Translations under genes and position numbers: made by a program | The notes under the pieces: model-generated | Databases searched by the model: none | The model's input: only the letters and a program-made list of their open reading frames with translations | Told to the model about the DNA's origin: nothing | In this document: positions 1 to 64,000 of the stretch, in pieces | Layout of the letters: the number at the start of each line of letters is the position of its first letter | Position numbering within the stretch: the stretch's first letter is position 1 | From: Actinomycetes bacterium | GTDB lineage: Bacteria; Actinomycetota; Acidimicrobiia; Acidimicrobiales; JAKAOS01 | Assembly: GCA_021795215.1 (NCBI GenBank) | Contig: JAJYPS010000001.1 | Span: forward strand, 728 to 64,727 | Length of the DNA: 64,000 nucleotides | Direction: 5' to 3'

Positions 1-669
1 TATAGGCCGACCCTCCGCTATGCCGAAGATGTCGACTTGGCTCTCCGCATGCTCTACAGCGGGACGGGCATCGTGGTGGAAGAGGTTCTGGCGAAGTGCC
101 GATTCCATCCGGACAGCTACTCGCACGACTACGTGCGCCAGGCCTACGACGCAATGAGAGTCTTCTCGGACAACCGCAAGGCAGCTTTCGCTTCGGGCGA
201 GTGGGACCTGTGGCTGCAGGCGTGGCGCGGAAGCCTCACCGTGCGCCATGGATACGCCCGGCATGCCCTCTCCCGTGGTTACCATGCTCACCTGGCCGGC
301 CGCCCTTGGCCGGAGGTCGCGGGACACCTGGCCACTGGAGTGCGTATGTTCCCGCCCAGCGTGGTGACGATGGCGGCCGCCCGGATGGCCAAGAAGGGCG
401 CCGTAGCCCCCTCCCACAGGTTGGCGACGTGGGACCCCGGCCGCAAAGTGTCGCAGGTGTCCCCTGACGAGATCCCAATCACCGAGCGACGTACCGACGG
501 GGGGGACGAGAACCGGGTCGACGACAGCGCCCCCAGGCCGGGCGCTTCGCAAGCCTCTCGTCGTCAGGTCCCCCAGCGCTTTGCCGAGCGAGGCGAAGAC
601 CCGGTCCCGGTGGCGCCCGCAGAACCTCGCGGCCTCGCCGCATCCACAGACATCGCAGGCCTGACGTAA
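1..669 (+). CDS. glycosyltransferase family 2-like protein, C-terminal part (5' end outside the window)
   Basis: The frame is open from the window edge. The translation YAEDVDLALRMLYSGTGIVVEEV matches the ED-x-DL-x-x-R segment common in GT2 enzymes. Stop at 667-669. Confidence 0.55.
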   Translation, partial: YRPTLRYAEDVDLALRMLYSGTGIVVEEVLAKCRFHPDSYSHDYVRQAYDAMRVFSDNRKAAFASGEWDLWLQAWRGSLTVRHGYARHALSRGYHAHLAGRPWPEVAGHLATGVRMFPPSVVTMAAARMAKKGAVAPSHRLATWDPGRKVSQVSPDEIPITERRTDGGDENRVDDSAPRPGASQASRRQVPQRFAERGEDPVPVAPAEPRGLAASTDIAGLT

Positions 670-1017
670 CTCGTTCTTGCCGCGTCCTGTCTCGATCTCC
701 GCTGGCGCATGCCCTCCCCGTCACCACGACGGCGAAGGAGCTCCTTCGCCGTGCCGCCCGGTGGGGGAGGGTTGGGCGAGCCTCGACGAGGCACTCCCCG
801 CAGACGGGCGGAGGCACTGCTTGGAAAGCTTGGAGAGGCCGGAACTGACCCTGCGCCCTGATCGGTCGTGCCGGGACCCGACTGGTGGCATGATGGTCTC
901 CATGCGGCCACTGCTGTCGGTAACGGCACTCTCGCCGATCTCCGGCAGCCGGGACAGGGAACCGAGTTGAGGTCGACTTCGAGAGCTGCGGGAGGTGATC
1001 ACGCTCTCCGCTGGCGC

Positions 1018-1749
1018 ATGACGGCCACAGCAAAGCGCTCGGCAGCCGGCGCGTTGGGCACGCTGCTCCAGGCGGCCGGGGCAGATCGGACAGCCGATAC
1101 AGCACGGCGGTCCTGCCTCGTGGTGGCTCCCCATCCGGACGATGAAACGCTGGGTTGCGCTGCGACCATCATGCGCAAGATCGACTCGGGCGCCGGAGTG
1201 TCACTGGTGGTGGTCAGCGGTGGCGGCGGCTGGCCTCCGGAACGGTCGAGCGCAGAGAACGTGACCGTGCGCGCGGCCGAGTTGGCGGCGGCGTGCGAGG
1301 TCCTCGGGCTGCCCCACGACGAAGTCACGTCCTTGGACCTTCCCGACGGGCACCTTGCCGAGAGTGAAGAGGGGATCGCCGACGCTTTGGCGGATGCCCT
1401 GCGCGCCGGCTGTTACGAGGAGCTGCTGGTCACGTCTCCGACCGATCCGCATTCGGATCACGCCGCGGTCGGCAGGGCGGCGGCGTCGGTTGTGGCGGGT
1501 ACCGGCACCCGGCTCCTGACCTACCCGATCTGGCAGTGGGAACGCCCACGCCCCTGGTTGCGGCTGGCCCTTGCCAGCTCTCGTCCTCAATTGATCAGCA
1601 CCAGCGGTTATGTCGATCGCAAACTGGCTACGATCGCCTGCTACCCCTCTCAACTGGCCGATATGTCAGATGTCAACTTCGGCTTGTCGCCGGCGTTCTT
1701 GGCTCGGTTCACGGGAAAGCACGAGATCTTCTTTCCCCATCGGACGTAG
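1018..1749 (+). CDS. PIG-L / LmbE family deacetylase (MshB/Mca-like fold)
   Basis: Lies in track ORF 868..1749. Carries the signature VVAPHPDDETLGCAATI and a later PHSDH motif. The first ATG before the conserved core is at 1018. Confidence 0.85.
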   Translation: MTATAKRSAAGALGTLLQAAGADRTADTARRSCLVVAPHPDDETLGCAATIMRKIDSGAGVSLVVVSGGGGWPPERSSAENVTVRAAELAAACEVLGLPHDEVTSLDLPDGHLAESEEGIADALADALRAGCYEELLVTSPTDPHSDHAAVGRAAASVVAGTGTRLLTYPIWQWERPRPWLRLALASSRPQLISTSGYVDRKLATIACYPSQLADMSDVNFGLSPAFLARFTGKHEIFFPHRT

Positions 1750-2059
1750 CAGGGCTGGAGGTAGGTCCCATCGAAGCGTCCAGCCGAGCAGGGGGCGTCC
1801 CCATTCATCGGCCTCCCAAGCCTCGCCGTGGTTGCCAGGCCGGGATCGGCATGTCCGTACCGGGCGGCCCTGCGCCGCCGGAACAGGCGCTCCGATAGGT
1901 GCGACGAGATGAAGCGATGGAACGCCTGGCCGGGGTCCGCTACGGTTGCCTCGCGCAGCAAGTTCTGCTGGAGCCGCATCGTGCGGTGACGATCCCCGGC
2001 GGTCGTAACCGACGGGACACACCACTGGGGACGAACGGATTCGAAAAGGAACCGACGAT

Positions 2060-3250
2060 GTGCTGCTGGCCCTGGATCAGGCACATCCATCGGAGATGTT
2101 GCAGATCCTCCACAACCAACTCAGTTCGGGGTTCGGAGCGATCGAGACCCGGCTCCTGGTAGCGGACTACGACCAGACAGAGCTCCGTCGCTTGGACGAT
2201 CTTCCGGTCGAGCACTTGGAACGCCTCCAGATCGACGGCACCGACGCTGGCGCCTCGTTTCGGGAGCAGAGGCCGATCGAGGCCCCTACCGGCAGCGCGG
2301 GAGACTCCGAGACGGTCTACCTGCCCGTCTCGATGCGGGGCGAGAGGCTCGGCGTACTGGTAGTACGAATGCGCGTCAGACCGGATCGTCCGACTCTCGA
2401 TGCGCTGCAGGCGGTGGCCACCACTGTCTCGTACGTTCTGTACTCCGCGGCCCGGTACACGGACGCCTTCGAACGCGCCCGTCGCCATCGGCAGCTCTCC
2501 CTGCCGGCCGAGATGCAGTGGGCCCTGCTGCCCGCACGGGCCTTCCGCTGCCCCGAGTTCACCGTCGCGGGACAGCTCGTTCCCGCGTACGAGGTGGGCG
2601 GCGACGTTTTCGACTACGCCATCGAGTCCGACAAGCTGACGGTGTCGGTGATCGACGCTATGGGGCATGCGCTCGAGGCGTCCGTCATGGCCGGGCTCGC
2701 TCTGGCATCCCTCCGCAACCGGCGGCGGGCAGGCGAGGGCATCAGCGAACAGCTGGCCGCAACCGACCGCCGACTCTACGACTATCGAGGGGGAGACCAC
2801 TTCGTCACTGCACTGCAGGTGGAGATAGACGTCAAGACCGGTCGAGGTCGTGTCGCCTCTGCCGGGCACCCCCCCGCCAGGCGTTTACGCGACGGTGAGG
2901 TGACAAGCCTGTCCACCGTACCCAACCTGCCTCTCGGATTGACCGGCGACACCGACTACGACGTGACTCCTATCGAGCTGCGCGACGGCGACCGGCTGCT
3001 GCTGCTCAGTGACGGGGTGATCGAGAGCCGCTCCACCGAAGGCGAAGAGTTCGGCGATCGTCTCCTCGACAGGGTGCTGGTCGACACAGCCAAGCTCCCT
3101 GCTGGCGAAGCCACCATACGCCTCCAGGAAGCGGTGCGGGCTCATTCGCATCCGCTGGACCTCCGCGACGACGCGACACTGGTCCTTCTCGACTGGCGCG
3201 GCTCGCACGAGCTCGGTTTCGTGGATCGAGGTGCCCGAGAGCCGGACTAG
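2060..3250 (+). CDS. PP2C/SpoIIE-family serine phosphatase with an N-terminal GAF-like sensor region
   Basis: Motifs EVGGDVFDY, VIDAMGHALEAS, GHPPA and LLLLSDGVIE are typical of the SpoIIE/RsbU phosphatase domain. About 170 aa of N-terminal sequence precede it. Confidence 0.85.
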   Translation: MLLALDQAHPSEMLQILHNQLSSGFGAIETRLLVADYDQTELRRLDDLPVEHLERLQIDGTDAGASFREQRPIEAPTGSAGDSETVYLPVSMRGERLGVLVVRMRVRPDRPTLDALQAVATTVSYVLYSAARYTDAFERARRHRQLSLPAEMQWALLPARAFRCPEFTVAGQLVPAYEVGGDVFDYAIESDKLTVSVIDAMGHALEASVMAGLALASLRNRRRAGEGISEQLAATDRRLYDYRGGDHFVTALQVEIDVKTGRGRVASAGHPPARRLRDGEVTSLSTVPNLPLGLTGDTDYDVTPIELRDGDRLLLLSDGVIESRSTEGEEFGDRLLDRVLVDTAKLPAGEATIRLQEAVRAHSHPLDLRDDATLVLLDWRGSHELGFVDRGAREPD

Positions 3251-3333
3251 GTGGGAACCAGGCGCCGGTACCACTCCGTCCGACCGGCAGCATCCGCCTG
3301 GTCCCCGGTGAGAGCCCGCAGAGGAAACCGCTG

Positions 3334-4449
3334 TCAGGACATGCGTTCGAGGGTCGGGACGAGGTAGCCGAAGCCGGCCACCACCGCCCCGACCAACATG
3401 AGCAGCATTCCAACCACGCCCTGCAGGTGACCGGCCGCCAGCAGCCCTCCTCCACCGGCCAGCAGCGTGCCGACCGCACCGGTCCAACCGCTGATCTTGG
3501 CCACTCGGCTGGACCCCCTGACCCATGCCAACAGAAGAATCGATCCAGAGGCCAGTGGCAGCCCGATCACGCCGTGAGCCAGACTGACCACGGACGACGT
3601 GGGGAAGGCCAGCAGAACCATACCGAGGGCGGACTCGCCGGCAACGAACCAGGCGAGCAGCGTGGCAAGCCGTGAAGCAGCCGGATCGACCGTCACCTGC
3701 GTCCCGTCGTGCGAAGGTCCCGAGCTGTGATCCAGGATGCGGGAAGGCTCCGCTTTTCGAGCACGGTAGACGTCCGGGTCCTCGTGCACCAGGTACCACC
3801 AGCCCGCTACCGCCAGACTGGCGAAAACCGGCCACTCCACGGCGTACACCCAGCTCAGACCGTTGCCGTTCAGCGCGCTCCCCACTTGCCACCAACCTGC
3901 CGCCAGACAACCGGGTGCCACGATGGCCACTTCCAGGTGCAGCAGCAGTGCCCGTCGGGACAACCAGCGAGAGCGCACAGAACGTCCCCCGTGAGACGGC
4001 AGCTCCTGGCCGACCCCAGCCCTTCCCCCCGCGGAGGCTGAGCCAGCGCCAACCGGCTCCTGCAGCCCGGCAAAGGCCTTCCGCCGCCGAATCGGAGGTG
4101 CTCCGACGACCGCCTCGAACCGTTTCGTCATCTTGCGCTCCGCTACGAAGCCGCAGAAGGGAACGGTGCCCGCCAGCAGCACCAGGAGCATCTGCCACTT
4201 CGGGATATTCAGCCTGCGGGTCAGCTGGAACGCCACGAACAGGTACCCCAGGTACAAGAAGCCGTGAACCGTGCCCACGTCGTTCATGACCGCCGGCCGG
4301 CCGGCGGCGAACTGCAGGGGTACGCCTACGAACACCAGGATCACCAGCAGCACGGCGGTCCCGAGGGCCAGCGCCCGGTACCGCAGCAGCAGCCCCCGGC
4401 TGACAGTCGGTGCACCAACCTGCTGGTCCAGAACCGCTTCTCCCATCAT
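3334..4449 (-). CDS. polytopic membrane protein with an N-terminal DUF3817-like domain
   Basis: The segment LLRYRALALGTAVLLVILVFVGVPLQF...VHGFLYLGYLF...VPFCGFVAERK resembles DUF3817, followed by several more hydrophobic helices. The start was chosen at MMGEAV. The track ORF extends to 4596. Confidence 0.65.
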   Translation of the reverse strand: MMGEAVLDQQVGAPTVSRGLLLRYRALALGTAVLLVILVFVGVPLQFAAGRPAVMNDVGTVHGFLYLGYLFVAFQLTRRLNIPKWQMLLVLLAGTVPFCGFVAERKMTKRFEAVVGAPPIRRRKAFAGLQEPVGAGSASAGGRAGVGQELPSHGGRSVRSRWLSRRALLLHLEVAIVAPGCLAAGWWQVGSALNGNGLSWVYAVEWPVFASLAVAGWWYLVHEDPDVYRARKAEPSRILDHSSGPSHDGTQVTVDPAASRLATLLAWFVAGESALGMVLLAFPTSSVVSLAHGVIGLPLASGSILLLAWVRGSSRVAKISGWTGAVGTLLAGGGGLLAAGHLQGVVGMLLMLVGAVVAGFGYLVPTLERMS

Positions 4450-4717
4450 GACGCCCCCAACTCTCGCATACCGGCCGGACAACCGTTGGTCGCCGCCGGC
4501 CGCTCCACCCGACGGCAGGCGCTCGCCAGCCCGGCCGGCCACTGGCGCGAGACGACCGACACGGCCGCCGCCAGCCGGCATGGTATGCTTGCACAAGCAA
4601 GTGACAAGGACGCGTTGCTCCGGCTCAGAGTTGGATCGAGCAGGACGCCTCGTGAGCGTTCTCGCCCGTCAGGGATCGGCCGTGAATTGCAGCCGGTGTT
4701 GAAAAGGGCGAAAACGG

Positions 4718-6130
4718 GTGGCCACCTGGCTATCCCGGGCCCCGCACCGCTTCCTCTACCGGCGATACCAATGGACGGAGCATCCCATCTCTAGCAATTT
4801 TCGTACCCATCACGCGACCAGTTCGGCACGACCGGCGCCATCTCGGAAACGCGGTGGCAACCGTGCCGGGAACCGGTTCAGCCCGCATAGGCAGCCCAGT
4901 GCGCCCGTGGCCCCAGCGTCTCTTTCCCAATCGTCTTTCCCTCACCGTGATCCTCGGCCTCCGGTCGCATCCTTCACCGATGCGCAACTGGGCGAGCAGC
5001 TGGTGCGGACACTGGCGTCGAACGGCATGACGGAGCCCTTCCCCATCCAGGCTGCCGCCCTTCCGGACGCGATAGCCGGCGAGAACCTGCTGGGCAGAGC
5101 ACAGACCGGTGCCGGCAAGACGCTGGCTTTCGGCCTCCCCCTCCTCCACCGGCTCCACTCCTCCAGGGGGTCCAGGAGCCCGAACCGGCCCAGAGGCCTG
5201 GTGCTCGTGCCGACTCGGGAGCTGTGCCAACAGGTGGCTGACGCACTGGTGCCCTTCGCCCGGGCTCTCGGGCTCCGAGTGACGACCGTTTACGGCGGAA
5301 CGTCGATGGGTCGGCAGATCGAATCTCTGCGACGTGGAGCTGACGTGGTCGTGGCGACGCCCGGCCGCCTGACGGACCTGATCCAGAGGAGGGCTTGCTC
5401 TCTGGACGACGTGTCGATCACGGTGCTGGACGAAGCGGACCACATGTGCGACCTGGGCTTCCTGCCAGTCGTGCTCCAGTTGTTGGAGCAGGTGCCCCAA
5501 GAGGGTCAAAGGCTGCTTTTCAGCGCCACGTTGGACGGCGACGTATCCAAACTGGTTCGTCGGCACCTGCCCAATCCCGTACTGGTGACGCTGGAGGACG
5601 ACGCAGGATCGGCGGACAAGATGGCGCACCACGCCTTCGAGGTCGCAGACAGGACGGCGAAGCAGGCGATGCTGCGAACGCTCGCAGGGGGTGCAGGCCG
5701 GACGCTGCTGTTCAGCCGGACCAAGCACGGAGCCGACAGGCTTGCGCACCATCTCAACCAGGCCGGCATACGTGCTGCCGCTCTTCACGGCGGCATGACG
5801 CAGGGCGCCCGCAGCCGTGCGCTTCGCGGCTTCTCCGAGGGGCAGTGCAACGTGCTGGTGGCGACCGACGTCGCTGCCCGAGGTATCCACGTGGACCAGG
5901 TCGACTTGGTCGTCCACGCCGATCCGCCCACGGAGGTGAAGACCTACCTGCACCGCTCGGGGAGGACGGCGAGAGCCGGCGCTTCCGGTGCGGTAGTCAC
6001 GGTGTCGGTGCCGGAGGAGCGCAACTCGGTGGAGCGGCTGCTGCGGGCGGCCGGCGTCCAGGTCCGGCCTCGGAGAAGCGACCCGACGGACACCGCCGTC
6101 GTGGAGCTGGTCGGGCCCCCGAGGATCTGA
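4718..6130 (+). CDS. DEAD-box ATP-dependent RNA helicase
   Basis: Q motif (FPIQ), Walker A AQTGAGKT, VLDEADHM (DEAD-box position), SAT and HRSGRTARAG are all present. The basic N-terminal extension makes the exact start uncertain. Confidence 0.9.
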   Translation: MATWLSRAPHRFLYRRYQWTEHPISSNFRTHHATSSARPAPSRKRGGNRAGNRFSPHRQPSAPVAPASLSQSSFPHRDPRPPVASFTDAQLGEQLVRTLASNGMTEPFPIQAAALPDAIAGENLLGRAQTGAGKTLAFGLPLLHRLHSSRGSRSPNRPRGLVLVPTRELCQQVADALVPFARALGLRVTTVYGGTSMGRQIESLRRGADVVVATPGRLTDLIQRRACSLDDVSITVLDEADHMCDLGFLPVVLQLLEQVPQEGQRLLFSATLDGDVSKLVRRHLPNPVLVTLEDDAGSADKMAHHAFEVADRTAKQAMLRTLAGGAGRTLLFSRTKHGADRLAHHLNQAGIRAAALHGGMTQGARSRALRGFSEGQCNVLVATDVAARGIHVDQVDLVVHADPPTEVKTYLHRSGRTARAGASGAVVTVSVPEERNSVERLLRAAGVQVRPRRSDPTDTAVVELVGPPRI

Positions 6131-6173
6131 GGTCGGGGCCGGAACCGGCCCTGGGGCGAGGCGGACCGGCGGA

Positions 6174-6578
6174 TCAGCGGACGTTGCTCCGGTCGGCGTC
6201 CGGCGGCCGAGCTCCCACCGGCTCGGCGGGACCGGCCGGAGCTCCCCCGAGCTCCCGGAACGCCGCCATCGCCCTCGGGCCGTACACTGTGCCCGGGCCG
6301 CCGTTCAACAAGACCGCCACCCCCAGTGCCTCGGCCACTTCTGCTTCCGTCGCCCCCTGTCGGGCAGCGCCACGGGCATGCGCGCCTATGCATCCGTCGC
6401 ACTGGCGTGCGACCGACACTGCCAGTGCGATCAACTCCTTCGTCTTGGTGTCCAGGGCACCGGGAGCCATGGCCTCTTTGTGCAGAGTCGCATAGGCCGA
6501 CCACACGGACGGAATGCGGTCCCTCAAATAGCGGCCCTGCGGCCGGAGCTCGTCGGCTGTCTCTTTGGCGGTGGGCAT
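6174..6578 (-). CDS. carboxymuconolactone decarboxylase / AhpD-like family protein
   Basis: LDTKTKELIALAVSVARQCDGCIGAHARGA contains the CxxC of the AhpD-like fold. It is a complete 134-aa ORF. Confidence 0.85.
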   Translation of the reverse strand: MPTAKETADELRPQGRYLRDRIPSVWSAYATLHKEAMAPGALDTKTKELIALAVSVARQCDGCIGAHARGAARQGATEAEVAEALGVAVLLNGGPGTVYGPRAMAAFRELGGAPAGPAEPVGARPPDADRSNVR

Positions 6579-6588
6579 GGTTCCCTCC

Positions 6589-7146
6589 TCAGCTCCTTTC
6601 CCTACCGGCCAGTCGGTTGCGGTAGAGGGCGGCGGTAGCCGCGTCGAACGCGCAGAGAACGACCCACTCGGCAGCCCCGTCGTGTGACGCTACCGAGTCG
6701 ACCGCAATCTCAGCCGCCCGCACGGCAGGGTACCCGTAGATGCCAGTCGAGATGGCAGGAAAAGCGACGGAGCGACACCCCAGCTCCTCTGCCACAGCAA
6801 GGCTGTTGCGGTAGCACTCTCGCAGCAGCTCCGGTTCACCTTCCCCACCACCTCTCCAGACCGGTCCGACGGTATGGATCACCCACCTGATCCGAGGTTC
6901 CAGGGCGAACGCCGGCGTGGCTACGGCTTCCCCTGCGGCAAGCGGCGCAAATGCCGATGCCGCCTCGGCAAGCGCAGGGCCTGCCGCACGATGGATCGCT
7001 CCGTCCACGCCTCCTCCACCACGCAGCGCCGGGTTCGCCGCATTCACCACGGCGTCCACCTCCACTGCGACGATGTCGCCTTGCACCACTTCGATCCGCG
7101 GGTTCACCGCGAAAGCTATCCCCCACCATAAGGAGACTCTCACCAT
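6589..7146 (-). CDS. macro-domain protein (O-acetyl-ADP-ribose deacetylase-like)
   Basis: GDIVAVEVDAVVNAANPALRGGGGVDGAIHRAAG and AFPAISTGIYGYP are canonical macro-domain motifs. The start was chosen at MVRVSL (7146). The track ORF runs to 7239. Confidence 0.85.
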   Translation of the reverse strand: MVRVSLWWGIAFAVNPRIEVVQGDIVAVEVDAVVNAANPALRGGGGVDGAIHRAAGPALAEAASAFAPLAAGEAVATPAFALEPRIRWVIHTVGPVWRGGGEGEPELLRECYRNSLAVAEELGCRSVAFPAISTGIYGYPAVRAAEIAVDSVASHDGAAEWVVLCAFDAATAALYRNRLAGRERS

Positions 7147-7304
7147 TGGTTCATTCACTTCACAGCAGCGCTGCCGACAGTAGGAGTGGTGGTTCTGCTC
7201 AGCGGTGGAGCGGTTGGCGCGGTCAAGGGAGCCCGGCAAGTGGAGAGCGGTACGGTCACAGGACTTCGGGCAGCGGGGCTGCAGCTACCCGCCAGGAGGA
7301 TGAT

Positions 7305-7835
7305 ATGAGGCGGTCCCAGAAGGTGATGGCGACGGTAGCGGCCGCAAGTTCCGTAGCGATCGCGGGCGGTGCGCTCGTGGTCTGGCCGCCGGCCCCTGCA
7401 GTGCCGGTGTCGGTCAACGCAAGACCTCACACCGTTGGGAGGACGTCCCTCTCTCCGGGCACGCTCGCGTCGCTGAAAGCGCTCGGCATCCAGGAGCAGC
7501 AGCTCGCCCAAGCGATCGCCGCTGCCCACAAGAACCTCTCCACCTCCATTACCGCCGAGGCGGCGAAGCTGGCGGCAGCGGACAGGACGCTGGCCGCGCA
7601 GCGGAGCTCGCTCGCCCAGTCGGCCGCCCAGATCTCCGCTCGTCAGCAGGCTCTCAACGGGCAGGCCGCCCAGTTGGCCTCCCAGGCCGCAGCGATCCGA
7701 GCCGCAGGCGCTCAGTTGGCAGCCCAGCGAAGCGCTGCCGCGGCGGCTCCCACGCCTGCGCCGGTGTTCCACGCCGTGACCGGTGCAAGCGGAGCTCATC
7801 ACGACGACGTAGGGGGCGGAGGCAGTGACCACTGA
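7305..7835 (+). CDS. hypothetical single-pass membrane/secreted protein, Ala/Gln-rich helical, with a C-terminal VTGASG tail
   Basis: The ATG at 7305 is preceded by aggagga. The N-terminus is MRRSQKV plus the hydrophobic segment ATVAAASSVAIAGGALVVW. A long A/Q/S-rich region follows, and the protein ends FHAVTGASGAHHDDVGGGGSDH*. Confidence 0.6.
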   Translation: MRRSQKVMATVAAASSVAIAGGALVVWPPAPAVPVSVNARPHTVGRTSLSPGTLASLKALGIQEQQLAQAIAAAHKNLSTSITAEAAKLAAADRTLAAQRSSLAQSAAQISARQQALNGQAAQLASQAAAIRAAGAQLAAQRSAAAAAPTPAPVFHAVTGASGAHHDDVGGGGSDH

Positions 7836-8316
7836 CGAACCGCTCCACGACACGTTCCGGCGCTGGAGTGACTGGCAGTCTCCCCGCGGCGGCCCCCGCC
7901 GAGCTCGGTCGGACGCTCCCGCCGCCCGCGATTCGCGGATGGAGCAAGTCCGCGGCTGGGTCGCACCGGTGGCCATCGGCGGCATAGTGGCGTCCAGCGC
8001 CGTGAGCGCTCTCTTCTGGGTCGCTCCCAGGGTGCCGATCCCCTCGTCTTCTGCTCCGACGCCGTCGTCGACTTCCGATGCCGCTGCCGTCGCCGCGGCG
8101 GCGGCCGACCTCTCCCGACTGAACAGAGCCGTAGCTGCGGAGAATGCTCAGATCGCGCAGCTTGCTTCCTTGCCGGTCCCTCAGCCCAGCGCAGCCGGCT
8201 CGTCCACCGTGTCCTTGCCGGCGCTCAGCGCCGTCCCCTCCATCGGCTCGATGAGCATTCCGTCGGGGCCTCCGCCCGCAGTACAGGCGACGACCGGAGC
8301 GTCCGGTGTGCCCTGA
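7825..8316 (+). CDS. hypothetical single-pass membrane protein, Ala-rich, with a C-terminal TTGASG tail
   Basis: The GTG at 7825 overlaps the upstream stop (an alternative ATG lies at 7939). An Arg-rich N-terminus is followed by the hydrophobic segment WVAPVAIGGIVASSAVSALFWV. The protein ends PPPAVQATTGASGVP*. Confidence 0.55.
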   Translation: MTTDEPLHDTFRRWSDWQSPRGGPRRARSDAPAARDSRMEQVRGWVAPVAIGGIVASSAVSALFWVAPRVPIPSSSAPTPSSTSDAAAVAAAAADLSRLNRAVAAENAQIAQLASLPVPQPSAAGSSTVSLPALSAVPSIGSMSIPSGPPPAVQATTGASGVP

Positions 8317-8371
8317 GCGGTCCGCCGAGACACTGGCTCGTCCGCTCGTGCTCTCTCTCCGAGACCGAGCA

Positions 8372-9322
8372 ATGGCCAGCGACGTGTCGGTGACGGCACA
8401 CTGGGACACCTCTACGGAGCCGCCGGCCGGCGGCACTCGCAAGGCGATGCTGATGCGAGCGATGGAGGTGTTCCATGCCGTCGAAGCGGCCTGCACCCGG
8501 TTCGATCCGCACAGCCCGCTGATGCGCGCCAACTCCGAAGGGGGAGCCTGGCACGAGGTCCCCCGCGAGTGCTTCCTGGCTCTGTGCGAGGCGGAGAGAG
8601 CACACCGGGTCACCGGTGGCCGGTTCGATCCAAGAGTGCTCGGTGATCTGGTGCGCCTCGGCTACGACTCGAACCTGCGCTTCACCGGGCAGTCGGCCAG
8701 GAGCCTGGTCGAACTGCCGCCACGGGAGCGCCGGCTGCCCGTACCGCCGCGACCACCGTGGCGGCTCGACACGATAGCGAGCCGGCACCGAGTCCGCATC
8801 GGGCCGGAACCGGTGGACCTCGGTGGCATCGGCAAGGGGCTGGCGGTGCGATGGGCGGCGGCCGAGCTCGCCTCGTCGACCGACGGCTTCCTGGTCGACG
8901 CGGGCGGTGACATCCACTGTGGGGGGGACGCCCCCGGAGGAGGAAAATGGAAAGTGGCCGTAGAGGACCCCATCGGCGATCCGGACCCCGTCGCCGTCCT
9001 GGCGCTTTCGGACCTGGCATGTGCGACCTCCTCGACGAGGCTGCGCCGATGGAGAGAGGGCGGCAGGACGGTGCACCACCTCCTCGATCCCCGCACCGGT
9101 CAACCGGCCGGACAGGGGCTCGCCTCCGTCACGGTCGTCGGCCCCGACCCTGCCATGGCGGAGGTGTGGGCCAAGGCGATGTTCGTGGAGGGTCTCGACC
9201 GGGCCGGTCGTCTCGCAGCCAGTGAGGACCTGGCCGCACTATGGGTCGACGTGGCAGGGAACGCGTTCCTGAGCTCGGCCATGGCGCCGTACATCTGCTG
9301 GAGCAGGGTTGCGCTCGGTTAG
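8372..9322 (+). CDS. apbE: FAD:protein FMN transferase (ApbE family)
   Basis: VDLGGIGKGLAV, FLVDAGGDI, WKVAVEDP, ATSSTRLRRW and HHLLDPRTGQPA are typical ApbE motifs. Start at ATG 8372 or GTG 8306. Neither gives a signal peptide. Confidence 0.85.
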   Translation: MASDVSVTAHWDTSTEPPAGGTRKAMLMRAMEVFHAVEAACTRFDPHSPLMRANSEGGAWHEVPRECFLALCEAERAHRVTGGRFDPRVLGDLVRLGYDSNLRFTGQSARSLVELPPRERRLPVPPRPPWRLDTIASRHRVRIGPEPVDLGGIGKGLAVRWAAAELASSTDGFLVDAGGDIHCGGDAPGGGKWKVAVEDPIGDPDPVAVLALSDLACATSSTRLRRWREGGRTVHHLLDPRTGQPAGQGLASVTVVGPDPAMAEVWAKAMFVEGLDRAGRLAASEDLAALWVDVAGNAFLSSAMAPYICWSRVALG

Positions 9323-10007
9323 CCAGCGGATCGAAGCACTTCCGGTCGACGACGGCCCCCGTCCGGGCGGGTTCGTCCCGCCAGGACTTCGGTTCGGCTC
9401 GTTCGTGGCACTTATGGGCATCGCCGGCGGGTGGGTCGCGGCACTGGCTTTTCTACCTGGACTGACGAGCCGCATGCTGCCGTGGATCGTCGGCAGAGCG
9501 CTCGGGATCGCTGCCTACACGGACTTGGTGCTGTTGGTAGCGGTAGGGACCTGGTTCCGTCACCCTTGGCGCCTACGCCACACTGTCCTGCACCCCCAGA
9601 CGCAGCTGCGACTTCACGCCGGCCTTTCCGCCGGTGCGATCGCCTTGGTCGCCGGCCACGTCGCGGCGCTCGTGGCAGACTCGTACGCGAAGGTCGGCCT
9701 GCTCGGCGCGTTCGTCCCCGGCGCTTCCGGTTACCGGCCCCTCGCCGTGGCGGTGGGTGTCGTGGCCCTTTACGCCGGGTTGGCCGTAGGGCTCGGCGCT
9801 GCACTCTCCGGTAGGACCGGGTGGGGCTGGCTCGGTGTTCATCGCCTCGGAGCGGCGGTCCTGGCGTTCGCCTGGCTTCACGGGGTGCTGGCCGGGACGG
9901 ACACGATCGCTCTGCGCTGGTTCTACGTGCTGACCGGGGCACTGCTGACAGCGCTGGTCGCCTCCCGGCATGCCGCCGTGCCGCCCCAGGAGAAGCTCCG
10001 CCAGTGA
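9309..10007 (+). CDS. ferric-reductase-like (MsrQ/YedZ-like) transmembrane protein, putative di-haem b
   Basis: About 6 hydrophobic helices carry paired His residues (RLHAGLSAGAIALVAGHVAAL; GVHRLGAAVLAFAWLHGVLAG). It overlaps the apbE 3' end and is coupled to the next gene by GTGA. Confidence 0.55.
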   Translation: MRSVSQRIEALPVDDGPRPGGFVPPGLRFGSFVALMGIAGGWVAALAFLPGLTSRMLPWIVGRALGIAAYTDLVLLVAVGTWFRHPWRLRHTVLHPQTQLRLHAGLSAGAIALVAGHVAALVADSYAKVGLLGAFVPGASGYRPLAVAVGVVALYAGLAVGLGAALSGRTGWGWLGVHRLGAAVLAFAWLHGVLAGTDTIALRWFYVLTGALLTALVASRHAAVPPQEKLRQ

Positions 10008-11377
10008 GCGGGCCACCTCGGCTGATCGCACGCGAGGCCAGAGCTCGACCGGCTGCGGACGGCGCATCCCGTCGGAGACCGCTGCTCGAGCCCTGCGACA
10101 CGGCGCGAAGCGGGGGGCAGCTGCCCCGGCTGCTGGCTGGTCCCCCCGCCCACGGCGGGGCCGAGACGTTCGAACAGCATCTCGCCCGCCTGGGGCACCT
10201 GCCTCGGAGATGCCCCGAGGACATCGTGGAGATGGTCCATCAGGCGGGGCTGCGGGGACGAGGAGGGTCCGGGTTCCCGGTGGGACGTAAGATGGCCGCC
10301 GTTGCCGATCGAGGCGGCGATCCACTGGTCGTGGTCAACGCGGCCGAGAGCGAACCTGCCAGCATGAAGGACAGGCTGCTCCTCCGGCTGAGGCCCCAGC
10401 TCCTTCTCGACGGCGCAGCCGTCGCTGCGGCTGCCACCGGTGCCGGCCAGGCCGTCATCTATCTCCACTCCGGCGACGACGTTCTCGCATCGGCGCTCGA
10501 GACGGCGTTGCTGGAGAGGACCTCGACCCCCTTCGACGACCCGACCTTTCGCGTCGCCTACGGCCCGCCGAAGTTCGTCGCCGGCGAGTCCAGCGCCATT
10601 GTCTCGTTCCTCGAAGGCGGCCTCGCCAAGCCCCGCCATGCGCATCGCAGCTCCACCTCCGGCGTGGACGGCAGACCGACTCTCATCCAGAACGCCGAGA
10701 CCGCCGCGCACCTGGCTCTCATAGGGAGAGGGGGGCCGGACTGGTTCCGGCAGGCCGGCACCAGCCGGTGGCCCGGCTCCGTCCTCGTCACGCTGACCGG
10801 CGCAGTCGCCTCACCGGGTCAGGTCCTCGAGCTGTCCGGCCCGCGACCGACCTCCGACCTGCTCACAGATGCGGGCAGGCTGGATCGCCCGCCTCAGGCG
10901 GTCCTCCTGGGAGGCTACGGCGGTGCATGGGTGGAGGGCGAACGGGCCTGGGACGTTCCCATCTATCCCGACATGCTCGCCGACCGGCATCTCCCTTTTG
11001 GTTGTGGCCTCCTGGCCGTCCTGCCACACGGGCACTGTGGCATCGCCGAGACGGCACGCCTGCTGACCTACTTGGCCGACGAGAGCGCGCAGCAGTGCGG
11101 AGCGTGCATGTTCGGGCTTCCCAGGCTCGCCGAGACGATGCAGCGGCTCGCTGCCGGACAGGCAAGCCGAGCGGAGCTCCGGCGGTTCACCCGCCGGAGC
11201 GATTCCATAGTTGGACGTGGCGCCTGCGGTCACCCCGACGGAGCGGTCGCCATGGCGGCGAGCGCACTGGACACCTTCGCCGGAGACGTGGCGCTGCACC
11301 TGACCGGCAGGCCCTGTCCTCCCCACGCCCGCCGCGGGCTGTTCCCGATCCCCAGCCACTGCCCTACCTGGCGATGA
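10004..11377 (+). CDS. NuoF-like (complex I 51-kDa family) NAD(P)H/FMN/4Fe-4S protein
   Basis: GLRGRGGSGFPVGRKM (FMN/NADH site), AAESEPASMKDR and C-terminal ESAQQCGACMFG...GRGACGHPDG (N3-type cluster cysteines). The GTG start overlaps the upstream stop (GTGA). The track ORF 9821 start was judged too long. Confidence 0.8.
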   Translation: MSGPPRLIAREARARPAADGASRRRPLLEPCDTARSGGQLPRLLAGPPAHGGAETFEQHLARLGHLPRRCPEDIVEMVHQAGLRGRGGSGFPVGRKMAAVADRGGDPLVVVNAAESEPASMKDRLLLRLRPQLLLDGAAVAAAATGAGQAVIYLHSGDDVLASALETALLERTSTPFDDPTFRVAYGPPKFVAGESSAIVSFLEGGLAKPRHAHRSSTSGVDGRPTLIQNAETAAHLALIGRGGPDWFRQAGTSRWPGSVLVTLTGAVASPGQVLELSGPRPTSDLLTDAGRLDRPPQAVLLGGYGGAWVEGERAWDVPIYPDMLADRHLPFGCGLLAVLPHGHCGIAETARLLTYLADESAQQCGACMFGLPRLAETMQRLAAGQASRAELRRFTRRSDSIVGRGACGHPDGAVAMAASALDTFAGDVALHLTGRPCPPHARRGLFPIPSHCPTWR

Positions 11378-11646
11378 CGGACCACCTCCGCAACCCGTCG
11401 CAGGGCACCGTCGTGCTGGACCCCTCCAAGTGCCGCGGGCATGGCATCTGCTCACTCGCCAGCAGGGGTCTGATCGGGCTCGACGAGTGGGGATTCGCCG
11501 AGCTGAACCGACTTCCGGTCGAAGGGAGGTCGATGCGCCTCGCACGGGCAGCTGTGCTCGCGTGTCCTGCCAAGGCATTGGCTCTGGAACTTCTCCCCGA
11601 GCCTCTCCTGATCCCCGGCGCCCAGCCTGAGCCACCCCTCTTTTGA
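11374..11646 (+). CDS. small ferredoxin (single 4Fe-4S-type)
   Basis: ATGA overlap with the NuoF-like gene. VVLDPSKCRGHGICSLASRGLIGLDEWGFAE...ACPAKAL resembles actinobacterial single-cluster ferredoxins. Confidence 0.7.
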   Translation: MTDHLRNPSQGTVVLDPSKCRGHGICSLASRGLIGLDEWGFAELNRLPVEGRSMRLARAAVLACPAKALALELLPEPLLIPGAQPEPPLF

Positions 11647-11694
11647 CCCGGCCCGGCTAAATAGTGCGAGGATTAGTGCCGATGACTAAAGGGT

Positions 11695-13314
11695 ATGAAC
11701 TCTAGCTTTCGGTACATCGCGGTCCGGCTGGCTCGTCTCCGGGGTGCCGGTGCCCGCGATCTGCCGCAGCAGGCCAAGCAGCCGTTCCGGAGGATGGCAG
11801 CCGCACTGGCGGTACTGGCAGCCGGCCTGGCGGGAGCAGTCGCTCCGGCGCAGTCGGCGTCGGCTGCCCAACCTCAGGCCACCGGCTACTGGGTGGTGAG
11901 CAGTCGGGGCAGCGTGCTCCCCGTCGGCGGCATCCCCAACCTGTCGCCGAGCTTCTCCGTCGCACCGAGCACTCCGGCAGTGGCCATCGCGTCCACGCCG
12001 GACGGAGCTGGCTACTGGATCGTCACCGCGGCGGGAAACGTGTTCAATTTCGGCGATGCCGGATGGTTCGGTTCGCCCGCTGCGAGAGGTGGCCTCAACG
12101 GCACGGTGACCGGACTGACGCCGACGCCCGACGGACACGGCTACTGGATCGTCACCGCGGCGGGAAACGTGTTCAATTTCGGCGACGCCGGATGGTGGGG
12201 CTCCCCGGCAGCAGAGTCGGTGCATCTTCCGCCGGTCGTAGGAATCGCATCGGCCGCCGGGGGCACCGGGTACTACGTGCTGACCCAAGCCGGCAACGTG
12301 ATCACCTTCGGCAACGCCCCCTGGTATGGATCGCCTGCCTCGCTGAGTCCCGGTCGTATCGTCGCCATCTCGGCCGACCCCGCAACGGGCGGCTACTGGG
12401 TGGCCTCGTCCACGGGTGGCATCTTCTCTTACCACAGCCCTTTCCACGGCTCTCTGGGCGCCTCCACCATTCCGGCGCCGATCACGGGCATGCAGGCGAT
12501 CCAGGATGGCAGTGGCTACCGGCTCGTCGGTAGCGACGGCAGCGTGTACGACTTCGGGTCTGCCACCTATTTCGGGTCGGCCGTCGGCAAGAGCCTCGGC
12601 GGCCCGATAGTCGGAATAGCCCCCTCCACCGAACTGGGAGCGACCATCCGCTACCCGGCAGGCGCCAACGGCTTCGACGTGTCTTGGCCACAGTGCGGCG
12701 GCCCCCTTCCGGGAGGCCCTCACACCATCGCCATCGTCGGCGTCAACAACGGCCTCACCTACACGCTCAACAACTGCCTCGGATCCGAAGCGGCCTGGGC
12801 CGGAACAGGCCTGAACCTGTACATCAACCTGAACCAGCCCGCGTGGGCAAACGTGGTCGTCGGTGAGCATGGACCCGCCGGCAACTGCAGCCTCTCGGAT
12901 GCGCAGTGCCTGTCCTACAACTTCGGCTACAACGCGGCTACGTGGTCGGTGCAGCAGGCCGCCAACCAGCACATACACGCTCCGATGTGGTGGCTGGACG
13001 TCGAGCTCGTATCTTCGGAGCCCAGTTACTGGTCGTCGAACCAAGCGGCCAACGCTCAGGTCATCCAAGGCGCGATCGACGCTCTGCACGCCCAAGGCCT
13101 GCTTGCCGGCATCTACTCCACGTACAGCCAGTGGACTGCGATCAGCGGCAACTTCCACCCCAACGTACCGGTCTGGTATCCGACCGGGTACAACCTGACC
13201 GGTCCCGGCAGCACCAACCCCAGCTGGTGGTGCGCCAACGCGAACAGCTTCGCAGGACAGGTGTGGCTGATCCAGGGAGCCTCTGGCGCCTACGACGGCA
13301 ACTACTCCTGCTGA
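11695..13314 (+). CDS. secreted protein: six ~43-aa GYW-x-V-(x7)-FG repeats plus a C-terminal GH25/DUF1906-like glycoside-hydrolase-like domain
   Basis: Signal-like N-terminus (FRRMAAALAVLAAGLAGAVAPAQSASA). Repeats are of the form GYWIVTAAGNVFNFGDAGWFGSPA. The C-terminal domain starts GANGFDVSWPQCGG. Confidence 0.8.
   Translation: MNSSFRYIAVRLARLRGAGARDLPQQAKQPFRRMAAALAVLAAGLAGAVAPAQSASAAQPQATGYWVVSSRGSVLPVGGIPNLSPSFSVAPSTPAVAIASTPDGAGYWIVTAAGNVFNFGDAGWFGSPAARGGLNGTVTGLTPTPDGHGYWIVTAAGNVFNFGDAGWWGSPAAESVHLPPVVGIASAAGGTGYYVLTQAGNVITFGNAPWYGSPASLSPGRIVAISADPATGGYWVASSTGGIFSYHSPFHGSLGASTIPAPITGMQAIQDGSGYRLVGSDGSVYDFGSATYFGSAVGKSLGGPIVGIAPSTELGATIRYPAGANGFDVSWPQCGGPLPGGPHTIAIVGVNNGLTYTLNNCLGSEAAWAGTGLNLYINLNQPAWANVVVGEHGPAGNCSLSDAQCLSYNFGYNAATWSVQQAANQHIHAPMWWLDVELVSSEPSYWSSNQAANAQVIQGAIDALHAQGLLAGIYSTYSQWTAISGNFHPNVPVWYPTGYNLTGPGSTNPSWWCANANSFAGQVWLIQGASGAYDGNYSC
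12001..12197 (+). repeat. near-identical 129-bp-offset internal duplication inside the repeat-protein gene
   Basis: 12010-12056 is identical to 12139-12185 (47 nt). After one mismatch the identity continues for about 12 nt. Confidence 0.9.
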
Positions 13315-13488
13315 GTGCCCACGGCGCTGCGACGCCGCTGTCAGTCGCCGTCCGGCCCGGGGCTCGGCGGCACGTTTGCCATCCTGGCGTCGGGGAGGAC
13401 ACACGTCGCCGGGCGTGTCGCTTGGGACGAACCTCCCGGTGCTCCGCCTCGGCCCCCGACCAGACCGCAGCGGTATCCGCTGGGTTAG

Positions 13489-14178
13489 CTACATGGCCTC
13501 CTTGATGCCCTTGCGGATGAGCCAGACGTTGACCGGCCAGGCGGTGAAGAAGCCGATGATCATTCCGACCTGCATCAGGAACCAGAACGCAGCATGGTCC
13601 GGGTGGATGTGGTTCGGGGACAGTACGAACTGCATGAACGCCATCCAGCCGAACAGCCCCACCTCGAACGCGGTGAGTGACAGCACGTCAGCCTTGGCCG
13701 CCTCGATCAGGCCCTCACGCACCCCCAGGCCGCGCATGGGTGCGATCGCGAAATACTGGAAGACGATCCCGAAGCTGACCGCAAGGACGTAGTCGCCGAT
13801 CAACTCCGGTATCAGCGAAAGACCGAGGATGGTAGCGCCGAGGCCGAACACGGCCCACTCCGCGCACAGGTCTCCCAGGGTGCAACCAGCGCCGCAGTGG
13901 CTCACCCCGGTGGCGATCGTCGACCAGCCCGCCCGCTCCGGCGGCTCCTCGTAGCCGTGTTCGGCCCGCCAGGCAGGACTCTTCGGCCACCCGAAGCGCC
14001 GGTACCCCCACACGGCAGCAGGCCCGAAATAGAGAGCGGTGATCGGCCAGACCGCTTCCATGACTCCCATCTGCTGGCGGTGACCCCGCAACCACAGGTC
14101 GGCGGCGATCCACCCTGCGCACAGGAGTGCCGAGGCGATCGCCGCCCAACTGAGGATCGTCAACCAGGCGGGAGGCAT
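13489..14178 (-). CDS. DUF4396-like integral membrane protein
   Basis: GVSHCGAGCTLGDL and multiple hydrophobic helices. It is a complete 229-aa ORF. Confidence 0.7.
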   Translation of the reverse strand: MPPAWLTILSWAAIASALLCAGWIAADLWLRGHRQQMGVMEAVWPITALYFGPAAVWGYRRFGWPKSPAWRAEHGYEEPPERAGWSTIATGVSHCGAGCTLGDLCAEWAVFGLGATILGLSLIPELIGDYVLAVSFGIVFQYFAIAPMRGLGVREGLIEAAKADVLSLTAFEVGLFGWMAFMQFVLSPNHIHPDHAAFWFLMQVGMIIGFFTAWPVNVWLIRKGIKEAM

Positions 14179-14282
14179 CGCAGGGAGTTACCCCCCGGGA
14201 GTGGCGGCGACACCGGCGGGCGCGCTCCGAGATCGCAGGGAGGCCGAGAGCGCTGTGGCAAGTCAGAGGACTCCCCCGGACG

Positions 14283-15437
14283 TCAACCGACCTCTCGGAA
14301 ACCTGCCGGCTTGGACAGCAGGTCGCCCATCCTGCGCACGTCGTTTCGTAGATCCTTACCGCTGGCGAAGTCCCGGCCCGCCTGCTGGAGGCGGGCCATG
14401 AGGGTGGCATCGGTCATCAACCGCCGCACGGTGGCCGCCAGACCGTCGGCCCCCCTGCAACTGACCGCCAGACCCATCCCCTCCATCACTGCCGTGGCCG
14501 CCCTGCCGTGCCCGGCGAGCGGCTCGAAGGCGATCACCGGACGCTCGGTACGCAACGCCTCCAGCACGGTCACTCCCGCCCCGTTTGTCACCACCACGTC
14601 CGCCGCCGCCATCAGCTCCGCCATCGTGTCGACGTAACCGAGCACGGTCAACCGCTCCGGGTCCACTCCCAGAGAGCTCAGGCGCTGACGGACCTCCTCG
14701 TTGCGGCCGCAAACGGTGACGATCTGCAGTTCCCCCGGCAGGTCGACCAAGGCGCGCACGGCCTCCTCCTGGGACCCGAGACCCCACGCCCCACCGGTTA
14801 CGAGCAGAACGAACGCATCCTGTCTCAGCCCCATCGTCTGCCGACCCTCGGCTTTCCCGAACTCGCCGAAGCAGCGCCGGACCGGCGGAGCACCGATGAC
14901 CATGTGTCCCTCGAGCCCGCGGGTCTTGGCATCCCGGATGGCCGTGGGGTACATCACGAAGTGCAGGTCGACGTGCGAATAGGCCCAGTAGGGATGGATG
15001 TGGAACGCTGGCGTGAACGTGACCGTGGGCGTGGTCATCCCTCGGGCGGTCCTCATCCACTCCAGCGCCGCGGACCCGAAAGGATAGGTCGAGATGATAA
15101 GGTCAGGCTCTCTTGAGGCCACCAAGCGCTCTATACGCCGTCCGAAGAACCGGCAGGTCGCCTTCTTCAGCGGATCGGCAAACCAGCTGTACCTGCAGAG
15201 GGCGTCGTAGAACGCCTCGTAGAGCCACGGAGTCCAGCGCATGGTGGACGCGTACGCCCAACGGGTCGCCAAGCCGAACCGGCGACCCCTCGCTTCGACC
15301 GTGTCGAGGCGTTCGACGCGACACTCGGGCCACAGCTCGTGAATCGCTTCCGTGAGAGCGGCGGCGGCGGCGTTGTGACCCTCCCCCATGTCTGCCGAGA
15401 GCACCAGGATGCTTTCGGGAACTCCTCTGATCACCAT
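14283..15437 (-). CDS. GT28-type glycosyltransferase (MGDG-synthase / processive diacylglycerol glycosyltransferase-like)
   Basis: ILVLSADMGEGHNAAAAAL at the N-terminus, then VTGGAWGLG and VVVTNGAGVTVLEAL. Start at ATG 15437 (alternative at 15455). The 643-aa track ORF is over-extended. Confidence 0.8.
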   Translation of the reverse strand: MVIRGVPESILVLSADMGEGHNAAAAALTEAIHELWPECRVERLDTVEARGRRFGLATRWAYASTMRWTPWLYEAFYDALCRYSWFADPLKKATCRFFGRRIERLVASREPDLIISTYPFGSAALEWMRTARGMTTPTVTFTPAFHIHPYWAYSHVDLHFVMYPTAIRDAKTRGLEGHMVIGAPPVRRCFGEFGKAEGRQTMGLRQDAFVLLVTGGAWGLGSQEEAVRALVDLPGELQIVTVCGRNEEVRQRLSSLGVDPERLTVLGYVDTMAELMAAADVVVTNGAGVTVLEALRTERPVIAFEPLAGHGRAATAVMEGMGLAVSCRGADGLAATVRRLMTDATLMARLQQAGRDFASGKDLRNDVRRMGDLLSKPAGFREVG

Positions 15438-15485
15438 GGCGCGCGTCCTCCCCATCTCTCTCCACTCGACGCCGCACCATAGAGC

Positions 15486-16352
15486 ATGTTGAGCGCAGGA
15501 CTCATACTCGCCCTCGTCGCCGGACTGGCCAACAGCGGTGCTGCCGCGCTGCAGAAGCGCGAAGGCATGCTGCTGGGACTCGGTGTACGGGGATTTCGTC
15601 TCCTTGCAGCACTCGTTCGCCGTCCGTGGTGGCTGCTGTCGATGGCCTTGAGCGTACTCGGGTGGGTGGGGCAGGCGACGAGCCTCGCACTGGCCCCCAT
15701 AGTGGCGGTAGCGCCGCTGATGGGCCTGGGGCGGGCGGGCCTGGTCGTCATCGGCGTCCGATGGTTGGGCGAGCGGTTCGGGCGGGCGGAGCTCATCGGC
15801 GTGGCCCTCACGGTCGCAGGTGCCGCCGGCGCGGCGCTCAGCGCCACCGGAGCCGCTTCTCGTGCACCCCTGCCGCTCGGCACGCTCGTCGCACTCGGCG
15901 TCCTGGCCGCCATCGGCGCCGGCTTGATAGCGAGGCGCAAAACCGGTTTGTCCTTCGGCATAGCCAGGGGACTGCTCCATGCCGCGACAGGCGTCTACAC
16001 CAAAGAGCTGGGCGACGTCTTCGTCCGTCACGGCCTGGTCGGGCTGATGTCCCTGGACGCCCTTCCAAGCGCCGCCGGCATCGTCTGTCTGTCGGTAGTA
16101 GCCCAGGTCTACGCTCAGCACGGGCTGCGCCGGGCGAACGCTGCGTCGGTGTCCGCAGCCAGCGCGGTCATCACTCTGAACGGCCTCGTAGTCGCCGGTT
16201 TCCTGCTCTACCACGAAGCCGTCCCCACCGGTCTGGACGGTATAGCGCTTCTCCTCTCACTGATCGCGGCCGGCGTCGGCACTGGTCTACTTGCCGCTCG
16301 TGCAGGGCTCGTCCGGGAGGAGTTGGCGGAGAACGCTTCCGTGGACTCCTGA
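15486..16352 (+). CDS. polytopic membrane protein (DMT/EamA- or NIPA-like)
   Basis: About 9 hydrophobic helices. It is divergent from the GT28 gene with a 48-bp spacer. No diagnostic motif was recognised. Confidence 0.6.
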   Translation: MLSAGLILALVAGLANSGAAALQKREGMLLGLGVRGFRLLAALVRRPWWLLSMALSVLGWVGQATSLALAPIVAVAPLMGLGRAGLVVIGVRWLGERFGRAELIGVALTVAGAAGAALSATGAASRAPLPLGTLVALGVLAAIGAGLIARRKTGLSFGIARGLLHAATGVYTKELGDVFVRHGLVGLMSLDALPSAAGIVCLSVVAQVYAQHGLRRANAASVSAASAVITLNGLVVAGFLLYHEAVPTGLDGIALLLSLIAAGVGTGLLAARAGLVREELAENASVDS

Positions 16353-16462
16353 CCGCTCCTCCTCAGCGGTGGCCGACGAGGAACGGCGGCTCCTCGCCGG
16401 ACCTGCGCCTCCAACCGCTCCTGCTCCGTATCCCCAGCCGGTCCCGGAGCACTGCCGCCTGC

Positions 16463-16507
16463 TCAGTTGGTTGCAGGTCAGTTGGTTGCGGGTCAGTTGG
16501 CGGAAGG
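16463..16507. repeat. 15-bp tandem repeat x3 overlapping the yqgE-like stop codon
   Basis: tcagttggttgcagg / tcagttggttgcggg / tcagttggcggaagg. Confidence 0.9.
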
Positions 16508-17011
16508 GTCATCGGGAAACGCCGACAGAAGCGCCGCGTCCCCGTGCTGACGACGGAGCACGCTGCGCCAGAGCCTCTCCGGATGCCTGGAGAAGGCGTC
16601 GCCGGGTTCCGCGTCCACGACTATCCAGGCGCCGACCGACACTTCCATCTCGAGCTGTCCTGGTCCCCATCCTGCATAGCCGGAGAACAGGCGCACCGCG
16701 TCCGCAACCCCCTCGACCGGTCCGGCGGCCAAGTCGACCGTGGCGACCTGGTTTCCCGTCCTCGCGATGCCGATGGTCGCGGCAGGTTCGACCGGCCCCC
16801 CTCGGAAGACGACCCGAGGTTCCGAAGTCGCCTGCTCCCACTTCGGCAGTGCTGCTGCCACCGGCATCTCGCCGGGTCTGTCGAGGACTACCCCCAAGGA
16901 GCCCTCCGGCGAGTGCGAGAGGGTCAACACCACCGTACGGGCAAAGTTCGGGTCGCTCATGAGGGGGCCGGCGACCAACAGCCGTCCCTCGAGAGAGCTG
17001 CCGGCCACCAT
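16493..17011 (-). CDS. YqgE/AlgH family protein (UPF0301)
   Basis: GRLLVAGPLMSDPNFARTVVLTLSHSPEGSLGVVLDRP and GYAGWGPGQLE are family signatures. Confidence 0.85.
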   Translation of the reverse strand: MVAGSSLEGRLLVAGPLMSDPNFARTVVLTLSHSPEGSLGVVLDRPGEMPVAAALPKWEQATSEPRVVFRGGPVEPAATIGIARTGNQVATVDLAAGPVEGVADAVRLFSGYAGWGPGQLEMEVSVGAWIVVDAEPGDAFSRHPERLWRSVLRRQHGDAALLSAFPDDPSAN

Positions 17012-17053
17012 CCGGGCGTCCCCTTGGACCCGGCTCGCTACTGCCGCCGCCTG

Positions 17054-18274
17054 CTACACCAGACCCTTCAACATTAGGTTCCAGTACATGAAGGGAAGCC
17101 CGTAGCGCTTGAGCAGCCACATATCGTAACGCTCCTTCTTCGTATCGATCACCGGGATGGTCGGGTGGGGCTTCATCGTGTAGTCGAACTCAGCCAGCAG
17201 CATCTTGTTCCGCGCCGTCGTGAGCGGACAGGATGCATACCCGTCGTAGCTCGCGTCACCTGTCCGTCCGTTCATGTGCGCTGTCAGGTTGGCCACCAGT
17301 ACCGGCGCCTGCTTCCGTATCGCGGCGCCGGTCTTGGAGTTCGGAGAGCTGCCCGCGTCGCCCAGAGCGAAGACGTCGGGGTACGTCACGTGCTGCAGCG
17401 TGTTCTTGTCGACCTCCACGTAACCGGTCGGCTTGGACGGATCGGACAGGGCCGACTGCTTGAGCCAGTCCGGGGCGCTCTGCGGCGGAACCGCATGAAG
17501 CATGTCGTAACCGAGTCGTGTCTTCACGTCGCTGCCGCTGCTTCGGTCGACGAGCACCACTTCCCTGGACGAGGGGTCCACTTCCAGCATCTCGTGCTGA
17601 AAACGGACGTCGATCCCGTAACGCTCCACCACCTGGTCCAGCACCGCCGAGAACTCCGGCACACCGAACATCGTCGGGGTGGGCAGGACCAACACCACGT
17701 GGATGTTCTTCAACACATCCTTCCGCTCCCAGTAGTGGGCCGACAAGTACGCGGCCTTCTGTGGGGCACCCGCACACTTGATCGGTCCGGAGGGCATGGT
17801 GAACACGGCAGTGCCGCCGCGGAGCGAACGAACCAGCTCCCAAGTGAAAGGCGCGGTCTCGTAGCTGTAGTTGCTCGAGACGCGGTCCCGGCCGAGTGCT
17901 TCAGGAAGGCCGCCAACCTTGTCCCAGTCCAGTTGGATGCCCGGGCACACCACCAGGTAGTCGTAGCCGACAGTGGTACCCGACTTGGTCGAGATGGTCT
18001 TCTCCACCGGGTCGATCGCGGTAGCTGCGTCCTGGATCCACCGCACGCCTCTCGGCATGACGTCGGCCTCCCGCTTCATCGACTCCTCGACCGGAGCCCT
18101 CCCGCCTCCCGCCAGCGTCCACAGCGGCTGGTAGTAGTGCACCCCCGACGGTTCCAGAACTGCCACGTCGTCCTCCCCCGCCCGGCGGAGCCGAGAGGCG
18201 ACGCTCACTCCTGCGGTACCGCCCCCGACTATGACGATACGGTGGTGCAGTCCTCTCCCAGAGGCCATGGCCAT
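17054..18274 (-). CDS. sqr: sulfide:quinone oxidoreductase, type II (SQOR-like)
   Basis: IVIVGGGTAGVSVA FAD fold, KCAGAPQK and YDGYASCPLTT...LLAEFDY, as in type II SQR. Confidence 0.85.
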   Translation of the reverse strand: MAMASGRGLHHRIVIVGGGTAGVSVASRLRRAGEDDVAVLEPSGVHYYQPLWTLAGGGRAPVEESMKREADVMPRGVRWIQDAATAIDPVEKTISTKSGTTVGYDYLVVCPGIQLDWDKVGGLPEALGRDRVSSNYSYETAPFTWELVRSLRGGTAVFTMPSGPIKCAGAPQKAAYLSAHYWERKDVLKNIHVVLVLPTPTMFGVPEFSAVLDQVVERYGIDVRFQHEMLEVDPSSREVVLVDRSSGSDVKTRLGYDMLHAVPPQSAPDWLKQSALSDPSKPTGYVEVDKNTLQHVTYPDVFALGDAGSSPNSKTGAAIRKQAPVLVANLTAHMNGRTGDASYDGYASCPLTTARNKMLLAEFDYTMKPHPTIPVIDTKKERYDMWLLKRYGLPFMYWNLMLKGLV

Positions 18275-18320
18275 CTCCTTCCGGACAGTCCGAGCGACGA
18301 GCGGACAGACCCGCGTCGCA

Positions 18321-19682
18321 CTACCTAGTCAACTCCAACCCCGACTCCTTTGCGTTGTCGAAGGAGTCGTCGATCATCACCACTTCCTTCCCGGCACGGT
18401 CCAGCAGGCTCGCCGCGATGCTGGCACGGAAGCCACCGGCGCAGTGGACCCAAACCGGTCCGGTCGCGGGCACCTCCGACACCCGGTCCGCCACCTCGTG
18501 GATGGGGATGTTCTGCGAACCGGCGATGTGCCCTTCCACCCATTCGTCCCGACGGCGGACGTCCACCACCTGGGGGCGATCGCCATCCTTCATCGCTCCC
18601 GCAAGGTCTGCGAAGGTCGCCACCCGGTAGCCGCAGGTTCCCGCGCCGGCCGCCAGACTCTCGACCGCGCCCACGGCAGCTCCCGCGATCGCGTCGAAGC
18701 CGATGAGGGACAGATCCCGCTGAGCCTTGCGCACGTCTTCCTGAGTCTCTCCGACCAGGGTGATCGGCGTGTTCCAGGGCACGATCCACCCTAGGTAGGT
18801 GACGAAGCTGCTGCTCAACTCGAAGCCGGCCTCACCCCGCAGGTGCTTCGTGGCGAACGCCCTACGGGAACGGAGGTCTATCACCCACTCCCCACGCTCC
18901 AACCTCCGACGCAACTCCCCCGAATCCACCGACGTGACGGGCGGCAGGTCCCCTGCCTCCGGCCCCGCCAGGTTGGCTTCCCCCATATGGGCGTAGTAGG
19001 AGGGGTACGGGGCCAGTGCCGCCAGAAGGCTCTCGATGAAGCGGTCCTCGTCTTCGATCTGGAACGCGATGTTGTCCTTGCGCTCCCGCCCGATGGTGCT
19101 GGAGCCGACCGAGTCGTCCTGGGAGGCGGAGCAGAAGCTGCCGAAACCGTGCGTCGGGTAGAGCTCCACGTCGCCGGGCAGCTCGCCCAGGCGGTGTGCG
19201 CTGCGGTGCTGGCTGCGCGCCAGCTGCTCCGTCAGCTCCGGCGACACCAGGTCCGGCCGCCCGACGGTACCGTAGAGAAGCGATCCTCCGGTGAAGGCCG
19301 CGAACGGCTCCCCACCGTCGCTCACCACGAACGAAACGTGGTTCTCCGTGTGCCCGGGCGTGGCCACCACCTTCACGGTGAAGCTCCCAACTTTCACCTC
19401 GTCGCCGTCCGCCACGGGAGCCCGCTCGAACCGAACCTCGTCGTCGGCGGACACCAGGTACTCCGCTCCCGCTTTCCGCGCCAGCGCCAGGCCTCCGGTG
19501 ACGTAGTCGTTGTGCATGTGGGTCTCCGCTACCGCAGCGATGCGGACGCCGGCGTCCGCCGCAGCCTTCAGCACCCGCTCGATGTCCCTCTGGGGGTCTA
19601 CGACCAGCCCCTCGGTGCCGTCGTGGACGAGATAGCTGCGGTCACCCAGTTCAGGCGTCTCGATAGTTGTCACTTTCAGCAT
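18321..19682 (-). CDS. MBL-fold persulfide dioxygenase fused to two rhodanese domains
   Basis: ETHMHNDYVTGG and TPGHTENH (MBL metal site). The C-terminal rhodanese has the active-site loop VHCAGGFRAS. RBS aggagg lies upstream of ATG 19682. Confidence 0.85.
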   Translation of the reverse strand: MLKVTTIETPELGDRSYLVHDGTEGLVVDPQRDIERVLKAAADAGVRIAAVAETHMHNDYVTGGLALARKAGAEYLVSADDEVRFERAPVADGDEVKVGSFTVKVVATPGHTENHVSFVVSDGGEPFAAFTGGSLLYGTVGRPDLVSPELTEQLARSQHRSAHRLGELPGDVELYPTHGFGSFCSASQDDSVGSSTIGRERKDNIAFQIEDEDRFIESLLAALAPYPSYYAHMGEANLAGPEAGDLPPVTSVDSGELRRRLERGEWVIDLRSRRAFATKHLRGEAGFELSSSFVTYLGWIVPWNTPITLVGETQEDVRKAQRDLSLIGFDAIAGAAVGAVESLAAGAGTCGYRVATFADLAGAMKDGDRPQVVDVRRRDEWVEGHIAGSQNIPIHEVADRVSEVPATGPVWVHCAGGFRASIAASLLDRAGKEVVMIDDSFDNAKESGLELTR

Positions 19683-19803
19683 GAGAGCCGATCCTCCTAT
19701 CGCTCGGCAGCCGGCCGGCCGCCCCGCCAGAACAACGCAGCGCCGACAGGAACATTCCTCCTCCTTGCCTACCCTGCAGCGGACCTACCAACACGACACC
19801 TCA

Positions 19804-19885
19804 CGACGACTCAGTCCCTACGACGACTCAGTCCCTACGACGACTCAGTCCCTACGACGACTCAGTCCCTACGACGACTCAGTCC
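19804..19885. repeat. 17-bp tandem repeat, 4 full copies plus 1 partial (unit cgacgactcagtcccta)
   Basis: Perfect copies start at 19804, 19821, 19838 and 19855, with a partial copy at 19872. Each unit contains the palindrome GACTCAGTC. Confidence 0.95.
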
Positions 19886-20892
19886 GAAGCGCCTCCCTGG
19901 ACCTTTCCGGCTGCCCGGGAGGCAGCCCTCAGCACCCGGGACGAAGTGGTGGCCCTGGCCTCCCAGAAGCTGGCGGCATAGCCCAGCAGTGGCACCAGGG
20001 CGGCGTGGCGATGCTGCCAGGCTTCGGCTTCGTCCCCCAGCCACGCCAGTACACCCTCCGGCTCCTGCTCCAACAGCGATCGCAGCATGAAGCGACGCTC
20101 GCCTGCCCTTGCTCCGACGCCCAGCGACGACGCTGCCAGGGCGAGATCCGATCTGGCAAGCACGATCCCGGTACGGAGCGGAACCATCAAATGGGCGGAA
20201 ACGTCGTCGACCCCGCCCGATCCACCGTCATCCGGATCTCCCAGCGTCAGGCCGGGACCGGCCTCCCGGAGATGAAGCGATACGGTCCGGTCCATCGGTC
20301 GCCGCCCAGCACCACCGCCCTCCACGGAGCCTTCGGCGGCCCGGTCCCCCGGCGAGGCGTCTCCGGGGGAGGCTTCTGCCACGAGCGCCTCGAGCAACAG
20401 GGCCGCCCAGGCGGCCAGCGGCCCTGCTTCGGAACCCAGCCGCCGCGCCACCTGCTCCACCTTCTGGGAGAACAGCGGGATCCACGGCACCATGTGCTCC
20501 CACAGGAATGCTCTACGGGCGTTCGAGACCGGACTGTCTGACCGGCCGCCAGCGCCGCTCGCGCCGCTCCCCGGGCCGCCGCCTTCCGACTTGTCCCTCT
20601 CCCACTCCGCGTCCAGCAGCGAGGCGTAGAGCCCGCAGACGGATGCCAGGTGGTCGGGCTCCGGCGGTGGTGTCGCTCCCAGCACCCTCCAGAACCCGGC
20701 AATGCGATCGGCTGCCTCGCCACCCATCATCCCTTCCGCACCGACGTAGACGGATGCATAGGGATACACCTCCAGCAGGAGGATCTCCGTGTGGACGCCG
20801 GGGGCGGGAGCGCTGTCGAGGCCGAGGGCCCACGCCACGTCGGCCCTCTCGGGCGCCGCCGACTCCGACAGCGACCCGAGCGCCCGCCACAA
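19879..20892 (-). CDS. TorD/DmsD-family redox-enzyme maturation chaperone-like protein with a long C-terminal extension
   Basis: LLEVYPYASVY...PPPEPDHLASVCGLYASLL resembles the TorD-family core. It lies directly downstream of the molybdoenzyme gene. TTG start. Confidence 0.6.
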   Translation of the reverse strand: MWRALGSLSESAAPERADVAWALGLDSAPAPGVHTEILLLEVYPYASVYVGAEGMMGGEAADRIAGFWRVLGATPPPEPDHLASVCGLYASLLDAEWERDKSEGGGPGSGASGAGGRSDSPVSNARRAFLWEHMVPWIPLFSQKVEQVARRLGSEAGPLAAWAALLLEALVAEASPGDASPGDRAAEGSVEGGGAGRRPMDRTVSLHLREAGPGLTLGDPDDGGSGGVDDVSAHLMVPLRTGIVLARSDLALAASSLGVGARAGERRFMLRSLLEQEPEGVLAWLGDEAEAWQHRHAALVPLLGYAASFWEARATTSSRVLRAASRAAGKVQGGASD

Positions 20893-20931
20893 CTCGCCCC
20901 TGGACCTCTCGCCGTCTGTCAGCGCTACCGC

Positions 20932-23847
20932 TCAGAGCTTGGTCGGCAGGACGAAAGCGTCCTTGGTCGGCTTCAGAGGACGCAGCAACCAACGCGGGCG
21001 TCGAGTGCCCAGGGGCGAGACGGTGGTGGCGGGCCGTGCCATCGACATCCACTTCTTGAACACCTGCCGAGAGAGAGCGGTGTCGACTGCCACCTCCCCG
21101 GCCACGTCGCCCGGCTCGGCAGGCCGCACCCGCACCGCCTGGTGCCAGCAGTGCATCCCCGAGACGGGATCAGGATGGACCGGGAACGTGATGTTCTGGT
21201 GGACACCCACGTCGCTCCACCAGATGCGCTTCGTATCGGGGTCGGGAGAGTCGTACGGGCCGATCTCACCCTTCGGGGTCATACGCCAGCCACCCTCGTC
21301 GTGCGTCAGGTTCACCGTCCGCATCATCTTGTTCTCGCCCTGGTTGTCGTGCAGCTTCCAGCGGCCCATGTGGTGACTGCAGGCGACGACCCCGGGCCGT
21401 ATCCCTTCGGTCACCCACGCCTTCGCAACGAAATGGCCTATCTCCGTCTCGACGCGGGTCAGGTCGCCCTGACCGATCCCCAGCCGCGCCGCATCGATCG
21501 GATGGATCCATACCGGGTTGGTATGAGCGATCTCGTCCAGCCACTTGGCGTTGGCGGAGCGAGTGTGGATCTGGACCGGCAGGCGGAATGTGGACATGAG
21601 TGCCATCTGGTCCCGTTCCAGCTGTGAACGGTGCACGTGGCTGCGGATGTAGGTGGGCAGTGCCGCCTCCGCCCATCCCCAGTTGTCCAGTGTCGACGAA
21701 TAGAACTCCAGCCGGCCGCTCGGAGTGGGAAAGCCTCGCAGGATGCTTCCGTCCACCGTGATGCCGACCGGCCGGCGGCCCTCCTCGTCGGGATCAGGAT
21801 CGCCGATCGGCACCACGTTGGGCCCTGCTGGCTTCGGCGCCCGGGTGTAGACCCGCCCGATGTCGTTCACCACGGCATCGTCGATCTCCTCCTGAGGCAC
21901 CTCTCGCTCGTAGAGCGGACCGATGCCCTTGGCGATCTCGAACGCTCCGTAGCGGCGCATGAACTGGAGCGGCGTCAGCCCCTCCTTCGAAGCCGTCTCG
22001 GGCAGGCCCGGGACCGAGTTCTCGAACATCCAGCCGTAGTACTCGTCCACGCTCAGCTTCTGACCGGGCCGGGCCTTCGACTCGTGGTACTTCCGAATGC
22101 CCATGCTGCCGTCCGGATCGATCCTCCACGACAGGTCGATCCAGAACTCATTCTCTTCCCACACCTCACCCGGGTTGACCTGGCGCGTGTCGGTGATCGT
22201 CTCACCCAGCCGCTCCCGTGCCGCCCTCAGCACCGGTTGACGGAACCCCAGCCACTGCCCGTCGTACTGCTCGTAGGAGTGGGTGTCGTGACGCTCCGAC
22301 GAGTGACCCATGGGCAAGACGTAGTCGGCGAAGAACGCCGTCTCGTTCCACGTCGGCGTCAGCGCCACGTAGCAGCCCACCTTGGACTCGTCCAGCAGCA
22401 TCTCGATCCAGCTGAACCCGTCCGGATTGGTCCACACCGGGTTGTAGACCCGCGTGAAGTAGACCTCCAACCGGCCCTTGCCCTCGTCCATCAGATGAGG
22501 CAAGAGGAACGACAGCTCGTTCATCGCAAGGGGGAACTCGACCGGCCAGGAGAGGTCGCTCCAGACGGCCGGGTGGGGCGGCACGTGGATCGGGCGGGGG
22601 ACGAACTTGTTCCACGCGTTGGGGAACGTGCTGCCCGGCGTCGCGACGGCGCCCATGAGCGCGTTGAGCATGAACAGCGTGCGGGATACCTGCCATCCGC
22701 CCAGGTTGGAGGCGGAAGCCGAACGCCAGGTGTGGGTCGCCAGCGCCGTGCCCGCTCCCGAGATCAGCCGTGCCACCTCCTCCAGTGTCGCTGCGTCCAC
22801 TCCCGATTCGGCGGCCGCGAACTCGAACGTGTACGACGAGTACAGCTCTTCCAGCACCTCCTGGAAGCTTTCGAACGTCTGGGGCAGCTCCGGTTTCCGC
22901 ACGGCCATGTACTCCTGCCAGTTCCACCACCGCCGCACGAAGTCCGAGTTGTAGAGCTGGTTCCGGATGAGATAGCTCGCGATCGCCAGGTTGACTGCCG
23001 CCTCCGACCCCGGGTACGTCGACAGCCAGTGGTCGGCGTGCGTGGCGGTGTTCGAGAGCCTCGTGTCGGCCACTATGAGCTTGGCGCCGTTGGCGCGCGC
23101 TTCGGTGATCCTCTGGGCGTGCGGATTGAAGTAGTGGCCGGTCTCCAGATGAGAGCTGATGAGGTATATCACCTTCGCGTTGGCGAAGTCGGCGCTGGGC
23201 CGGTCCATGCCCAGCCAATAGTGGTAGCCGGCCCTGCCGCCGGACGAGCACACGTTCGTGTGGCTGTTGTGCCCGTCGACACCCCAGGAGGCGAGCACGC
23301 GCTCCGTGTAGCCGTCCTCTCCTGGCCGGCCGATGTGGCACATGATCTCGTTGTTCCGGCCCTCTTCCAGAGCCTTGCGAAGCCGAGCCGCGATCTCGTC
23401 CAGAGCAACGTCCCAGCTCACTCGCTCCCACCGACCCTCGCCGCGCTTCCCCGCCCTTCGCAGCGGGTAGAGCACGCGGTCCGGGTCGGTCACCTGGTTG
23501 ATCGTCGCAGGCCCCTTGGCGCAGTTCCTTCCACGTGAGCCGGGATGTTCGGGGTTCCCCTCGAACTTTCGTACCTGCAGTGTGTCCCGATCGACGTAAG
23601 CAAGCAGCCCGCATGCCGACTCGCAGTTGAAACAGGTGGTCGGCACCAGCATGGAACGATGGTGGACCCTCTCCGGCCACGCTCTCGAGTCGAGCTCGAC
23701 CCAGTCGTCCCAGCGCTCCTTCGGGGGAAACGATGCCAGATGCACCCTGGACGGCCCGGGGTAGAACGTCTCGCCCCGACTCTCCACCTGTTGTCTGGCA
23801 GCGCTCACTTCGGCTGCCAGACGCTCGAGTTTGCGGGTCATAGCCAC
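20932..23847 (-). CDS. molybdopterin (bis-MGD) oxidoreductase catalytic subunit, Psr/Phs/Soe-like, with no twin-arginine signal
   Basis: N-terminal FeS0 motif CFNCESACGLLAY...C, HTNVCSSGGRAG (Cys ligand region), 971 aa. The N-terminus MAMTRKLERLAAEV lacks an RR motif. Confidence 0.85.
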   Translation of the reverse strand: MAMTRKLERLAAEVSAARQQVESRGETFYPGPSRVHLASFPPKERWDDWVELDSRAWPERVHHRSMLVPTTCFNCESACGLLAYVDRDTLQVRKFEGNPEHPGSRGRNCAKGPATINQVTDPDRVLYPLRRAGKRGEGRWERVSWDVALDEIAARLRKALEEGRNNEIMCHIGRPGEDGYTERVLASWGVDGHNSHTNVCSSGGRAGYHYWLGMDRPSADFANAKVIYLISSHLETGHYFNPHAQRITEARANGAKLIVADTRLSNTATHADHWLSTYPGSEAAVNLAIASYLIRNQLYNSDFVRRWWNWQEYMAVRKPELPQTFESFQEVLEELYSSYTFEFAAAESGVDAATLEEVARLISGAGTALATHTWRSASASNLGGWQVSRTLFMLNALMGAVATPGSTFPNAWNKFVPRPIHVPPHPAVWSDLSWPVEFPLAMNELSFLLPHLMDEGKGRLEVYFTRVYNPVWTNPDGFSWIEMLLDESKVGCYVALTPTWNETAFFADYVLPMGHSSERHDTHSYEQYDGQWLGFRQPVLRAARERLGETITDTRQVNPGEVWEENEFWIDLSWRIDPDGSMGIRKYHESKARPGQKLSVDEYYGWMFENSVPGLPETASKEGLTPLQFMRRYGAFEIAKGIGPLYEREVPQEEIDDAVVNDIGRVYTRAPKPAGPNVVPIGDPDPDEEGRRPVGITVDGSILRGFPTPSGRLEFYSSTLDNWGWAEAALPTYIRSHVHRSQLERDQMALMSTFRLPVQIHTRSANAKWLDEIAHTNPVWIHPIDAARLGIGQGDLTRVETEIGHFVAKAWVTEGIRPGVVACSHHMGRWKLHDNQGENKMMRTVNLTHDEGGWRMTPKGEIGPYDSPDPDTKRIWWSDVGVHQNITFPVHPDPVSGMHCWHQAVRVRPAEPGDVAGEVAVDTALSRQVFKKWMSMARPATTVSPLGTRRPRWLLRPLKPTKDAFVLPTKL

Positions 23848-23878
23848 GACCGACCTTCCTTTGCCGCCACCGGCGCGG

Positions 23879-25480
23879 TCACGCGAGTGGCACCGACTGA
23901 GCTGCTTGCACGTACGAATGCTCGTGGGGCAGAAGACCGGCCAGAGCGACGAGTCCCGCCCACCAGCCCACGAACGGGGCGAGAACGCCTACGGCCAGCA
24001 TCGCTGCTCCGACCCAGAAGGCACTGGCGTAGCGACCGTGGGTCATCTCCCTGGCGGCGAGATGGGCGTGGGCAGTGGGGTGACCGGTGGCGGTCTCCGC
24101 CAGCCGCAGCAGCAGGTGCGCCGCCGCTGCCGCCGCCACGAATATCGCAAGCGCACCCGTTACAGCGGGCTGGAACGCCACTGCGACAGGAAGCATCGAC
24201 GCAGACCCGGCGAGCACGGCCTCGACCGCCAGATGCGGAGCGAGGATGGGGCTCTGCCACAGGTCCCTCGCCCTCGCCTGGGCGAAAAGGAACGCCGTGT
24301 ATATGGCCGTCGCGATCGCCGCAGGAATGCCCACGAACGCCAGCGCCTGGTGTGCTGTTCCGGAAAGCCCGTGGACGGCCGATGCCCCCAGCAGAGCCGG
24401 CGTCCCGAGCACCGACGTCACCAACTGGGCGGTCAGCACAAGTCCGTAGAGCGAGATCACCACGCTTCCCTTGACCAGCCAGCTTCCCCATTTGTGCTTG
24501 GTGAAGATCATGTAGAACCGGAACGGATGCTTCAGGTCCCAGATGAGCAGCACCCCCGTCACACTCAGGAAGGCGAGCGCTACCAGGGGGGCGGCCCAAC
24601 TGACCAGCGGAGAGGTCCACGAGACGAGCCCGAACGCCGCCAGGAGCGCAGGCACGAGGTATGCGCCGGCCGAGATTCCCTTCGTCCAGGTGTAGAGGCT
24701 CACCCTCCATCCCCAAGGAGCCGTGTGGGCGACGTCGTAGGAAACGACCGCCCGAGGCGCCGAAGTCTCCCGACCGTGGCTCACCGGGTGGCCGGAGTTG
24801 ACCACTTGGGGGCCCTCCAGCATCTGGGACCACATGAACGTGCCGCCGTCCGGCCGCTCCGCCGCAAGAGGATCCAGCGTCGACTGATGGGCTCCCTTGT
24901 AGAAAAGCTTCGGCCTCGTCTTCTTTTCGGGACGCCTCACCGACACCGGTTGCCGGTGCACCGTCTGGGAGACCTTCGACGTGGGGTCCGACAGATCGCC
25001 GACCAGGATCGCCTCGGTCGGGCACACCACCACGCACGCCGGCTCCAAGCCGATCTCGAGCCGATGGGCGCAGAAGTTGCACTTCTCCGCGGAATGGTCC
25101 TCCGGATTTATGAATATGGCGTCGTAGGGGCAAGCCGCCATGCACGCCTTGCAGCCGATGCAGATCCGCTTGTCGAAGTCGACGATCTTGTCCGGCCGGA
25201 TGTACATGGCGCCCGTCGGGCACGCTGCCACGCAGGGCGGGTTCTCGCACTGGTTGCACCTGGTCACCTGGAACGCCCTCCGCACCTGGGGGAACGTCCC
25301 GACGTCGACCGACTTCACGTACGTCCGAGTCACGCCCAGAGGAACGTTGTTCTCGCTCTTGCACGCCGTGGTGCACGCATGGCAGCCGATGCAGCGGGTC
25401 TGGTCGAGCACCTTCACCCATCGAGGCGACCCGTCAGAGCCGCTCGCCACCGTCGGCCGATCCTGGCTCACGCTTACCAA
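23879..25480 (-). CDS. fusion of a four-cluster 4Fe-4S subunit (PsrB/DmsB-like) with an NrfD/PsrC-like membrane anchor
   Basis: Cysteine clusters CIGCHACTTAC, CNQCENPPCVAACP, CIGCKACMAACP and CNFCAHRL...CVVVCP are followed by about 8 helices. TTG 25480 sits 7 nt after aaggagggg. The track ORF runs to 25678. Confidence 0.8.
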   Translation of the reverse strand: MVSVSQDRPTVASGSDGSPRWVKVLDQTRCIGCHACTTACKSENNVPLGVTRTYVKSVDVGTFPQVRRAFQVTRCNQCENPPCVAACPTGAMYIRPDKIVDFDKRICIGCKACMAACPYDAIFINPEDHSAEKCNFCAHRLEIGLEPACVVVCPTEAILVGDLSDPTSKVSQTVHRQPVSVRRPEKKTRPKLFYKGAHQSTLDPLAAERPDGGTFMWSQMLEGPQVVNSGHPVSHGRETSAPRAVVSYDVAHTAPWGWRVSLYTWTKGISAGAYLVPALLAAFGLVSWTSPLVSWAAPLVALAFLSVTGVLLIWDLKHPFRFYMIFTKHKWGSWLVKGSVVISLYGLVLTAQLVTSVLGTPALLGASAVHGLSGTAHQALAFVGIPAAIATAIYTAFLFAQARARDLWQSPILAPHLAVEAVLAGSASMLPVAVAFQPAVTGALAIFVAAAAAAHLLLRLAETATGHPTAHAHLAAREMTHGRYASAFWVGAAMLAVGVLAPFVGWWAGLVALAGLLPHEHSYVQAAQSVPLA

Positions 25481-25656
25481 CTTCGGTCCCCTCCTTGTCC
25501 GGCTCCTAGTCGGCCGGCTTCTGGCCCGTCCGGACTCCGGCTCCAAAGCATGTCGGAGCCGCCCAGCTTGCCCGCTGCTCGGACGACTTCCGTTGCAACC
25601 GTCTCGGTGTACTCCGCCCGCCCCGTCGTCCCGATCCGCCGGACCAGGCTTCGGGG

Positions 25657-25703
25657 CCAATACCGCCAAATCCGCCAAGCTGCCAATACCGCCAAATCCG
25701 CCA
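25657..25703. repeat. 21-bp direct repeat x2 (ccaataccgccaaatccgcca), 26-bp period, upstream of the FeS-NrfD gene
   Basis: The copies at 25657-25677 and 25683-25703 are identical. Confidence 0.9.
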
Positions 25704-25796
25704 CCCTATGGGAGAGCAATCACACGGTACGCCACCTGGGCAGCCGCAGGAACCGGGATCATGCCTATGGCGCCAGAGGCAATCTCTATGGCCCCT

Positions 25797-26759
25797 CTAT
25801 GGCGCCGACGAATGCTGGCGGTCGACAACGCCCTTCACGCCGGGCAGCTGCGCAAGGAGCGCTGCAGCGGCAGGTGCCAGAGCCCGGGACGCAGGCCAGA
25901 GGGCGTGGAGCCGGCGGCTCATGTCCAGACCGGCGACTTCGATCGGGCAGAGGGCGCCCGAAGCGAGCTGGTCCGCCACGGCCAGTCGGCTCAACACACC
26001 CGGTCCAGCCCCACCCGCCACAGCTGCCACTACTGAGCTCGAAGAGCCGAGCTCGAGCCGAGCCTTGAGCGAGGGCGCGCCGACCACGTCGAGTGCCCTG
26101 TCCAGTGCCTCCCGCGTCCCCGAGTCCGGCTCCCTCACCACCAGCGGTGTCGCCACCAACGCAGCGACCGACAGGGGGGCTCTCCGACGCGTCCAAGCGT
26201 GTCCGGGCGGTACAACTACCACTAGGTCGTCGCTTCCCACGACCTTGTATGCCATGTCCCCCGGAAGCTCGGGAGCTTCCACGAAGCCGAGGTCGAACCC
26301 GTCCCGCACCCTGTCCACCACACGAGTCGAGTTGGCGACCTCCAGCTCGGTCCGCACGCTCGGAACGGACCGCTGGAATTTCGAGAGCCATCTCGGCAAG
26401 AGGTGCTCGGCGATGGTGAAGCTGGCTGCCAGGCGCAGCCGGCCGGTCCGCTCCCTGCGGAGGGCCGAAACCCCCGCTGTCAAGTGCTCGGCGGCCTCCA
26501 GGACGCGCTGCGCCCACTCCGCGACCACCGCACCGTCCTCAGTCGGCACCGACCCCGTGGCACCCCGTTCCAGAAGCTTCACCCCGAGTTGGCGCTCGAG
26601 CCCAGCGAGACGAGCGCTCACCGAAGGTTGGGCAAGCCCGGCGGCGGCGGCGGCACGCGACACGCTACCCAGCCGAGACACCAACACGAACAGTCGGAGC
26701 GCTTCCAGGGACGGTAGCGGCGGTGCCGTCCGAGGCGAACGGACGCCCGGATCGTTCAT
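25797..26759 (-). CDS. LysR-family transcriptional regulator
   Basis: HTH LEALRLFVLVSRLGSVSRAAAAAGLAQPSVSARLAGLERQLG followed by a LysR substrate-binding domain. Start chosen at MNDPG (26759). Confidence 0.9.
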   Translation of the reverse strand: MNDPGVRSPRTAPPLPSLEALRLFVLVSRLGSVSRAAAAAGLAQPSVSARLAGLERQLGVKLLERGATGSVPTEDGAVVAEWAQRVLEAAEHLTAGVSALRRERTGRLRLAASFTIAEHLLPRWLSKFQRSVPSVRTELEVANSTRVVDRVRDGFDLGFVEAPELPGDMAYKVVGSDDLVVVVPPGHAWTRRRAPLSVAALVATPLVVREPDSGTREALDRALDVVGAPSLKARLELGSSSSVVAAVAGGAGPGVLSRLAVADQLASGALCPIEVAGLDMSRRLHALWPASRALAPAAAALLAQLPGVKGVVDRQHSSAP

Positions 26760-27507
26760 CCGGCTCGGCGCCCGAACCGGCCAGTCCCTCCGGTGCATGG
26801 GGCCACTCGGGTGCCGAGGCAGCCATACCGGTAGACGCCTGCCCGGCCGGGCCTCCTCTCGGTGACACCCCGCAACATGACTCGATCATACGGCCGACGT
26901 GGGCGAATCCCGTCGCCGTTTGCAATCACCTGCCAGCAAGAGTAAGCCTTGGTCGCCGTACTCGCCGGCTTGCTTCGAAAGGAGCCAACCATTGCGTTGG
27001 AGTCGCACCTTGAAGCTCCCTCTGTCGAAAAGGGTGACCACCACCGCCGGCATCCTCCAAAGGCTGCCGGGCGGGAACCCGCGCCGCGGTCGACATCGCT
27101 CCCAGCACGCCACCAGACCGGTAGAGCTGACCGTGGTCGGAGCGCCGTTCGAACGGGCCGGCCGCCGGCTACCGTCCGATCTGCCGGTGACGCCGACGAT
27201 CGTGGCGGGCGCCCCGATAACGGTCGCAGGCGACGCAGCGTCGGCAGCCTCGGCAGGAGCCGCCGTTCCGAGCTCGCCACGCGCACGGATGGACCGTGCC
27301 CATGCGGCTGCAGGCCCGGCCGCCCTGCCTAGAGCATCTGCCTTTCGCACGTTCGTCACCTCTCCCCTGCCTCGGCGAATGTCGGGCAAGGTCCACCCTG
27401 CCAGGAGAAGCTTCACGCCCCCGCTTCCAGCGCCCCAGGGAGGCCGGTGGTACGGCGACAAGGCGATCTTCGCCGCACCGGCGTCGGGCGTGTACCGCTA
27501 CCTGGCT

Positions 27508-28884
27508 TCAGGTCCGCTGCACCTGACCAGCCCCGGCGGACCACACCACGTCGCCTGCGATTAGGACGTCCTGACCGACGACGGACACCACCCGATCGTC
27601 CAAGCCGATCGCCCCCGCGACGCTGTCGATCCCCAGCGCGCCCACGGCGTCCACCCCTTCCCCGAGGATGCGCGGCGATACTCCGACGACCAGCCTGTCC
27701 ACCAGACCAGAGGCCAGGAACGAAGTAATGACGCGGCCTCCACCCTCCACGAGGACGGACGTGACTCCGAGGCGGCGCAGCAGCAGCAGCGTTTCCGCCA
27801 ATGCCACTCCTCCGGGGCCGGGGGGAGCGTGGTGCACTGCGACACCCAACCGTTGCAGCAGCCGTTTTCGATCTGGATCGCAGTCGGCGAGGCTGACCAC
27901 GATGGTCCTGCCGCCGTCGGCGAAGATCCTCGCGTCGGACGGACTGCTGAGCGTGGAGTCCAGCACCACCCGGGCCGGCGAGCTCCCTTCGACCAGCCTT
28001 ACCGTCAGCTGTGGATCGTCCGTCTCGACGGTCGCCCGTCCCACCAGCACCGCGTCGCAGCTCGCCCGCAGCGAATGCGACACTGCCCGCTCCTCCTCCC
28101 CGCTCACCCAACGGGAGTCACCGGTTGCGGTGGCAAGGCGACCGTCCAGGCTCTGCGCGTACTTGAGCAGTACGTAAGGACGATCCGGACGTGCCCTGAC
28201 CGTCCCCATGAGGCGGCGCACGTCCGCTCCTTCGGCCGTCAGCTCGGGTAGCGCCCCTCCGAGAGGTTCCTGGTGGCCCATGCGGGACTCTTTTGTCCGG
28301 AGGTACTCGTGACTCCGGGCATGGGGGACCACAGGGACCGGAACTCTCTCCGCCACCCTCACCCCACATGCTTCTAGTGCCAGGGCCTTGTCCGGGTTGT
28401 TGGTCAGCAACCGGACCGACTGCACCCCGAGGCTGGAGAGCACCTGGGCCGCCGTCGTGTAGCTCCTGGCGTCTGCCGGCAGACCGAGGTGAAGGTTGGC
28501 GTCCACCGTGTCCGCCCCCAAGTCCTGCTCCGCATAGGCCATCAACTTCTTGACCAACCCGATGCCCCGGCCCTCGTGCCCGGTCACGTACAGCAGCACC
28601 CCTCGACCTGCCGCAGCTATCGAACGCAACGAGGCCTTCAGCTGGGAGCCGCAGTCGCAGCGGAGAGAGCCGAACGTGTCGCCGGTCAGGCACTCCGAAT
28701 GCAGCCGGGCCAGGACGTCTCGGCCGTCCCCCATGTCACCCAGGATCAGTGCGACGTACACCAGCCCCGGCGGCACGTCGAACGCTACGGCTTTGAACTC
28801 GCCGAACGGAGTGGGCAACTTGGCCGACGCGGACGCCCGGAGCTGCTCGCCTGCCTGCCCGTCCAGGGGGGAGAGAATCGACAT
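27508..28884 (-). CDS. fusion protein: GTP cyclohydrolase II (RibA) plus RibD C-terminal-type pyrimidine reductase
   Basis: N-terminal half: HSECLTGDTFGSLRCDCGSQL, GHEGRGIGL. C-terminal half: YAQSLDGRLATATGDSRWVSGEEERAVSHSLRASCDAVLVGRATVETDDPQLTVR, VLVEGGG. No deaminase or DHBP-synthase domain is present. Confidence 0.85.
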   Translation of the reverse strand: MSILSPLDGQAGEQLRASASAKLPTPFGEFKAVAFDVPPGLVYVALILGDMGDGRDVLARLHSECLTGDTFGSLRCDCGSQLKASLRSIAAAGRGVLLYVTGHEGRGIGLVKKLMAYAEQDLGADTVDANLHLGLPADARSYTTAAQVLSSLGVQSVRLLTNNPDKALALEACGVRVAERVPVPVVPHARSHEYLRTKESRMGHQEPLGGALPELTAEGADVRRLMGTVRARPDRPYVLLKYAQSLDGRLATATGDSRWVSGEEERAVSHSLRASCDAVLVGRATVETDDPQLTVRLVEGSSPARVVLDSTLSSPSDARIFADGGRTIVVSLADCDPDRKRLLQRLGVAVHHAPPGPGGVALAETLLLLRRLGVTSVLVEGGGRVITSFLASGLVDRLVVGVSPRILGEGVDAVGALGIDSVAGAIGLDDRVVSVVGQDVLIAGDVVWSAGAGQVQRT

Positions 28885-28908
28885 CACCCCGCCCTACCCT
28901 CGTCGCCG

Positions 28909-29970
28909 ATGACAGGAACAGGATGCGGCCATCCGGGGCCGGAAGACCACCCAAGGGGCTGGGGCGGGCCACCTTCCACGGCGAGAGCACTCCGGTTCCT
29001 CGGCCCCAGGGAGGTCGGCATCCGGGAAGTGGACGTGTCGACGCCGGTGGAGGGAGAAGCCACGGTCAGGACTCTGTGGTCCGGGATCAGCACCGGCAGC
29101 GAGCTGCTCGCCTATCGCGGTTCCATCCATCCCGCCACGGCGCTCGACGACTCCATCGGGAGCCTCGGGGGTACGTTCACCTACCCTTTCGGCTACGGGT
29201 ACAGCTGCGTGGGCGTCGTGGAGCGTTCCCGGTGCGACGTGGAGGAAGGCACCACCGTTTTCGCCTTCCATCCGCATCAGGAACGGTTCACGGTGCCCGC
29301 AGGGGAGATGGTCCGGTTGCCCGGTTCACTGGAGCCTCGCAACGGCGTGATGTTCCCAATGGTGGAGACGGCGCTCCAGATCGCGCTGGACGCAGGAGAT
29401 GTGAAGTCCGAGACGGTCGTAGTGACCGGGATGGGCGTAGTAGGTATCCTGACCGCGCTGCTGCTCTCCAGGAGCGGTGCAGCGGTGATCGGCTCCGAAC
29501 CTGCCTCCTGGCGCCGCCAGGCTGCGCTGCAGGCGGGCGTCGAGGCGGTCCACCCCTCGCAGCTGGCCGCCCGCTGCTCGGAGGCTACCTCCGGTGCAGG
29601 CGTGCCGCTGGTCGTCGAAGCCACCGGACGGCCGGAAGTTCTCGACGACTGCCTGGCTCTCTGCGCTCACGAAGGTACGGTGCTGGTCGCGTCGTGGTAC
29701 GGCACTCAACCGGTGCGGGTGGATCTCGGCGGCCGCTTCCACAGGCGAAGGCTCACCTTGAGAAGCACCCAGGTCTCGACCATTCCCGCCTCCCTGTCGC
29801 ATCGATGGACGGTCGCCAGACGGCGCAACTCCGCGCTGAGGCTGGCCGAAGAGCTGCCGCTGGGCCTCCTCGCAACCACCGAGGTCCCCTTCGAGCAGGC
29901 GGCTTCCGCCTACTCCATGCTGGACTCGCATGCCGAAGGAGTGATGCACGTCACGCTGCGGTATCACTGA
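28909..29970 (+). CDS. zinc-type medium-chain alcohol dehydrogenase/reductase family protein
   Basis: MDR-like layout with VVTGMGVVGILTALLL (Rossmann) and the N-terminal GroES-like part GEATVRTLWSGISTGSE. The first in-frame ATG is 28909, which leaves an odd 25-aa leader, so the start is uncertain. Confidence 0.75.
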   Translation: MTGTGCGHPGPEDHPRGWGGPPSTARALRFLGPREVGIREVDVSTPVEGEATVRTLWSGISTGSELLAYRGSIHPATALDDSIGSLGGTFTYPFGYGYSCVGVVERSRCDVEEGTTVFAFHPHQERFTVPAGEMVRLPGSLEPRNGVMFPMVETALQIALDAGDVKSETVVVTGMGVVGILTALLLSRSGAAVIGSEPASWRRQAALQAGVEAVHPSQLAARCSEATSGAGVPLVVEATGRPEVLDDCLALCAHEGTVLVASWYGTQPVRVDLGGRFHRRRLTLRSTQVSTIPASLSHRWTVARRRNSALRLAEELPLGLLATTEVPFEQAASAYSMLDSHAEGVMHVTLRYH

Positions 29971-29973
29971 GCG

Positions 29974-30375
29974 GTGCATGCAGCCAACGACGCAGCGTAC
30001 GAAACGGGCGACTCGGTCGAAGTGGTTGCGTTCCACTGCCAGCCCGGCCTCCCGCCACCCGAAGGGGTCCCCCACTCCCATCGCTATCGGCTCGCAGTGA
30101 CCCTGACCGGGGACCAGCTGGACGAGGAGGGCATGCTGGTCGACCTGGACCGGCTGGGGGCCGTCATGCGCGACGTGGCCGGCCGTATCGACCAACAGGA
30201 CTTGGACGTGGTGGTCGGGCCTTCGACGACGGTCGAGAGGCTGGCCCACTGGGTGCACGGTCGACTCTCGTCCGCCCTCGGCCCCGGCACCGACCGTCGG
30301 CTCCTTGCTGCGGTCAGGGTATGGGAGTCCGACACGGCGTTCGGGGGGTACTGCGCTCCTCTGGTCGACCGGTGA
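29974..30375 (+). CDS. 6-pyruvoyl-tetrahydropterin synthase / QueD-like (T-fold) protein
   Basis: AFH...PHSHRYRLAVTL (HxH-x-Y metal motif) and C-terminal WESDTAFGGY. GTG start 4 nt after the ADH stop. Confidence 0.7.
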   Translation: MHAANDAAYETGDSVEVVAFHCQPGLPPPEGVPHSHRYRLAVTLTGDQLDEEGMLVDLDRLGAVMRDVAGRIDQQDLDVVVGPSTTVERLAHWVHGRLSSALGPGTDRRLLAAVRVWESDTAFGGYCAPLVDR

Positions 30376-31511
30376 CCGGAGGGCCCGTCGAGACCGGGTC
30401 CCTGCTCGAAACGACTCTGCTGACGCTCGGCTCCCCTTCCACGCTCAGCGGCGGCTACCTCTACCACCAGCGAGTTGCCAGCCTGGCCCCCAACTGCGGT
30501 GCGCGGTTCCGGTTCGTGTCCTTCCCCGATCTTCCCTTTCCCCTGCCGGTCGCCGCGAGCCGCCGGGTCCTGGCGGAAGTCCTCGACCAGCGCCCCGACG
30601 TGGTGCTGGTCGACAGCATCGCCGCGGCGTACGCGACGTTCCTTCGGTCGAGGATCGCCCGGCGGGCTCCGATAGCGGTGATGATGCACCAGCCGCCCGG
30701 AGGGATGGAGCACGGCTGGTGCACTACAGCGGCTACCAGGATGCTGGACCGCCTGTTGCTCGCCCGCGCAGATCACGTGTTCGCGGCCAGTGAGAGTCTC
30801 GGGGAACCGCTCGCCCGCAGCGGCGTGGCTGCAGGCGCGGTGACGGTCGTGCCGCCTGGCTGCGACACGTCCAGCGGCGGATCCGACACTTCGGAGGCTG
30901 CAGGACCGAGTTGGGCGCACCTCCGCCGGGGCAGGCGGGCCGCAGTCGCCTGTGTCGCCAACTGGATTCCCCGAAAGGGCATCATGGAGCTTCTGGATGC
31001 CTTCGCGATGCTGCCCGACGACCAGGCCTTCCTCCATTTGGCCGGCGACGCCGACGTGGAGCCGGCATACGGAGCTGCCGTCAGGAACAGGCTGGCCGAG
31101 CCGGACCTTCGGGAGCGGGCGGAGATGCACGGCCGACTGTCGCCTGCCCAGGTGGCGGCGCTCTATGCAGGCGTGGACTTCTTCGCGCTGGCAAGCGTGC
31201 AGGAGCCCTACGGCACCGTCTACGGCGAGGCGATGGCAGCAGGACTGCCGGTAGTGGGTTGGCGTGCAGGAAACCTGCCCAACCTGGCCTCGGACGGCGT
31301 CGAGGGGCTGATGGCCGAACCGGGTGAAGTGAAAGCACTTTCGGCGGCGATGTCTCGGCTCGCTCGGGACGAGGTTCTGCGAGCCGAGATGGGAACGGCC
31401 GCCCTGCGGCGGGCCGACCAGTTCCCCACTTGGCAGGACACGACCTGCGCGCTGGTCGACGGCATGCGGCGTCTGGTGGCGCAGCGCGAGAGAAGCACTC
31501 TCACAGGATGA
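30372..31511 (+). CDS. glycosyltransferase family 4 (GT-B, group 1)
   Basis: GTGA overlap with the PTPS-like gene. The C-terminal half has EPYGTVYGEAMAAGLPVVG and GLMAEPG (E-x7-E region). The 862-aa track ORF is over-extended in its 5' part. Confidence 0.8.
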   Translation: MTGGPVETGSLLETTLLTLGSPSTLSGGYLYHQRVASLAPNCGARFRFVSFPDLPFPLPVAASRRVLAEVLDQRPDVVLVDSIAAAYATFLRSRIARRAPIAVMMHQPPGGMEHGWCTTAATRMLDRLLLARADHVFAASESLGEPLARSGVAAGAVTVVPPGCDTSSGGSDTSEAAGPSWAHLRRGRRAAVACVANWIPRKGIMELLDAFAMLPDDQAFLHLAGDADVEPAYGAAVRNRLAEPDLRERAEMHGRLSPAQVAALYAGVDFFALASVQEPYGTVYGEAMAAGLPVVGWRAGNLPNLASDGVEGLMAEPGEVKALSAAMSRLARDEVLRAEMGTAALRRADQFPTWQDTTCALVDGMRRLVAQRERSTLTG

Positions 31512-32617
31512 AAGTCACCCTCGTAGCCCCGACTCCGTTCGGCAGGGCCGGGATCTACGGCGGTGGCGAGCGGTACCCCCTCGAGCTGGGTCGCGCTCTG
31601 GCCCGTCACACGGAGTGCGAACTTGTGTCTTTCGGTGGCCGATCCGCCCAATGGCGAGAGTCCAGCGGCCTGATGAGACGTCAGGTGCGCTCCGTGGGCA
31701 CCCTGAGAGGCCATCCTGCCCACCCGATCGCGCCTCGTCTGCTGAGCGAGCTGCGCGGCAGCGATGTCGTCCACGTGCATCACCTGTACGCCTTGCCCAG
31801 TCAGGTCGCAGCACTGCTGGGCCGGTGCCGGGGCAACCGCGTGGTCGTGACCGACCACGGTCTGACAGGGCGATGGGCGGATCTGGTGGCGAAGCTGTAC
31901 CAGTGCCACCTGGCCGTGTCGGACTACTCCGCAAAGCGCGTACGGATCCCCCCGGAGAGGTCGCCGGTCGTCTACGGCGGAGCGGTCGACGCCATGTTCG
32001 ACGCGGGAGCCGCGAGAGCAGCCGGAGGCGACTCGACCAGGGCGGGACTGCTGTTCGTCGGACGGCTCACTCCCCACAAGGGCGTGGACCGGCTCATAAG
32101 AGCCTTGCCGGACGGAGTGCGGCTCACGGTCGTGGGAAGCGGTGGCCATGACGACAACGAGCCGGAACGGAGCTATCCCCAGCTCCTGCGGGGGATGGCC
32201 GCTGGGAAGGACGTGCATTTCGCCGGCCCCGTCGGGACCCCGCAATTGGCGACTTTGCTGGCAGCTTCCGAGGCCCTCGTGCTGCCGTCCGTGGAGCGCA
32301 CCTGTTTCGGTCGGCGGATAGAAGTCTCGGAACTGCTGGGGCTGGTCGCCCTGGAGGCCATGGCGGCAGGCACACCGGTCATCGCCAGCCGTCTGGGAGG
32401 TGTGCCCGAAGTCGTGCTGCACGGCGAGACCGGCCTCCTGGTCACTCCCGGGGACGTGACGGGACTGCGCTCCCGCATCGCCCAGCTGCACGGCGATCGG
32501 CGACTTGCACGACGCCTGGGAAGGACGGCCAGCGAGTGGGTCGCCTCGCGTTTCACGTGGGACCACGTCGCACTGCGCTGCCTGGCTGCTTACGAACAAG
32601 CGGGTTCGGTCGAATGA
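31508..32617 (+). CDS. glycosyltransferase family 4 (GT-B, group 1)
   Basis: ATGA overlap with the upstream GT. FVGRLTPHKGVD, GLVALEAMAAGTPVIAS and ETGLLVTPGD. Confidence 0.85.
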   Translation: MKVTLVAPTPFGRAGIYGGGERYPLELGRALARHTECELVSFGGRSAQWRESSGLMRRQVRSVGTLRGHPAHPIAPRLLSELRGSDVVHVHHLYALPSQVAALLGRCRGNRVVVTDHGLTGRWADLVAKLYQCHLAVSDYSAKRVRIPPERSPVVYGGAVDAMFDAGAARAAGGDSTRAGLLFVGRLTPHKGVDRLIRALPDGVRLTVVGSGGHDDNEPERSYPQLLRGMAAGKDVHFAGPVGTPQLATLLAASEALVLPSVERTCFGRRIEVSELLGLVALEAMAAGTPVIASRLGGVPEVVLHGETGLLVTPGDVTGLRSRIAQLHGDRRLARRLGRTASEWVASRFTWDHVALRCLAAYEQAGSVE

Positions 32618-32670
32618 GACCGAACCCGCTGAAGCTCGGGGCCCCGGAAGTCTGTCCCGCCGCCGACCGA

Positions 32671-33477
32671 TCATTCGGACGGGCGGCCCACCACGAGCAT
32701 CACCGGAGAATCGGCACGGAGCTCCGTGCCGTCGTAGTCCCCCGCCACGGACGTCACCTCGAGTCCGTGGCGGGCCAGCAGATGCTCCATCTCGTAGCGG
32801 TGCGCGTAGCGCAACTCCCACTCGAGCACGTCCTTGCGAACTGAACCGTCGGTGGCGACCAGCTCGTACACCGAACGGGTCGTGCGCAACTGAAGTGCCA
32901 GGTCGGTGGCGACCGTGGTCTCGGTGCGCAACACCGTTGCTCCGTCCAGCACGCCGGCCACGTCCTGCACGACCGATCCGGGCTGCCTCGCCATCCAGTC
33001 CAGCGTCGGGTGCAACAGATCCAGCACCAGCGTCCCCCCGGGCGCCAAGTGCCGCCTCATCCGCTCCACCGCCGAATGTTGTGCTTCGGCGGTGACCAGG
33101 TAGAAGAACGTCTTTACGGGCACAAGGACGAAATCGAACGTCCGGTCCAGCTCCAACGTCGTCATGTCCCCGTGGACCAGTTCCGTCCCGATCCCGCCAG
33201 GCCGGCGATGGGCCGAGAGCTTCGCCGCCGCTCGCTCCAGCATCGACGTCGAACTGTCGACACCCACCACGTCGAACCCGGCGCCGTCCAACGCAGTCGT
33301 CACCCGACCCGTGCCGCATCCCAGTTCCAACACCGATGCCCTCCTCGTCCGGCCCCGGAGCAACCGCAGGTAGAACGGGATGTCGGCGTCGAAGTGGAAG
33401 CTGTCGTACAGAAGCGGCATGTGCTCCGTATGCCACATGGAGCAGCCGGGACCGTCTCCGGACCGGTACTCGCTCAT
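32671..33477 (-). CDS. class I SAM-dependent methyltransferase
   Basis: VLELGCGTGRVTTAL...VVGVDSS motif I. Its ATG overlaps the dnaB stop (ATGA). Confidence 0.85.
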   Translation of the reverse strand: MSEYRSGDGPGCSMWHTEHMPLLYDSFHFDADIPFYLRLLRGRTRRASVLELGCGTGRVTTALDGAGFDVVGVDSSTSMLERAAAKLSAHRRPGGIGTELVHGDMTTLELDRTFDFVLVPVKTFFYLVTAEAQHSAVERMRRHLAPGGTLVLDLLHPTLDWMARQPGSVVQDVAGVLDGATVLRTETTVATDLALQLRTTRSVYELVATDGSVRKDVLEWELRYAHRYEMEHLLARHGLEVTSVAGDYDGTELRADSPVMLVVGRPSE

Positions 33478-34835
33478 ACCCTGGCCATGTTTGCGAAACG
33501 GGCGTAGTGATCCAAGAAGGCGAGCTGCGTGATGCCAGTCGGGCCGTTGCGGTGCTTCGCCACTATCACCTCGGCCGTCCCGCGGTCGTTCGACTCCTGG
33601 TTGTAGATCTCGTCCCGGTAGATGAAGAGGACCACGTCCGCGTCCTGCTCCAGGGAGCCCGACTCCCGAAGGTCAGCCAACACGGGCCGCTTGTCGGCCC
33701 TCATCTCCAGGTTCCGGGAGAGCTGCGACAGGGCCACCACCGGGACCGACAGCTCCCTGGCGAGGATCTTCAGTCCCCTGCTGATCTCCGACACCTCCAC
33801 TTGGCGGTTCTCGGCGCTGGTCCGGCCGGACATCAGCTGGAGGTAGTCCACTACCACCAGACCGAGGCCGGACTTGCTCTTCAGCCGGCGCGCCTTTGCT
33901 CTGATCTCCATCACGGTCAGGTTCGGATTGTCGTCCACGAACATAGGCGCTTCACCCAGCCTTCCAATGGCGTGGCTCAACTTCGGCCAGTCGGACTCCA
34001 GCAAGCGACCATTCCTCACCCTGCTGGAGTCCACCCTCGCTTCCCCGCACAGCAGCCTCTGGGTGATCTCCAGATGGCTCATCTCCAGCGAGAAGACCAG
34101 CGTCGGTACTCGCCTCTCCATCGCCGCATGAGCCGCCATGCCCAGAGCGAAGCTGGTCTTACCCATGCCCGGCCTGGCCCCCACTATGACCAGGTTGGAC
34201 GGCTGCAGCCCCGACAGCCGCTCGTCCAGCTCGTGGTATCCCGTGGGGACGCCGGTTATGGCTTCCTCCCTGCCGTACAGAGCCTCCAGGTTGTCCAGCG
34301 TCTGCGCCAGAAGGTCCTTGAGCGGCGACATGGTGTCCGACGCCTTCCGCTGCGCGACTTCGAACACCAGCGTCTCCGCCCTGTCCAGAGCAGCGGTCAC
34401 GTCCTCGGGGACCTCGTAACCGATGTCTGCTATCTCCGTCGCGACACCGATCAGACGCCGCAGCAGAGCATGCTCTTCCACGATCGATGCGTAGCGAGCG
34501 GCATTGGAGATGGTGGGCGTGTTGGCTTGCAGGCCGATCAGGAAAGGCGGCCCACCGATCTGGTCACCCACATTGGTCCTGCGCAGCTCGTCTGCCACCG
34601 TCACGGGATCGGCGGGCTCTCCTCTGGCGTAAAGGGAGGAGATGGCGGCGAACACCTGCGCGTGTGCCGGCTTGTAGAAGTCCGCTGCGGAGCATCTCTC
34701 GATGGCAGTTGCGATCGCATCCCGCGACAGCAGCATCGCCCCCAGCAGCGACGCCTCCGCTTCGATGTCGTGAGGAACGGTCCTGGTGGAGTCGTTCGGA
34801 GGCCGGCTGCGGGCGGCGTTAAGAGAATGGACCAC
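33474..34835 (-). CDS. dnaB: replicative DNA helicase DnaB
   Basis: PHDIEAEASLLGAML, Walker A GARPGMGKTSFAL, and 453 aa with no intein-sized insertion. Confidence 0.95.
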   Translation of the reverse strand: MVHSLNAARSRPPNDSTRTVPHDIEAEASLLGAMLLSRDAIATAIERCSAADFYKPAHAQVFAAISSLYARGEPADPVTVADELRRTNVGDQIGGPPFLIGLQANTPTISNAARYASIVEEHALLRRLIGVATEIADIGYEVPEDVTAALDRAETLVFEVAQRKASDTMSPLKDLLAQTLDNLEALYGREEAITGVPTGYHELDERLSGLQPSNLVIVGARPGMGKTSFALGMAAHAAMERRVPTLVFSLEMSHLEITQRLLCGEARVDSSRVRNGRLLESDWPKLSHAIGRLGEAPMFVDDNPNLTVMEIRAKARRLKSKSGLGLVVVDYLQLMSGRTSAENRQVEVSEISRGLKILARELSVPVVALSQLSRNLEMRADKRPVLADLRESGSLEQDADVVLFIYRDEIYNQESNDRGTAEVIVAKHRNGPTGITQLAFLDHYARFANMARV

Positions 34836-35106
34836 GGCCGATTACCTTTGCCCGACTCGCCTGGGGATCGCTAGAGGAACAAACGTGTGGAATCTCGGTG
34901 CAAAACTTGGGTAAAAGGCGTTGCTCCTGTGGACAGTCCCCTGCCACCCCGGCGATCAGCACAGTCACGTCGCGCCGGCTGGCTCCACAAAACGACATGA
35001 CCCAGATCAAAGCCGACGGGTGAGACAGTCTCAGAACGGTCACGGGGCGCGGGGGCGCGGCGGCCTCGAGTGGAGGCGCAGGCGAGCTCGCCTCGCTGGA
35101 GAGCGA

Positions 35107-35140
35107 AGAGCGCCTACCCCCTCCGGGAGGTAGGCGCTCT
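35107..35140 (-). terminator. 12-bp perfect stem-loop just downstream of rplI (candidate intrinsic terminator, no U-tract)
   Basis: agagcgcctacc (35107-35118) pairs with ggtaggcgctct (35129-35140). A second palindrome, aggcgagctcgcct, lies about 15 bp further on. Confidence 0.4.
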
Positions 35141-35158
35141 CATATGCTCTCGGGTCGC

Positions 35159-35605
35159 TCAGCCGGGTACGACTTCCACCGTCACCCTGAACTCGACTTC
35201 GGAGTGGAGCTTCACCGGAACCTCGTGCGTGCCGATCGAACGAATCGGGTCGTCCACGACGAGCCGCCGCCGGTCCAGGTGAATCCCGGCCTGCTCCTCC
35301 ACTGCGTCGGCAATGTCTGCCGCAGTGACAGAGCCGAAGAGCTTCCCACTTGCACCTGCCCTGGCGGGAACCCGGATGACCATCGCCACCAGCCTCCGAG
35401 CCACCTGCTCGGCGTCCTCACGCGCCCGGGCATCCTTCACGTCCCGCGACTTCCTCATGAACGACGCCTGCGCCACCGTTCCCCCCGACGCAAGCAGCGC
35501 CAGGCCCTTGGGAACGAGATAGTTGCGGGCATACCCGTCGGCGACCTCCACTACGTCACCGCGCTTTCCCAGGCTCGGGAGATCGCTCCTCAGCACGAGC
35601 CTCAT
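35159..35605 (-). CDS. rplI: 50S ribosomal protein L9
   Basis: [40 protein letters not shown] coupling to rpsR. Confidence 0.95.
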
Positions 35606-35979
35606 TCGTCGGGCTCCCCGACCGCGGGCACAGCTTCGACCACCTCGGACGACGAACCCTCTGCACGAGCGGGCCGGCCACCCCGACCACCTCGGGACCC
35701 ACCACGTTCGCTCGGAGTTCGCTGAGTGTACGGCAGGAGTGCAAGCTCCCTTGCGGTCTTGATGGCCACGGCCACCGACCGCTGATGCTGGGAGCAGTTG
35801 CCGCTCACCCGGCGAGCCCGTATCTTGCCCCGGTCGCTCATGTACTTGCGAAGCGCTCCGATGTCCTTGTAGTCGATCCAATCGATGTGGTCGCTGCAGA
35901 AGAAGCAGACCTTCTTCTTTCCTCGGCGCGCCGCTTCCTTCGGTGCCCTCTTCCGTTCACGGTCGTTGCTGCGGGCCAT
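35602..35979 (-). CDS. rpsR: 30S ribosomal protein S18 with an RGG-rich acidic C-terminal extension
   Basis: [42 protein letters not shown]. The tail is [18 protein letters not shown]...EPDE. Confidence 0.9.
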
Positions 35980-36452
35980 CAGAAGGGCTCCTCGTCGAAG
36001 CCGTAGCCTCCGCCTTGGCTGGTCGCCGCCGGCCCGGGTGCTGCGGCGGCCATCTCCCTCGCTCGAGGCGCCTCTCCCGGAGAGCGCCGCTCGTTCCGCG
36101 TGACCTGCGCCGTCGCCCAGCGAAGGGAAGGTCCGACCTCGTCAGCGATCACCTCCACCTTCGACCTCCGGTCCCCGTCCTGACTCTCCCAGCTGCGCTG
36201 TTCGAGTCGTCCCGTCACGATCACCCGCGCGCCCTTGAAGAGGCTCTCGCTGGCGTTCTCCGCCATCTCTCTCCAACAGACCACGTCGAAGTAGGACGTA
36301 GCCTCTTCCCACTCCTGGGTCTGGCGGTTCTGCCAGCGCCTGTTGACCGCCACACCAAAGGAGAGCGTCGCCTGCCCGTTGGGGGTGAAGCGCAGCTCCG
36401 GCTCACGAGTGACGTTGCCGACCAAGGTGACCGTGTTCCCGTTCATCGTCAT
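35979..36452 (-). CDS. ssb: single-stranded DNA-binding protein
   Basis: OB-fold N-terminus [21 protein letters not shown] and an acidic tip GFDEEPF. Start at MTMNGN. Confidence 0.95.
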
Positions 36453-36468
36453 CTGTCTCCGTTCTCTC

Positions 36469-36810
36469 TCAGACCGCCTCGGCCGCCCGCGCCGGAGGCT
36501 TCGGCCGATCGCGGCCTGAGACCTTCTCCGGGAGGCGGATGACCTTGTGGCGGAGTACCTCGTCAGCAAGGGAGAGGACCCGGTCTGCGTCGGCAACGCC
36601 CTCTGGTGTGGCACTCGCTTCGAGGAGCACGTAGTACCCCTCCCACTTGTGCGCCAGCTCGTAGGCGAAGCGGCGACGACCCCAGCGATCGAGCCGCCCC
36701 GGCGTGCCTCCGGCAGCCTTGATGGCTCCCGTCACACGGTCCAGGACCGCCCTAATCGCGTCCTCTTCGAGGCCAGCGTCGAAAATGATCGGAATTTCGT
36801 AGTGCCGCAA
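36469..36810 (-). CDS. rpsF: 30S ribosomal protein S6
   Basis: MRHYEIPIIFDAGLEE...WGRRRFAYEL. Confidence 0.95.
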   Translation of the reverse strand: MRHYEIPIIFDAGLEEDAIRAVLDRVTGAIKAAGGTPGRLDRWGRRRFAYELAHKWEGYYVLLEASATPEGVADADRVLSLADEVLRHKVIRLPEKVSGRDRPKPPARAAEAV

Positions 36811-36889
36811 TGCGGCTCACCTCCTCTGGACCCGGCAGTTGCCGGGGCCCCGGTGCATCCAGGGCAGGGGTAGTAGTGGCCTACCGATG

Positions 36890-37795
36890 CTAGTCCGCGC
36901 CGACTGCAGATGCGTCATCGACATCATGCCCGGTCGCTGTGACACCAAGACGGGCCTTCACCCAGTCCGCCAGTGGACCGCGGGCGGAGTAGCTCTCCGA
37001 CGGACCCGGGAACTCTCCGTTCCTCACGTCGTCCGCGTACTGACGAAGGGCCCGGACGGCCAGGGCGCCGACGTCCGCGTAGCGGCGCACGAAACGCGGC
37101 CGGGGAGCCGACGGGTCGGCATCTCCCATGCCCAGCAGGTCGTGCAGCACCAGCACCTGCCCGTCACATGCGGGCCCCGCACCGATACCGATCACGGGCA
37201 CCGGGCACGACCGGGTGACGAGGTCTCCTACGTCGGACGGCACGCCCTCCAGGACCAGGGCGAAGCATCCCGCCTCCGCCAGCACACGGGCGGAATCCAC
37301 CAGTTCCGACGCAGAGTCCACGTCGGACCCCTGAACCCGGTACCCCCCCATCGTGTGAACCGACTGAGGAGTGAGCCCGAGATGACCCATGACGGGGATG
37401 CCGGTGCCCACCAGAGTGGAGACCAGGTCCGGTCGGCAACCTTCCACCTTCACCGCACCCGCTCCCGCCTTCAGGAGACGCCCTGCGTTGCGAACCGCTT
37501 CGGCGGCATCGATCTCGTAAGACAACCAGGGCATGTCGGCCACTATCAGCACGCCCGGCTTGCCACGGGCGACCGCTCGGGTGTGATGCTCCATCTCGCG
37601 CATCCCCACCCCCAGAGTGTCGGACATCCCCAGGACCACCATGCCCACGGTGTCACCCACCAGCACCATGTCGATCCCGGCCTCTCCGGCGATGCCCGCG
37701 AACGGAGCGTCGTAGGCGGTGACCATAACGAGGGGCGACCCACCGGCCCCCTTCGACTGCGCGATCTCTCTGGGCGTAGCTGCGGGCACGAGCAC
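36890..37795 (-). CDS. panB: 3-methyl-2-oxobutanoate hydroxymethyltransferase
   Basis: PLVMVTAYDAPFAGIAGEAGIDMVLVGDTVGMVVLG and AVKVEGC. GTG start. Confidence 0.9.
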   Translation of the reverse strand: MLVPAATPREIAQSKGAGGSPLVMVTAYDAPFAGIAGEAGIDMVLVGDTVGMVVLGMSDTLGVGMREMEHHTRAVARGKPGVLIVADMPWLSYEIDAAEAVRNAGRLLKAGAGAVKVEGCRPDLVSTLVGTGIPVMGHLGLTPQSVHTMGGYRVQGSDVDSASELVDSARVLAEAGCFALVLEGVPSDVGDLVTRSCPVPVIGIGAGPACDGQVLVLHDLLGMGDADPSAPRPRFVRRYADVGALAVRALRQYADDVRNGEFPGPSESYSARGPLADWVKARLGVTATGHDVDDASAVGAD

Positions 37796-37909
37796 AGACC
37801 TCCTGCCGTCCAGCGCCCGAAGCTGCCGGCGGCGAGCACCATCCTACGGCCCGCCGGCCGGAGATGTCGGGGAGGCACCTGGCACGAGGGGGAACCGTTC
37901 GGCGAACGG

Positions 37910-38344
37910 TCAGTCCCCTCCGACCAGCTCCATCCGGAACAGGTGGTTCCAGCAGCAGTTCGGGCAGACCTCGACCACATAACACGCAGACCGCTGGGAT
38001 CGTCCCGCAAGCTCCCCGATTGCCGCGACAGACGCCAGGCAGCGCCCCCTCGCAGGTAGTCGCGGCCCGAAAGCATAAGCCACCAGGACAACCCGTGACT
38101 CCGTACATATGGGACAGTCGATCGAGGTCGGCTGTCCCAAGTTGCGGGCAGCCCGCATCAGCTCGGGATGCGCGTCGCACACATCCCCACGACCGAGCCG
38201 CCCCAGGCGAAACTCACGTACGACGGCCTCGCGCCGGAGCCGATAGTCGATGTGCCCGCTCTGGCGACGTGCCAGACCACCTTGGAGGCCCGGGGGCCCG
38301 AAGCTCACCGCACCAGGGTAGCGAAACCTCGCCGGTTGCCGCAT
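37910..38344 (-). CDS. DUF5318-family protein (conserved actinobacterial partner of PadR/ino1)
   Basis: IDYRLRREAVVREFRLGRLGRGDVCDAHPELMRAA...CPIC...YVVEVCPNCCWNHL. Start at ATG 38344. Confidence 0.8.
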   Translation of the reverse strand: MRQPARFRYPGAVSFGPPGLQGGLARRQSGHIDYRLRREAVVREFRLGRLGRGDVCDAHPELMRAARNLGQPTSIDCPICTESRVVLVAYAFGPRLPARGRCLASVAAIGELAGRSQRSACYVVEVCPNCCWNHLFRMELVGGD

Positions 38345-38414
38345 CGGCGGGCACGGGCGCGGGCGTCGCGACAGGGAAGGCCGGCTTGACATTCCACCCA
38401 CGGTCCAGTCACAA

Positions 38415-38439
38415 TCGATGTATCGTGGCGATACATCGA
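38415..38439. promoter_or_regulatory. perfect 11-3-11 inverted repeat TCGATGTATCG-tgg-CGATACATCGA (candidate PadR operator)
   Basis: Seen directly in the 299-bp DUF5318/PadR divergent spacer. It contains the ATGT...ACAT half-sites typical of PadR operators. Confidence 0.6.
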
Positions 38440-38643
38440 CGAGAACGGGACGAACGCTCGACGCAGGATGGCACCCGGCGAGGGCAGAGCGCGGCGGGAG
38501 AGCCCAGCGAGATTCGTGCCGAGGGCAGCACACGCCGTTCGACGTTCGAGGCAACGTCCGGCGTAAGTGCTACGCGGCTGGAAGAAGAAAGGGGGCCGGA
38601 AGAGCGGCTGGAGGAAAAGGCGCGGCCGGAGCGCTCCGAAGCG

Positions 38644-39264
38644 TTGGGCGTGGTGCCGGTCGCTCTGCTGGCTTTGTTGCAGGACGGCCCGCGTCACGGT
38701 TACGAGCTGCGCACCCTGCTCGGAGAGGTTCTGTCCTGCGAAGCGCGTTCGTCGGCGGTCTCGTTCGGATCGCTTTACCCCGCCCTCGCCCGACTGGAGA
38801 GCGAAGGCCTCATCGAGTGCGACAGTCATTCGGCTCCCTTGCCGATCCCCGCGACGGGCTCCCTGACCGGCGAGCTGGCTGCGGTGCGGGCCGGGGAGGA
38901 GCACCGGTGGTCCTGGACCGCCTCGACACCTGCCACCAAGCACGCGCGCAACAGACGGGTCTACCGCCTGACCCCCCTCGGAGCAGCCCGGCTGGACGGG
39001 GCCCTGTCGGACTCGTCGGCCGCTCACGACGACAGGGCGTTCACTCTCCGGCTCGCGTTGGGCGACCGGCTCGGCCCGTTGCAGCGGAGAGACCTATTGG
39101 AGGTCCGAGTGCAGGCGCTCGAAGAGAAGTTGCGCCGGCTCGGAGGCGGACGCTCAGTCGGCAACGGATGGAGGGGAGCAGGAAGGGACCGCGCCGTCGC
39201 ACTGGTCCGAGCCGAGCTGTCCTGGCTCTCGGAGTTACGCCACGGACGTAGAGAAGGAGACTGA
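38644..39264 (+). CDS. PadR-family transcriptional regulator
   Basis: [21 protein letters not shown]...[17 protein letters not shown]. The start is uncertain (TTG 38644 chosen; GTG 38650/38653 or far-upstream GTG 38425 are possible). Confidence 0.8.
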
Positions 39265-39265
39265 C

Positions 39266-40396
39266 ATGGGCAAGATACGGATGGCGATAGCCGGGGTCGG
39301 GAACTGCGCCAGCTCCCTTGTGCAGGGGATCGGCTACTACAAGGACGCGGTCCCAGGCGAGCAGGTGCCCGGGCTGATGCACGTCGACTTGGGTGGCTAC
39401 CACGTGTCGGACATCGAGATCGTGGCGGCGTTCGACGTGGACGCGGCCAAGGTGGGTGAGGACGTCGGCAAGGCCGTCTTCGCCGGGCTGAACAACACGA
39501 TCCGCTTCGCCGACGTGGCGGACCTCGGGGTGCAGGTCTCCAGGGGCCCGACGCTCGACGGCTTGGGCCGCTACTACAAGGACGTGGTGGAGGAGTCGGC
39601 CGAACCGCCTGTCGACGTGGCTGACGTCTTGCGCCGCAGCGGAGCAGAGGTGTTGGTGGGTTACCTGCCCGTGGGATCGGAGAAGGCCCAGCGGCACTAC
39701 GCCGAGGCGTGCCTGGAGACCGGCGTTGCTTTCGTCAATGCCATCCCCGTGTTCATCGCGTCGGACCCGGAGTGGGCGGCACGGTTCACGGCTGCGGGCA
39801 TCCCGATAATCGGGGACGACATCAAGAGCCAGTTGGGTGCGACCATAGCGCACCGTGTCCTGTCGCGCCTGTTCGAGGACCGAGGCCTGACCATTGACCG
39901 CACGTACCAGCTCAATGTGGGTGGCAACATGGACTTCAGGAACATGCTCGACCGCGATCGCCTGGAGTCGAAGAAGGTGTCCAAGACGCAGGCTGTGACT
40001 AGCCAGGTCGACAACGGGATCGAGGCCCACAACGTCCACATAGGGCCGTCTGACCACGTGCCGTGGCTGGAGGACCGGAAGTGGGCCTACATCCGGTTGG
40101 AAGGGCGAAACTTCGGCGACGTGCCCGTGAACGTGGAGCTGAAGCTGGAAGTGTGGGACTCGCCCAACTCTGCCGGGGTCATAATCGACGCTGTCAGGTG
40201 CGCCAAGATCGCTCTCGATCGGGGCATCGGTGGCCCGTTGACCGGTCCTTCGGCCTACTTCATGAAGTCCCCTCCTCGGCAGTATCGAGACGAAGAGGCT
40301 CGCCAGATGGTCGAGACGTTCTTATCCGGCGGTGAGCCGGAGCAGCGAACGACCGAGCGGCCGGAAGTGAGCTCCGGCAACCAGACGAGCTGCTGA
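39266..40396 (+). CDS. ino1: myo-inositol-1-phosphate synthase
   Basis: [28 protein letters not shown] and the conserved [12 protein letters not shown] and NVGGNMDF motifs. Confidence 0.95.
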
Positions 40397-40398
40397 CG

Positions 40399-41040
40399 GT
40401 GGACTCTCTGCTCTACGGCCCGGATGGTCCGAGCGAGAGCGATCTGCGGCTCCTGGGCGACGTGAGAGGGAAGAGGGTCGTGGAGCTGGGTTGCGGTACG
40501 GGAGCGAGCTCGATCGCGCTGGCCCGTTCCGGGGCGGTTGTCATATGCATCGACGCTTCCGCCGACAAGCTCGCCGGAGCCCGGCGGCTGGCGGAGAAGG
40601 AGGGCGTGCGGCTGGAGACTCGACGGGCGGAGCCGGGAAGCATGCCCTTCCTCGCAGCCGATTCGGTAGACGCCGTGCTGAGCATCTACTCCCTTGGCCA
40701 CCCGGAAGAAGCCGACCGGGTGTTCAGGCAGGCGCAGCGGGTGCTCCGGCCGGGCGCTGCGCTGATAGTGAGCGTGGCGCACCCGGTCAGACTGATGCTG
40801 GACGGTTCCGACGACGAGCCAGACGAGTCAAGTGGGCTGACGTACTTCGACGAAGGTGGCCAACGCGAGGCCCGCGAGCGCCGCTACCGCCACACGGTGG
40901 AGTCACTGTTCTCAGCCTTGTGCCGCTCGGGCCATCGTGTCGACGCACTGTTGGAGCCGCGGCCAAGAGGGGGCGGTGCTGCGACTACTTCGAAGATTCC
41001 ACAGACTTTGATCTTGCGCGCCCGGAAGATGGGGGCCTGA
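40399..41040 (+). CDS. class I SAM-dependent methyltransferase
   Basis: VVELGCGTGASSIALARSGAVVICIDAS. It starts 2 nt after the ino1 stop. Confidence 0.8.
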   Translation: MDSLLYGPDGPSESDLRLLGDVRGKRVVELGCGTGASSIALARSGAVVICIDASADKLAGARRLAEKEGVRLETRRAEPGSMPFLAADSVDAVLSIYSLGHPEEADRVFRQAQRVLRPGAALIVSVAHPVRLMLDGSDDEPDESSGLTYFDEGGQREARERRYRHTVESLFSALCRSGHRVDALLEPRPRGGGAATTSKIPQTLILRARKMGA

Positions 41041-42454
41041 CCTCGGTCTCGCCGGGTGATCCTGGCTCGGCCGCCCGGCGCTGCCGCCACCACGAGGACA
41101 GGGTCTCCGAGGCCCGCTCCGTCCCGAGCGGGCCCTCGTCCAGACGCAGTTCGAGAAGGAACGAGAGGGCTTCTCCGACGACCGGACCGGGGGGCACTCC
41201 CAGCAGTCTCATCACTTCGGTGCCGTCAAGGTCCGGCCTGATCGAATCGAGCTCCTCCTTCGCCCGTAGTTCGACGATCCTCTGCTCCAACTGGTCCATC
41301 CTCCTGGAGAGGGCCCTGGCCTTGGACTCGTTCCGGGTCGTGCAGTCGCATCGGGTCAGCTCGTTCAGACGATCAAGCTGGGAACCGGCGTCCCGGACGT
41401 ACCGGCGGACCGCTCTGTCGCTCCATCCCAATCGGTACGTGTGGAATCGAAGGTGCAGCTCCACCAAGCCCGCCACCACTTCCACATCCTCCTGGGAGTA
41501 GCGCAGCCGACGCATCCTCTCCCTGGTCATGCGGGCGCCGACGACGTCGTGATGGTGAAAGCTGACCCCTTCGGGGCCAACCGAACGGGTAGTCGGCTTC
41601 CCGATGTCGTGGAACAACGCGGCCAACCGCAGGAGTCGGTCGGGCCTGGTCTTGGCCACGACGGCGATGGTGTGAGCCAACACGTCCTTGTGCCTGTGCA
41701 CCGGGTCCTGCTCCAGCGCCAGCGCCGGCAGCTCGGGCAGGAACCGGCCAGCCATTCCCGTCTTGACCAAGAGCCACAGTCCCGCGCTGGGATCCGGCAC
41801 CACCATCAGCTTGTCCAGCTCGTCCCGAATCCTCTCGGCGCTGACGATCTGCAGGCGGTCGGCCATCGCCGTCATCGCCTTCGACAGCGCCGGGTCCGGC
41901 TTGAGGCCGAACCTCGCCACGAAGCGGGCCGCCCTGATCATCCTGAGCGGGTCCTCCTCGAACGACAGCTCAGGCGACAGCGGCGTTCGCAGCCTGCCCG
42001 CGGACAGATCTTCGAGGCCGCCGAAGGGGTCCACGAGCCGCACCCCCGGAAGCTCCAGGGCCATGGCGTTGACCGTGAAGTCGCGCCTCGACAGATCCTC
42101 CTCCACGCGATCCGAGAAGCGGACGACCGGCTTTCTAGAGTCCGGACGGTAGACCTCGGCCCTGTGCGTGGTGATCTCGTAAGTTCGTCCACCGAGCCTT
42201 GCCGCCACGGTCCCGAACCGCTTGCCCTGCAGCCACACCTTGGCGCCCGAGCCGCGAAGCAACCGCTCCACCTCGTCGGGGCCGGCGTCGGTCGTCATGT
42301 CCAGGTCGACATCGGGATCCCCCAGCCGGTCCGGACGAGCGAATAGGTCCCGTACCACTCCACCTACGAGGTAGATCCGGAAGCCGGCTTCGGTGAATCG
42401 GCAGGCGAGCGGCGACACCTCGTCGAGGACCGGTCTCAGCCTCTCTGGTATCAA
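40985..42454 (-). CDS. cca: CCA tRNA nucleotidyltransferase (actinobacterial PcnA/Cca type with HD domain)
   Basis: YLVGGVVRDLF, DVDLDMTT, RTPLSPELSFEEDPLRMIRAARF and FHDIGKP. TTG 42454 is chosen as the start. The track ORF runs to 42661. Confidence 0.85.
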   Translation of the reverse strand: MIPERLRPVLDEVSPLACRFTEAGFRIYLVGGVVRDLFARPDRLGDPDVDLDMTTDAGPDEVERLLRGSGAKVWLQGKRFGTVAARLGGRTYEITTHRAEVYRPDSRKPVVRFSDRVEEDLSRRDFTVNAMALELPGVRLVDPFGGLEDLSAGRLRTPLSPELSFEEDPLRMIRAARFVARFGLKPDPALSKAMTAMADRLQIVSAERIRDELDKLMVVPDPSAGLWLLVKTGMAGRFLPELPALALEQDPVHRHKDVLAHTIAVVAKTRPDRLLRLAALFHDIGKPTTRSVGPEGVSFHHHDVVGARMTRERMRRLRYSQEDVEVVAGLVELHLRFHTYRLGWSDRAVRRYVRDAGSQLDRLNELTRCDCTTRNESKARALSRRMDQLEQRIVELRAKEELDSIRPDLDGTEVMRLLGVPPGPVVGEALSFLLELRLDEGPLGTERASETLSSWWRQRRAAEPGSPGETEVRPPSSGRARSKSVESSK

Positions 42455-42524
42455 CCCGGCACACCCGCCGGATCGGGCAGCAGACCGCTCCCACGAATCT
42501 CGCCCGGCACGCAAGTAGAATAGA

Positions 42525-42575
42525 GGGGCGGGTGCCTGGACGGGGCGGGTGCCTGGACGGGGCGGGTACGTGGGC
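42525..42575. repeat. 17-bp tandem repeat x3 (ggggcgggtgcctggac; third copy degenerate)
   Basis: 42525-42541 is identical to 42542-42558. 42559-42575 is ggggcgggtacgtgggc. Confidence 0.9.
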
Positions 42576-42642
42576 CTGCCAAATATTCGGGCGTGCCACA
42601 CCGCCCTCAGCGCCCCGCCACCAAAGTAAGATCCAGCCCACG

Positions 42643-43365
42643 GTGGGGGATCTGCAGGCACAGCTGGTCAGCTGGCGCGGCGAGGGAGCCAGGATCGGGC
42701 CCCTCCCGGGGGACGAGGGCTCGGCGAGGCTCACATTTCTGTCTCCCGACCGCCCTCCGTCGCAGGAGCTCGTCGCCCACTGCATGAGCCGGCTGGCCTC
42801 ACTGGCGTACAGCAGGGCCCTCACTTCTGCCGTCGGCGCCGCCACCGAGTCCGTACTGGCTGCTTGCGGGTTCCAGGTGGCTGAAGAGATGGTGGTATTG
42901 ACCAAGCAGCTCGACCGGGACCAGCCGTCTGCCGTGCCGCCTCCGGGGTTCAGCCTTCGGCGGTCCCGTCGGCGATCAGCGTCTGGAGTTCTCCTCCTGG
43001 ACGCAGCGTCGTTCCCTCCGGAGTGGAGGCTGGGTGGTATGGGACTTCGAGAAGCCCTGCGCGCGACGCCACGCAGCCGAATGAGCATCGTCCACGGGCC
43101 GCACCCCGCCGGCTATGCGATCACCGGGATGGGGCACACAGGGGGTTTCGTGCAGCGATTGGCAGTGTCGCCGGAGCATCGCCGGGCAGGGATAGGGACA
43201 GCTCTGCTGAGCGACGGGCTGGCATGGCTGCACAGGCAGGGCGCCGTGCAGGCGACGGTCAACACCCAGTCCACCAACCAGGTCGCTCTCTCGCTCTACC
43301 GTCGCCTCGGGTTCGAACGCAGCTCGCAACGGATGGCCGTCATGAGCGTCTCCAAATTCAATTGA
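42643..43365 (+). CDS. GNAT-family N-acetyltransferase
   Basis: The C-terminal acetyl-CoA site is QRLAVSPEHRRAGIGTALL...LYRRLGF. The GTG 42643 start is tentative. Confidence 0.7.
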   Translation: MGDLQAQLVSWRGEGARIGPLPGDEGSARLTFLSPDRPPSQELVAHCMSRLASLAYSRALTSAVGAATESVLAACGFQVAEEMVVLTKQLDRDQPSAVPPPGFSLRRSRRRSASGVLLLDAASFPPEWRLGGMGLREALRATPRSRMSIVHGPHPAGYAITGMGHTGGFVQRLAVSPEHRRAGIGTALLSDGLAWLHRQGAVQATVNTQSTNQVALSLYRRLGFERSSQRMAVMSVSKFN

Positions 43366-43466
43366 GCCTTCAATCGAGCCGTTCGTCGCTCCGTCGAAGC
43401 GGGCAGTCGGGCCAGCATCGCGAGAGGCCCGGGGGACCCCACCGTTCCTCTCGGGGCGGCGTGCGC

Positions 43467-45482
43467 ATGGCAAAGGCGCTCCTCGTGGCGGTGCTGACGT
43501 CGATGCCAGCGGTCGCATTCGGCCCGGCTACGTCAGCCTTCGGGGCCGGCCCGAAAGGCAGCCGCAGTCACACCGGCACGAGGCCGGTGCTCCAGAGCCA
43601 GACCGGCTGGGTGCGGCCCGGCGGTACTTTCTCGCTACGGATCGGAGCGTCAGGGGCCGGCAGCCTCACCGGGCTGGACGTCTCGGCATCCGTCTTCCCC
43701 CCGGTCGTGAACCGGTCAGAGCTCTCGCTGGTCTTCGGCGGCCAGGAGCAGGCGCCGCAGCTTGCGTCGAGCGCCCCGGTACCGGCCCGCCAGTTGGCCA
43801 CTCGGAGCGGTTCGGTGCAGATCCAGGTCGGGGTCGGCTCCCGGGCCGGATCGGGCGCGGCTCCGCTGGTCGACGTTCCGGCCCTTCCGCCATGCGGCGG
43901 TGTGTGCGCGGGCGTCTACCCGTTGCTGGTCGAGTTCACCAGGCCAGGCAACGGCGCCGTCGTCGCCAGCCTGACCACGGAGATACTGGTGAGCGGACCG
44001 GCCTACTATCCCCTGCACTTCTCCTGGGTCGTGCCGATATCGTCCCCTCCTGCAGTCGGGCCGACCGGTGTCCCGACCGTTACCGTTTCCGACATGCGCC
44101 TCCTTTCGTCGGAAGCCGTGGCATTGGCGTCGACCGCCGGGAGCCCACCCGTCCTCGCCCCGGACCCGTCGACGCTGTCGGCACTCTCCGCAAGGGCTTC
44201 CGGCCATTCGGCGCTTGCGGCTTCGCTGCTGAGGAGGCTGTCCCAGATCGCGAACAGACCGGGACAGCAGGTGCTGGGCCAGCCCCTGGAGATGCTCGGC
44301 CCCTCGCCGTTCGCACGGGCACGTCTGGGTCCCTCGTTCACCACACAGCTGAGCCTGGGCCTGAGGGTCGAGAAGTCTGCTCTGCGGGTCGTCCCCACCG
44401 TCTCCGCTTGGGTCTCCGGACCCGAGTTTCGGCAAGAGGGCCTGCCCCTGCTACCCCGGGCAACCACCTCGTTGGTCCTCGCTCCCAACGACCTGGTGTC
44501 GCACAGCTCCAACCTGACTCCCGATCATGCGTTCGCCGTGGCCGGCAAGGCACGCCTCCACGCCGTGGTGTCGGACCCGGGACTCGCTTCTCTGCTCCCC
44601 AAGAGTGCTCACGAGTCGGTGCTGGCCGCCCACGAGGCCCTAGCGACCCTTGCCCAGACGTACTTCGAGAGCCCCAACGACCCAGTGCCGCGGGGAGTGG
44701 TCCTGGTTGTCCCACCTACCTGGAGGGCGAGGCCGACCTTCATTGCGAGCTTCGCGAGAGGCCTGGCGTCCAGCCCCGTCGTCTCCACGGCGAACCTCTC
44801 CACGCTCTTCTCCCTCCTGCAGCCTCCGCCCGCCTCCACTGCTCGCCACCTCCGTAGATCACAGCACCCGTCCTCGTCGCTCCGCGGCGGGGTCGCCCGG
44901 GCCCAGCGCCGCCTCGAAGCGCTGTCGTCGATGACGGCGGCACCCACCCAGCTCCTCTACATGCAGGAGTGCATGGCGGTGGCGGAGTCCCCGCGGGCGA
45001 GCCCCTCTTCCCGCCGGAGCTCGTTGGCGACGCTGGCGCACCTGGAACGCGCCATCGTGGGCGGCATGGCGATCGCCAGCGACCAGACGGTCACACTGAC
45101 GGCGAGGACAGGCCGACTGCCGCTGACGATCACGTCGTCCTACGGCAAACCGCTCCAGGCGATAGTCACCCTCTACAGCGACAAGCTGACGTTTCCTGCC
45201 GGCAGGTCCCAGACGGTCCGCTTGCTCGACCACAATGCGACGGTCACGTTCCTGGTCAGCGCCAGGACGGCGGGGGACTCACCCCTGCGGGTACGGGTTT
45301 TCTCGCCAAAGGGACATCTTCTCGTGATCGAACGGCGGCTGACGGTACGGGTGACGGCGGTGTCGGTGGTGGCCGTCGTTCTCACTGTTGGTGCAGTCTC
45401 GTTCCTGCTGTTGTGGTGGCTGAGGTCGGTTGTGCGGGGCCGGCGCAGTCGCAACAGGAACCTCGTGCCGGCCCGCGGTTGA
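43467..45482 (+). CDS. large secreted protein with a C-terminal membrane anchor (DUF6049-like; occupies the Rv3909 position next to murJ)
   Basis: Signal peptide MAKALLVAVLTSMPAVAFGPATSAFG and C-terminal helix VVAVVLTVGAVSFLLLWWL followed by basic residues. The family name rests on synteny and general resemblance only. Confidence 0.65.
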   Translation: MAKALLVAVLTSMPAVAFGPATSAFGAGPKGSRSHTGTRPVLQSQTGWVRPGGTFSLRIGASGAGSLTGLDVSASVFPPVVNRSELSLVFGGQEQAPQLASSAPVPARQLATRSGSVQIQVGVGSRAGSGAAPLVDVPALPPCGGVCAGVYPLLVEFTRPGNGAVVASLTTEILVSGPAYYPLHFSWVVPISSPPAVGPTGVPTVTVSDMRLLSSEAVALASTAGSPPVLAPDPSTLSALSARASGHSALAASLLRRLSQIANRPGQQVLGQPLEMLGPSPFARARLGPSFTTQLSLGLRVEKSALRVVPTVSAWVSGPEFRQEGLPLLPRATTSLVLAPNDLVSHSSNLTPDHAFAVAGKARLHAVVSDPGLASLLPKSAHESVLAAHEALATLAQTYFESPNDPVPRGVVLVVPPTWRARPTFIASFARGLASSPVVSTANLSTLFSLLQPPPASTARHLRRSQHPSSSLRGGVARAQRRLEALSSMTAAPTQLLYMQECMAVAESPRASPSSRRSSLATLAHLERAIVGGMAIASDQTVTLTARTGRLPLTITSSYGKPLQAIVTLYSDKLTFPAGRSQTVRLLDHNATVTFLVSARTAGDSPLRVRVFSPKGHLLVIERRLTVRVTAVSVVAVVLTVGAVSFLLLWWLRSVVRGRRSRNRNLVPARG

Positions 45483-45496
45483 CCGGCGCCGCAGCC

Positions 45497-47101
45497 GTGC
45501 CGGATGGGAGGCGGGACCGAACGGAACCACTTCGGCGGGCGACGCTCTCCATGGCGGCCGGGACAGCCGCTTCCCGCCTGTCGGGCTTCGCCCGCCTGGC
45601 CGTCCTTGCTGCAGTGCTCGGTGTCCACACCGGCATCTCCGAGGCCTACAACCTCGCCAACACGACGCCCAACATGGTGTACGACCTGGTGATGGGAGGC
45701 GTGCTCGCCTCCACGGTCGTCCCGGTGTTCGTCCAGACGCTGACCGTCTACCGTCCCGCCAGAGCGTGGAGGGACGTCTCGGCCGTCGTGACCGTGGCCA
45801 CTGTCATCCTCGCGGTCGTCAGCGGGATCTTCATCGCAATCGCTCCCTGGGTGACGGCCCTGTACAACGTCGGCGCCAGCGCTGCACGCCTGGGAGCTCA
45901 GGAGAGGGTCGCCACGGAGTTGCTCCGCCTCTTCGGGCTGCAGGTCCTCCTCTATGGGGCAGTGACGCTCGTGACCGCGGTGCTGAACGCCGAGCGGCGG
46001 TTCGTGGCGGCCGCCTTCGCACCCGTCGTCAACAATGCCGTCGTCATCGCAGTCATGCTGGTGGCCCTGATCTCGTACCCGCACCGGGGAGTGGCCGCGG
46101 CGTCGGAGGACCAAGGCCTGGTCCTCCTGCTGGGTCTGGGCACCACGGGCGGTGTCGCCGCTCAGCTCCTGATCCTCCTGCCGAGCCTGCGAGCCTGCGG
46201 AGGTCGCATCCGGTGGCACTGGGACCCGCGAAATCCCGCCGTCGCGTCCATCGCCCGCCTTTCCGGTTGGACACTGGGCTTCGTCTCGACCAGCCAGGTC
46301 AAGCTGTTCATCGTGCTCACCCTGGCTCACGCCCTGGAACCTCTCGGGGGTGCCACAGCGTGGACATACGCCTACATGTTCTTCCAGTTGCCGTTCGGCA
46401 TCATCGCAGTGTCGATCATGAGCGCAGACCAGCCGGAGCTCGCGACGGCATGGGCAGGGAGGGACGGCGAACGGTTCCGCCGCAGACTGACCGGGGGCGT
46501 GCGCACCACCTTGGTGGCGACCGTCCCGGCCGCCGTCGGCTACGCCTTCATGGGAGCACCGATCGTCCAAGCCCTGTTGGCCCACGGCACTGCCGCACGT
46601 TCGGGCACCGCCGGGACAGGTGCCCTTCTCGAGACCATGGCCCTGGGACTGCCCGGCTTCTCGGTCTACATCTATCTCGTCCGGGCCTGGCAGGCGATGC
46701 AGGACACCAAGACCGTCTTCCTGCTCTACGCCATCGAGAACGGAGTGAATGTGGTGCTCGCCTTCGCTCTGTACAGGCCATTGGGCCTACCCGGCCTCGG
46801 CCTGGCTCTCTCGGCCGCCTACACCGTCGCCGCCGTCGTGGCAGCAAGACGTCTCCGCCGGAGAGGGGCGGGTCTCGTACCAGGAGCACTCGTAGCATCT
46901 TCGATGCGAGTAGGGACCGCCTCGGTGGCCATGGCGGCGGCGCTCTGGTGGTCCGAGGGGCTGCTGAGAGGGGCAAGCCCCTTTCTCGTCGTGGCCGTCG
47001 GCGTAGCGTTGGGCATTACGGTGTTCGGTTCAGTGGCCGGCCTCGGATGGGTGTGGCACGAGTGGAGGCACTCAGGTGGCGTCCATAGGCGTCGTAACTG
47101 A
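45497..47101 (+). CDS. murJ: lipid II flippase MurJ (MviN)
   Basis: SMAAGTAASRLSGFARLAVLAAVLG...AYNLANTTPNMVYDLV and about 14 helices. Start at GTG 45497 (alternative ATG 45551). Confidence 0.9.
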   Translation: MPDGRRDRTEPLRRATLSMAAGTAASRLSGFARLAVLAAVLGVHTGISEAYNLANTTPNMVYDLVMGGVLASTVVPVFVQTLTVYRPARAWRDVSAVVTVATVILAVVSGIFIAIAPWVTALYNVGASAARLGAQERVATELLRLFGLQVLLYGAVTLVTAVLNAERRFVAAAFAPVVNNAVVIAVMLVALISYPHRGVAAASEDQGLVLLLGLGTTGGVAAQLLILLPSLRACGGRIRWHWDPRNPAVASIARLSGWTLGFVSTSQVKLFIVLTLAHALEPLGGATAWTYAYMFFQLPFGIIAVSIMSADQPELATAWAGRDGERFRRRLTGGVRTTLVATVPAAVGYAFMGAPIVQALLAHGTAARSGTAGTGALLETMALGLPGFSVYIYLVRAWQAMQDTKTVFLLYAIENGVNVVLAFALYRPLGLPGLGLALSAAYTVAAVVAARRLRRRGAGLVPGALVASSMRVGTASVAMAAALWWSEGLLRGASPFLVVAVGVALGITVFGSVAGLGWVWHEWRHSGGVHRRRN

Positions 47102-47921
47102 CAGCGCAGCCGATCTTGGTCGCGACATAGCGGCGGCGAAGGGCCTGACCGTGGTTCCCCTGACCGTCACCCTCGATGGCCGCGACTTCGTCGACCAAGT
47201 CGAGTTGTCGACGGAGGAGTTCTGGTCCCGGTGCAGGTCGGGCGCTGTCCCGAGCACGGCTGCGCCTTCGATTGGAGCCTTCAGGGAGGCCTTTCTCGAG
47301 AGCAGCCAGCACAGGGACGGAGTCCTGTGCGTGACCCTGGCCTCCCGGTTCTCGGCGACCTATCAGGCCGCATGCGCCGCGGCCCAGTCGGTGCGGGCAG
47401 AGGTTCGGGTGCGGGTGGTCGACTCGACCTCGGTCAGTGTGGGCCAGGGCCTAATGGTACTGGCAGCCTGCGAGCTCGCCACGAAGGCTGCCTCCCTAGA
47501 CCACCTGGCGGACCAGGTCACTAATCGGCTCCGCCACATCAGGCTGGTCGGACTTCTCGATACCCTCGATCACCTCCGGCGCGGAGGAAGGATCGGCGGC
47601 CTGCGGGCATTGCTCGGGCAGATTCTGTCCGTGAAACCCGTCGTCGAGGTCAAAGACGGCGAGGTGGAGCTCCTATCTCGGGAGAGGACACGTCGCCGAG
47701 GCCTGGCCGCTCTCGCAAAGGAGGCTGTCGATCACGATCCCGGCACAGGGGTGACGCTGGCCCACGCTTCCGCTCCCGACCTGGACGACATTCTCTCCGT
47801 CCTCGGCGACCACGGGCTACCCGTGCCGACGGCGATCCGGGACTTCGGCGCAGTGATCGGGTCCCATGTCGGGCCCGGAGCCGTCGGCCTGGCATTCGCC
47901 GTCCGGCCTGCGTCGGATTAG
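47076..47921 (+). CDS. DegV-family fatty-acid-binding protein
   Basis: IGVVTDSAADL, TAAPSIGAF and VVDSTSVSVGQG. Confidence 0.85.
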   Translation: MASIGVVTDSAADLGRDIAAAKGLTVVPLTVTLDGRDFVDQVELSTEEFWSRCRSGAVPSTAAPSIGAFREAFLESSQHRDGVLCVTLASRFSATYQAACAAAQSVRAEVRVRVVDSTSVSVGQGLMVLAACELATKAASLDHLADQVTNRLRHIRLVGLLDTLDHLRRGGRIGGLRALLGQILSVKPVVEVKDGEVELLSRERTRRRGLAALAKEAVDHDPGTGVTLAHASAPDLDDILSVLGDHGLPVPTAIRDFGAVIGSHVGPGAVGLAFAVRPASD

Positions 47922-48009
47922 TGGCACGAAGCAGCGCGCCGTCGACGGTGCAAACGAAAGCGTCCCCTCCGAGTCGGCCAACTCCGCTATTTGGGTAGGC
48001 TTCGGCACC

Positions 48010-48357
48010 ATGAGCACCTCCGGAGCAGGCGCAGGGATCGGCAGCACAAAGGACGTCCCGGCCACCAGGTCCGATTGGCCCACCGAGATCGCGGACCGGC
48101 TGGAGAAGGTCACGGCCGCCGTGGAGCAGCGGACCGTTCGGCCTCTCGTCGGACTGGCCCGGCTCGCGGTCTACGGCATACTCGCCCTCATCCTCCTCAT
48201 GGTCGTGGGGACACTCGCAGCCGTCGCTCTGGTGAGGCTCCTCAACGTCTACCTCTTCACGGGCGCCGACTGGGCGTCCTTCGCGGTCACCGGTGGAATC
48301 CTCGCGCTGGTCGGACTGTTGCTATGGGGCATGCGTACCAAGAAGGGTGCCAGCTGA
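48010..48357 (+). CDS. small two-helix membrane protein, hypothetical
   Basis: ATG 48010. It has two hydrophobic segments (LARLAVYGILALILLMVVGTLAAVALV; FAVTGGILALVGLLLWG). The stop lies immediately before trxB. Confidence 0.5.
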   Translation: MSTSGAGAGIGSTKDVPATRSDWPTEIADRLEKVTAAVEQRTVRPLVGLARLAVYGILALILLMVVGTLAAVALVRLLNVYLFTGADWASFAVTGGILALVGLLLWGMRTKKGAS

Positions 48358-48358
48358 C

Positions 48359-49345
48359 ATGACGGAGCACCGACGAGTCCTCATAATCGGCTCCGGCCCA
48401 GCGGGATTGACCGCCGCCATCTACACTGCGAGAGCGGACCTAGCGCCGCTGGTGATCGAAGGCGAGATCTCGTCGACAAGTGATCAGCCCGGTGGTCAGC
48501 TCATGCTCACGACCGAGGTAGAGAACTTCCCCGGTTTTCCCCAGGGGGTGATGGGCCCGGAACTGATGACCGCGATGAGGGCCCAGGCCGAGCGTTTCGG
48601 GGCGGCGTTCCTCACTGCCAAGGCTTCCGCGGTGGACCTCTCGGAGCGTCCCTTCGGCATCTGGACCGGCGACCGTTCCACGGAGCCGCCTGCGTTCCAT
48701 GCCGACGCGTTGATCGTTGCTACCGGTGCCCGTTCGTTGATGCTCGGTCTCGACGGAGAAAGGCGGCTTCTCGGACACGGGGTCTCTACTTGCGCCACAT
48801 GCGACGGGTTCTTCTTCCGGGATCGCAAGGTGATCGTCGTCGGAGGCGGCGACTCGGCCCTGGAGGAAGCCATGTTCCTCTCCAAGTTCGCTTCCTCGGT
48901 GACCGTCCTGCATCGTCGTCACGAGCTCCGCGCCTCGAAGATCATGCAAGACCGGGCCTTCCGCAACACGAAACTGAGCTTCAGGTGGAACTGCGTTGTG
49001 GAAGAGGTTCTGGGCGACGACTCGCTCCAGGCGATAAGCGTCCGCGACGTGCTGACCGGTACGAGCGAGACCCTCGATACGGACGGGTTGTTCGTGGCCA
49101 TAGGGCACGTACCGAACACGGACCTGTTCGCCGGTCAATTGGAGATGGACGCGGCCGGCTACGTCGTAACGCGTAGCGGGACGCACACCAGCGTCGAAGG
49201 AGTCTTCGCTTGCGGGGACGTCCAGGATCACGTGTACCGTCAGGCGATAACGGCAGCGGGATCGGGGTGCAGCGCAGCCATCGACACCGAGAGATGGTTG
49301 GAGAGCGTCCAGCACCAGGCGGCGGCCGCCGCTGGCGCAGCCTGA
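48359..49345 (+). CDS. trxB: thioredoxin-disulfide reductase
   Basis: VLIIGSGPAGLTAAIY, redox-active CATCDG and VVGGGDSALEEA. Confidence 0.95.
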   Translation: MTEHRRVLIIGSGPAGLTAAIYTARADLAPLVIEGEISSTSDQPGGQLMLTTEVENFPGFPQGVMGPELMTAMRAQAERFGAAFLTAKASAVDLSERPFGIWTGDRSTEPPAFHADALIVATGARSLMLGLDGERRLLGHGVSTCATCDGFFFRDRKVIVVGGGDSALEEAMFLSKFASSVTVLHRRHELRASKIMQDRAFRNTKLSFRWNCVVEEVLGDDSLQAISVRDVLTGTSETLDTDGLFVAIGHVPNTDLFAGQLEMDAAGYVVTRSGTHTSVEGVFACGDVQDHVYRQAITAAGSGCSAAIDTERWLESVQHQAAAAAGAA

Positions 49346-49399
49346 GAGGGCACTTCAACCCCGCGCAGCGCCGACCCGCGAAGAGAACAGGAGAAATCA

Positions 49400-49729
49400 G
49401 TGACAGCTCGCCCGGTAGTCGTCCTTACGGATCAGAGCTTCGACGAAGAGGTCAAGACGTCGGCAGAACCACTCCTCGTCGACTTCTGGGCCGAGTGGTG
49501 CGGGCCCTGTAAGGTCATCGCCCCCGTGCTCGAGGAGATCGCTGCAGAACGATCCGGCAGGCTCCGCATAGGCAAGTTGAACGTCGACGAGAACCTCAAT
49601 GCGGCCCGACGGTTCGAAGTGATGTCCATCCCTACGCTGATCCTCTTCAAGGACGGTGAACCGGTTCACCGAGTTGTCGGAAGCAGGCCGAAGCGCGCCC
49701 TCCTGCAGGAGTTGGAACCGTACCTCTAG
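49400..49729 (+). CDS. trxA: thioredoxin
   Basis: [12 protein letters not shown]. Confidence 0.95.
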
Positions 49730-49848
49730 GAGACGACCTCCCGCTCAGACCGGGAAGTAGCGGAGAAGCCGTCGCCGATCTCTGCCGCCGGCTTGCCGCC
49801 CTGTCGGGAACCGACTGTCCTTCTCCCCGCTTCGTCTACGACGAAGTA

Positions 49849-50697
49849 GTGGAAGACGCGGTCCGCGCCTTCCAGAAGCAACGGGGTCTCGCCGAGGACG
49901 GCACATGCACCCGGGAGACTTGGCGCAGGCTGGTCGAAGCAGGGTTCAATTTGGGAGACCGGCTCCTCTACCTGCGTTCGCCGATGCAGCGAGGTGACGA
50001 CGTCGCAGAGCTCCAGGAGCGCCTCGGCTCGCTCGGATTCGATGCGGGCCGTGTGGACGGGATCTTCGGACCCCGCACTGCCGAGGCCCTTGGCGAGTTC
50101 CAACGGAACATGGGACTCCCGTCTGACGCAAGATGTGGCCGCGCGACGGTAGCCGAGCTACGACGCCTCCGGACTCCGGAGCACGCCACAGTCGCCGGGC
50201 TGAGGGAACGGGAAGCGCTCAGGCGCCGGCCCGAGACGCTCCTCGGAGCGAGAGTGGCCGTAGCCCACTTTGGCGGCCTCGGAGCTCTCGTCGAGTCGGT
50301 GCGACGATCACTTCTCACAGCAGGAGCGGCTGCTGTGATCCTCCAGCACCCAGACGGTTCCCATCTCGCCGCTCAAGCCAACATGCTCGACGCTCGGGCC
50401 TTCCTCGCCTTCGCGGCAGACGCCCGACTTCACGGATGTTGCACGGCGTACTACGCCAGCTATCGGTGGGAGTCGCCGGCAGGCCGAAGGCTCGGCGAAG
50501 AACTTGCCGATCGGGTCCCAGAAGTCCTCTCAGTCCCTACGCTCGGGGCCCGCGGCATGAGCCTGCCCCTCCTCAGGGAGACCAGGATGCCTGCCGTCCT
50601 TTGCGAAGTGGGACCCACCGCAGCGCTAGTTCAGAACGCAAACCCTCTGGCGACTGCCGTAACCGACGTCCTGGCTCAATGGCTTCCGGGTTCGTGA
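49849..50697 (+). CDS. CwlM-like protein: PG-binding repeat(s) plus a degenerate N-acetylmuramoyl-L-alanine amidase (Amidase_3-like) domain
   Basis: AVRAFQKQRGLAEDG and GDDVAELQERLGSLGF...DGIFGPRTAEALGEFQRNMGL (PG_binding_1-like), then LRETRMPAVLCEVG (Amidase_3 C-terminal motif). The first canonical start is GTG 49849, but homology appears to continue upstream (see findings). Confidence 0.7.
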   Translation: MEDAVRAFQKQRGLAEDGTCTRETWRRLVEAGFNLGDRLLYLRSPMQRGDDVAELQERLGSLGFDAGRVDGIFGPRTAEALGEFQRNMGLPSDARCGRATVAELRRLRTPEHATVAGLREREALRRRPETLLGARVAVAHFGGLGALVESVRRSLLTAGAAAVILQHPDGSHLAAQANMLDARAFLAFAADARLHGCCTAYYASYRWESPAGRRLGEELADRVPEVLSVPTLGARGMSLPLLRETRMPAVLCEVGPTAALVQNANPLATAVTDVLAQWLPGS

Positions 50698-50794
50698 CTC
50701 TACGAGAGCCTTACCGCGAGGCACATCGGACCTAGACTTCCACAGCTTGACCACAGCCTGTGGATCAACTACAGCCTTACGCATCTCCCGGGCC

Positions 50795-51751
50795 CTATGC
50801 ACCTTCCAATCCATCCGGCCTTTCGGCGCCCATCAACAGATCGAAGATCCTTTCCAGGTCTGCAACAGTGGCAAAGTCGATCACCACTCGCCCCCTGCGT
50901 GAACCCATCTCCACGGTTACTCGCGTGTCGAGTCGATCTCCCAACTGCCTCTCAACCTCCAGAGCGGCTACGGGCGGTAGCGGCCCGGAAGCAGGACGCT
51001 GCGCCCCGGGCGTGTGTGCCGCTGTCGCCGGCGCGGACTCCGGCGAATCCAGCCGTTGCAACCGAACGTCGCTGTCCTGCCCAATATTTCGGGCCGCTTC
51101 CTCCAATGCCCTGACTGACAACTGCTCGGCGACGCAACGTCGAGCCAGTTCCACTTGGCGCTCCCGATCGGGCGCGGTCAACAGCGCTCGAGCGTGGCCC
51201 GCTGAGAGGTGGCGTTCTGCAACCATCCTCTGCACGTCCGCGGGCAACTGGAACAGACGGAGCGCATTGGTGACAGCAGCCCGACTCTTGCTGACTCTTG
51301 CCGCGACCTCTTCGTGAGACATGCCGTACCCCTCGATCAGCTCCCGATAGGCACTCGCCTCCTCCAGCGGGCCCAGGTCCACTCGGTGCAGGTTTTCGAC
51401 AACCGCCTGCTGGAGGCTCGTCACGTCGTCCACCTGTTGCACCAAGGCGGGGACCGTCAGCAGTCCGATTTTCCGCGCAGCACGCCATCGTCGCTCACCC
51501 GCAATAAGTTGAAACCGACCAGAAGGCAGCCCTCTTACCAGGATCGGTTGCAACACTCCTACGGCCGCGACTGAATCGACCAATCCAGCCAACGCCAACT
51601 CGTCGAAGGACTTCCGTGGTTGGTGCGGATTGGGTTCGATGCTGCCCACCGGCAGTTCGCGGAATCTCGGCCCGTCCTCGGCCAGCCCCTCACGAGGCTC
51701 ACCCGGTATGAGAGCGTCAAGCCCGCGCCCCAGACCCCCACGTCGCACCAT
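50795..51751 (-). CDS. parB: chromosome partitioning protein ParB
   Basis: GLGRGLDALI, IEPNPHQPRKSF and GERRWRAA. Confidence 0.95.
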   Translation of the reverse strand: MVRRGGLGRGLDALIPGEPREGLAEDGPRFRELPVGSIEPNPHQPRKSFDELALAGLVDSVAAVGVLQPILVRGLPSGRFQLIAGERRWRAARKIGLLTVPALVQQVDDVTSLQQAVVENLHRVDLGPLEEASAYRELIEGYGMSHEEVAARVSKSRAAVTNALRLFQLPADVQRMVAERHLSAGHARALLTAPDRERQVELARRCVAEQLSVRALEEAARNIGQDSDVRLQRLDSPESAPATAAHTPGAQRPASGPLPPVAALEVERQLGDRLDTRVTVEMGSRRGRVVIDFATVADLERIFDLLMGAERPDGLEGA

Positions 51752-52577
51752 CCATCACCTCCCTGGCCAGCTCCCTGTACGCTTGGGCGCCACGGGAGCT
51801 CGGATCGAATGTGATCACCGGCTGACCGAACGAAGGAGCTTCGGAGAGCCGAACCGTCCGCGGTATGACCACCTGACAAACCGAGTCCTTGAAGTGCTTC
51901 CTCACTTCTCCCGCCACTTGCTCTGCCAACTTCGTACGGGCGTCGTACATGGTCAGGACGATCTTGGTCACGGAAAGCCCCGGATTCAAGCTGGCTCTAA
52001 TCAATTCCACGTTCCGGACCAACTGGCCGAGCCCCTCCAGCGCGTAGTACTCGCACTGTATAGGTACGAAAACCTCCTGAGCTGCCGTCATACCGTTCAC
52101 AGTTAACAGACCCAGGGACGGCGGACAGTCTATAAAAACGTAGTCGAAGTCCTCCGCTGCGCCTTCGAGTGCCCTGACAAGTCGTCGTTCGCGGCTAAGT
52201 GCCGCCACCAATTCGATTTCCGCGCCGGCGAGATCTATCGAAGCCGGAGCGACAAAGAGGTTCCTCAGGCTCGTAGGTTCCAGGCAGTCGTCCATGCTCA
52301 CTTCATGGATCAGCACATCGTAGACAGTCGCGTCCGCATCGCGGGCGTCGACTCCGAGGCCAGTCGTCGCGTTCCCCTGCGGATCGAGGTCCACTACGAG
52401 AACGCGCTTTCCTGCCTCCGCCAGCGCCGCCCCAAGGTTGACAGCGGTGGTGGTCTTACCCACACCACCCTTCTGATTCGCGACTGCTACGACGCGGCCT
52501 TTGCGGCCTGCCGACCCACTTGGGAATTCTCCCATCTGACTCTGCTCCTGTCCCTCCGCAGAGCTGTCCTCAACCAT
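51717..52577 (-). CDS. parA: chromosome partitioning ATPase ParA/Soj
   Basis: VAVANQKGGVGKTTTAVNLGAALA and VVDLDPQGNAT. ATG 52577 is chosen because the longer track ORF would read through the parS site. Confidence 0.9.
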   Translation of the reverse strand: MVEDSSAEGQEQSQMGEFPSGSAGRKGRVVAVANQKGGVGKTTTAVNLGAALAEAGKRVLVVDLDPQGNATTGLGVDARDADATVYDVLIHEVSMDDCLEPTSLRNLFVAPASIDLAGAEIELVAALSRERRLVRALEGAAEDFDYVFIDCPPSLGLLTVNGMTAAQEVFVPIQCEYYALEGLGQLVRNVELIRASLNPGLSVTKIVLTMYDARTKLAEQVAGEVRKHFKDSVCQVVIPRTVRLSEAPSFGQPVITFDPSSRGAQAYRELAREVMDGATWGSGARA

Positions 52578-52595
52578 CGCCACCCCTCTCGAGGA

Positions 52596-52611
52596 TGTTT
52601 CACGTGAAACA
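52596..52611. promoter_or_regulatory. parS: parS centromere site, perfect TGTTTCACGTGAAACA
   Basis: A 16/16 match to the conserved bacterial parS palindrome. It sits in the 43-bp rsmG-parA spacer. Confidence 0.9.
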
Positions 52612-52620
52612 TAACCGGCC

Positions 52621-53238
52621 TCAGGTGAAGAGCGGACGCTTTCGCGGGATCCCGTCACGACGAGGAAAGCGATCCGAGCAGAGAGCTACCTGCTCCAGTA
52701 GCTCGAAGTTGAACCCCCCCGACTGGGCTCCCCGAGGAGGTCCTAGTCCCACCAACGAGACATCTCCCTTCCACCGCCGCTCTCCGACTGCTTCACTAGG
52801 AGGTTCGGAACAGATCAGTACTCCTCCCACCTTCAGGAAAGGGGCAGCACACTCCGCAGTCACCGCGGGAGGGCCAAAGCCTCTCGCGACGACGACGTCC
52901 ACGGTGGCACGGAAGTTTGCGGCCCGGCCCAAGATCTCGGCCCGCGAAGCTAGGACTTGGACACGCGCCGAGAGACCCAGTGCTTCGACGGCCTCCTTCA
53001 AGAAGGCACTCCGTTTCTGGGACGCCTCGACGAACAGGTAGCGCCGGTCCGGCGCGTACTCGGCGGCCAGTGCGAGCCCGGGCAATCCTCCCCCTGCGCC
53101 GAGATCCAACAGTGCTCCAGCCTCGTCTGGGATCAGTGCAGCGAAGGCAGACGCGTGCACAAGTTGATCGTCTACGGGCGCAGGACCAAGAAAGCCGCGG
53201 CGTTGGGCTTCCTGTAGCGCCTCCGCCACCGACCGCAT
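52621..53238 (-). CDS. rsmG: 16S rRNA (guanine527-N7)-methyltransferase RsmG (GidB)
   Basis: LLDLGAGGGLPGLALA, and its position between jag and parA. Confidence 0.9.
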   Translation of the reverse strand: MRSVAEALQEAQRRGFLGPAPVDDQLVHASAFAALIPDEAGALLDLGAGGGLPGLALAAEYAPDRRYLFVEASQKRSAFLKEAVEALGLSARVQVLASRAEILGRAANFRATVDVVVARGFGPPAVTAECAAPFLKVGGVLICSEPPSEAVGERRWKGDVSLVGLGPPRGAQSGGFNFELLEQVALCSDRFPRRDGIPRKRPLFT

Positions 53239-53277
53239 CTGTACCGGACTTTGGACCGGCCGACAGCCGCCGGCAAC

Positions 53278-54165
53278 TCAGGCGGTTGAACGGACGATCA
53301 CCACGTGCCTGTAGGGCTCTTCACCCTCGGAACGGGTGGCCACGCCGTCGAGCCCGTTGATTGTGTCGTGTACGGTTTTCCGGTCGGAGGCAGACATCGG
53401 CTCCAGATGTCGCTCGACGCCTCCGGCGCGCACCTCTTCAGCGAGCTTCCTGGCAAAATCAGCGAGTGCCACCGACCGCCGCGCAAGGTAGCCGGCGACG
53501 TCCACGGTCAACCTCAGACCCGGCGCTCGGCCCGACCGAGGCATTGCGGCTCGGGCCAGATCTTGGACCGCATGAAGGGTGGCCCCTTTCGGGCCGACCA
53601 AGATCCCTAGACCGTCACCCGAGACCGACGCGATTATGCCTCCGGAGTCGGACAGCTCCACCTCCACCGCTCCGTCCATGTCCAGCCGGTCCAGCAGTCC
53701 CTCCAAGAACCGTCTCACCGCCTCCGACGCCTCCTCGACATCGCCACTGCCGTCTTCTTGGGACCCTTGCTCGAAAGCGACGCCCATATCGTCCACCGCA
53801 TCCTTTCCGGTTATAGCAAGAGGGGATGGAGGCCATTCCGACGGAGTCAGCGCCCGAGCCGCGGCCTCCTGACCCACCGCGCCCATCGCACCCTGTCCGC
53901 GTCCCTCGGGAGCAGCAACTCCGGAGTCGCCAGCCCGGGACTCCCGCGGCCGGCGCCTCGGCTGCCGGCGTTCGACCCTGGCTCTCGGAAGCGCCGGCCT
54001 CACGCGAGCTCTCACGCGTGCCTCGGTCCTGACGCGACCGAAAAGACCCATCTTTACGTCGGTGAGAACCTCTATCTCGGCGTCGTCGCTGTCGATCCCC
54101 AGCGCAACAAGCGCTCGTTCTTTCGCCTCGTCCAATGTTGCGCCGGTCGTCTCCACCCACTCCAT
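53278..54165 (-). CDS. jag: Jag/KhpB-type RNA-binding protein (Jag_N, KH, R3H)
   Basis: MEWVETTGATLDEAKERALVALGI (Jag_N) and the C-terminal R3H part LEPMSASDRKTVHDTI. Confidence 0.9.
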   Translation of the reverse strand: MEWVETTGATLDEAKERALVALGIDSDDAEIEVLTDVKMGLFGRVRTEARVRARVRPALPRARVERRQPRRRPRESRAGDSGVAAPEGRGQGAMGAVGQEAAARALTPSEWPPSPLAITGKDAVDDMGVAFEQGSQEDGSGDVEEASEAVRRFLEGLLDRLDMDGAVEVELSDSGGIIASVSGDGLGILVGPKGATLHAVQDLARAAMPRSGRAPGLRLTVDVAGYLARRSVALADFARKLAEEVRAGGVERHLEPMSASDRKTVHDTINGLDGVATRSEGEEPYRHVVIVRSTA

Positions 54166-54174
54166 ATGCAGCCC

Positions 54175-55272
54175 TCAGCGGGGAGGCCGGGCCCGCCGCT
54201 GGGACGGGCCTGAGCCGTTGGTCGACGGTCCAGAACCATTCCGACCTGGCGCACGTGGTCCCGACGTGCGGTTGCTCCTGGCTCGAGGCTCGGGGGACTT
54301 CCGAGTGGCCTTGTTGCCCCCCGGGTCGGCCCCCCTGGTCCCCTTGTCGGCCTCGCGGCTGATCGGAGCTCGGGGGCCCTTCCTCACTTGGGGCACCTGC
54401 CGCGCTGCACCTGGGCGGTTCGCCTCGGTCTGTCCTTTCCCACGCTTCTCGTTGGGGGGGGGAGTGGCGATCTTCACGCTTCCGGCGGCTGTGGCCACGC
54501 GCAGAGCAGGATCGTACCTGTACATAAGCGTCTGCTGCACTATCCGAAAAAGGCTGGACACCACGAAATATACCGTCACGGCCGCCGGGAACGTAATGTA
54601 GATGGCACCGAAGGCAATGGGCATGTACTTCTGGATCTGCTGAGTCTGCTGGTTTATGGAGCTCTGAGGCGCCTGACTGTTTCGACTCATGAGCTGACGC
54701 ATCTGAAGATACTGCAAAGCGACCGCAATAGCGATAAGGGTGTAATAGGGGAGAGCGCGAAAGAACCCGCCGTGGACGGAGGTGGCTGACCGTGCAAGGT
54801 CGAGTCCGAAGGCAATCATCTTTCCCCCACCTTGGACCAGATGATGGTATAGCAGTGTGGTATGGGAAATGTACTTCGGTGAGGGGCGTACGACGTGCCC
54901 TGTACGAACGGTTGCCGTCAAACCTCTGACAACTTCGTATAAAACGATAAATATGGGGAGCTGAAGCACCATAGGCAAGCAACCGCCGGCAGGACTGACG
55001 TTGTTCTCCTTGTACAACGCCATTATCTCTTCCTGAGCCTTGACCTTGTCCGACTTGTATTTTGCGCGAAGCTTGGATACTTCTGGATTGAGTCTCTGCA
55101 TCGCCACACTCGAGCGAGTGCTCGTCACGGTGAGCGGAATCATCACCGCCATCACGGTGACGGTAAGGAGAGCTATCGCTACGGCGTAGTTGGGCACTGC
55201 GCTGTAATAGAGCGCAAGCACCGCGCTTACCGCCTGATAAATAGGGTTGAAGAGCTTTCCCAGCACGCTCAT
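54175..55272 (-). CDS. yidC: membrane protein insertase YidC
   Basis: [36 protein letters not shown] and a basic C-terminal tail. Confidence 0.95.
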
Positions 55273-55490
55273 CGTGTGGCTCCAGTGCCGGGGTCGGGGT
55301 CAGGTACGGGGTCGTATCCGCTTCGGCCACCCGGTCGACAGCTTGCTATCCGGCGCACGGCCAGCCAAGTTCCCTTCGCCGCTCCATGCGTGGCAATCGC
55401 CTCTGCCGCATAAGTGGAGCAACTGGGATAGAAGCGACACGGAGATACATATCCTCGGCGGAGGGCTTGGTAGAGCCCGATGCCGGCCAG
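55269..55490 (-). CDS. yidD: membrane protein insertion efficiency factor YidD
   Basis: [27 protein letters not shown]...[18 protein letters not shown]. No ATG/GTG/TTG lies near the expected start, so CTG 55490 is only a guess. ATGA coupling to yidC. Confidence 0.65.
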
Positions 55491-55501
55491 GAGAAGGCGA
55501 C

Positions 55502-55858
55502 TTACCGGCGCCGCGGTGGCCTCCGGGTGGACCTCAGCAGCGCATTCTGCAGGTGGGCGAGGAGGTCCGGGTAGCTCGCTTCTCCCACCAGCTCCGGTCC
55601 AGGCTGAACGCGCACCAGGTACGAACCCGTCGGTATGGTCGGCGCCAAGGCCCGCATAGCTGCCCTGAGGCGGCGACGGGTCCGATTCCTCGACACGGCG
55701 GGCCCAACCCTTTTCCCGATGGCGTAAGCGACGGCTGGCGGATCCCCCGTCGTCCCGGGCAACCACGAGACCACCAGGTACCCGGAGCGCCCGCGATGAG
55801 GAGTCCGAGAGAGTTCCCGAAACGCGGTCCGGTCCCGAATTCGCCATATTGCGCTCAG
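55502..55858 (-). CDS. rnpA: ribonuclease P protein component
   Basis: [26 protein letters not shown]...[22 protein letters not shown]. The conserved N-terminus lies upstream of the first canonical start (GTG 55774). CTG 55858 overlaps the rpmH stop and is proposed as the start. Confidence 0.75.
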
Positions 55859-55989
55859 GCGCAGAGCCTGCGACGGCCTTTGAGGCGCCTGGCCCTGAGT
55901 ATGGCTCTGCCCGCCTTGTTCGACATACGGTGCCGGAACCCGTGGTTCTTCGCCCGGCGCCTGCTGTTCGGTTGGAACGTTCGCTTCAT
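55855..55989 (-). CDS. rpmH: 50S ribosomal protein L34
   Basis: [25 protein letters not shown] aggag upstream. Confidence 0.95.
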
Positions 55990-56285
55990 ATCGACTCCTG
56001 CTAGGGCTTCACGCGCCTGCGAGCCCCGCTCGGGTCCGCGGAACAAGGTGCGTAAACGAGAGTGGACGGAGCCGCAGACCCCGCTGGCGTTACCTTTCGT
56101 CGCCATGTTACGTGCCCGGCGGCCCCGTCACCACCGCCCTACGACCGGGCTCCGGGGGGCACGCCGCGGGGTAGTGGTGGTACCGTGCTCACTCCGGCAA
56201 CTTCCAGGGGGGCCGTCGGACGCCGTGCCACCCTTGAGCAGTCGTGGCTCATGGAAGGCTGCTGTGGGCGAGATCTCGACTTCGA

Positions 56286-56318
56286 GTGTCCACAGCTTGT
56301 GGAGAACACTGTGGATTG
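56286..56318. promoter_or_regulatory. three DnaA boxes just upstream of the dnaA start
   Basis: GTGTCCACA (56286-94, +), TTCTCCACA (56298-306, -) and CAATCCACA (56310-18, -). Confidence 0.7.
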
Positions 56319-56340
56319 CCCGCGGAACGGGAGGGCGGAA

Positions 56341-57762
56341 ATGCAGGTGACGAACGCTCGCCAGCTGTGGACGACATGTGCCGAATCGCTCAGGGGTCAG
56401 GTCCCCGAGGGGACGTGGAAGGCCTGGTTCGACGGAGTGGACGCCACTTCTCTGGACGGCGACACACTGGTGCTGGCGGTTCCATCCGGCCTGGTGAAGG
56501 AGCGGATCGAGAGCCGCTACCGGACGATCGTGGAGCACGCGGTGAGAGACTGCTGGCAACCCCAGTGCCATGTCCGCATCGAAGTCGCCACCCATCCTGG
56601 ATCTCCAGGCCTCGCCGAGGAGGAAGGGCGCCAGCCCCTCCGTTCGCACTCGGAGACGCAGTCCCATGCATCGTCCGAGAACCTGGACAAGCTCTTCGAG
56701 AACCCCGCCACCAAGCCCGTGCGGACCGAGGAGACCCTGCTCAGCGAGCGCTACACGTTCGACACGTTCGTCATAGGTGCCTCGAATCGTTTCGCTCATG
56801 CAGCCGCTCTCTCGGTTGCAGAGGCGCCAGCCCGTTCCTACAATCCCCTGTTCGTCCATGGCGCTGCCGGGCTCGGCAAGACGCATCTCCTCCATGCGAT
56901 AGGTAATTACGTTCTTCAGAACTTTCCGGGTAGGAAAGTGCGGTACGTCTCAACGGAAACGTTCATGAACGACTTCGTAGAAGCGATCCGATCCAACTCC
57001 ACCAGCACCTTCAAGCGCCGTTATCGTGAGTGCGACGTGCTCCTCGTTGACGATATCCAATTCATGGAGAAAAAGGAGGGACTCCAAGAGGAGTTCTTCC
57101 ATACCTTCAACTCCTTGTATGCTGCGTCAAGTCAGATAGTGATTACATCGGACCGTCCGCCGAAGTCTATCGCCACCCTTGAAGATCGCTTGCGGAGTCG
57201 TTTCCTATCCGGGCTGATAACAGATGTTCAGCCGCCCGAGCTTGAGACACGGATAGCGATCCTACGCTCCAAGGCCGAGATCGAGCATGTCGATATTGCT
57301 CCCGGCATATTGGAGTTCATTGCTACTCATGTTCAGGCCAATATCCGCGAATTGGAGGGGGCGCTGATTCGAGTATGTGCGTTCGCGAGCCTCAACAAGT
57401 CGCCCTTGACGCTCGACGTAGCGCAGCAGGTCCTCTCGGATGTAATTTCGACCCAGGATCGGAGAATAACACCCCAGCTGATTCTCGATTCGACAGCAGA
57501 GTTCTTCGGGTTTACGGTGGAAGAATTGCGTGGACCTAACCGGCGAAGGCCTCTGGTCACCGCCCGGCAAGTCGGAATGTACGTCTTCCGCGAGTTGACC
57601 GACTTCAGTTACCCGGCGATCGGTCGGGAGTTCGGAGGACGGGACCACACCACTGTGATGCACGCCCAGGAAAAGATATCCAAGCTCATGAAAGAGCGGC
57701 GGCAGATCTACGATCAAGTGACGGAGCTACTGGTGGCGATCCGAGGTGGTGGAGGCCGCTAG
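56341..57762 (+). CDS. dnaA: chromosomal replication initiator DnaA
   Basis: N-terminus [25 protein letters not shown]+ [21 protein letters not shown] and C-terminal [14 protein letters not shown] 56341. The longer track ORF (56062) runs over the DnaA boxes. Confidence 0.95.
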
Positions 57763-58014
57763 GGAGAAGTTGTGGAATTCCACCGGCAGAGACGGGGACT
57801 GATCGGATCGACAACCTCCGCAGTCCAACGAGCGACCCTCTCTGTGGAGAACCGGAAATCCTGTGGACAGAGGAACTTCCTCCCCATCTGCGCTTTCGGC
57901 CATCTTTCCACAATCCACAGCCCTTACTCCTACTACTGAGTTTTTTCTATCTAGATACATAGGGAGTGGCGAAATCGTCGGTGCGACGTTGGCCACGGAG
58001 AGGACGGTGAGGGC
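57763..58014. other. oriC: oriC candidate (dnaA-dnaN spacer): 5 DnaA boxes plus an AT-rich unwinding element
   Basis: Boxes AATTCCACA (57771-79, -), TTCTCCACA (57843-51, -), CTGTCCACA (57862-70, -), CTTTCCACA (57904-12, +) and CAATCCACA (57911-19, +). The AT-rich tract tactactgagttttttctatctagatacat (57931-60) has 8 G/C in 30 nt. Confidence 0.75.
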
Positions 58015-59133
58015 ATGAAGTTGCGCTGTGAGCGGGACCTTCTGGCCGAAGCGCTGGGAGTCGTGAGCAGAGCCGGCGCGTCCCGTAGCACTGCGGGCAC
58101 CCTGCCGGGGGGAGTACATCTGCGGGCTCGAGCGGAGTCGCTGGAGGTGACGGCGTCCGACGCGGAGATCGAGATAGACACCGCGATAGCGGCTACTGCC
58201 CTGTCGGAAGGCTCGTGCGTTGTACCGGGGAGGCTGTTCCTCGACATCGTCAGGGCTCTCGGGGCCGGAGCGCTGACGCTGGAAGCGGACGACGACGAGG
58301 TGAGGATCGTCGCAGGGAGGTCACAGTTCAATGTCCGCACGTCCCCTGAGGTCGAGCTCCCGACGCGGAACGAACGGGCTACGCCTCGAGCGGAACTGGT
58401 CGCCGGGCACCTGGCGGAAGCGCTCCGCCAGGTCGTGCGCGCAGCCTCCTCGGACGCGGAGAGACCGAGCCTCACCGGAGTGCTCCTCGCCGCTCGACCG
58501 GGCATCGGCCTACGGCTCGTGGCAACGGACTCCTATCGACTTGCCCTTCGTGACCTGGAGACAGAAGAACTACTCCAGGAAGGTCAGACGGTGCTGCTGC
58601 CTGCTCGCTCTTTGGGTGAGCTCCAGCGGCTGTTGCTGTCAGGAGACCCTGAGCGGAAGGTGGGAGTAGCGATAGGGGAGTTGGAGGCGTCGTTCCATCT
58701 TGACGAGGTGCGGCTGGCGTCTCGACTGCTGCGGGCCGACTTCCCCAACTACGAGCCCCTGATACCGACGTCACATCCCAACCGGCTGGAGGTGTCCCGT
58801 TCCCAGTTCCTGGAGGCGTTGCGACGAGTGAGGCTGCTCGTCAGGGAACAGACAGCCTCGGTGAAGGTGACGATGGGACCTGGTGGAGTGGAGCTACTTG
58901 CTACTTCAGCAGACGTGGGTCAGGCGACGGAGGACATGGACGCGGAGTTCGACGGAGAAGAGATGACGTTGGCGTTCAACCCGTCGTTTCTCATAGATGG
59001 AATCGAGGGAGTGACTGGGGATCGTGTAGTAATCCGGATTCGAGATGCTGGAAAGCCCGTACTGATAAGTTCCGCCGACTCGGACGACTACCGCTACGTG
59101 CTGATGCCTATTTTGCCGTCGTCCAGGACTTAA
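58015..59133 (+). CDS. dnaN: DNA polymerase III beta sliding clamp
   Basis: MKLRCERDLLAEAL..., C-terminus YVLMPI. Position after dnaA. Confidence 0.95.
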   Translation: MKLRCERDLLAEALGVVSRAGASRSTAGTLPGGVHLRARAESLEVTASDAEIEIDTAIAATALSEGSCVVPGRLFLDIVRALGAGALTLEADDDEVRIVAGRSQFNVRTSPEVELPTRNERATPRAELVAGHLAEALRQVVRAASSDAERPSLTGVLLAARPGIGLRLVATDSYRLALRDLETEELLQEGQTVLLPARSLGELQRLLLSGDPERKVGVAIGELEASFHLDEVRLASRLLRADFPNYEPLIPTSHPNRLEVSRSQFLEALRRVRLLVREQTASVKVTMGPGGVELLATSADVGQATEDMDAEFDGEEMTLAFNPSFLIDGIEGVTGDRVVIRIRDAGKPVLISSADSDDYRYVLMPILPSSRT

Positions 59134-59134
59134 C

Positions 59135-60235
59135 TTGCACATCGGGCACCTCTGGCTGCGGGACTGGCGAAGTTGGGAGCATGCCGAGGTCACTTTTAGT
59201 CCTGATGGCGTGACGGCCATAGTCGGCCCAAACGGTAGGGGAAAGACGAATATCTTGGAGGCCGTGGCGTGGCTCGCAACGCTCGAGTCGTTCAGGTACG
59301 CCCCGAGCGACTCGCTGATACGAAGTGGGTGCACTTCGGCCGTCGTGAGGGCAGAGACCGAGATAGAGGGCCGTAAGTGCCTGATAGAGGGCGAGATCCG
59401 GAGTGGACGGCAAGACAGGGTCCAAGTGAACCGGCAGCCTTTGCGACGAAGGTCCGACCTTTCGGATGTCTTCCGGGTAACGGTCTTCACGCCCGATGAT
59501 CTGGACCTCGTGAAAGGAGCTCCGACTGAAAGGCGGCGGTTCCTGGATGAGTTTGGTGTGGCCAGGTTTCCGAGCTATTACTCGACGCGGATGCAGCTGG
59601 AAAAGGTACTGAGGCAGAGGGCCACTCTGTTGCGGCAAGCTGTGGGGAAGTTCTCCGACGTGATTGCGGCGACTCTGGATGTGTGGGACGTGCAGCTTGC
59701 CAAGCTCGGCACGGAAGTCGCGGAGCTGCGGGAAGGTCTCGTGTTGGAGCTTGAGCCGCTCGTTCAGGACGCATATCAGGACCTTGTGGGGGAGAGCACG
59801 CCACTTTCGCTGACCTACCAGCGGAGCTGGGATGGGGATCTTGGACATGCTCTCGTTCGGTCCAGACGGGAGGACGTAAGGAGGGGGACGAACAGTCTTG
59901 GCCCGCAAAGGGATGACATGGAGATTGGTATCCACGGCATGCCCGCCAGATCGCGCGCTTCGCAAGGTGAGCAGAGATCTATAGCTCTCGCTTTGCGATT
60001 GGCAGTGCACAGGGCAGTGATGGCTGCGACCCGGAGCTGTCCCGTGCTACTTCTGGACGACGTGTTCTCGGAACTGGACAACCGGCGGTCGTCGCGCCTG
60101 CTGGAGCTGCTTCCCGAGGGTCAGGTGCTGTTGGCGAGCGCGTCGGCCCTCCCCGGTTCGACGCGTGCGGTGGGGACCATCGACGTAGAGTGCGTGGGGA
60201 GCACCGGCTTGGCGAGCACGGGCAGGGACCAGTGA
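59135..60235 (+). CDS. recF: DNA replication/repair protein RecF
   Basis: VGPNGRGKTNILEA Walker A, signature SQGEQRSIALAL and LLLDDV. Confidence 0.95.
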   Translation: MHIGHLWLRDWRSWEHAEVTFSPDGVTAIVGPNGRGKTNILEAVAWLATLESFRYAPSDSLIRSGCTSAVVRAETEIEGRKCLIEGEIRSGRQDRVQVNRQPLRRRSDLSDVFRVTVFTPDDLDLVKGAPTERRRFLDEFGVARFPSYYSTRMQLEKVLRQRATLLRQAVGKFSDVIAATLDVWDVQLAKLGTEVAELREGLVLELEPLVQDAYQDLVGESTPLSLTYQRSWDGDLGHALVRSRREDVRRGTNSLGPQRDDMEIGIHGMPARSRASQGEQRSIALALRLAVHRAVMAATRSCPVLLLDDVFSELDNRRSSRLLELLPEGQVLLASASALPGSTRAVGTIDVECVGSTGLASTGRDQ

Positions 60236-60609
60236 CGTGGCGTTCGCTACGGGAGGAGGGCGCGGAGTCGCTACAACCTCTCGGAAGGTCCCTGGAGGAG
60301 ATCGCAGCAAAGCTCGGGGTGGGAGCTCCGAAGAGAACAGGTGCAGTTCTGACGTCATGGGACGACGTGGTGGGACCGACAATCGGCCGTCATGCGCGGC
60401 CCGTCACGCTTACGGACGAAGCGTTGGTCGTCGTGGTTGACAGCCCTCCTTGGGCGACCGAGATGCGCATCTCGGGCAGGCAGCTGCTCGAAGCTCTGGA
60501 GAGGGAGACGGGGATGCCGATGCCGCGGAGACTGGTTGTGCAGTTGGAGCCGCCGGTGCACGCCTCCGGCGACAAGGGCGGCAAGAGCGACAAGGGCGGC
60601 AGGGTGTGA
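60232..60609 (+). CDS. DUF721-domain protein (DciA-like; Rv0004 position)
   Basis: GTGA coupling to recF. WDDVVGPTIGRHARPVTLTDEALVVVVDSPPWATEMR matches the DUF721 core. Confidence 0.8.
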   Translation: MTWRSLREEGAESLQPLGRSLEEIAAKLGVGAPKRTGAVLTSWDDVVGPTIGRHARPVTLTDEALVVVVDSPPWATEMRISGRQLLEALERETGMPMPRRLVVQLEPPVHASGDKGGKSDKGGRV

Positions 60610-60732
60610 GGCCACGGTGCTCGGCCGGACGATGCGGCGGCGGGTTGCGACCCTTCTGTGAGATCCTTCGGGATCCGCTCGGTGAGGCGACAAAGTGCCG
60701 TCTGGGCGACGCCTGGTAGAATGGATGGGTAG

Positions 60733-62778
<2,046 letters not shown>

Positions 62779-62825
62779 CGCGAGAAGGGCGACCCGGTGA
62801 CGCGGTACCGAGCAGGGACTTCGGG

Positions 62826-64000
62826 ATGAGCGATACGTCGAACGGCACCGTGGTGGGAGTTATCGAGCCCATCGAGCTGCAGGAGGAGATGGAGCGATCT
62901 TTCCTGGAGTACTCGATGTCCGTGATCGTGTCGAGAGCGTTGCCGGACGTGCGGGACGGTCTGAAGCCGGTGCACCGGCGGATCCTGTGGGGAATGCATA
63001 GCAGTGGGTTCCGCAGTGATCGGCCTTACGTGAAGTGTGCGCGGGTTACGGGCGACGTGATGGCCAACTACCACCCGCACGGGAACGCTGCCATCTACGA
63101 CGCACTGGTCCGAATGGCCCAACCGTTCAGCTTGCGTCACCCGCTCATCGACTTCCACGGCAACTACGGGTCGTCCGACTATCCACCCGCCGCCGAGCGC
63201 TACACGGAATGTCGCCTGGGACCACTTGCGCACCGGATGCTGGAGGGCTGCGACGAGGAGACTGTCGACTTCGAGCCGAACTACGACGGCTCGAAGGAGC
63301 AGCCCAAGGTGCTGCCGGCCAGATTCCCGAACCTGATGGTCAACGGTAGCCAGGGCATCGCCGTCGGGATGGCGACGAACATCCCTCCCCACAATCTCGG
63401 GGAAGTGATCGATGCGACGATTCATCTGATCGACAACCCGGACTCCACGGTGGAAGATCTGATGGCATTTGTCAAGGGTCCCGACTTCCCTACCGGAGGC
63501 CTGATCCTAGGTAGATCAGGAATTCAGGATGCATACCGGACGGGACGAGGTTCGATTCGCGTCCGAGCCAAGGCGGAGATCGTGGAGGGCCGCCGTGGAT
63601 CCCAGATAGTCGTATCGGAAGTTCCATATCAAGTATCGCTACGCACTGTACTTTCCCGCATAAAGGAGTTGGCCGATAGCCATGAGCTAGAGGGGATCAG
63701 GGACGTAATGAACCTCTCAGCAGGGTTGGAAACAAAGTTGGTGATCGACCTGAAGAGGGAGGCGAATGCCAGCGTTGTTCTGAACAACCTCTACAAGCTC
63801 ACTCCTCTGCAGACCAGCCTGGCAGTGAACACGGTGGCCCTGGTCGATGGGGTCCCTCGGACTCTCAATCTCGTCGGTCTGTTGGCCGCCTACGTGGACC
63901 ACCAGGTCGAAGTGATCACCAGACGGTCCCAGTTCAGGTTACGGCGGGCGCGGGAACGCGCTCACATAGTCGAGGGCCTACTTCGCGCGATCGACCAGTT
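62826..64000 (+). CDS. gyrA: DNA gyrase subunit A (3' end outside the window)
   Basis: My own translation from ATG 62826 gives [60 protein letters not shown] and the active-site region AAERYTE. It is absent from the ORF track because there is no stop in the window. Confidence 0.95.

Follow-up and report, generated by a model that had tools for sequence, protein, structure and literature searches.

In the stretch of DNA analysed here (64,000 nucleotides, hereafter the window), the forward strand carries a translationally coupled operon of six genes, encoding two small proteins (P1 and P2), an ApbE, a putative di-haem membrane protein (Mem), a NuoF-like protein and a ferredoxin (Fdx). P1, here called the 'A-type' carrier (7305..7835, 176 aa), is preceded by an AGGAGG ribosome-binding site located 5 nt 5' of its ATG, and its gene overlaps that of P2, the 'B-type' carrier (7825..8316, 163 aa), by 11 nt. 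P2 in turn overlaps apbE, which starts at GTG 8306, by another 11 nt, in agreement with the initial annotation, in which the two small genes had been described as overlapping each other and running straight into apbE. The coupling continues downstream, with an overlap of 14 nt between apbE and Mem, the sequence GTGA shared by Mem and the NuoF-like gene, and ATGA by the latter and Fdx. A scan for an operon promoter or terminator found none.

Both small ORFs have the architecture first described for them: the N-terminus is basic, a single hydrophobic segment follows, and after it comes a helix rich in Ala, Gln and Ser, containing AQLASQ in P1 and AQLASL in P2. P1 begins with MRRSQK, followed by a hydrophobic signal or signal-anchor at approximately residues 8-27; in its AlphaFold model residues 51-146 form one long helix, and the motif is found on a disordered tail that continues into an acidic His/Asp/Gly tail (C-terminus ...PAPVFHAVTGASGAHHDDVGGGGSDH*). 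The N-terminus of P2, which begins with MTTD, is Arg-rich and predicted to be cytoplasmic. Its TM helix (about residues 45-67) is followed by a short helix (82-114) and a disordered Pro/Ser/Ala linker, leading to a motif placed 3 residues from the C-terminus (...GPPPAVQATTGASGVP, last residues QATTGASGVP). In P1, the tail stretch HAVTGASG (H156-A-V-T-G-A-S162-G; 7770..7793, forward strand) aligns to D-x-x-[ST]-G-A-[ST], Ser162 (AGC, 7788-7790) being the predicted FMN attachment site; in P2, the T-G-A-S core lies in Q154-A-T-T-G-A-S160-G (8284..8307, forward strand), with Ser160 (TCC, 8302-8304) as the predicted site. The motif codons are unlike (acc ggt gca agc gga in P1, acc gga gcg tcc ggt in P2), and the TGASG tail is thus common to both proteins at the protein level, as had been noted at the outset. 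Within the P2 codons ACC GGA GCG, the sequence GGAG (8296-8299) doubles as a Shine-Dalgarno-like sequence for apbE.

The proposal that these proteins lack any recognisable domain has been borne out. Among the 30 family members searched (P1, P2 and 28 diverse relatives), neither FMN_bind nor any other Pfam domain was detected, nor was there a Pfam or NCBIfam match to DUF2271, DUF3570, Flavodoxin_4, FMN_red or NqrB/RnfD; the AlphaFold models of P1 and P2 consist only of a helix and a disordered tail, with no folded domain round the site. In the family ectodomains, aromatic residues account for less than 1% and Cys is absent.

ApbE (8306..9322, forward strand, 338 aa), an FAD:protein FMN transferase (PF02424, E 2e-48), is matched by ApbE structures in the PDB at 1e-19 to 1e-12, and the motifs DLGGIGKG, AGGD, TSS and HHxxDP (part of HHxxDPxTG) are invariant in the alignment of its clade; by its domain match and its catalytic and FAD-binding motifs, it is a canonical ApbE. 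Mem (9309..10007, forward strand) is a six-TM MsrQ/ferric-reductase-like protein and putative di-haem b cytochrome, in which His103/His117 (TM3) and His178/His191 (TM5) are invariant. PF01794 is matched by 6 of 14 Mem orthologues (best E 7.8e-7), the window copy falling below threshold; this copy is 38-51% identical to 13 aligned orthologues and up to 61% by BLAST over all loci, and a PDB profile search with it gave no match. The NuoF-like NADH-binding FMN/[4Fe-4S] protein (10004..11377, forward strand; PF01512, PF10589; TIGR01959 match below cutoff) starts at a GTG, at 10004, that overlaps the Mem stop, and the ATG of the small single-cluster ferredoxin (11374..11646, forward strand; Fer4_15) overlaps the stop of the NuoF-like gene. 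There is no FMN_bind gene in the cassette, and P1 and P2 stand in its place. A third acceptor was considered in the outer loop of Mem, which contains VPGASGY, and rejected as a chance match, since only Pro and YRP are conserved there; likewise, no conserved [ST]GA[ST] exists in ApbE, Mem, the NuoF-like protein or Fdx that would make any of them an ApbE substrate.

The locus was compared with the best 80 of 440 matches, from Acidimicrobiales, Actinomycetes and Dormibacterota. The ApbE-Mem-NuoF-Fdx cassette is conserved in this set (77, 69 and 63 of the 80 loci, the last figure being that of Fdx), orthologues of P1 and P2 were found in 64 and 71 loci, respectively, and nearly every locus with upstream sequence contains the same two ORFs, otherwise very divergent. 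In the window and in essentially all of the 80 loci for which upstream sequence is available, these carriers lie immediately upstream of apbE, with stop and start overlapping. BLAST with the carrier bodies connects just 2-6 of the 80 loci, and the tails are nevertheless conserved; word-based searches gave two relatives each for P1 and P2, and a profile search of 1.84 billion representatives gave 17, with all 15 remote B-type matches ending in the motif. The family is too low in complexity for homology searching, while synteny to apbE worked, and several hundred species, most of them Actinomycetota, show the same arrangement. Annotation leaves the carrier genes as hypothetical or places them on the wrong strand.

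Almost every homologous apbE neighbourhood contains a pair of small ORFs whose C-terminal tail has [ST]GA[ST], a co-occurrence first put forward as a check: in the related loci, where A- and B-type ORFs were chosen heuristically by position and hydrophobicity, 66/72 P2-like and 45/65 P1-like ORFs carry the canonical motif. The remainder mostly have the variants TT[RK]AS or TTGGS, and in about 30% of the P1-type ORFs so chosen the canonical motif is absent or its Gly is replaced by Arg or Lys. Both carrier types share the tail consensus P-x-x-H-[AT]-T-T-G-A-S-G, with Pro at -6 and His at -3 strongly conserved. In the motif-bearing ORFs T, G and A never vary, and the last position is Ser in 64/66 B-type and 42/45 A-type sequences. 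Every synonymous codon of the motif Gly and Ala is in use across the family, and the motif Ser is encoded by AGY in one carrier family and by TCN in the other; conservation is of the coding type, acting on the protein while synonymous codons vary freely, which had been set as a point on which the proposal could fall. Of the 66 B-type ORFs with the motif, 64 have the P2 stop 0-5 residues past it, and this stop is kept in three independent close assemblies. In four homologues (L071, L075, L041 and L073), the motif is repeated in tandem units of 14-15 residues, 3-6 copies each, which are too short to be domains and which suggest multi-flavin chains.

The initial annotation had also cautioned that a composition rich in A, G, S and T favours chance matches. 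The sequence is indeed high in GC and rich in these residues, the opposite strand contains long ORFs of its own, and in a related locus it was this strand that one gene caller chose, all of which could be expected if the tails were low-complexity matches in non-coding or mis-framed ORFs. However, where the window is free of stops, [ST]GA[ST] appears at a rate of 2.1e-4 per residue, giving a chance expectation of about 3e-5 for a match in the last 25 residues of both proteins, and all 98 occurrences of HxxTGAS in the 80 loci (1.23 million six-frame ORF residues) are located just upstream of apbE, within 1.6 kb and on its strand. GC3 is 0.78 for P1 and P2 and 0.79-0.81 for neighbouring genes, whereas the long opposite-strand ORFs stay flat, at about 0.72. 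The motif lies nowhere but beside apbE, it is conserved in different phyla at the level of the protein, and its genes show GC3 periodicity and form a conserved pair. The comparative data already refute the chance reading, which is left with practically no probability; the shared tail motif is real, far beyond chance.

A second caution concerned the Asp of the canonical motif. It is true that in the window this position is occupied by His in P1 and by Gln in P2, and that an Asp three residues before the first [ST] exists in just 2/66 B-type and 1/45 A-type tails. The caution thereby turns out to describe a family feature, His being the conserved residue at this position (48/66 B-type, 37/45 A-type). 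In the ApbE motif D-x-x-[ST]-G-A-[ST], changing Asp to Ala has a minor effect (PMC12052999). With the canonical Asp replaced, P1 and P2 are best called putative substrates.

The predicted topology places the tails outside the cytoplasm, as was first suggested. For the two carrier types, K+R in the 15-residue N-flank of the hydrophobic segment is 3.1 and 4.4, compared with 0.5 and 0.7 in the C-flank; B-type N-termini comprise 20-45 Arg-rich residues, and A-type N-termini resemble Sec signals with ALA|xAPG sites. The idea of membrane anchoring holds for P2-type proteins, while P1-type proteins may be cleaved and secreted. The idea that the adjacent ApbE loads the tails at the outer face is not straightforward, because this ApbE and its whole clade lack an N-terminal signal peptide, and this ApbE lacks a lipobox as well. 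The ORF cannot extend 5' of GTG 8306, the clade proteins begin 10-25 residues ahead of the first conserved strand (RAMAxDVT), and no hydrophobic or twin-arginine stretch was found at the N-termini of 25 aligned members or in the 80 loci. Taken against extracytoplasmic tails, a signal-less ApbE suggests that flavinylation takes place before export. Two ways of reconciling both observations were discarded. Tat export would require Arg-Arg before the hydrophobic segment, which in a tally by eye, without formal counting, was seen only in a subset of carrier N-termini, many having a single Arg; this route is possible for some carriers and is not a family feature. A frameshift P2-ApbE fusion anchoring ApbE in the membrane conflicts with the conserved P2 stop.

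The reading we favour, and consider likely, is that the downstream ApbE uses P1 and P2 as fold-less substrates in a six-gene electron-export module. The computational checks proposed at the outset all come out in its favour. By their tails and models it is very probable that the two proteins are natural "flavin-tags", which the adjacent enzyme loads, and they are probably previously unrecognised fold-less covalent flavin carriers moving electrons out of the cell. The tail could instead be another kind of signal, such as a different modification (e.g., O-glycosylation of Thr-Thr), a processing site, or a peptide docking to the membrane cytochrome or to an ApbE acting non-catalytically. The missing Asp, the Thr-Thr that precedes the motif in a Pro-rich context like that of actinobacterial O-glycosylation regions, and the TT[RK]AS and TTGGS variants, which alter the Gly and Ala whose substitution lowers flavinylation of model substrates (PMC12052999), would fit such a role. 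Yet every residue of the invariant T-G-A-S agrees with the ApbE motif, the His falling where Asp is expected, and the tail motif is found only beside apbE. In addition, over the 80 loci the conserved genes of the cassette include neither a glycosyltransferase nor a sortase or protease, and a sortase- or exosortase-type signal is ruled out because the motif has no hydrophobic segment behind it. We consider this alternative unlikely.

The other two alternatives accept flavinylation and differ in where it would occur. If P1 and P2 were peripheral or inserted N-out/C-in, their flavins would form a relay on the cytoplasmic side, carrying electrons from the NuoF-like protein or ferredoxin to the inner haem of Mem; a signal-less ApbE and clade would be accounted for, and known signal-less ApbEs do modify cytosolic substrates (PMC12052999). 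This arrangement is distinctly unlikely in view of the strong positive-inside bias (K/R of 3-4.4 on the N-terminal side of the hydrophobic segment and 0.5-0.7 on the other), the long Arg-rich B-type and Sec-like A-type N-termini, the Pro/Thr/Ala-rich, Cys-free linkers typical of cell-envelope proteins, and the envelope-type regulators that adjoin the cassette in about half of the loci (two-component systems and ECF sigma factors, neither of which is present in this window). Conversely, ApbE itself could be exported or surface-exposed by an unrecognised route and flavinylate the tails outside, as in classical systems. Every extracytosolic substrate characterised so far receives its flavin outside the cytoplasm, and the overlap of the apbE start with the P2 stop means that the two are made together; against this, which we judge very unlikely, count the ApbE N-termini described above, the absence of a conserved FAD exporter from the cassette in the 80 loci, and the P2 stop, which leaves the fusion unsupported.

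Taken together, the genes present, the conserved motif, the missing fold, the predicted topology and the signal-less ApbE allow a mechanism to be proposed for flavin attachment, for the direction and route of electron flow, and for the place and timing of modification in the favoured electron-export module. The six overlapping genes would act as one module, in which ApbE would transfer FMN from FAD onto the tail-motif Ser (Ser162 in P1, Ser160 in P2). NAD(P)H would be oxidised by the NuoF-like protein, and electrons would pass from its Fe-S cluster to the small ferredoxin and to the two haems of Mem, to cross the membrane and reduce covalently tethered flavins hanging on the outer face from long helical or Pro/Thr-rich stalks. 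P2-type carriers would be membrane-anchored, and P1-type carriers anchored or possibly released after signal cleavage. These solvent-exposed flavins may be the terminal or penultimate carriers to an extracytoplasmic acceptor that the cassette does not encode. Unprotected in this way, a flavin would be free-FMN-like in its redox behaviour and would react with O2, a point that weighs against this role. Taking into account that the ApbE clade lacks an export signal, and that a disordered tag at the extreme C-terminus would permit it, flavinylation of the tail in the cytosol, before or during export, would be the most economical reading. A more specific version, possible and put forward tentatively, is that of a disordered family whose sole functional element is a 7-11-residue ApbE motif, flavinylated in the cytosol and then threaded through Sec, to serve as the terminal shuttle of an NADH-driven NOX-like module; the fold-less nature of the tail and its placement at the very C-terminus would then be adaptations to translocation, and the product a protein-tethered 'free' flavin on a cell-wall-spanning stalk.

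Flavinylation by ApbE is a major route of electron transfer outside bacterial cells. If the favoured reading is true, tail carriers probably account for some of the ApbE genes that lack a recognised substrate, and a new design for extracellular electron transfer would be added, with the flavin on a flexible stalk instead of in a pocket. A signal-less ApbE raises the matter of where and when flavinylation occurs, and of the passage of a flavin-bearing chain through Sec; should the Sec-threading version be true, no earlier example would exist of a pathway that flavinylates before export, or of a fold-less redox cofactor carrier of this kind. In practical terms, a tail regular expression applied beside apbE would find overlooked carrier genes, and the His-type motif with its cognate ApbE could serve as an orthogonal flavin-tagging pair.

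Among the closest known systems are the MsrQ-like clusters (Meheust et al. 2021, eLife, PMC8238504), mostly actinobacterial, with apbE, a PF01794 haem membrane protein and a NuoF-like PF10589 protein, for which NAD(P)H-driven electron export has been proposed; those with a NuoF-like partner are known flavinylation-associated systems, in which undiscovered substrates are expected. The present locus likewise has a PF01794 family membrane protein clustered with apbE, assigned through its orthologues, the window copy being sub-threshold. These clusters typically include an FMN-binding-domain gene, whereas here two fold-less, motif-only proteins are found instead. All the natural ApbE substrate classes in the literature surveyed have a folded domain round the flavin, and a search for motif strings or for disordered or tail substrates returned nothing relevant, its coverage being incomplete and no proof of novelty. 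In the flavinylated FMN_red (Huang et al. 2024, PMC11334425), the site is also on a disordered C-terminal extension, but that tail folds back onto the flavin pocket of a folded domain, which P1 and P2 do not have. The 'beads-on-a-string' multi-flavinylated proteins (PMC8238504, PMC10339131) resemble the tandem acceptors, 3-6 per protein, of the four homologues mentioned above, although they repeat FMN_bind domains of about 120-160 aa in place of units of 14-15 residues. The cytosolic ApbE of Klebsiella pneumoniae equally lacks a signal peptide, but it acts on a soluble fumarate reductase of the cytoplasm that contains FMN_bind (PMC12052999), while the motif carriers here all have export or anchor signals.

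The tail itself has a counterpart in the engineered Flavin-tag (Tong et al. 2021/2022; PMC9400968, PMC12052999), where a short unstructured terminal peptide, x-x-[ST]-G-A-[ST], suffices. A 7-residue terminal tag is enough for ApbE, it works best at a protein terminus, and a signal-less ApbE modifies it in the E. coli cytosol. The Flavin-tag is an artificial sequence (GVDGLSGATLTS) that has Asp and accepts the flavin on Thr, whereas the P1/P2-type tag is natural, with His at the Asp position and Ser as the predicted acceptor, and hundreds of species have conserved it on stalk proteins that are secreted or anchored; if the favoured reading is true, the minimal tag devised by chemists is one that nature also employs.

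P1 (7305-7835, + strand, 176 aa) and P2 (7825-8316, + strand, 163 aa) are the first two of six + strand genes in an actinobacterial window of high GC content (66%), and identical proteins carry the locus tags M0Z87_11370/11375 in an Actinomycetota MAG. All the junctions of this cassette overlap, by 11 nt between P1 and P2, 11 nt between P2 and apbE and 14 nt between apbE and the membrane protein gene, and through GTGA and ATGA at the membrane protein/NuoF-like and NuoF-like/ferredoxin junctions, respectively. Pfam assigns ApbE to PF02424 (E 2e-48), the NuoF-like protein to PF01512 and PF10589, and the ferredoxin to Fer4_15; P1, P2 and the membrane protein (232 aa) have no match. P1 ends in ...FHAVTGASGAHHDDVGGGGSDH and P2 in ...VQATTGASGVP, directly before their stop codons, and the codons of the tail motif are not the same in both; the initial annotation had described these ORFs, tails and codon differences, and its description holds. 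GC3 is 0.78 in both genes, the same as in the adjacent ones, and codon periodicity is absent from the long antisense ORFs. A macro-domain gene (6589-7239, - strand) and a carboxymuconolactone-decarboxylase-family gene (6174-6578, - strand) lie divergently upstream of P1; being syntenic only in the nearest relative (L084), which has the entire synteny in common at ~70-80% identity, they probably have nothing to do with the cassette.

The frequency of [ST]GA[ST] in the window is ~2e-4 per residue, and the chance of finding it within the last 25 residues of two adjacent proteins is ~3e-5, the decisive support for tails not arising by chance being comparative. The ApbE clade is large: 2864 protein clusters match at E<1e-20, and GTDB contigs (one genome per species) contain 440 stretches that match, the best 80 of which were fetched. 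Most of these belong to Acidimicrobiales, to various Actinomycetes (Frankiaceae, Kineosporiaceae, Jatrophihabitans, Nanopelagicales and others) or to Candidatus Dormibacterota. The gene order ApbE-membrane protein-NuoF-like-ferredoxin is kept in 77, 69 and 63 of the best 80 loci, where no gene beyond the six is universally conserved. Immediately 5' of apbE there are nearly always two + strand ORFs, both with an N-terminal hydrophobic segment and the motif in the tail, which confirms the paired tails first observed in the window. Their bodies are highly divergent, BLAST with P1 or P2 reaching only 2 and 6 of the 80 loci. Among 1.23 million six-frame ORF residues from these loci, all 98 occurrences of HxxTGAS are located at most 1.6 kb upstream of apbE on the same strand. 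A profile search with the P2 alignment against 1.84 billion representative proteins yielded 17 at E<=0.001; two are the window P2 and a close relative, and the remaining 15 all have H-x-x-T-G-A-S plus 2-4 residues as their C-terminal end.

The motif logo, obtained from 66 B-type (P2-like) and 45 A-type (P1-like) carriers and numbered from the Thr of T-G-A-S, is P(-6)-x-x-H(-3)-[AT]-T-T(0)-G-A-S(+3)-G. T0, G and A never vary; Ser(+3), the predicted acceptor, is found in 64/66 B and 42/45 A, Pro-6 in 64/66 and 38/45, and His(-3), otherwise Gln, Asn, Thr, Ser or Asp, in 48/66 and 37/45. The four Gly and the four Ala codons all occur, so the motif is kept while synonymous codons vary, a coding-type conservation whose absence the initial annotation had named as refuting. 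The acceptor Ser codon (window 7788-7790 and 8302-8304; L001-L080) is AGY in 35/42 A-type and TCN in 62/64 B-type carriers. As no single synonymous step connects AGY and TCN, the two families have long kept Ser independently, and the carriers are therefore old, separately constrained lineages. At the P2-type motif, the otherwise uncommon Gly codon GGA is used in 25/66, compared with 14% of Gly codons in the bodies of these P2-type genes and with 20% at the matching P1-type site. 'ACC GGA GCG' yields GGAG ~6 nt 5' of the overlapping apbE start (window 8293-8308), so the acceptor motif seems to double as the apbE ribosome-binding site.

B-type carriers start with MTD or MTE and consist of an Arg-rich N-terminus of 20-45 residues, one TM segment and an ectodomain of 70-190 residues, with the motif 0-5 residues before the stop. 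A-type carriers have a short, basic N-terminus and an Ala/Gly-rich hydrophobic segment often ending in ALA|xAPG, a plausible signal-peptidase site by which they may be released. Their ectodomain with the motif (100-180 residues) is followed by an acidic Gly/Asp/Ser/His tail of 8-31 residues, alike in character across the family, with possible roles in metal binding, export delay or acceptor docking; the last residues of these tails (window 7791-7832; L001-L080) are nearly always D-D, D-G or D-N. The ectodomains are rich in Ala, Thr, Ser, Pro, Gly and Gln, with W, Y and F together below 1% and Cys absent. AlphaFold predicts for P1 one 96-residue helix (51-146, pLDDT >95) and disorder elsewhere, motif included, and for P2 the TM helix plus a 33-residue helix, with the C-terminal third disordered. 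P1 and P2 do not belong to FMN_bind, a check suggested at the outset: Pfam searches with 30 diverse members, including both, gave no consistent family and never FMN_bind, and an NCBIfam search gave no meaningful match for the carriers. Several A-type proteins bear 3-6 tandem units of 14-15 residues with one bare motif each: five to six 15-residue units of SSRPAAHTTTGASGT in L071 (2548-3153), five GGGAPPTHT[SR]TGAS units in L075 (6978-7598), and H[TA]TTRAS units in L041 (7020-7559; four) and L073 (7050-7568; three). In these last two loci, Arg replaces Gly in every P1-type unit (H-T-T-T-R-A-S), whereas their P2-type carriers keep T-T-G-A-S. Terminal TTGGS variants are present in L034, L040, L056 and L064.

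The window ApbE contains the family-invariant motifs DLGGIGKG, AGGD, TSS and HHxxDPxTG, and is matched by solved ApbE structures in a PDB search. Six TM segments, read by eye, are predicted in the membrane protein (9309-10007), with His103/His117 and His178/His191 invariant in those read as TM3 and TM5. PF01794 (Ferric_reduct) is matched by 6/14 orthologues (best E 7.8e-7), which, together with the invariant His, points to a divergent MsrQ/NOX-type di-haem cytochrome b that would bind haem. A tail-motif lookalike in a predicted outer loop of this protein, V-P-G-A-S-G-Y (residues 136-141), is coincidental, since conservation in orthologues is confined to the Pro and to the Y-R-P that comes next. 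No conserved [ST]GA[ST] exists in ApbE, the membrane protein, the NuoF-like protein or the ferredoxin, and P1 and P2 are thus the sole candidate acceptors in the cassette. An OmpR-type response regulator and a HAMP/HisKA kinase adjoin the cassette in ~40/80 loci, and an ECF sigma factor with a putative anti-sigma is near it in 10/80; neither set was found in the window. Just 3' of the ferredoxin gene, a 539-aa predicted secreted protein (11695-13314, + strand) with several repeats of GYWIVTAAGNVFNFGDAGW[FW]GSPAA has no significant Pfam match and is outside the gene families common to at least 4 of the 80 loci.

It has been reported that ApbE uses FAD to attach FMN to the final Ser/Thr of D-x-x-[ST]-G-A-[ST], seven residues being enough; that in the cytosol of E. 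coli a signal-less ApbE fully modifies terminal tags on unrelated proteins; and that Asp-to-Ala substitution has a minor effect, Ser being a somewhat poorer acceptor than Thr (PMC12052999; PMC9400968). The core acceptor residues match exactly in P1 and P2, with the canonical Asp absent. The proposal of the initial annotation, that P1 and P2 are domain-less ApbE substrates, is backed by all available computational tests, and flavinylation of their tails by the adjacent ApbE is considered probable. In MsrQ-like clusters with apbE, some with NuoF-like genes, NAD(P)H is proposed to supply electrons that cross the membrane and reach a flavinylated protein outside the cytosol (PMC8238504). At the P1/P2 locus, NADH could reduce the NuoF-like protein (FMN, 4Fe-4S), which would hand electrons on to the ferredoxin; the inner haem of the membrane protein would come next, followed by its outer haem. 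FMN borne by the tails of anchored P2 and of anchored or released P1 would then take up the electrons and reduce an acceptor that the cassette does not encode. The P1 stalk helix is estimated at ~14 nm (96 residues x 1.5 Å rise), and many homologues have Pro/Thr-rich linkers; such stalks could keep the flavin off the membrane, within or beyond the wall, and multi-motif carriers would bear several flavins in series.

Judged from sequence, ApbE appears cytosolic and the acceptor tails extracytoplasmic, a clear mechanistic paradox. An inverted topology of P1 and P2 would resolve it; in the 15 residues preceding the hydrophobic segment, K+R counts average 3.1 for A-type and 4.4 for B-type carriers, against 0.5 and 0.7 following it, a bias that strongly predicts N-in/C-out. 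Alternatively, ApbE might be exported by an unrecognised route; its ORF has no possible start 5' of GTG 8306, the first beta strand (..RAMAxDVT..), where sequence conservation in the clade sets in, lies 10-25 residues downstream of the start, and no hydrophobic or lipobox N-terminal segment was found in any clade member examined (alignment and best 80 loci). Tat export could apply to the subset of carriers with twin arginines.

Modification before or during export is the favoured reading, flavinylation before export being itself tentative and rather doubtful. It is favoured because the motif sits at the extreme C-terminus, the last part of a protein off the ribosome and into the translocon, because the tail is unfolded and apbE is translationally coupled to P2, and because no conserved FAD exporter was found in the cassette among the best 80 of 440 loci. 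Moreover, passage through the Sec channel has been reported for side chains bearing rigid adducts of up to ~2.4 nm (Bonardi et al. 2011, as related in PMC6028853).

Carrier genes are prone to missing or wrong calls in high-GC genomes: gene callers give them no Pfam annotation, and in L081 (7576-8778; the same locus as L011) the public call places a 400-aa ORF on the other strand, spanning both carrier positions. In the 2021 survey, genes without a predicted signal peptide were removed, and orphan apbE was still present in 670 genomes (PMC8238504); a signal-less ApbE clade with unannotated low-complexity substrates would have escaped it. The natural ApbE substrate classes listed, FMN_bind (types 1 and 2), NqrB/RnfD, DUF2271, DUF3570, Flavodoxin_4 and FMN_red, are all folded domains (PMC8238504; PMC11334425), and no description of motif or tail-only substrates was found in the literature searched, whose coverage is incomplete. 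P1 and P2 are predicted to be a new fold-less class of ApbE substrate within the known MsrQ-like/NuoF-like flavinylation system, a specific prediction of broad phylogenetic reach that could be tested cheaply. In the nearest natural precedent, flavinylated FMN_red, a disordered C-terminal extension folds back onto a flavin pocket. In function, the engineered Flavin-tag comes closest, a tagging tool of which the P1 and P2 tails would be the natural counterpart.

Follow-up and report, generated by a model that had tools for sequence, protein, structure and literature searches.

The six-gene operon at 7305-11646 on the forward strand of the window (the whole 64,000-nucleotide stretch of DNA that we analyzed) probably takes electrons from NAD(P)H in the cytoplasm and passes them via iron-sulfur centers and a two-heme membrane protein to the outside of the cell. 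We propose, with a probability of about 0.6, that it encodes an electron exporter complete in itself, of the MsrQ-like type associated with flavinylation, with two small proteins, A and B, whose flavinylated C-terminal tails serve as outer carriers. A cytoplasmic NuoF-like protein would oxidize NAD(P)H at FMN and pass electrons from its Fe-S center to a three-cysteine ferredoxin, which would reduce the inner heme b (H103/H178) of the six-helix MsrQ-like protein. From there, the electron would cross the membrane to the outer heme (H117/H191) and then reach FMN attached covalently, by the operon's own ApbE, to the terminal serine of T-G-A-S in the tails of both A and B. Both proteins would be held in the membrane by one N-terminal helix each, with the flavin borne on a flexible linker in B and on a coiled-coil stalk in A. 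The electrons could finally be accepted by a metal ion (Fe(III) or Cu(II), for example), O2, or a quinone-like compound.

Gene layout and linkage across genomes

The original prediction described four coupled genes, namely apbE and those for the membrane protein, the NuoF-like protein, and the ferredoxin. These are real open reading frames (ORFs), and their junctions were confirmed: a 14-nt overlap, a GTGA at 10004-10007 where the GTG start of the NuoF-like gene overlaps the TGA stop of the membrane gene, and an ATGA at 11374-11377 where the ferredoxin start overlaps the NuoF-like stop. However, reading the ORFs gives an operon of six genes rather than four, as both small upstream genes are coupled likewise and start and stop codons overlap at every junction (Table 1). 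The NCBI annotation of the same MAG has the same starts, with P0001 (232 aa) and P0068 (457 aa) matched at 100% coverage, and a scan of the operon found no internal promoter-like or terminator-like sites.

Table 1. Genes and sequence features of the operon, in window coordinates
Feature	Position	Strand	Details
Small protein A gene	7305..7835	+	176 aa; from ORF and sequence
T-G-A-S motif of protein A	7779..7790	+	residues 159-162; candidate FMN attachment site
Small protein B gene	7825..8316	+	163 aa; 11-nt overlap with A, 11-nt overlap with apbE
T-G-A-S motif of protein B	8293..8304	+	residues 157-160, three residues from C-terminus
apbE	8306..9322	+	stop TAG 9320-9322
MsrQ-like membrane protein gene	9309..10007	+	232 aa; TTG start 9309, 14-nt overlap with apbE
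Four invariant His codons	9615..9881	+	H103 9615-9617, H117 9657-9659, H178 9840-9842, H191 9879-9881
NuoF-like gene	10004..11377	+	457 aa; GTG start
GLRGRGGSGFP, FMN/NADH-site glycine-rich loop	10247..10279	+	residues 82-92; G85, R86, G88 invariant
Variant cluster-binding segment	11096..11227	+	C365, C368, C408; alignment to 8e9g_F
Ferredoxin gene	11374..11646	+	90 aa

Chance does not explain this arrangement, as most of the 80 genomes compared, which span several phyla, have the genes in the same order. Gene-neighborhood counts in these genomes bore out the expected linkage of the NuoF-like gene to its partners. The ferredoxin gene lies directly 3' of it in 79/80 loci, an MsrQ-like gene lies 5' of it in at least 68/78, and apbE is found upstream in 55/72 (no apbE nearby in 17/72), with all four genes present in 52/72. 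The NuoF-like subtype occurs at no fewer than 595 loci in a species-representative genome set.

The predicted electron path into the membrane

The NuoF-like flavo-iron-sulfur protein appears to be the NAD(P)H-oxidizing input. It matched both profiles that had been suggested for it (PF01512, E = 9.6e-31; PF10589, E = 1.1e-15) as well as NuoF structures (E = 3e-40), and its model reached a pLDDT of 89.5. It shares these two Pfam domains, the FMN loop, and the overall fold with NuoF of complex I (Nqo1, 51 kDa), but it falls far under the equivalog cut-off (183 bits against 559 for TIGR01959), has no NuoE partner, and lies outside any nuo operon. The expectation that its active sites would be intact held only in part. 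The GLRGRGGSGFP loop is kept, as is the ESEPAS-KD motif in alignment with solved NuoF chains, but the C-terminal Cys cluster is partly kept, with the first canonical N3 cysteine replaced by alanine (ESAQQCGAC vs. ESCGKCTPC in Mycobacterium smegmatis NuoF). Five cysteines (C334, C345, C365, C368, and C408) are invariant in the NuoF-like family, which has extra invariant Cys and His residues relative to complex I. The ferredoxin was correctly assigned to its family (PF13459, Fer4_15; E = 2.3e-7), although it is better described as a single-cluster, three-cysteine type, C20-x2-H-x2-C26 ... C64-P. The pattern C-x2-H-x2-C...CP with exactly three cysteines recurs in 50 related ferredoxins, and this number of cysteines suggests a probable [3Fe-4S] cluster.

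The membrane protein, with six predicted helices, is a putative di-heme b cytochrome of the MsrQ-like, ferric-reductase-domain (FRD) type. Its proposed family membership drew no direct Pfam support, as the window's protein had no match in Pfam even at E <= 10, but 22 of 43 aligned relatives passed the PF01794 (Ferric_reduct) threshold. The putative assignment instead draws on these relatives, on invariant histidines, and on the predicted fold. The paired-histidine signature was verified, with H103, H117, H178, and H191 invariant in alignments of 25 (A2) and 43 (A3) sequences and spaced H-x13-H and H-x12-H as in FRD proteins. The best PDB folds for the model (pLDDT 84.6) were STEAP4, the NOX5 TM domain, and NOX5, and a weak profile match to PDB 8qt6/8qq7, which we take to be bacterial SpNOX, aligned both His pairs. 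The predicted TM fold and the H-x13-H / H-x12-H heme ligation are common to our protein and the NOX/STEAP group (5o0t, NOX5 TM domain; 8u87, human NOX5; 6hcy, STEAP4; 8qt6/8qq7), as would be the NAD(P)H-driven outward transfer proposed here. By contrast, the dehydrogenase of that group comes as a fused domain of FNR-like or F420-reductase-like type rather than as two separate Fe-S proteins, and its members hand electrons straight from the outer heme to O2 or metals, without a covalent flavin partner. None of the findings set to count against the original prediction, namely missing heme-ligand histidines, an unlinked NuoF-like gene, or separate transcription, was encountered.

Tail proteins and ApbE

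Protein A begins with a signal-anchor (MRRSQKV followed by a hydrophobic helix), continues as an Ala/Gln-rich predicted coiled coil, and ends in the tail ...FHAVTGASGAHHDDVGGGGSDH. An AGGAGG lies 8 nt 5' of its ATG, no Pfam or NCBIfam family was matched, and loci L006 and L003 have A-type paralogues that combine TTGAS with an acidic, Gly-rich tail. Protein B starts with an Arg-rich stretch in the cytoplasm, crosses the membrane by a single helix, and continues through a low-complexity linker into the tail ...AVQATTGASGVP, which runs to the stop. ApbE recognizes D-x-x-[S/T]-G-A-[S/T]; a seven-residue tag performs best when placed at a protein terminus, and changing its Asp to Ala matters little (PMC12052999); the T-G-A-S of protein A fits the [S/T]-G-A-[S/T] core as given there. 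FMN_red proteins are also flavinylated, on unstructured extensions at their C-terminus (PMC11334425).

Small single-pass proteins encoded 5' of apbE share an [ST]-G-[AG]-S ending, TTGAS in the window and mostly VSGGS elsewhere; for protein B and its counterparts, the fuller pattern is HATTGAS(x2-4) before the stop in the window's clade and [VT][ST]GGS before the stop outside that clade. In 41/58 loci, [ST]G[AGS][ST] closes the ORF directly 5' of apbE, and a looser five-residue pattern gives a tail-motif counterpart of protein B in 45 loci, the window included. Serine is the final residue in 34 loci. The linkers are hypervariable, and only three sequence homologues of protein B are detectable. 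As a control, only 12 of the 918 predicted proteins in the loci end in the motif, all 12 being these tail proteins; the density of the motif is 4.5e-4 per residue. The N-terminal side of the helix carries 3-7 Lys or Arg residues (almost always 4-7) and the C-terminal side 0-4, which predicts an N-in/C-out topology. To judge from its sequence, the tail looks like a naturally occurring flavin tag at the C-terminus of a disordered tether, and its conservation across otherwise hypervariable proteins supports the earlier proposal that the flavinylated acceptors are the two upstream proteins.

The apbE product is an ApbE-family FAD:protein FMN transferase of at most 338 aa, with a conserved Met at 8372 and the motifs DLGGIGKG and HHLLDP. 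The profile search proposed for it returned PF02424 at E = 2.4e-48, with the domain starting at residue 25. ApbEs of the window's clade have E...K at the positions of D...T in solved ApbEs, presumably the Mg site. No start codon lies 5' of 8306 within the ORF, and a signal peptide, lipobox, or anchor is absent from ApbE in the window and in about 55 related loci. Since the tails are predicted to face outward, ApbE would nominally be separated by the membrane from its proposed substrate, and the notion of a flavinylated acceptor outside, though supported by the conserved motif, faces a conflict of topology. Given the lack of an export signal, flavinylation would most likely occur in the cytoplasm, where FAD is at hand, before the C-terminal tail is moved across the membrane. 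In three long-read assemblies, ApbE and an MsrQ-like protein of five helices share one reading frame; if this join is real, ApbE would sit outside.

The predicted cytoplasmic location of ApbE in every locus also fits a less likely alternative, in which the conduit is real but the tail proteins are anchors, assembly factors, or regulators. ApbE would then act in the cytoplasm on another target, as known cytosolic ApbEs with cytosolic targets do (PMC12052999), or supply FMN to the NuoF-like protein by FAD hydrolysis. Consistent with this, most tails carry S-G-G-S in place of the canonical G-A-[ST] and have no Asp at the front of the motif, a few finish in GGG without the terminal Ser (L021 and L048), and some loci keep a tail protein without apbE (L022 and L028). 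However, a conserved [ST]G[AG][ST] is found in no other module protein, the PGAS loop of the membrane protein being unconserved in the alignment. Moreover, the tail is the sole conserved part of a hypervariable protein whose gene adjoins apbE in most loci. One MAG holds two copies of the module, L058 with apbE and L028 without, meaning that a single ApbE could serve both.

The absence of any terminal reductase or acceptor gene conserved beside the module across loci would suit exchange between the MsrQ-like cytochrome and the menaquinone pool, as proposed for E. coli MsrQ, making the system an alternative NAD(P)H:quinone oxidoreductase or a quinol-fed outward route instead of a direct conduit from NAD(P)H to the outside. 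We consider this improbable, since the dedicated NuoF-like/ferredoxin pair is nearly always adjacent, the histidines for the two hemes reach across the membrane, the conserved neighbors include no MsrP-type partner, and quinone reduction would need neither extracytoplasmic tail proteins nor ApbE. Inward flow, with an extracellular donor reducing the tethered flavin and the chain ending in NAD(P)+ or ferredoxin reduction, is very improbable even though NuoF-type modules are reversible in other enzymes, because NAD+ reduction via b hemes would, on general redox potentials, be uphill without an energy-coupling subunit, none of which is present, and every characterized FRD-family protein that we know of moves electrons outward. 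Reversal is possible in principle for such systems (PMC8238504).

Relation to described systems

A stand-alone NuoF-plus-ferredoxin input to such an exporter had not been recognized as a described arrangement, but Méheust et al. 2021 (eLife; PMC8238504) had already reported the core: 31 of their MsrQ-like flavinylation clusters contain a NuoF-like protein (PF10589), and they infer NAD(P)H as the cytosolic donor. Their subset and ours, both mainly actinobacterial, have in common apbE, a PF01794-type two-heme protein, and the NuoF-like NAD(P)H input, although they counted 31 clusters against our 595 or more loci of the NuoF-like subtype. The usual substrate there is an FMN-binding-domain protein, which is absent from the window's operon, and their pipeline took only clusters in which ApbE or its substrate bore a signal peptide or lipobox, whereas the window's ApbE has neither and the window's membrane protein lacks the PF01794 match. 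The main text of that study makes no mention of the ferredoxin or of the proteins with C-terminal tails. Three features look new: the small, membrane-tethered proteins encoded 5' of apbE, likely outer carriers ending in a candidate flavin-attachment motif that appear to be undescribed, an ApbE without an export signal in any locus despite tails predicted outside, and the pairing of a three-Cys ferredoxin with a NuoF-like protein lacking one canonical cluster cysteine.

E. coli Fre-MsrQ(-MsrP), termed “two-component NOX-like” (Juillan-Binard et al. 2017, cited in PMC8238504), also has a soluble cytoplasmic flavoprotein that oxidizes NAD(P)H and feeds a separate MsrQ-type b cytochrome, through which electrons cross the membrane. 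There, however, the donor is an FNR-type flavin reductase instead of a complex-I-type NuoF homologue plus ferredoxin; the MsrP molybdoenzyme is unlinked in our loci, and ApbE and the tail proteins are extra. The engineered Flavin-tag and FMN_red C-terminal sites (PMC12052999; PMC11334425) resemble our tails in their short terminal [S/T]-G-A-[S/T] and unstructured context. If so used, the tag here would be natural and carried on a membrane-tethered, largely disordered protein without a flavin-binding domain, and most members of the tail family have G-G-S rather than G-A-[ST]. Listeria FmnB/PplA provides a monoderm parallel in which ApbE-flavinylated surface proteins are the last carriers of NADH-derived electron export, as we propose here. 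That system runs through Ndh2 and quinone rather than a NuoF-like/ferredoxin/heme route, its FmnB is a secreted lipoprotein with FAD supplied by an ECF exporter (PMC9973259), and PplA has folded FMN-binding domains.

Gene order and linkage of the module

The junctions described in the original prediction were all read in the sequence. The TTG start of the MsrQ-like membrane protein gene (9309) falls 14 nt ahead of the end of apbE (TAG 9320-9322), and the next two junctions are GTGA at 10004-10007 and ATGA at 11374-11377. Upstream, the genes for two small membrane-tethered proteins, A (176 aa) and B (163 aa), are joined to each other and to apbE by 11-nt overlaps, and AGGAGG stands 8 nt upstream of the protein A ATG. 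Because A and B are coupled by overlaps like the other genes, we treat the operon as a six-gene unit. A simple scan found no promoter- or terminator-like sites inside this unit, which is weak evidence because the scan used an E. coli-type consensus. GC content across the region is ~67-70%, and exact protein matches come from a metagenome-assembled Actinomycetota genome and carry the public locus tags M0Z87_113xx.

Genes of the operon and its flanks
Feature	Position	Strand	Basis	Remark
CMD-family gene	6174-6578	-		upstream
Macro-domain gene	6589-7239	-		upstream
Small protein A gene	7305-7835	+	ORF	
Small protein B gene	7825-8316	+	ORF	
apbE	8306-9322	+	ORF	stop TAG 9320-9322
MsrQ-like membrane protein gene	9309-10007	+	ORF	start TTG 9309
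NuoF-like gene	10004-11377	+	ORF	
Ferredoxin gene	11374-11646	+	ORF	
539-aa protein gene	11695-13314	+		48 nt past ferredoxin
DUF4396 membrane protein gene	13489-14178	-	E 1.4e-42	two genes downstream

The 539-aa protein encoded just past the operon has a Tat-like N-terminus, FRRMAAALAVLAAGLAG, and about six GYW(I/V)V..G.V..FGDA.W(F/Y)GS repeats followed by a C-terminal GFDVSWPQCGG... domain. Neither Pfam nor NCBIfam gave a match for this protein, and its gene is not kept beside the module in other loci.

Subtype-specific patterns, with one genome per species, recovered at least 595 loci with the NuoF-like subtype, and linkage was counted by profile searches in the best 80 of these. The ferredoxin gene lies directly downstream of the NuoF-like gene in 79/80 loci and the MsrQ-like gene directly upstream in at least 68 of 78, while apbE lies upstream in 55 of 72 and all four genes occur together in 52 of 72. 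These best 80 loci span Acidimicrobiia, Solirubrobacterales, Actinomycetes (including a Streptomyces and Phytohabitans), Dormibacterota and Chloroflexota, and the same gene order was found in two further contexts. The NuoF-like gene is thus commonly linked to both apbE and MsrQ-like genes, as the original prediction needed it to be, and none of the three findings named as refuting that prediction was made. About a quarter of loci have no apbE nearby (17/72 by profile search). At least one MAG, MFD05580.bin.2.6, holds two copies of the module, one with apbE (L058) and one without (L028), and in the latter the tail-protein gene directly precedes the MsrQ-like gene.

The sole recurrent neighbour was an OmpR-type response regulator with a histidine kinase, found in ~42 of the best 80 loci (e.g. 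L009:2821-4910, L013:2930-4360) and absent beside the window module. The L013 kinase is closest to heavy-metal sensor kinases, below the family cut-off, and the two-component system otherwise shows only generic OmpR-type similarity, likewise below cut-off. No conserved reductase or acceptor gene and no conserved MsrP occurs beside the module in the best 80 loci, and ORF and Pfam analysis found no MsrP (molybdopterin) gene in the window operon. This differs from the MsrPQ methionine sulfoxide reductase system, which has a linked MsrP partner.

The membrane protein, the NuoF-like protein and the ferredoxin

The window membrane protein had no Pfam match, even at E ≤ 10, and did not reach the PF01794 gathering score, so its "MsrQ-like" label required testing. 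Among its relatives, 22 of the 43 aligned match PF01794 at E ≤ 0.01, and two more distant orthologues at the same gene position (L013 and L010) score 35.7 and 33.2 bits, respectively (cut-off 28). The paired-His di-haem signature proposed from the sequence was recovered in full: H103, H117, H178 and H191 are invariant in alignments of 25 and of 43 sequences, spaced as H-x13-H and H-x12-H as in ferric-reductase-domain cytochromes. An AlphaFold model (pLDDT 84.6) has six long helices, and its top three Foldseek matches in the PDB were STEAP4, the NOX5 transmembrane domain and NOX5, with probabilities of 0.97-1.00, TM-scores of ~0.5 and E-values of only 0.1-0.4. The family profile also matched PDB 8qt6/8qq7 weakly, with both His pairs aligned. 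Taken together, the PF01794 matches of relatives, the same-position orthologues, the four invariant His and the predicted ferric-reductase-domain fold uphold the label, and we regard the protein as a putative di-haem b cytochrome. In L013 and L010 (5874-6986 and 5937-6977; Solirubrobacterales and Dormibacterota), the first helix is missing from the MsrQ-like protein, which has an added C-terminal helix plus a ~170-aa predicted extracytoplasmic domain. We considered an FMN-binding role for this extra domain and rejected it, as the domain has no Pfam match and no conserved motif; it could be a docking site for a flavin-bearing tail.

The NuoF-like protein matches PF01512 (E 9.6e-31) and PF10589 (E 1.1e-15), aligns over its full length to solved NuoF chains (E 3e-40) and is modelled with a pLDDT of 89.5. 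It shares the Complex1_51K and NADH_4Fe-4S domains and the FMN loop with the complex I NuoF (51-kDa) subunit; the GLRGRGGSGFP loop noted in the original prediction is retained, as is an ESEPAS-KD segment. The C-terminal Cys cluster was said to be kept as well, and this was only partly so: C365, C368 and C408 are present, but the first Cys of the N3 cluster is Ala (ESAQQCGAC vs. ESCGKCTPC). This substitution occurs throughout the subfamily, and the canonical N3 arrangement, C-x2-C-x2-C ... C, is not matched. Subfamily members share invariant C334 and C345 and near-invariant H410, H432 and C438. The protein also differs from complex I NuoF in its neighbours and scores. It lies outside any nuo operon, with an MsrQ-like gene and a ferredoxin gene as neighbours and no nuoE, both here and in most of the best 80 loci, and it reached 183, 137 and 113 bits against the equivalogs TIGR01959, NF010120 and NF008436, with cut-offs of 559, 389 and 749, respectively. 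Its public annotation, "proton-conducting membrane transporter," is a misfit for a soluble FMN/Fe-S protein. The ferredoxin matches PF13459 (Fer4_15; 31.9 bits, cut-off 22.4, E 2.3e-7) and, like most of its relatives, has three Cys in CRGHGIC...CP, a C-x2-H-x2-C ... C-P pattern that we take to mark [3Fe-4S] actinobacterial ferredoxins.

ApbE and the candidate flavin tails

The ORF directly before apbE, checked in every locus, ends in [ST]-G-[AGS]-[ST] in 41/58 loci. With a slightly looser pattern, 45 loci (the window counted) have the tail motif, and in 34 of them the tail Ser is the very last residue. Close relatives of the window end in H-A-T-T-G-A-S followed by 2-4 residues, and most other loci end in [VT]-[ST]-G-G-S. 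In the window, the tail of protein B is AVQATTGASGVP and that of protein A, a coiled-coil paralogue, is HAVTGASGAHHDDVGGGGSDH. ApbE recognizes the motif D-x-x-[S/T]-G-A-[S/T] (PMC12052999); the motif cores of B (Q-A-T-T-G-A-S) and A (H-A-V-T-G-A-S) satisfy [S/T]-G-A-[S/T] and lack the leading Asp. Loss of this Asp was found to be of little consequence, and a protein terminus is the best place for flavinylation of the seven-residue tag (PMC12052999). FMN_red proteins, too, are flavinylated on unstructured C-terminal extensions (PMC11334425). As a control, we searched all 918 predicted proteins in the loci for the terminal motif, and the 12 that end in it are all tail proteins. Given the conserved ending and its fit to the ApbE motif, proteins A and B are our leading candidates for the substrates of ApbE and for the outer electron carriers, a role that the original prediction had raised for them.

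The tail proteins share an order of segments. An Arg-rich N-terminus, with 3-7 K/R (4-7 in almost every case) in the 15 residues ahead of the helix, leads into a single hydrophobic helix, past which basic residues are few, and a low-complexity linker of 50-160 residues connects this helix to the motif. Read by the positive-inside rule, this distribution of charge predicts a tail outside the cell. A database-wide search with protein B returned only three homologues because the linkers evolve so quickly, and on sequence the family appears recognizable only by gene position and tail motif. Flavinylation sites within the other module proteins were considered and rejected: neither the NuoF-like protein nor the ferredoxin showed a conserved [ST]G[AG][ST], and a PGAS loop in the membrane protein is not conserved.

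The window ApbE matches PF02424 at 165.4 bits (cut-off 25.6, E 2.4e-48) and solved ApbEs at E 1.7e-19 to 1e-12. It has a G-x-x-K-G segment (DLGGIGKG) and an H-x-x-D-P segment (HHLLDP), both of which have roles in ApbE catalysis. The former binds FAD, and the latter holds the catalytic His (PMC12052999). The canonical A-D-A-x-x-T segment is missing; at its position, residues 270-275 (9114-9131) are A-E-V-W-A-K, aligned to A-D-A-L-S-T in 1vrm and A-D-A-W-D-T in 4xgw. We presume the A-D-A-x-x-T residues to be Mg ligands of ApbE. A-E-x-x-x-K is conserved at the same position in six relatives (L001, L003, L006, L026, L052 and L061), whereas ApbEs paired with S-G-G-S tails retain D...S-T. Enzyme subtype thus appears to track tail subtype roughly, a pairing confounded by phylogeny. 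In the divergent loci L021 and L048 (and L042), ApbE has HHxxVP rather than HHxxDP, and the small ORFs upstream of it have ...SHGGG, ...SKSGGG or ...SHPSGG as their last residues, with the terminal Ser absent.

An export signal or lipoprotein anchor is typical of the ApbE family, if not universal. The window ApbE has neither, as there is no start codon upstream of 8306 and the PF02424 domain begins at residue 25. The same holds for ApbE in ~55 related loci, several of which physically have no space for a signal peptide. With no export signal on ApbE and the tails predicted to be outside, the membrane would separate the enzyme from its putative substrates. FAD, the flavin donor, is cytoplasmic. 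Because cytosolic ApbEs are also known (PMC12052999), the simplest reconciliation would be flavinylation ahead of tail export. Natural fusions were considered as a guide to topology, since they would place ApbE outside the membrane if real, but were not relied on. In L039, L040 and L057, no stop codon separates the ApbE frame from that of the MsrQ-like protein, and in L040 the open frame continues into the NuoF-like protein as well. However, each of these loci is from a long-read assembly, the three genes of the Illumina-based relative L047 are separate and each has its own frame, and a single-base homopolymer error at an ATGA junction would be enough to give the L039 fusion. These fusions are probably indel errors. 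Tat export of the small proteins is weakly suggested by [ST]R.RRW ahead of the helix in many anchors; we keep this only as a low-confidence idea, as the anchors of the Streptomyces locus (L009) and of window protein B lack RR, and RR pairs are likely to arise by chance because the flanks are Arg-rich. A programmed frameshift or read-through could have fused ApbE to the small protein and so anchored the enzyme in the membrane; this was rejected because the relative frames are not the same in all loci (+1 for the window and L001, -1 for L013 and L009).

A predicted outward electron chain and its precedents

The best-supported reading of the module is an outward chain, and here the original prediction, whose gene observations are confirmed, is largely right in its interpretation. 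NAD(P)H would reduce FMN in the NuoF-like protein, from which electrons would pass to the protein's Fe-S centre, the ferredoxin, the inner haem (H103/H178) and the outer haem (H117/H191). The outer haem would then reduce tethered FMN, which would pass electrons to an external acceptor. Because no acceptor or reductase gene is conserved beside the module, only a two-component system, metal, O2, quinone and humic reduction all stay candidate end reactions. A solvent-exposed tethered flavin could plausibly give rise to extracellular metal reduction or to reactive oxygen.

The arrangement had been thought undescribed, but its core is already a genomic prediction in Méheust et al. 2021 (PMC8238504). 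That study reported MsrQ-like flavinylation clusters, common in Actinobacteria, that include a NuoF-like protein (PF10589, 31 gene clusters), and named NAD(P)H as the likely cytosolic donor. It defined such systems by a PF01794 gene in a cluster with ApbE, FMN-bind, DUF2271 or DUF3570 and required that one or more genes of these four families have a predicted signal peptide or lipidation site. The window, with no PF01794 match and no ApbE signal, would escape this pipeline, yet it is the same kind of system. The same two demands probably explain why 31 clusters were reported vs. the hundreds of loci recovered here. Among the papers searched, we found no experimental work on the NuoF-like subtype and no mention of the ferredoxin or tail proteins. 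What appears new is the conserved C-terminal tails of flavinylation type, an ApbE that lacks a signal, a ferredoxin with three Cys and a changed cluster site in the NuoF-like protein.

Combining these features, we tentatively propose that the small proteins form a previously undescribed class of ApbE substrate, natural "flavin tags" loaded in the cytoplasm, exported and fed from NAD(P)H, and we give this joint reading a probability of roughly 0.3. FMN would be esterified to the last or near-last Ser of a membrane-anchored disordered or coiled-coil tether with no flavin-binding domain, and the signal-less ApbE would load the tails in the cytoplasm before export. The result would be a leashed extracellular flavin shuttle driven by the NuoF-like/[3Fe-4S]-ferredoxin/di-haem chain. 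Such a system would be common among soil Actinomycetota, Dormibacterota and Chloroflexota and would explain some of the "orphan apbE" genomes that were described in 2021 (PMC8238504).

Export of cytoplasmic reducing power to the surface of monoderm soil bacteria is poorly understood beyond Listeria-type systems, and the module is compact, self-contained and present at no fewer than 595 genome loci in hard-to-culture soil lineages. If the tails are flavinylated, ApbE substrates would widen from folded domains to bare terminal peptides, the engineered Flavin-tag would have a natural precedent, some "orphan" apbE genes would be explained, and the question would become how a cofactor-bearing tail crosses the membrane. 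If they are not, the module would still be a well-supported new member of the system predicted in 2021.

Two smaller observations concern the tails. The His/Asp/Gly-rich end of protein A hints, speculatively, at metal binding. In one Dormibacteraeota genome (L011:4175-5908), a ...VAVSGGS* tail ends a 577-aa multipass membrane protein, rather than a small single-pass one, in a locus with no apbE.

Follow-up and report, generated by a model that had tools for sequence, protein, structure and literature searches.

Which side of the membrane does a molybdoenzyme face when its catalytic subunit carries no export signal and its iron-sulfur module is fused to the membrane anchor, and which substrate does it turn over? 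The question is raised by a locus in a 64,000-nucleotide stretch of DNA from an Actinomycetota metagenome-assembled genome (the window), for which an earlier note had proposed a cytoplasm-facing complex of Soe-like orientation.

Architecture of the locus

The module consists of two minus-strand open reading frames of the window, a gene for a BC fusion protein followed by that for the catalytic subunit A (Table 1). The features by which the Psr/Phs/Ttr/Soe group is recognized are present in both: N-terminal FS0 cysteines, a MopB domain and a dinucleotide-binding domain in A, and a four-cluster ferredoxin module with a haem-free 8-helix NrfD/PsrC anchor in BC.

Table 1. Features of the locus and its surroundings, with positions in the window.
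Feature	Position	Strand	Basis or remark
Type II sulfide:quinone oxidoreductase (SQR), 406 aa	17054..18274	-	Human SQOR 6mp5, E 3.4e-102; Pyr_redox_2
CstB-like persulfide dioxygenase-rhodanese fusion, 453 aa	18321..19682	-	Pfam Lactamase_B + Rhodanese
TorD/NarJ-family maturation chaperone, 337 aa	19879..20892	-	Pfam Nitrate_red_del, 1.3e-8
Catalytic Mo/W-bisPGD subunit A, 971 aa, without Tat signal	20932..23847	-	Pfam
Cys200, predicted Mo ligand (SHTNVCSSGG)	23248..23250	-	Alignment to ArrA and PsrA
FS0 [4Fe-4S] motif C72-x2-C75-x3-C79-x29-C109	23521..23634	-	Molybdop_Fe4S4 at residues 67-119
Hydrophilic N-terminal extension of A (residues 1-66), taking the place of a Tat signal	23650..23847	-	Conserved, 73 loci
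BC fusion gene, 533 aa: electron-transfer ferredoxin domain in one polypeptide with quinone-binding membrane anchor	23879..25480	-	Pfam Fer4_11 + NrfD
NrfD/PsrC-type anchor, 8 transmembrane helices	23882..24709	-	AlphaFold pLDDT >90; Foldseek
Linker between B-like and C-like modules, residues ~198-257	24710..24889	-	Alignment with split C subunits of L082 and Azoarcus
Four-[4Fe-4S] ferredoxin domain, PsrB/NrfC/TtrB-like, residues ~19-197	24890..25426	-	PsrB 2vpw_B, E 1.9e-51
Two perfect 22-nt direct repeats	25656..25703		Repeat search; start-to-start spacing 26 nt
LysR-family regulator	25797..26798	-	Pfam HTH_1 + LysR_substrate; 316 nt upstream of BC, same orientation

Subunit A starts at GTG 23847, with the ribosome-binding site aaggaagg 6 nt upstream, and contains the Pfam domains Molybdop_Fe4S4 (PF04879), Molybdopterin (PF00384) and Molydop_binding (PF01568). 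Its FS0 cysteines C72, C75, C79 and C109 are invariant among the homologues. The closest solved structures are ArrA (6cz7) and PsrA (2vpw, E 2.3e-32), and Cys200, invariant in 31 homologues, aligns with Cys-bearing segments of both (SHSSVCAEA and VSLCTAP, respectively). The aligned cysteines are the molybdenum ligands in those structures, and Cys200 is accordingly the predicted ligand in A. A search of A against the NCBIfam profiles gave no equivalog at its cut-off (PhsA 200 against 694, Fdh-alpha 163 against 666, NarG 22 bits). AlphaFold modelled A (pLDDT 54) and the FeS domain of BC poorly, so that no active-site argument can be built on the result.

The BC reading frame begins at TTG 25480, 8 nt downstream of the ribosome-binding site aaggagg. 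The fusion, the start codon and the binding site are all as the earlier note had given them, while its length of 534 residues has to be corrected to 533 plus the stop codon. Formally, the frame can be extended to a start at 25678 (599 aa), with 66 additional residues that are hydrophilic; an identical database protein is annotated at 533 aa. No signal peptide or transmembrane helix was found ahead of the ferredoxin domain, whose 16 cluster cysteines are all invariant in 37 homologues and whose top NCBIfam matches (TtrB, NrfC and DsrO) all lie under their cut-offs. The linker has low pLDDT, and its last ~15 residues (SYDVAHTAPWGWRVSLY) match the N-terminus of free-standing C subunits. The anchor that follows has helices at residues 258-282, 291-315, 334-358, 366-403, 413-436, 438-464, 485-504 and 507-529, and Foldseek matches it to PsrC (2vpw_C, TMt 0.72) and ActC (8k9e_C).

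The prevalence of the fusion was surveyed by scanning one genome per species and confirming the relatives by tblastn. Its carriers number at least 590 species genomes, which share the BC-A order, and in the best 80 of these relatives the BC match is one unbroken stretch. At 63-74% identity there are more than 120 protein clusters, every one of which covers the B as well as the C domain. The hosts belong to Actinomycetota, Acidobacteriota, Gemmatimonadota, Chloroflexota, Binatia, Myxococcota and haloarchaea, and include cultured strains with complete genomes. The fusion is therefore genuine and not the product of a sequencing frameshift, which the earlier note had named as a possible objection.

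Membrane orientation

The absence of a Tat signal from A, noted at the outset, holds up at the level of the gene and of the family. Residues 1-66 contain neither a twin arginine nor a hydrophobic stretch, the KD(15) maximum being 1.03 and located at the FS0 motif. An in-frame stop lies 47 codons upstream, and GTG 23847 is the first ATG, GTG or TTG after it, so a longer N-terminus, and with it a signal hidden behind an alternative upstream start, is impossible. The hydrophilic, Tat-less N-terminus is kept in 73 related loci. The sole recurrent RR among these N-termini is within 'ERRYMLVPTTCFNC', directly before FS0, and is therefore not a signal. The extension comprises a predicted helix at residues 2-23 (low-confidence model) and then the motif GETFYPGPS..FPPKERWDDWVELD, whose YPP.E.W part also occurs in Tat-bearing relatives, placed after their signal peptide. 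The TorD-like chaperone may bind to this extension.

The loop charges of the anchor point the same way. On the FeS side, the loops contain on average 7.7 Lys and Arg residues, compared to 1.3 on the opposite side, and the bias has the same sign in all 77 homologues; in seven diverse fused proteins, the counts are 8-16 and 0-3, respectively. By this topology prediction the FeS domain at the N-terminus of the fusion lies in the cytoplasm, and A and the FeS domain thus very likely both face it, as originally suggested.

It is instructive to consider the relatives that do carry a Tat signal. These sister lineages (P0246, P0264, P0307) are 34-48% identical to A and belong to the same superclade. 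They have the YPP.E.W motif in common with the fused type, follow its gene order (B-C-A-chaperone) and possess a homologous anchor, and differ from it in having twin-arginine signals and split B and C genes; the P0246 type comprises B, C, A and TorD together with a cytochrome c and an additional FeS protein. In three Tat-bearing cases (P0246, P0264 and Azoarcus pAZKH), B and C are separate genes with the B-C-A order retained, and the charge bias of the anchors is opposite in two of three, the third (L089) being ambiguous. In Tat-bearing L082, the B and C genes overlap by stop and start (TGATG), and the anchor has the reversed bias. Every Tat-less A examined, on the other hand, is paired with a fused BC, as judged from gene layouts and N-termini.

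One could nevertheless imagine that the enzyme is periplasmic after all, reached by non-canonical export, or that the fusion is an artefact of annotation or sequencing. No positive evidence speaks for this, and all that can be cited is the existence of Tat-bearing relatives within the superclade and a loose resemblance between the A N-terminus MAMTRKLERLAA and MAMHRRTFLKAA of P0246. We consider it highly improbable, since it is contradicted by the start-codon scan, the lack of a hydrophobic region in A, the hydrophilic N-terminus in 73 loci, the uniform N-in charge bias and the recurrence of the fusion in independent assemblies, which number in the hundreds and include cultured strains with complete genomes. 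Also, a folded four-cluster domain placed before eight helices cannot pass through Sec, which counts further against a periplasmic location.

Relation to known enzymes

The architecture is already known, and by its layout the window enzyme is of the PSRLC3/psrBCA type. Such complexes were reportedly described by Frigaard and Bryant in 2008 and by Frigaard and Dahl in 2008. A fused psrBC, the psrBCA order and a Tat-less PsrA have been documented for PSRLC3 of green sulfur bacteria, for Marine Group A (Marinimicrobia) and for others, among them Marine Group II, Haladaptatus and Caldilinea (Wright et al. 2014, PMC3906813), and PSRLC3 has been termed 'an alternative sulfite-oxidizing system' (PMC6338057). 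Judged by its published description, PSRLC3 likewise has two genes with fused BC upstream of a Tat-less A that is predicted to be cytoplasmic. It differs from the present case in that our host is an actinomycetotal genome and that SQR and a CstB-like persulfide dioxygenase (PDO), rather than Dsr, are encoded nearby. The matches listed include no sequence from green sulfur bacteria or Marine Group A. Haloarchaeal and Chloroflexota/Thermomicrobia homologues of the same layout are at 49-59% identity by tblastn (58-64% over aligned columns), and both groups are named as fusion carriers in the literature. The window enzyme is thus a member of a widespread, previously noted type.

The comparison with SoeABC (Allochromatium vinosum, SoeA Alvin_2491; Aquifex aeolicus, SoeA aq_1234; Ruegeria pomeroyi) leads to a more qualified result. 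Both enzymes combine Mo-bisPGD, 4x[4Fe-4S] and NrfD modules without signal peptides, both are genomically tied to systems that produce sulfite in the cytoplasm, and SoeA, at ~109 kDa, is of similar size to A. Soe is encoded by three separate genes in the order soeA-soeB-soeC, in contrast to the single BC frame that precedes A in the window. Among the top 150 representatives, no Tat-less Soe-type protein of ~960 aa with separate B and C was found, which suggests a closest relative other than the proteobacterial SoeA. Judged from these representatives, the window enzyme and SoeABC probably form different clades. In the literature, SoeAB is hypothesised to lie on the N-side with SoeC inverted, and reports of SoeC are confined to Proteobacteria, Clostridia and Aquificae (PMC8076601). 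The label 'Soe-like' fits the orientation, given the charges and the missing signal, and probably also the function, given that genes of sulfide and persulfide oxidation lie next to the module. In gene order and in the fusion, the enzyme differs from SoeABC proper.

With the periplasmic PsrABC (Thermus thermophilus, 2VPW), PhsABC and TtrBCA, the enzyme shares modules, folds and the predicted Cys ligand to molybdenum, and the B-C-A gene order is also that of Ttr. In those systems, A and B are exported together by Tat and C is free, with its N-terminus on the periplasmic side; here, by contrast, the Tat signal is absent, B and C are fused and the loop charges are reversed. NarGHI with NarJ resembles the window enzyme in facing the cytoplasm, in using a TorD/NarJ-family chaperone and in the non-exporting N-terminal tail of its catalytic subunit, and differs in its Asp ligand, its haem-b anchor NarI and its clade, in line with the NarG score given above.

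Sulfur context and proposed function

We know of no enzyme of the fused type that has been characterised biochemically in the searchable literature, and the substrate is therefore assigned from the gene neighbourhood. The chaperone gene begins 39 nt downstream of A; a homologue follows A in 42 of 80 loci, and the family ranks among the top neighbours. Beyond it are the CstB-like protein, which matches 3tp9 (2.6e-67) and 3r2u (1.6e-50) as well as ETHE1 and BpPRF and is a likely source of cytoplasmic sulfite or thiosulfate, and SQR. PDO-like homologues occur within 8 kb in 34 of the 80 related loci, SQR adjacent in only two. In a census of 34 loci, the neighbour families were Rhodanese (14), Lactamase_B (11), SulP+STAS (8), DrsE_2 (DsrE-like; 6), DsrE (5) and ArsR-type HTH (5-6). 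The locus on pRHL3 of Rhodococcus jostii RHA1 has DsrE, TusA and three MBL-fold genes, that of Natrinema TauE/SafE, rhodanese and MobA, and a Myxococcota locus an MBL-rhodanese and two Sulf_transp genes. Immediately upstream of the module in Thermomicrobium roseum is a gene with the annotation 'metal-sensitive transcriptional regulator', which we take to be of the CsoR/CstR family.

On this basis, sulfite oxidation is probably the function, and our favoured explanation, held with reasonable though far from full confidence, is a cytoplasm-facing, two-polypeptide member of the Psr/Phs/Ttr/Soe group that oxidises cytoplasmic sulfite to sulfate in a quinone-linked, SoeABC-like manner. The two polypeptides would make up a three-module complex that is upside down relative to the periplasmic polysulfide, thiosulfate and tetrathionate reductases. 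A, with its Mo-bisPGD, Cys ligand and FS0, would be loaded with cofactor with the help of the TorD-like chaperone and retained in the cytoplasm. The FeS module, being the N-terminal half of the anchor polypeptide, would therefore also be cytoplasmic, and helix 1 would be forced N-in. Electrons would then pass from Mo via FS0 and the four FeS clusters to menaquinone. The sulfite would be supplied by the adjoining SQR and CstB-like protein during detoxification of sulfide or sulfane sulfur, although CstB-type enzymes may release thiosulfate instead of free sulfite, which weakens the logic of sulfite as substrate. The sulfate would be discharged through an anion exporter; in other genomes, SulP or TauE genes adjoin the operon.

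The same architecture and orientation could also serve the reverse chemistry, namely a quinol-dependent reduction of cytoplasmic polysulfide, persulfide or thiosulfate by an enzyme like Psr, Phs or bacterial Sre, which would lower sulfane-sulfur levels or recycle thiosulfate and would involve no sulfite oxidation. We regard this as unlikely. In its favour, profile and structure comparisons rank PhsA, PsrA and ArrA highest, and the rhodanese, DsrE and TusA neighbours are sulfane sulfur carriers. Moreover, the Marine Group A homologue was interpreted as a polysulfide reductase by Wright et al. (PMC3906813), and bacterial SreA is given as a cytoplasmic sulfur reductase in a review (PMC10100899). 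Against this, the SQR and PDO neighbours operate oxidatively, sulfate-type exporters (SulP in 8 of the 34 loci, TauE) suit a sulfate product, and reduction of thiosulfate with menaquinol is energetically uphill. The green-sulfur counterpart, finally, has been proposed as a sulfite oxidiser (PMC6338057).

Another option considered was a quinone-linked enzyme of the same orientation acting on a different substrate, for instance an oxyanion of selenium or arsenic or a further sulfur oxyanion; shared regulation, not a common pathway, would then account for the sulfur neighbours. A falls into no curated family, the best NCBIfam match of the LysR protein is a selenium-metabolism-associated type (under its cut-off), and many related loci have no sulfur gene within 8 kb. 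However, sulfur-related families lead the neighbour census across phyla and archaea, and the 65-80% identity of A between phyla argues for a single conserved substrate. The database name 'formate dehydrogenase' might be cited in its favour; this label is a generic mis-annotation, the Fdh-alpha profile scoring far below its cut-off. Overall, this option appears improbable.

Returning to sulfite oxidation, a wider reading may be offered tentatively, and we hold it to be possible more than probable: the B-C fusion would be the device that flips the anchor, and the fused form would supply the conversion of sulfite to sulfate in the cytoplasm that is missing from the heterotrophic SQR-PDO pathway of sulfide oxidation, as a major sulfite dehydrogenase distinct from SoeABC. 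The flip might have proceeded by loss of the Tat signal, joining of a non-translocatable FeS domain to helix 1, adoption of the N-in topology and re-optimisation of the charges, so that one superclade would hold both membrane orientations of a three-module machine. The fused form is found in Actinomycetota, Acidobacteriota, Gemmatimonadota, Chloroflexota and haloarchaea of soils and waters, and many of its copies are entered as 'formate dehydrogenase' or 'anaerobic selenocysteine-containing dehydrogenase', which on this reading would be mis-annotations. If the function is correct, the route from sulfide via persulfide and sulfite to sulfate would be completed in the cytoplasm of many non-proteobacterial heterotrophs, and metagenome surveys, which target only SoeABC, SorAB or Apr/Sat, would miss the sulfite oxidation of these organisms. 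The family also constitutes a natural test of the inversion of a whole respiratory module, fused and Tat-less on one side, split and Tat-bearing on the other, with swapped loop charges. Cultured, tractable carriers (R. jostii RHA1 with pRHL3, T. roseum) make both orientation and substrate directly testable.

As to regulation, the LysR-family gene is a possible regulator of the module, the link being weak because a homologue adjoins it in only 7 of 80 related loci. The two copies of GCCAATACCGCCAAATCCGCCA are located in the intergenic region between LysR and BC, ~175-225 nt upstream of the BC start, and are a candidate operator.

A molybdoenzyme module with a fused FeS subunit and anchor

The observation of a molybdoenzyme with a Tat-less catalytic subunit and fused B and C, made in an earlier note on this DNA, is confirmed by the present analysis, and its interpretation as inward-facing and Soe-like (after the sulfite:quinone oxidoreductase SoeABC) is supported. 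The genes of the module are collected in the table. They are flanked by unrelated genes, for riboflavin synthesis and a glycosyltransferase, in a window of ca 67% G+C, and a public Actinomycetota MAG holds identical BC and A proteins, called at 533 and 969 aa.

Genes of the sulfur module, in window coordinates
Gene product	Position	Strand	Start codon, ribosome-binding site or best matches
LysR regulator	26798..25797	minus	
BC fusion, four-cluster ferredoxin + NrfD/PsrC anchor, 533 aa	25480..23879	minus	TTG 25480, aaggagg 8 nt before
A, Mo-bisPGD catalytic subunit, 971 aa	23847..20932	minus	GTG 23847, aaggaagg 6 nt before
TorD/NarJ-family chaperone, 337 aa	20892..19879	minus	
Metallo-beta-lactamase-rhodanese, CstB-like persulfide dioxygenase (PDO)-rhodanese	19682..18321	minus	3tp9 2.6e-67, 3r2u 1.6e-50, ETHE1
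Type II SQR (sulfide:quinone oxidoreductase)	18274..17054	minus	human SQOR at 3.4e-102

The BC reading frame contains the full set of 16 cluster cysteines, followed by an anchor of eight helices that AlphaFold predicts with pLDDT >90. When the PDB was searched with a profile built from the BC alignment, ferredoxin matches swamped the result and PsrC was not reached, whereas Foldseek with the anchor helices did reach it (2vpw_C, TMt 0.72), and also returned ActC. The earlier note had raised the possibility of a sequencing frameshift between separate B and C genes. This can be ruled out, since more than 120 protein clusters span both domains contiguously, at 63-74% identity, and a scan in which each species was represented by one genome yielded at least 590 confirmed relatives, distributed over many phyla and the haloarchaea. 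In the best 80 of these at least 590 relatives the match is one continuous stretch, and where the contig allows, A directly follows BC (73 of the 80 loci); 42 of the 80 have a TorD-like gene next. A longer BC of 599 aa, starting at 25678, was also considered and rejected, as its extra residues are only hydrophilic and are supported neither by homologues nor by the database call (533 aa).

The A subunit is conserved to an unusual degree, being 65-80% identical across Actinomycetota, Chloroflexota, Gemmatimonadota, Acidobacteriota and others, and its family is also found on plasmids or megaplasmids of cultured strains, which together suggest strong constraint plus horizontal transfer. In many Pyrinomonadaceae genomes (loci L014, L028, L044, L052, L059, L064, L065 and L077), 0.6-2.4 kb are inserted between BC and A, which elsewhere form a tight pair. 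The inserted genes do not represent an extra subunit; they encode unrelated DUF1905/OmdA, Uma2 endonuclease and GH25 lysozyme proteins.

Some further features of the module are worth recording. The LysR gene and the operon are read in one direction, not divergently, and the regulator's top NCBIfam match is the "selenium metabolism-associated" LysR type, at 184 bits, below the cut-off of 250. Between the LysR and BC genes there are two perfect 22-nt direct repeats, GCCAATACCGCCAAATCCGCCA, at 25656-25703 (26 nt start to start), a candidate operator. Typical TorD proteins have ca 200 residues, and the chaperone of the window is far longer. Its Pfam match covers residues 41-141 only, and tblastn matches in related loci often reach about residue 320, so the conserved C-terminal half has no assigned domain. 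A DUF4396 membrane protein at 13489-14178, a few kb off the module, has no evident link to it.

N-terminus of the catalytic subunit and membrane orientation

As the earlier note had claimed, the catalytic subunit lacks a Tat signal: residues 1-66 contain neither a twin arginine nor a hydrophobic stretch. The cysteines of its [4Fe-4S] cluster FS0 (C72, C75, C79 and C109) begin at C72, as the note had placed them. A signal on a longer N-terminus, read from an alternative upstream start, is ruled out, because an in-frame stop lies 47 codons 5' of the GTG and there is no ATG, GTG or TTG between the two. The hydrophilic N-terminal extension is kept in 73 related loci; it consists of a predicted helix and, after it, GETFYPGPS..FPPKERWDDWVELD. 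A regex search of the 73 A subunits for RR returned recurrent matches, which were discarded as Tat signals since they are either the ERRYML directly before FS0 or lie in untranslated upstream frames. The A subunit of the window begins MAMTRKLERLAA (23812-23847), and that of a Tat-bearing relative, P0246 at locus L082 (L082:3687-), begins MAMHRRTFLKAA. The former might be what is left of a twin-arginine motif, but the other 73 Tat-less homologues do not share the pattern.

We now turn to the orientation of the complex. Neither the A nor the BC polypeptide carries a signal, and under the Sec and Tat rules a cofactor-loaded four-cluster domain ahead of eight helices is confined to the cytoplasm. 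The distribution of charges in the anchor points the same way. Over 77 homologues, the loops on the FeS side (2-3, 4-5 and 6-7) contain on average 7.7 lysines and arginines, compared to 1.3 elsewhere, and the FeS-side excess is found in all 77. For seven diverse fused proteins, with helix cores based on AlphaFold, the counts are 8-16 on the FeS side and 0-3 on the other.

The third line of evidence comes from relatives that do have a Tat signal. P0246 (47% identity) and P0264 carry a classic RRxFLK signal on A, and their B and C subunits are encoded by separate genes in the same B-C-A order; a TorD-like chaperone gene also follows P0246. The more distant Psr-like Tat enzyme on the Azoarcus plasmid pAZKH likewise has a split B/C layout with a chaperone. 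In an alignment, each helix of the free C subunits has its counterpart in the fused anchor, and in two of the three split anchors the charge bias is reversed, with 4 lysines and arginines on the FeS-domain side versus 7 on the other side in the anchor of L082, and 2 versus 6 in Azoarcus. The third, from L089, is ambiguous (9 versus 6). The absence of signals, the positive-inside rule and the split, Tat-bearing relatives thus agree as three independent lines, and we consider it very probable that A and the FeS domain face the cytoplasm, as the earlier note had proposed.

BC is fused for every Tat-less A with context examined, namely the 73 loci and seven others (the window, P0241, P0242, P0252, Rhodococcus jostii RHA1, Thermomicrobium roseum and Natrinema), and among the loci examined a Tat signal was not seen with any fused BC. 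However, a Marine Group A fosmid has been recorded to carry a Tat-less member whose psrB and psrC are two genes (PMC3906813), which means that Tat loss does not require fusion. A neighbor-joining tree groups the fused, Tat-less proteins with three lineages that carry Tat signals, in a single superclade (support 100%) that is set apart from ordinary Psr-like enzymes; the internal nodes, which bear on a single or repeated origin of Tat loss and fusion, have low bootstraps (28-49%). At L082, B stops and C starts within an overlapping TGATG, so that one small change could create the fusion. This closest Tat-bearing lineage is found on a metagenome contig, where L082:1745-8720 holds a cytochrome c gene, the separate B and C, a 1115-aa A, TorD and an extra 359-aa multi-cluster ferredoxin.

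Probable reaction and relation to known enzymes

The A subunit has, by alignment, a cysteine at the Mo-ligand position of ArrA and PsrA, and its closest solved structures are ArrA, PsrA and acetylene hydratase. The AlphaFold model of A has a pLDDT of 54 and, like that of the FeS domain, is too poor to support arguments on the active site or on docking. Neither A nor BC reaches an NCBIfam equivalog cut-off (PhsA, 200 bits versus 694). Database names vary between "formate dehydrogenase" (UniRef T. roseum, Nitrospinota, Entotheonella), "anaerobic selenocysteine-containing dehydrogenase" (JGI) and "polysulfide reductase NrfD"; none of these names has behind it a curated model whose cut-off is reached, and A is often mis-named formate dehydrogenase.

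Since A reaches the cut-off of no curated family, the substrate has to be read from the gene context, which in the window consists of the CstB-like PDO-rhodanese and the type II SQR. In 34 related loci, a count of Pfam families in the two ORFs closest by on either side gave Rhodanese 14 times, Lactamase_B 11, TorD 11, SulP plus STAS 8, DsrE-like 6 and 5, and ArsR-type HTH 5-6. On plasmid pRHL3 of R. jostii RHA1, the BC-A pair is surrounded by genes for DsrE, TusA, three MBL-fold proteins, thioredoxin and ArsR regulators. In T. roseum a gene annotated "metal-sensitive transcriptional regulator", which we read as CsoR/CstR family, lies directly upstream. The neighbors in Natrinema are a rhodanese, a TauE/SafE exporter and MobA, and those on a Myxococcota contig are an MBL-rhodanese and two Sulf_transp genes. 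The neighbor genes are makers of cytoplasmic sulfite or thiosulfate plus anion exporters, which makes oxidation of sulfite to sulfate the most economical reading, one that this context moderately favors. Cytoplasmic sulfite would be converted to sulfate at A, and the electrons would leave by way of FS0 and the four clusters for menaquinone, at a site on the cytoplasmic side; the sulfite:menaquinone reaction would be electroneutral by itself.

SoeABC is the characterized enzyme with this mode of action. SoeAB is hypothesized to lie on the N-side with SoeC inverted, and SoeC is listed only in Proteobacteria, Clostridia and Aquificae, with no mention of fusion (PMC8076601). Among the 150 best representatives there was no protein of Soe type (Tat-less, ca 960 aa, separate B and C genes), so the window enzyme and SoeA probably belong to different clades with the same orientation. 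A tblastn search of plasmids gave no Soe-annotated match, and the representative-cluster names of the homologues are generic only.

The fused, Tat-less architecture is already in the literature. Fused psrBC, the order psrBCA and a Tat-less PsrA have been described for Marine Group A, Marine Group II, several green sulfur bacteria, Haladaptatus and Caldilinea (PMC3906813, citing Frigaard and Bryant 2008). The green-sulfur polysulfide-reductase-like complex PSRLC3 is described as "2 genes" (PMC5473276) and has been called "an alternative sulfite-oxidizing system" (PMC6338057), and in Gram-positives an earlier chaperone survey noted "2-3 ORF nrfD-hybA-bisC" operons that come with TorD-like genes (PMC4464133). 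By these defining features the window enzyme fits the PSRLC3/psrBCA kind, the match to the green-sulfur members being one of description; when homologues were searched for with the T. roseum protein as query, no green-sulfur names were among the matches listed. It belongs, then, to a known kind that is biochemically uncharacterized. Added here are the scale of its distribution, the quantitative charge bias with its reversal, the recurrent tie to SulP, TauE, DsrE and TusA genes and to the SQR/PDO pathway of heterotrophs, and cultured carriers fit for experiments, R. jostii RHA1 and T. roseum. As a candidate for a sulfite dehydrogenase that is not of Soe type, acts in the cytoplasm and is widespread, the enzyme is well supported and testable, and it offers a natural example of the inversion of a membrane complex. 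In RHA1, the region at 213-233 kb of pRHL3 (L085), a linear plasmid, is a dense sulfur island that also contains two DUF202 genes, Mrp/NBP35 and an MFS transporter, its ArsR regulators being two in number.
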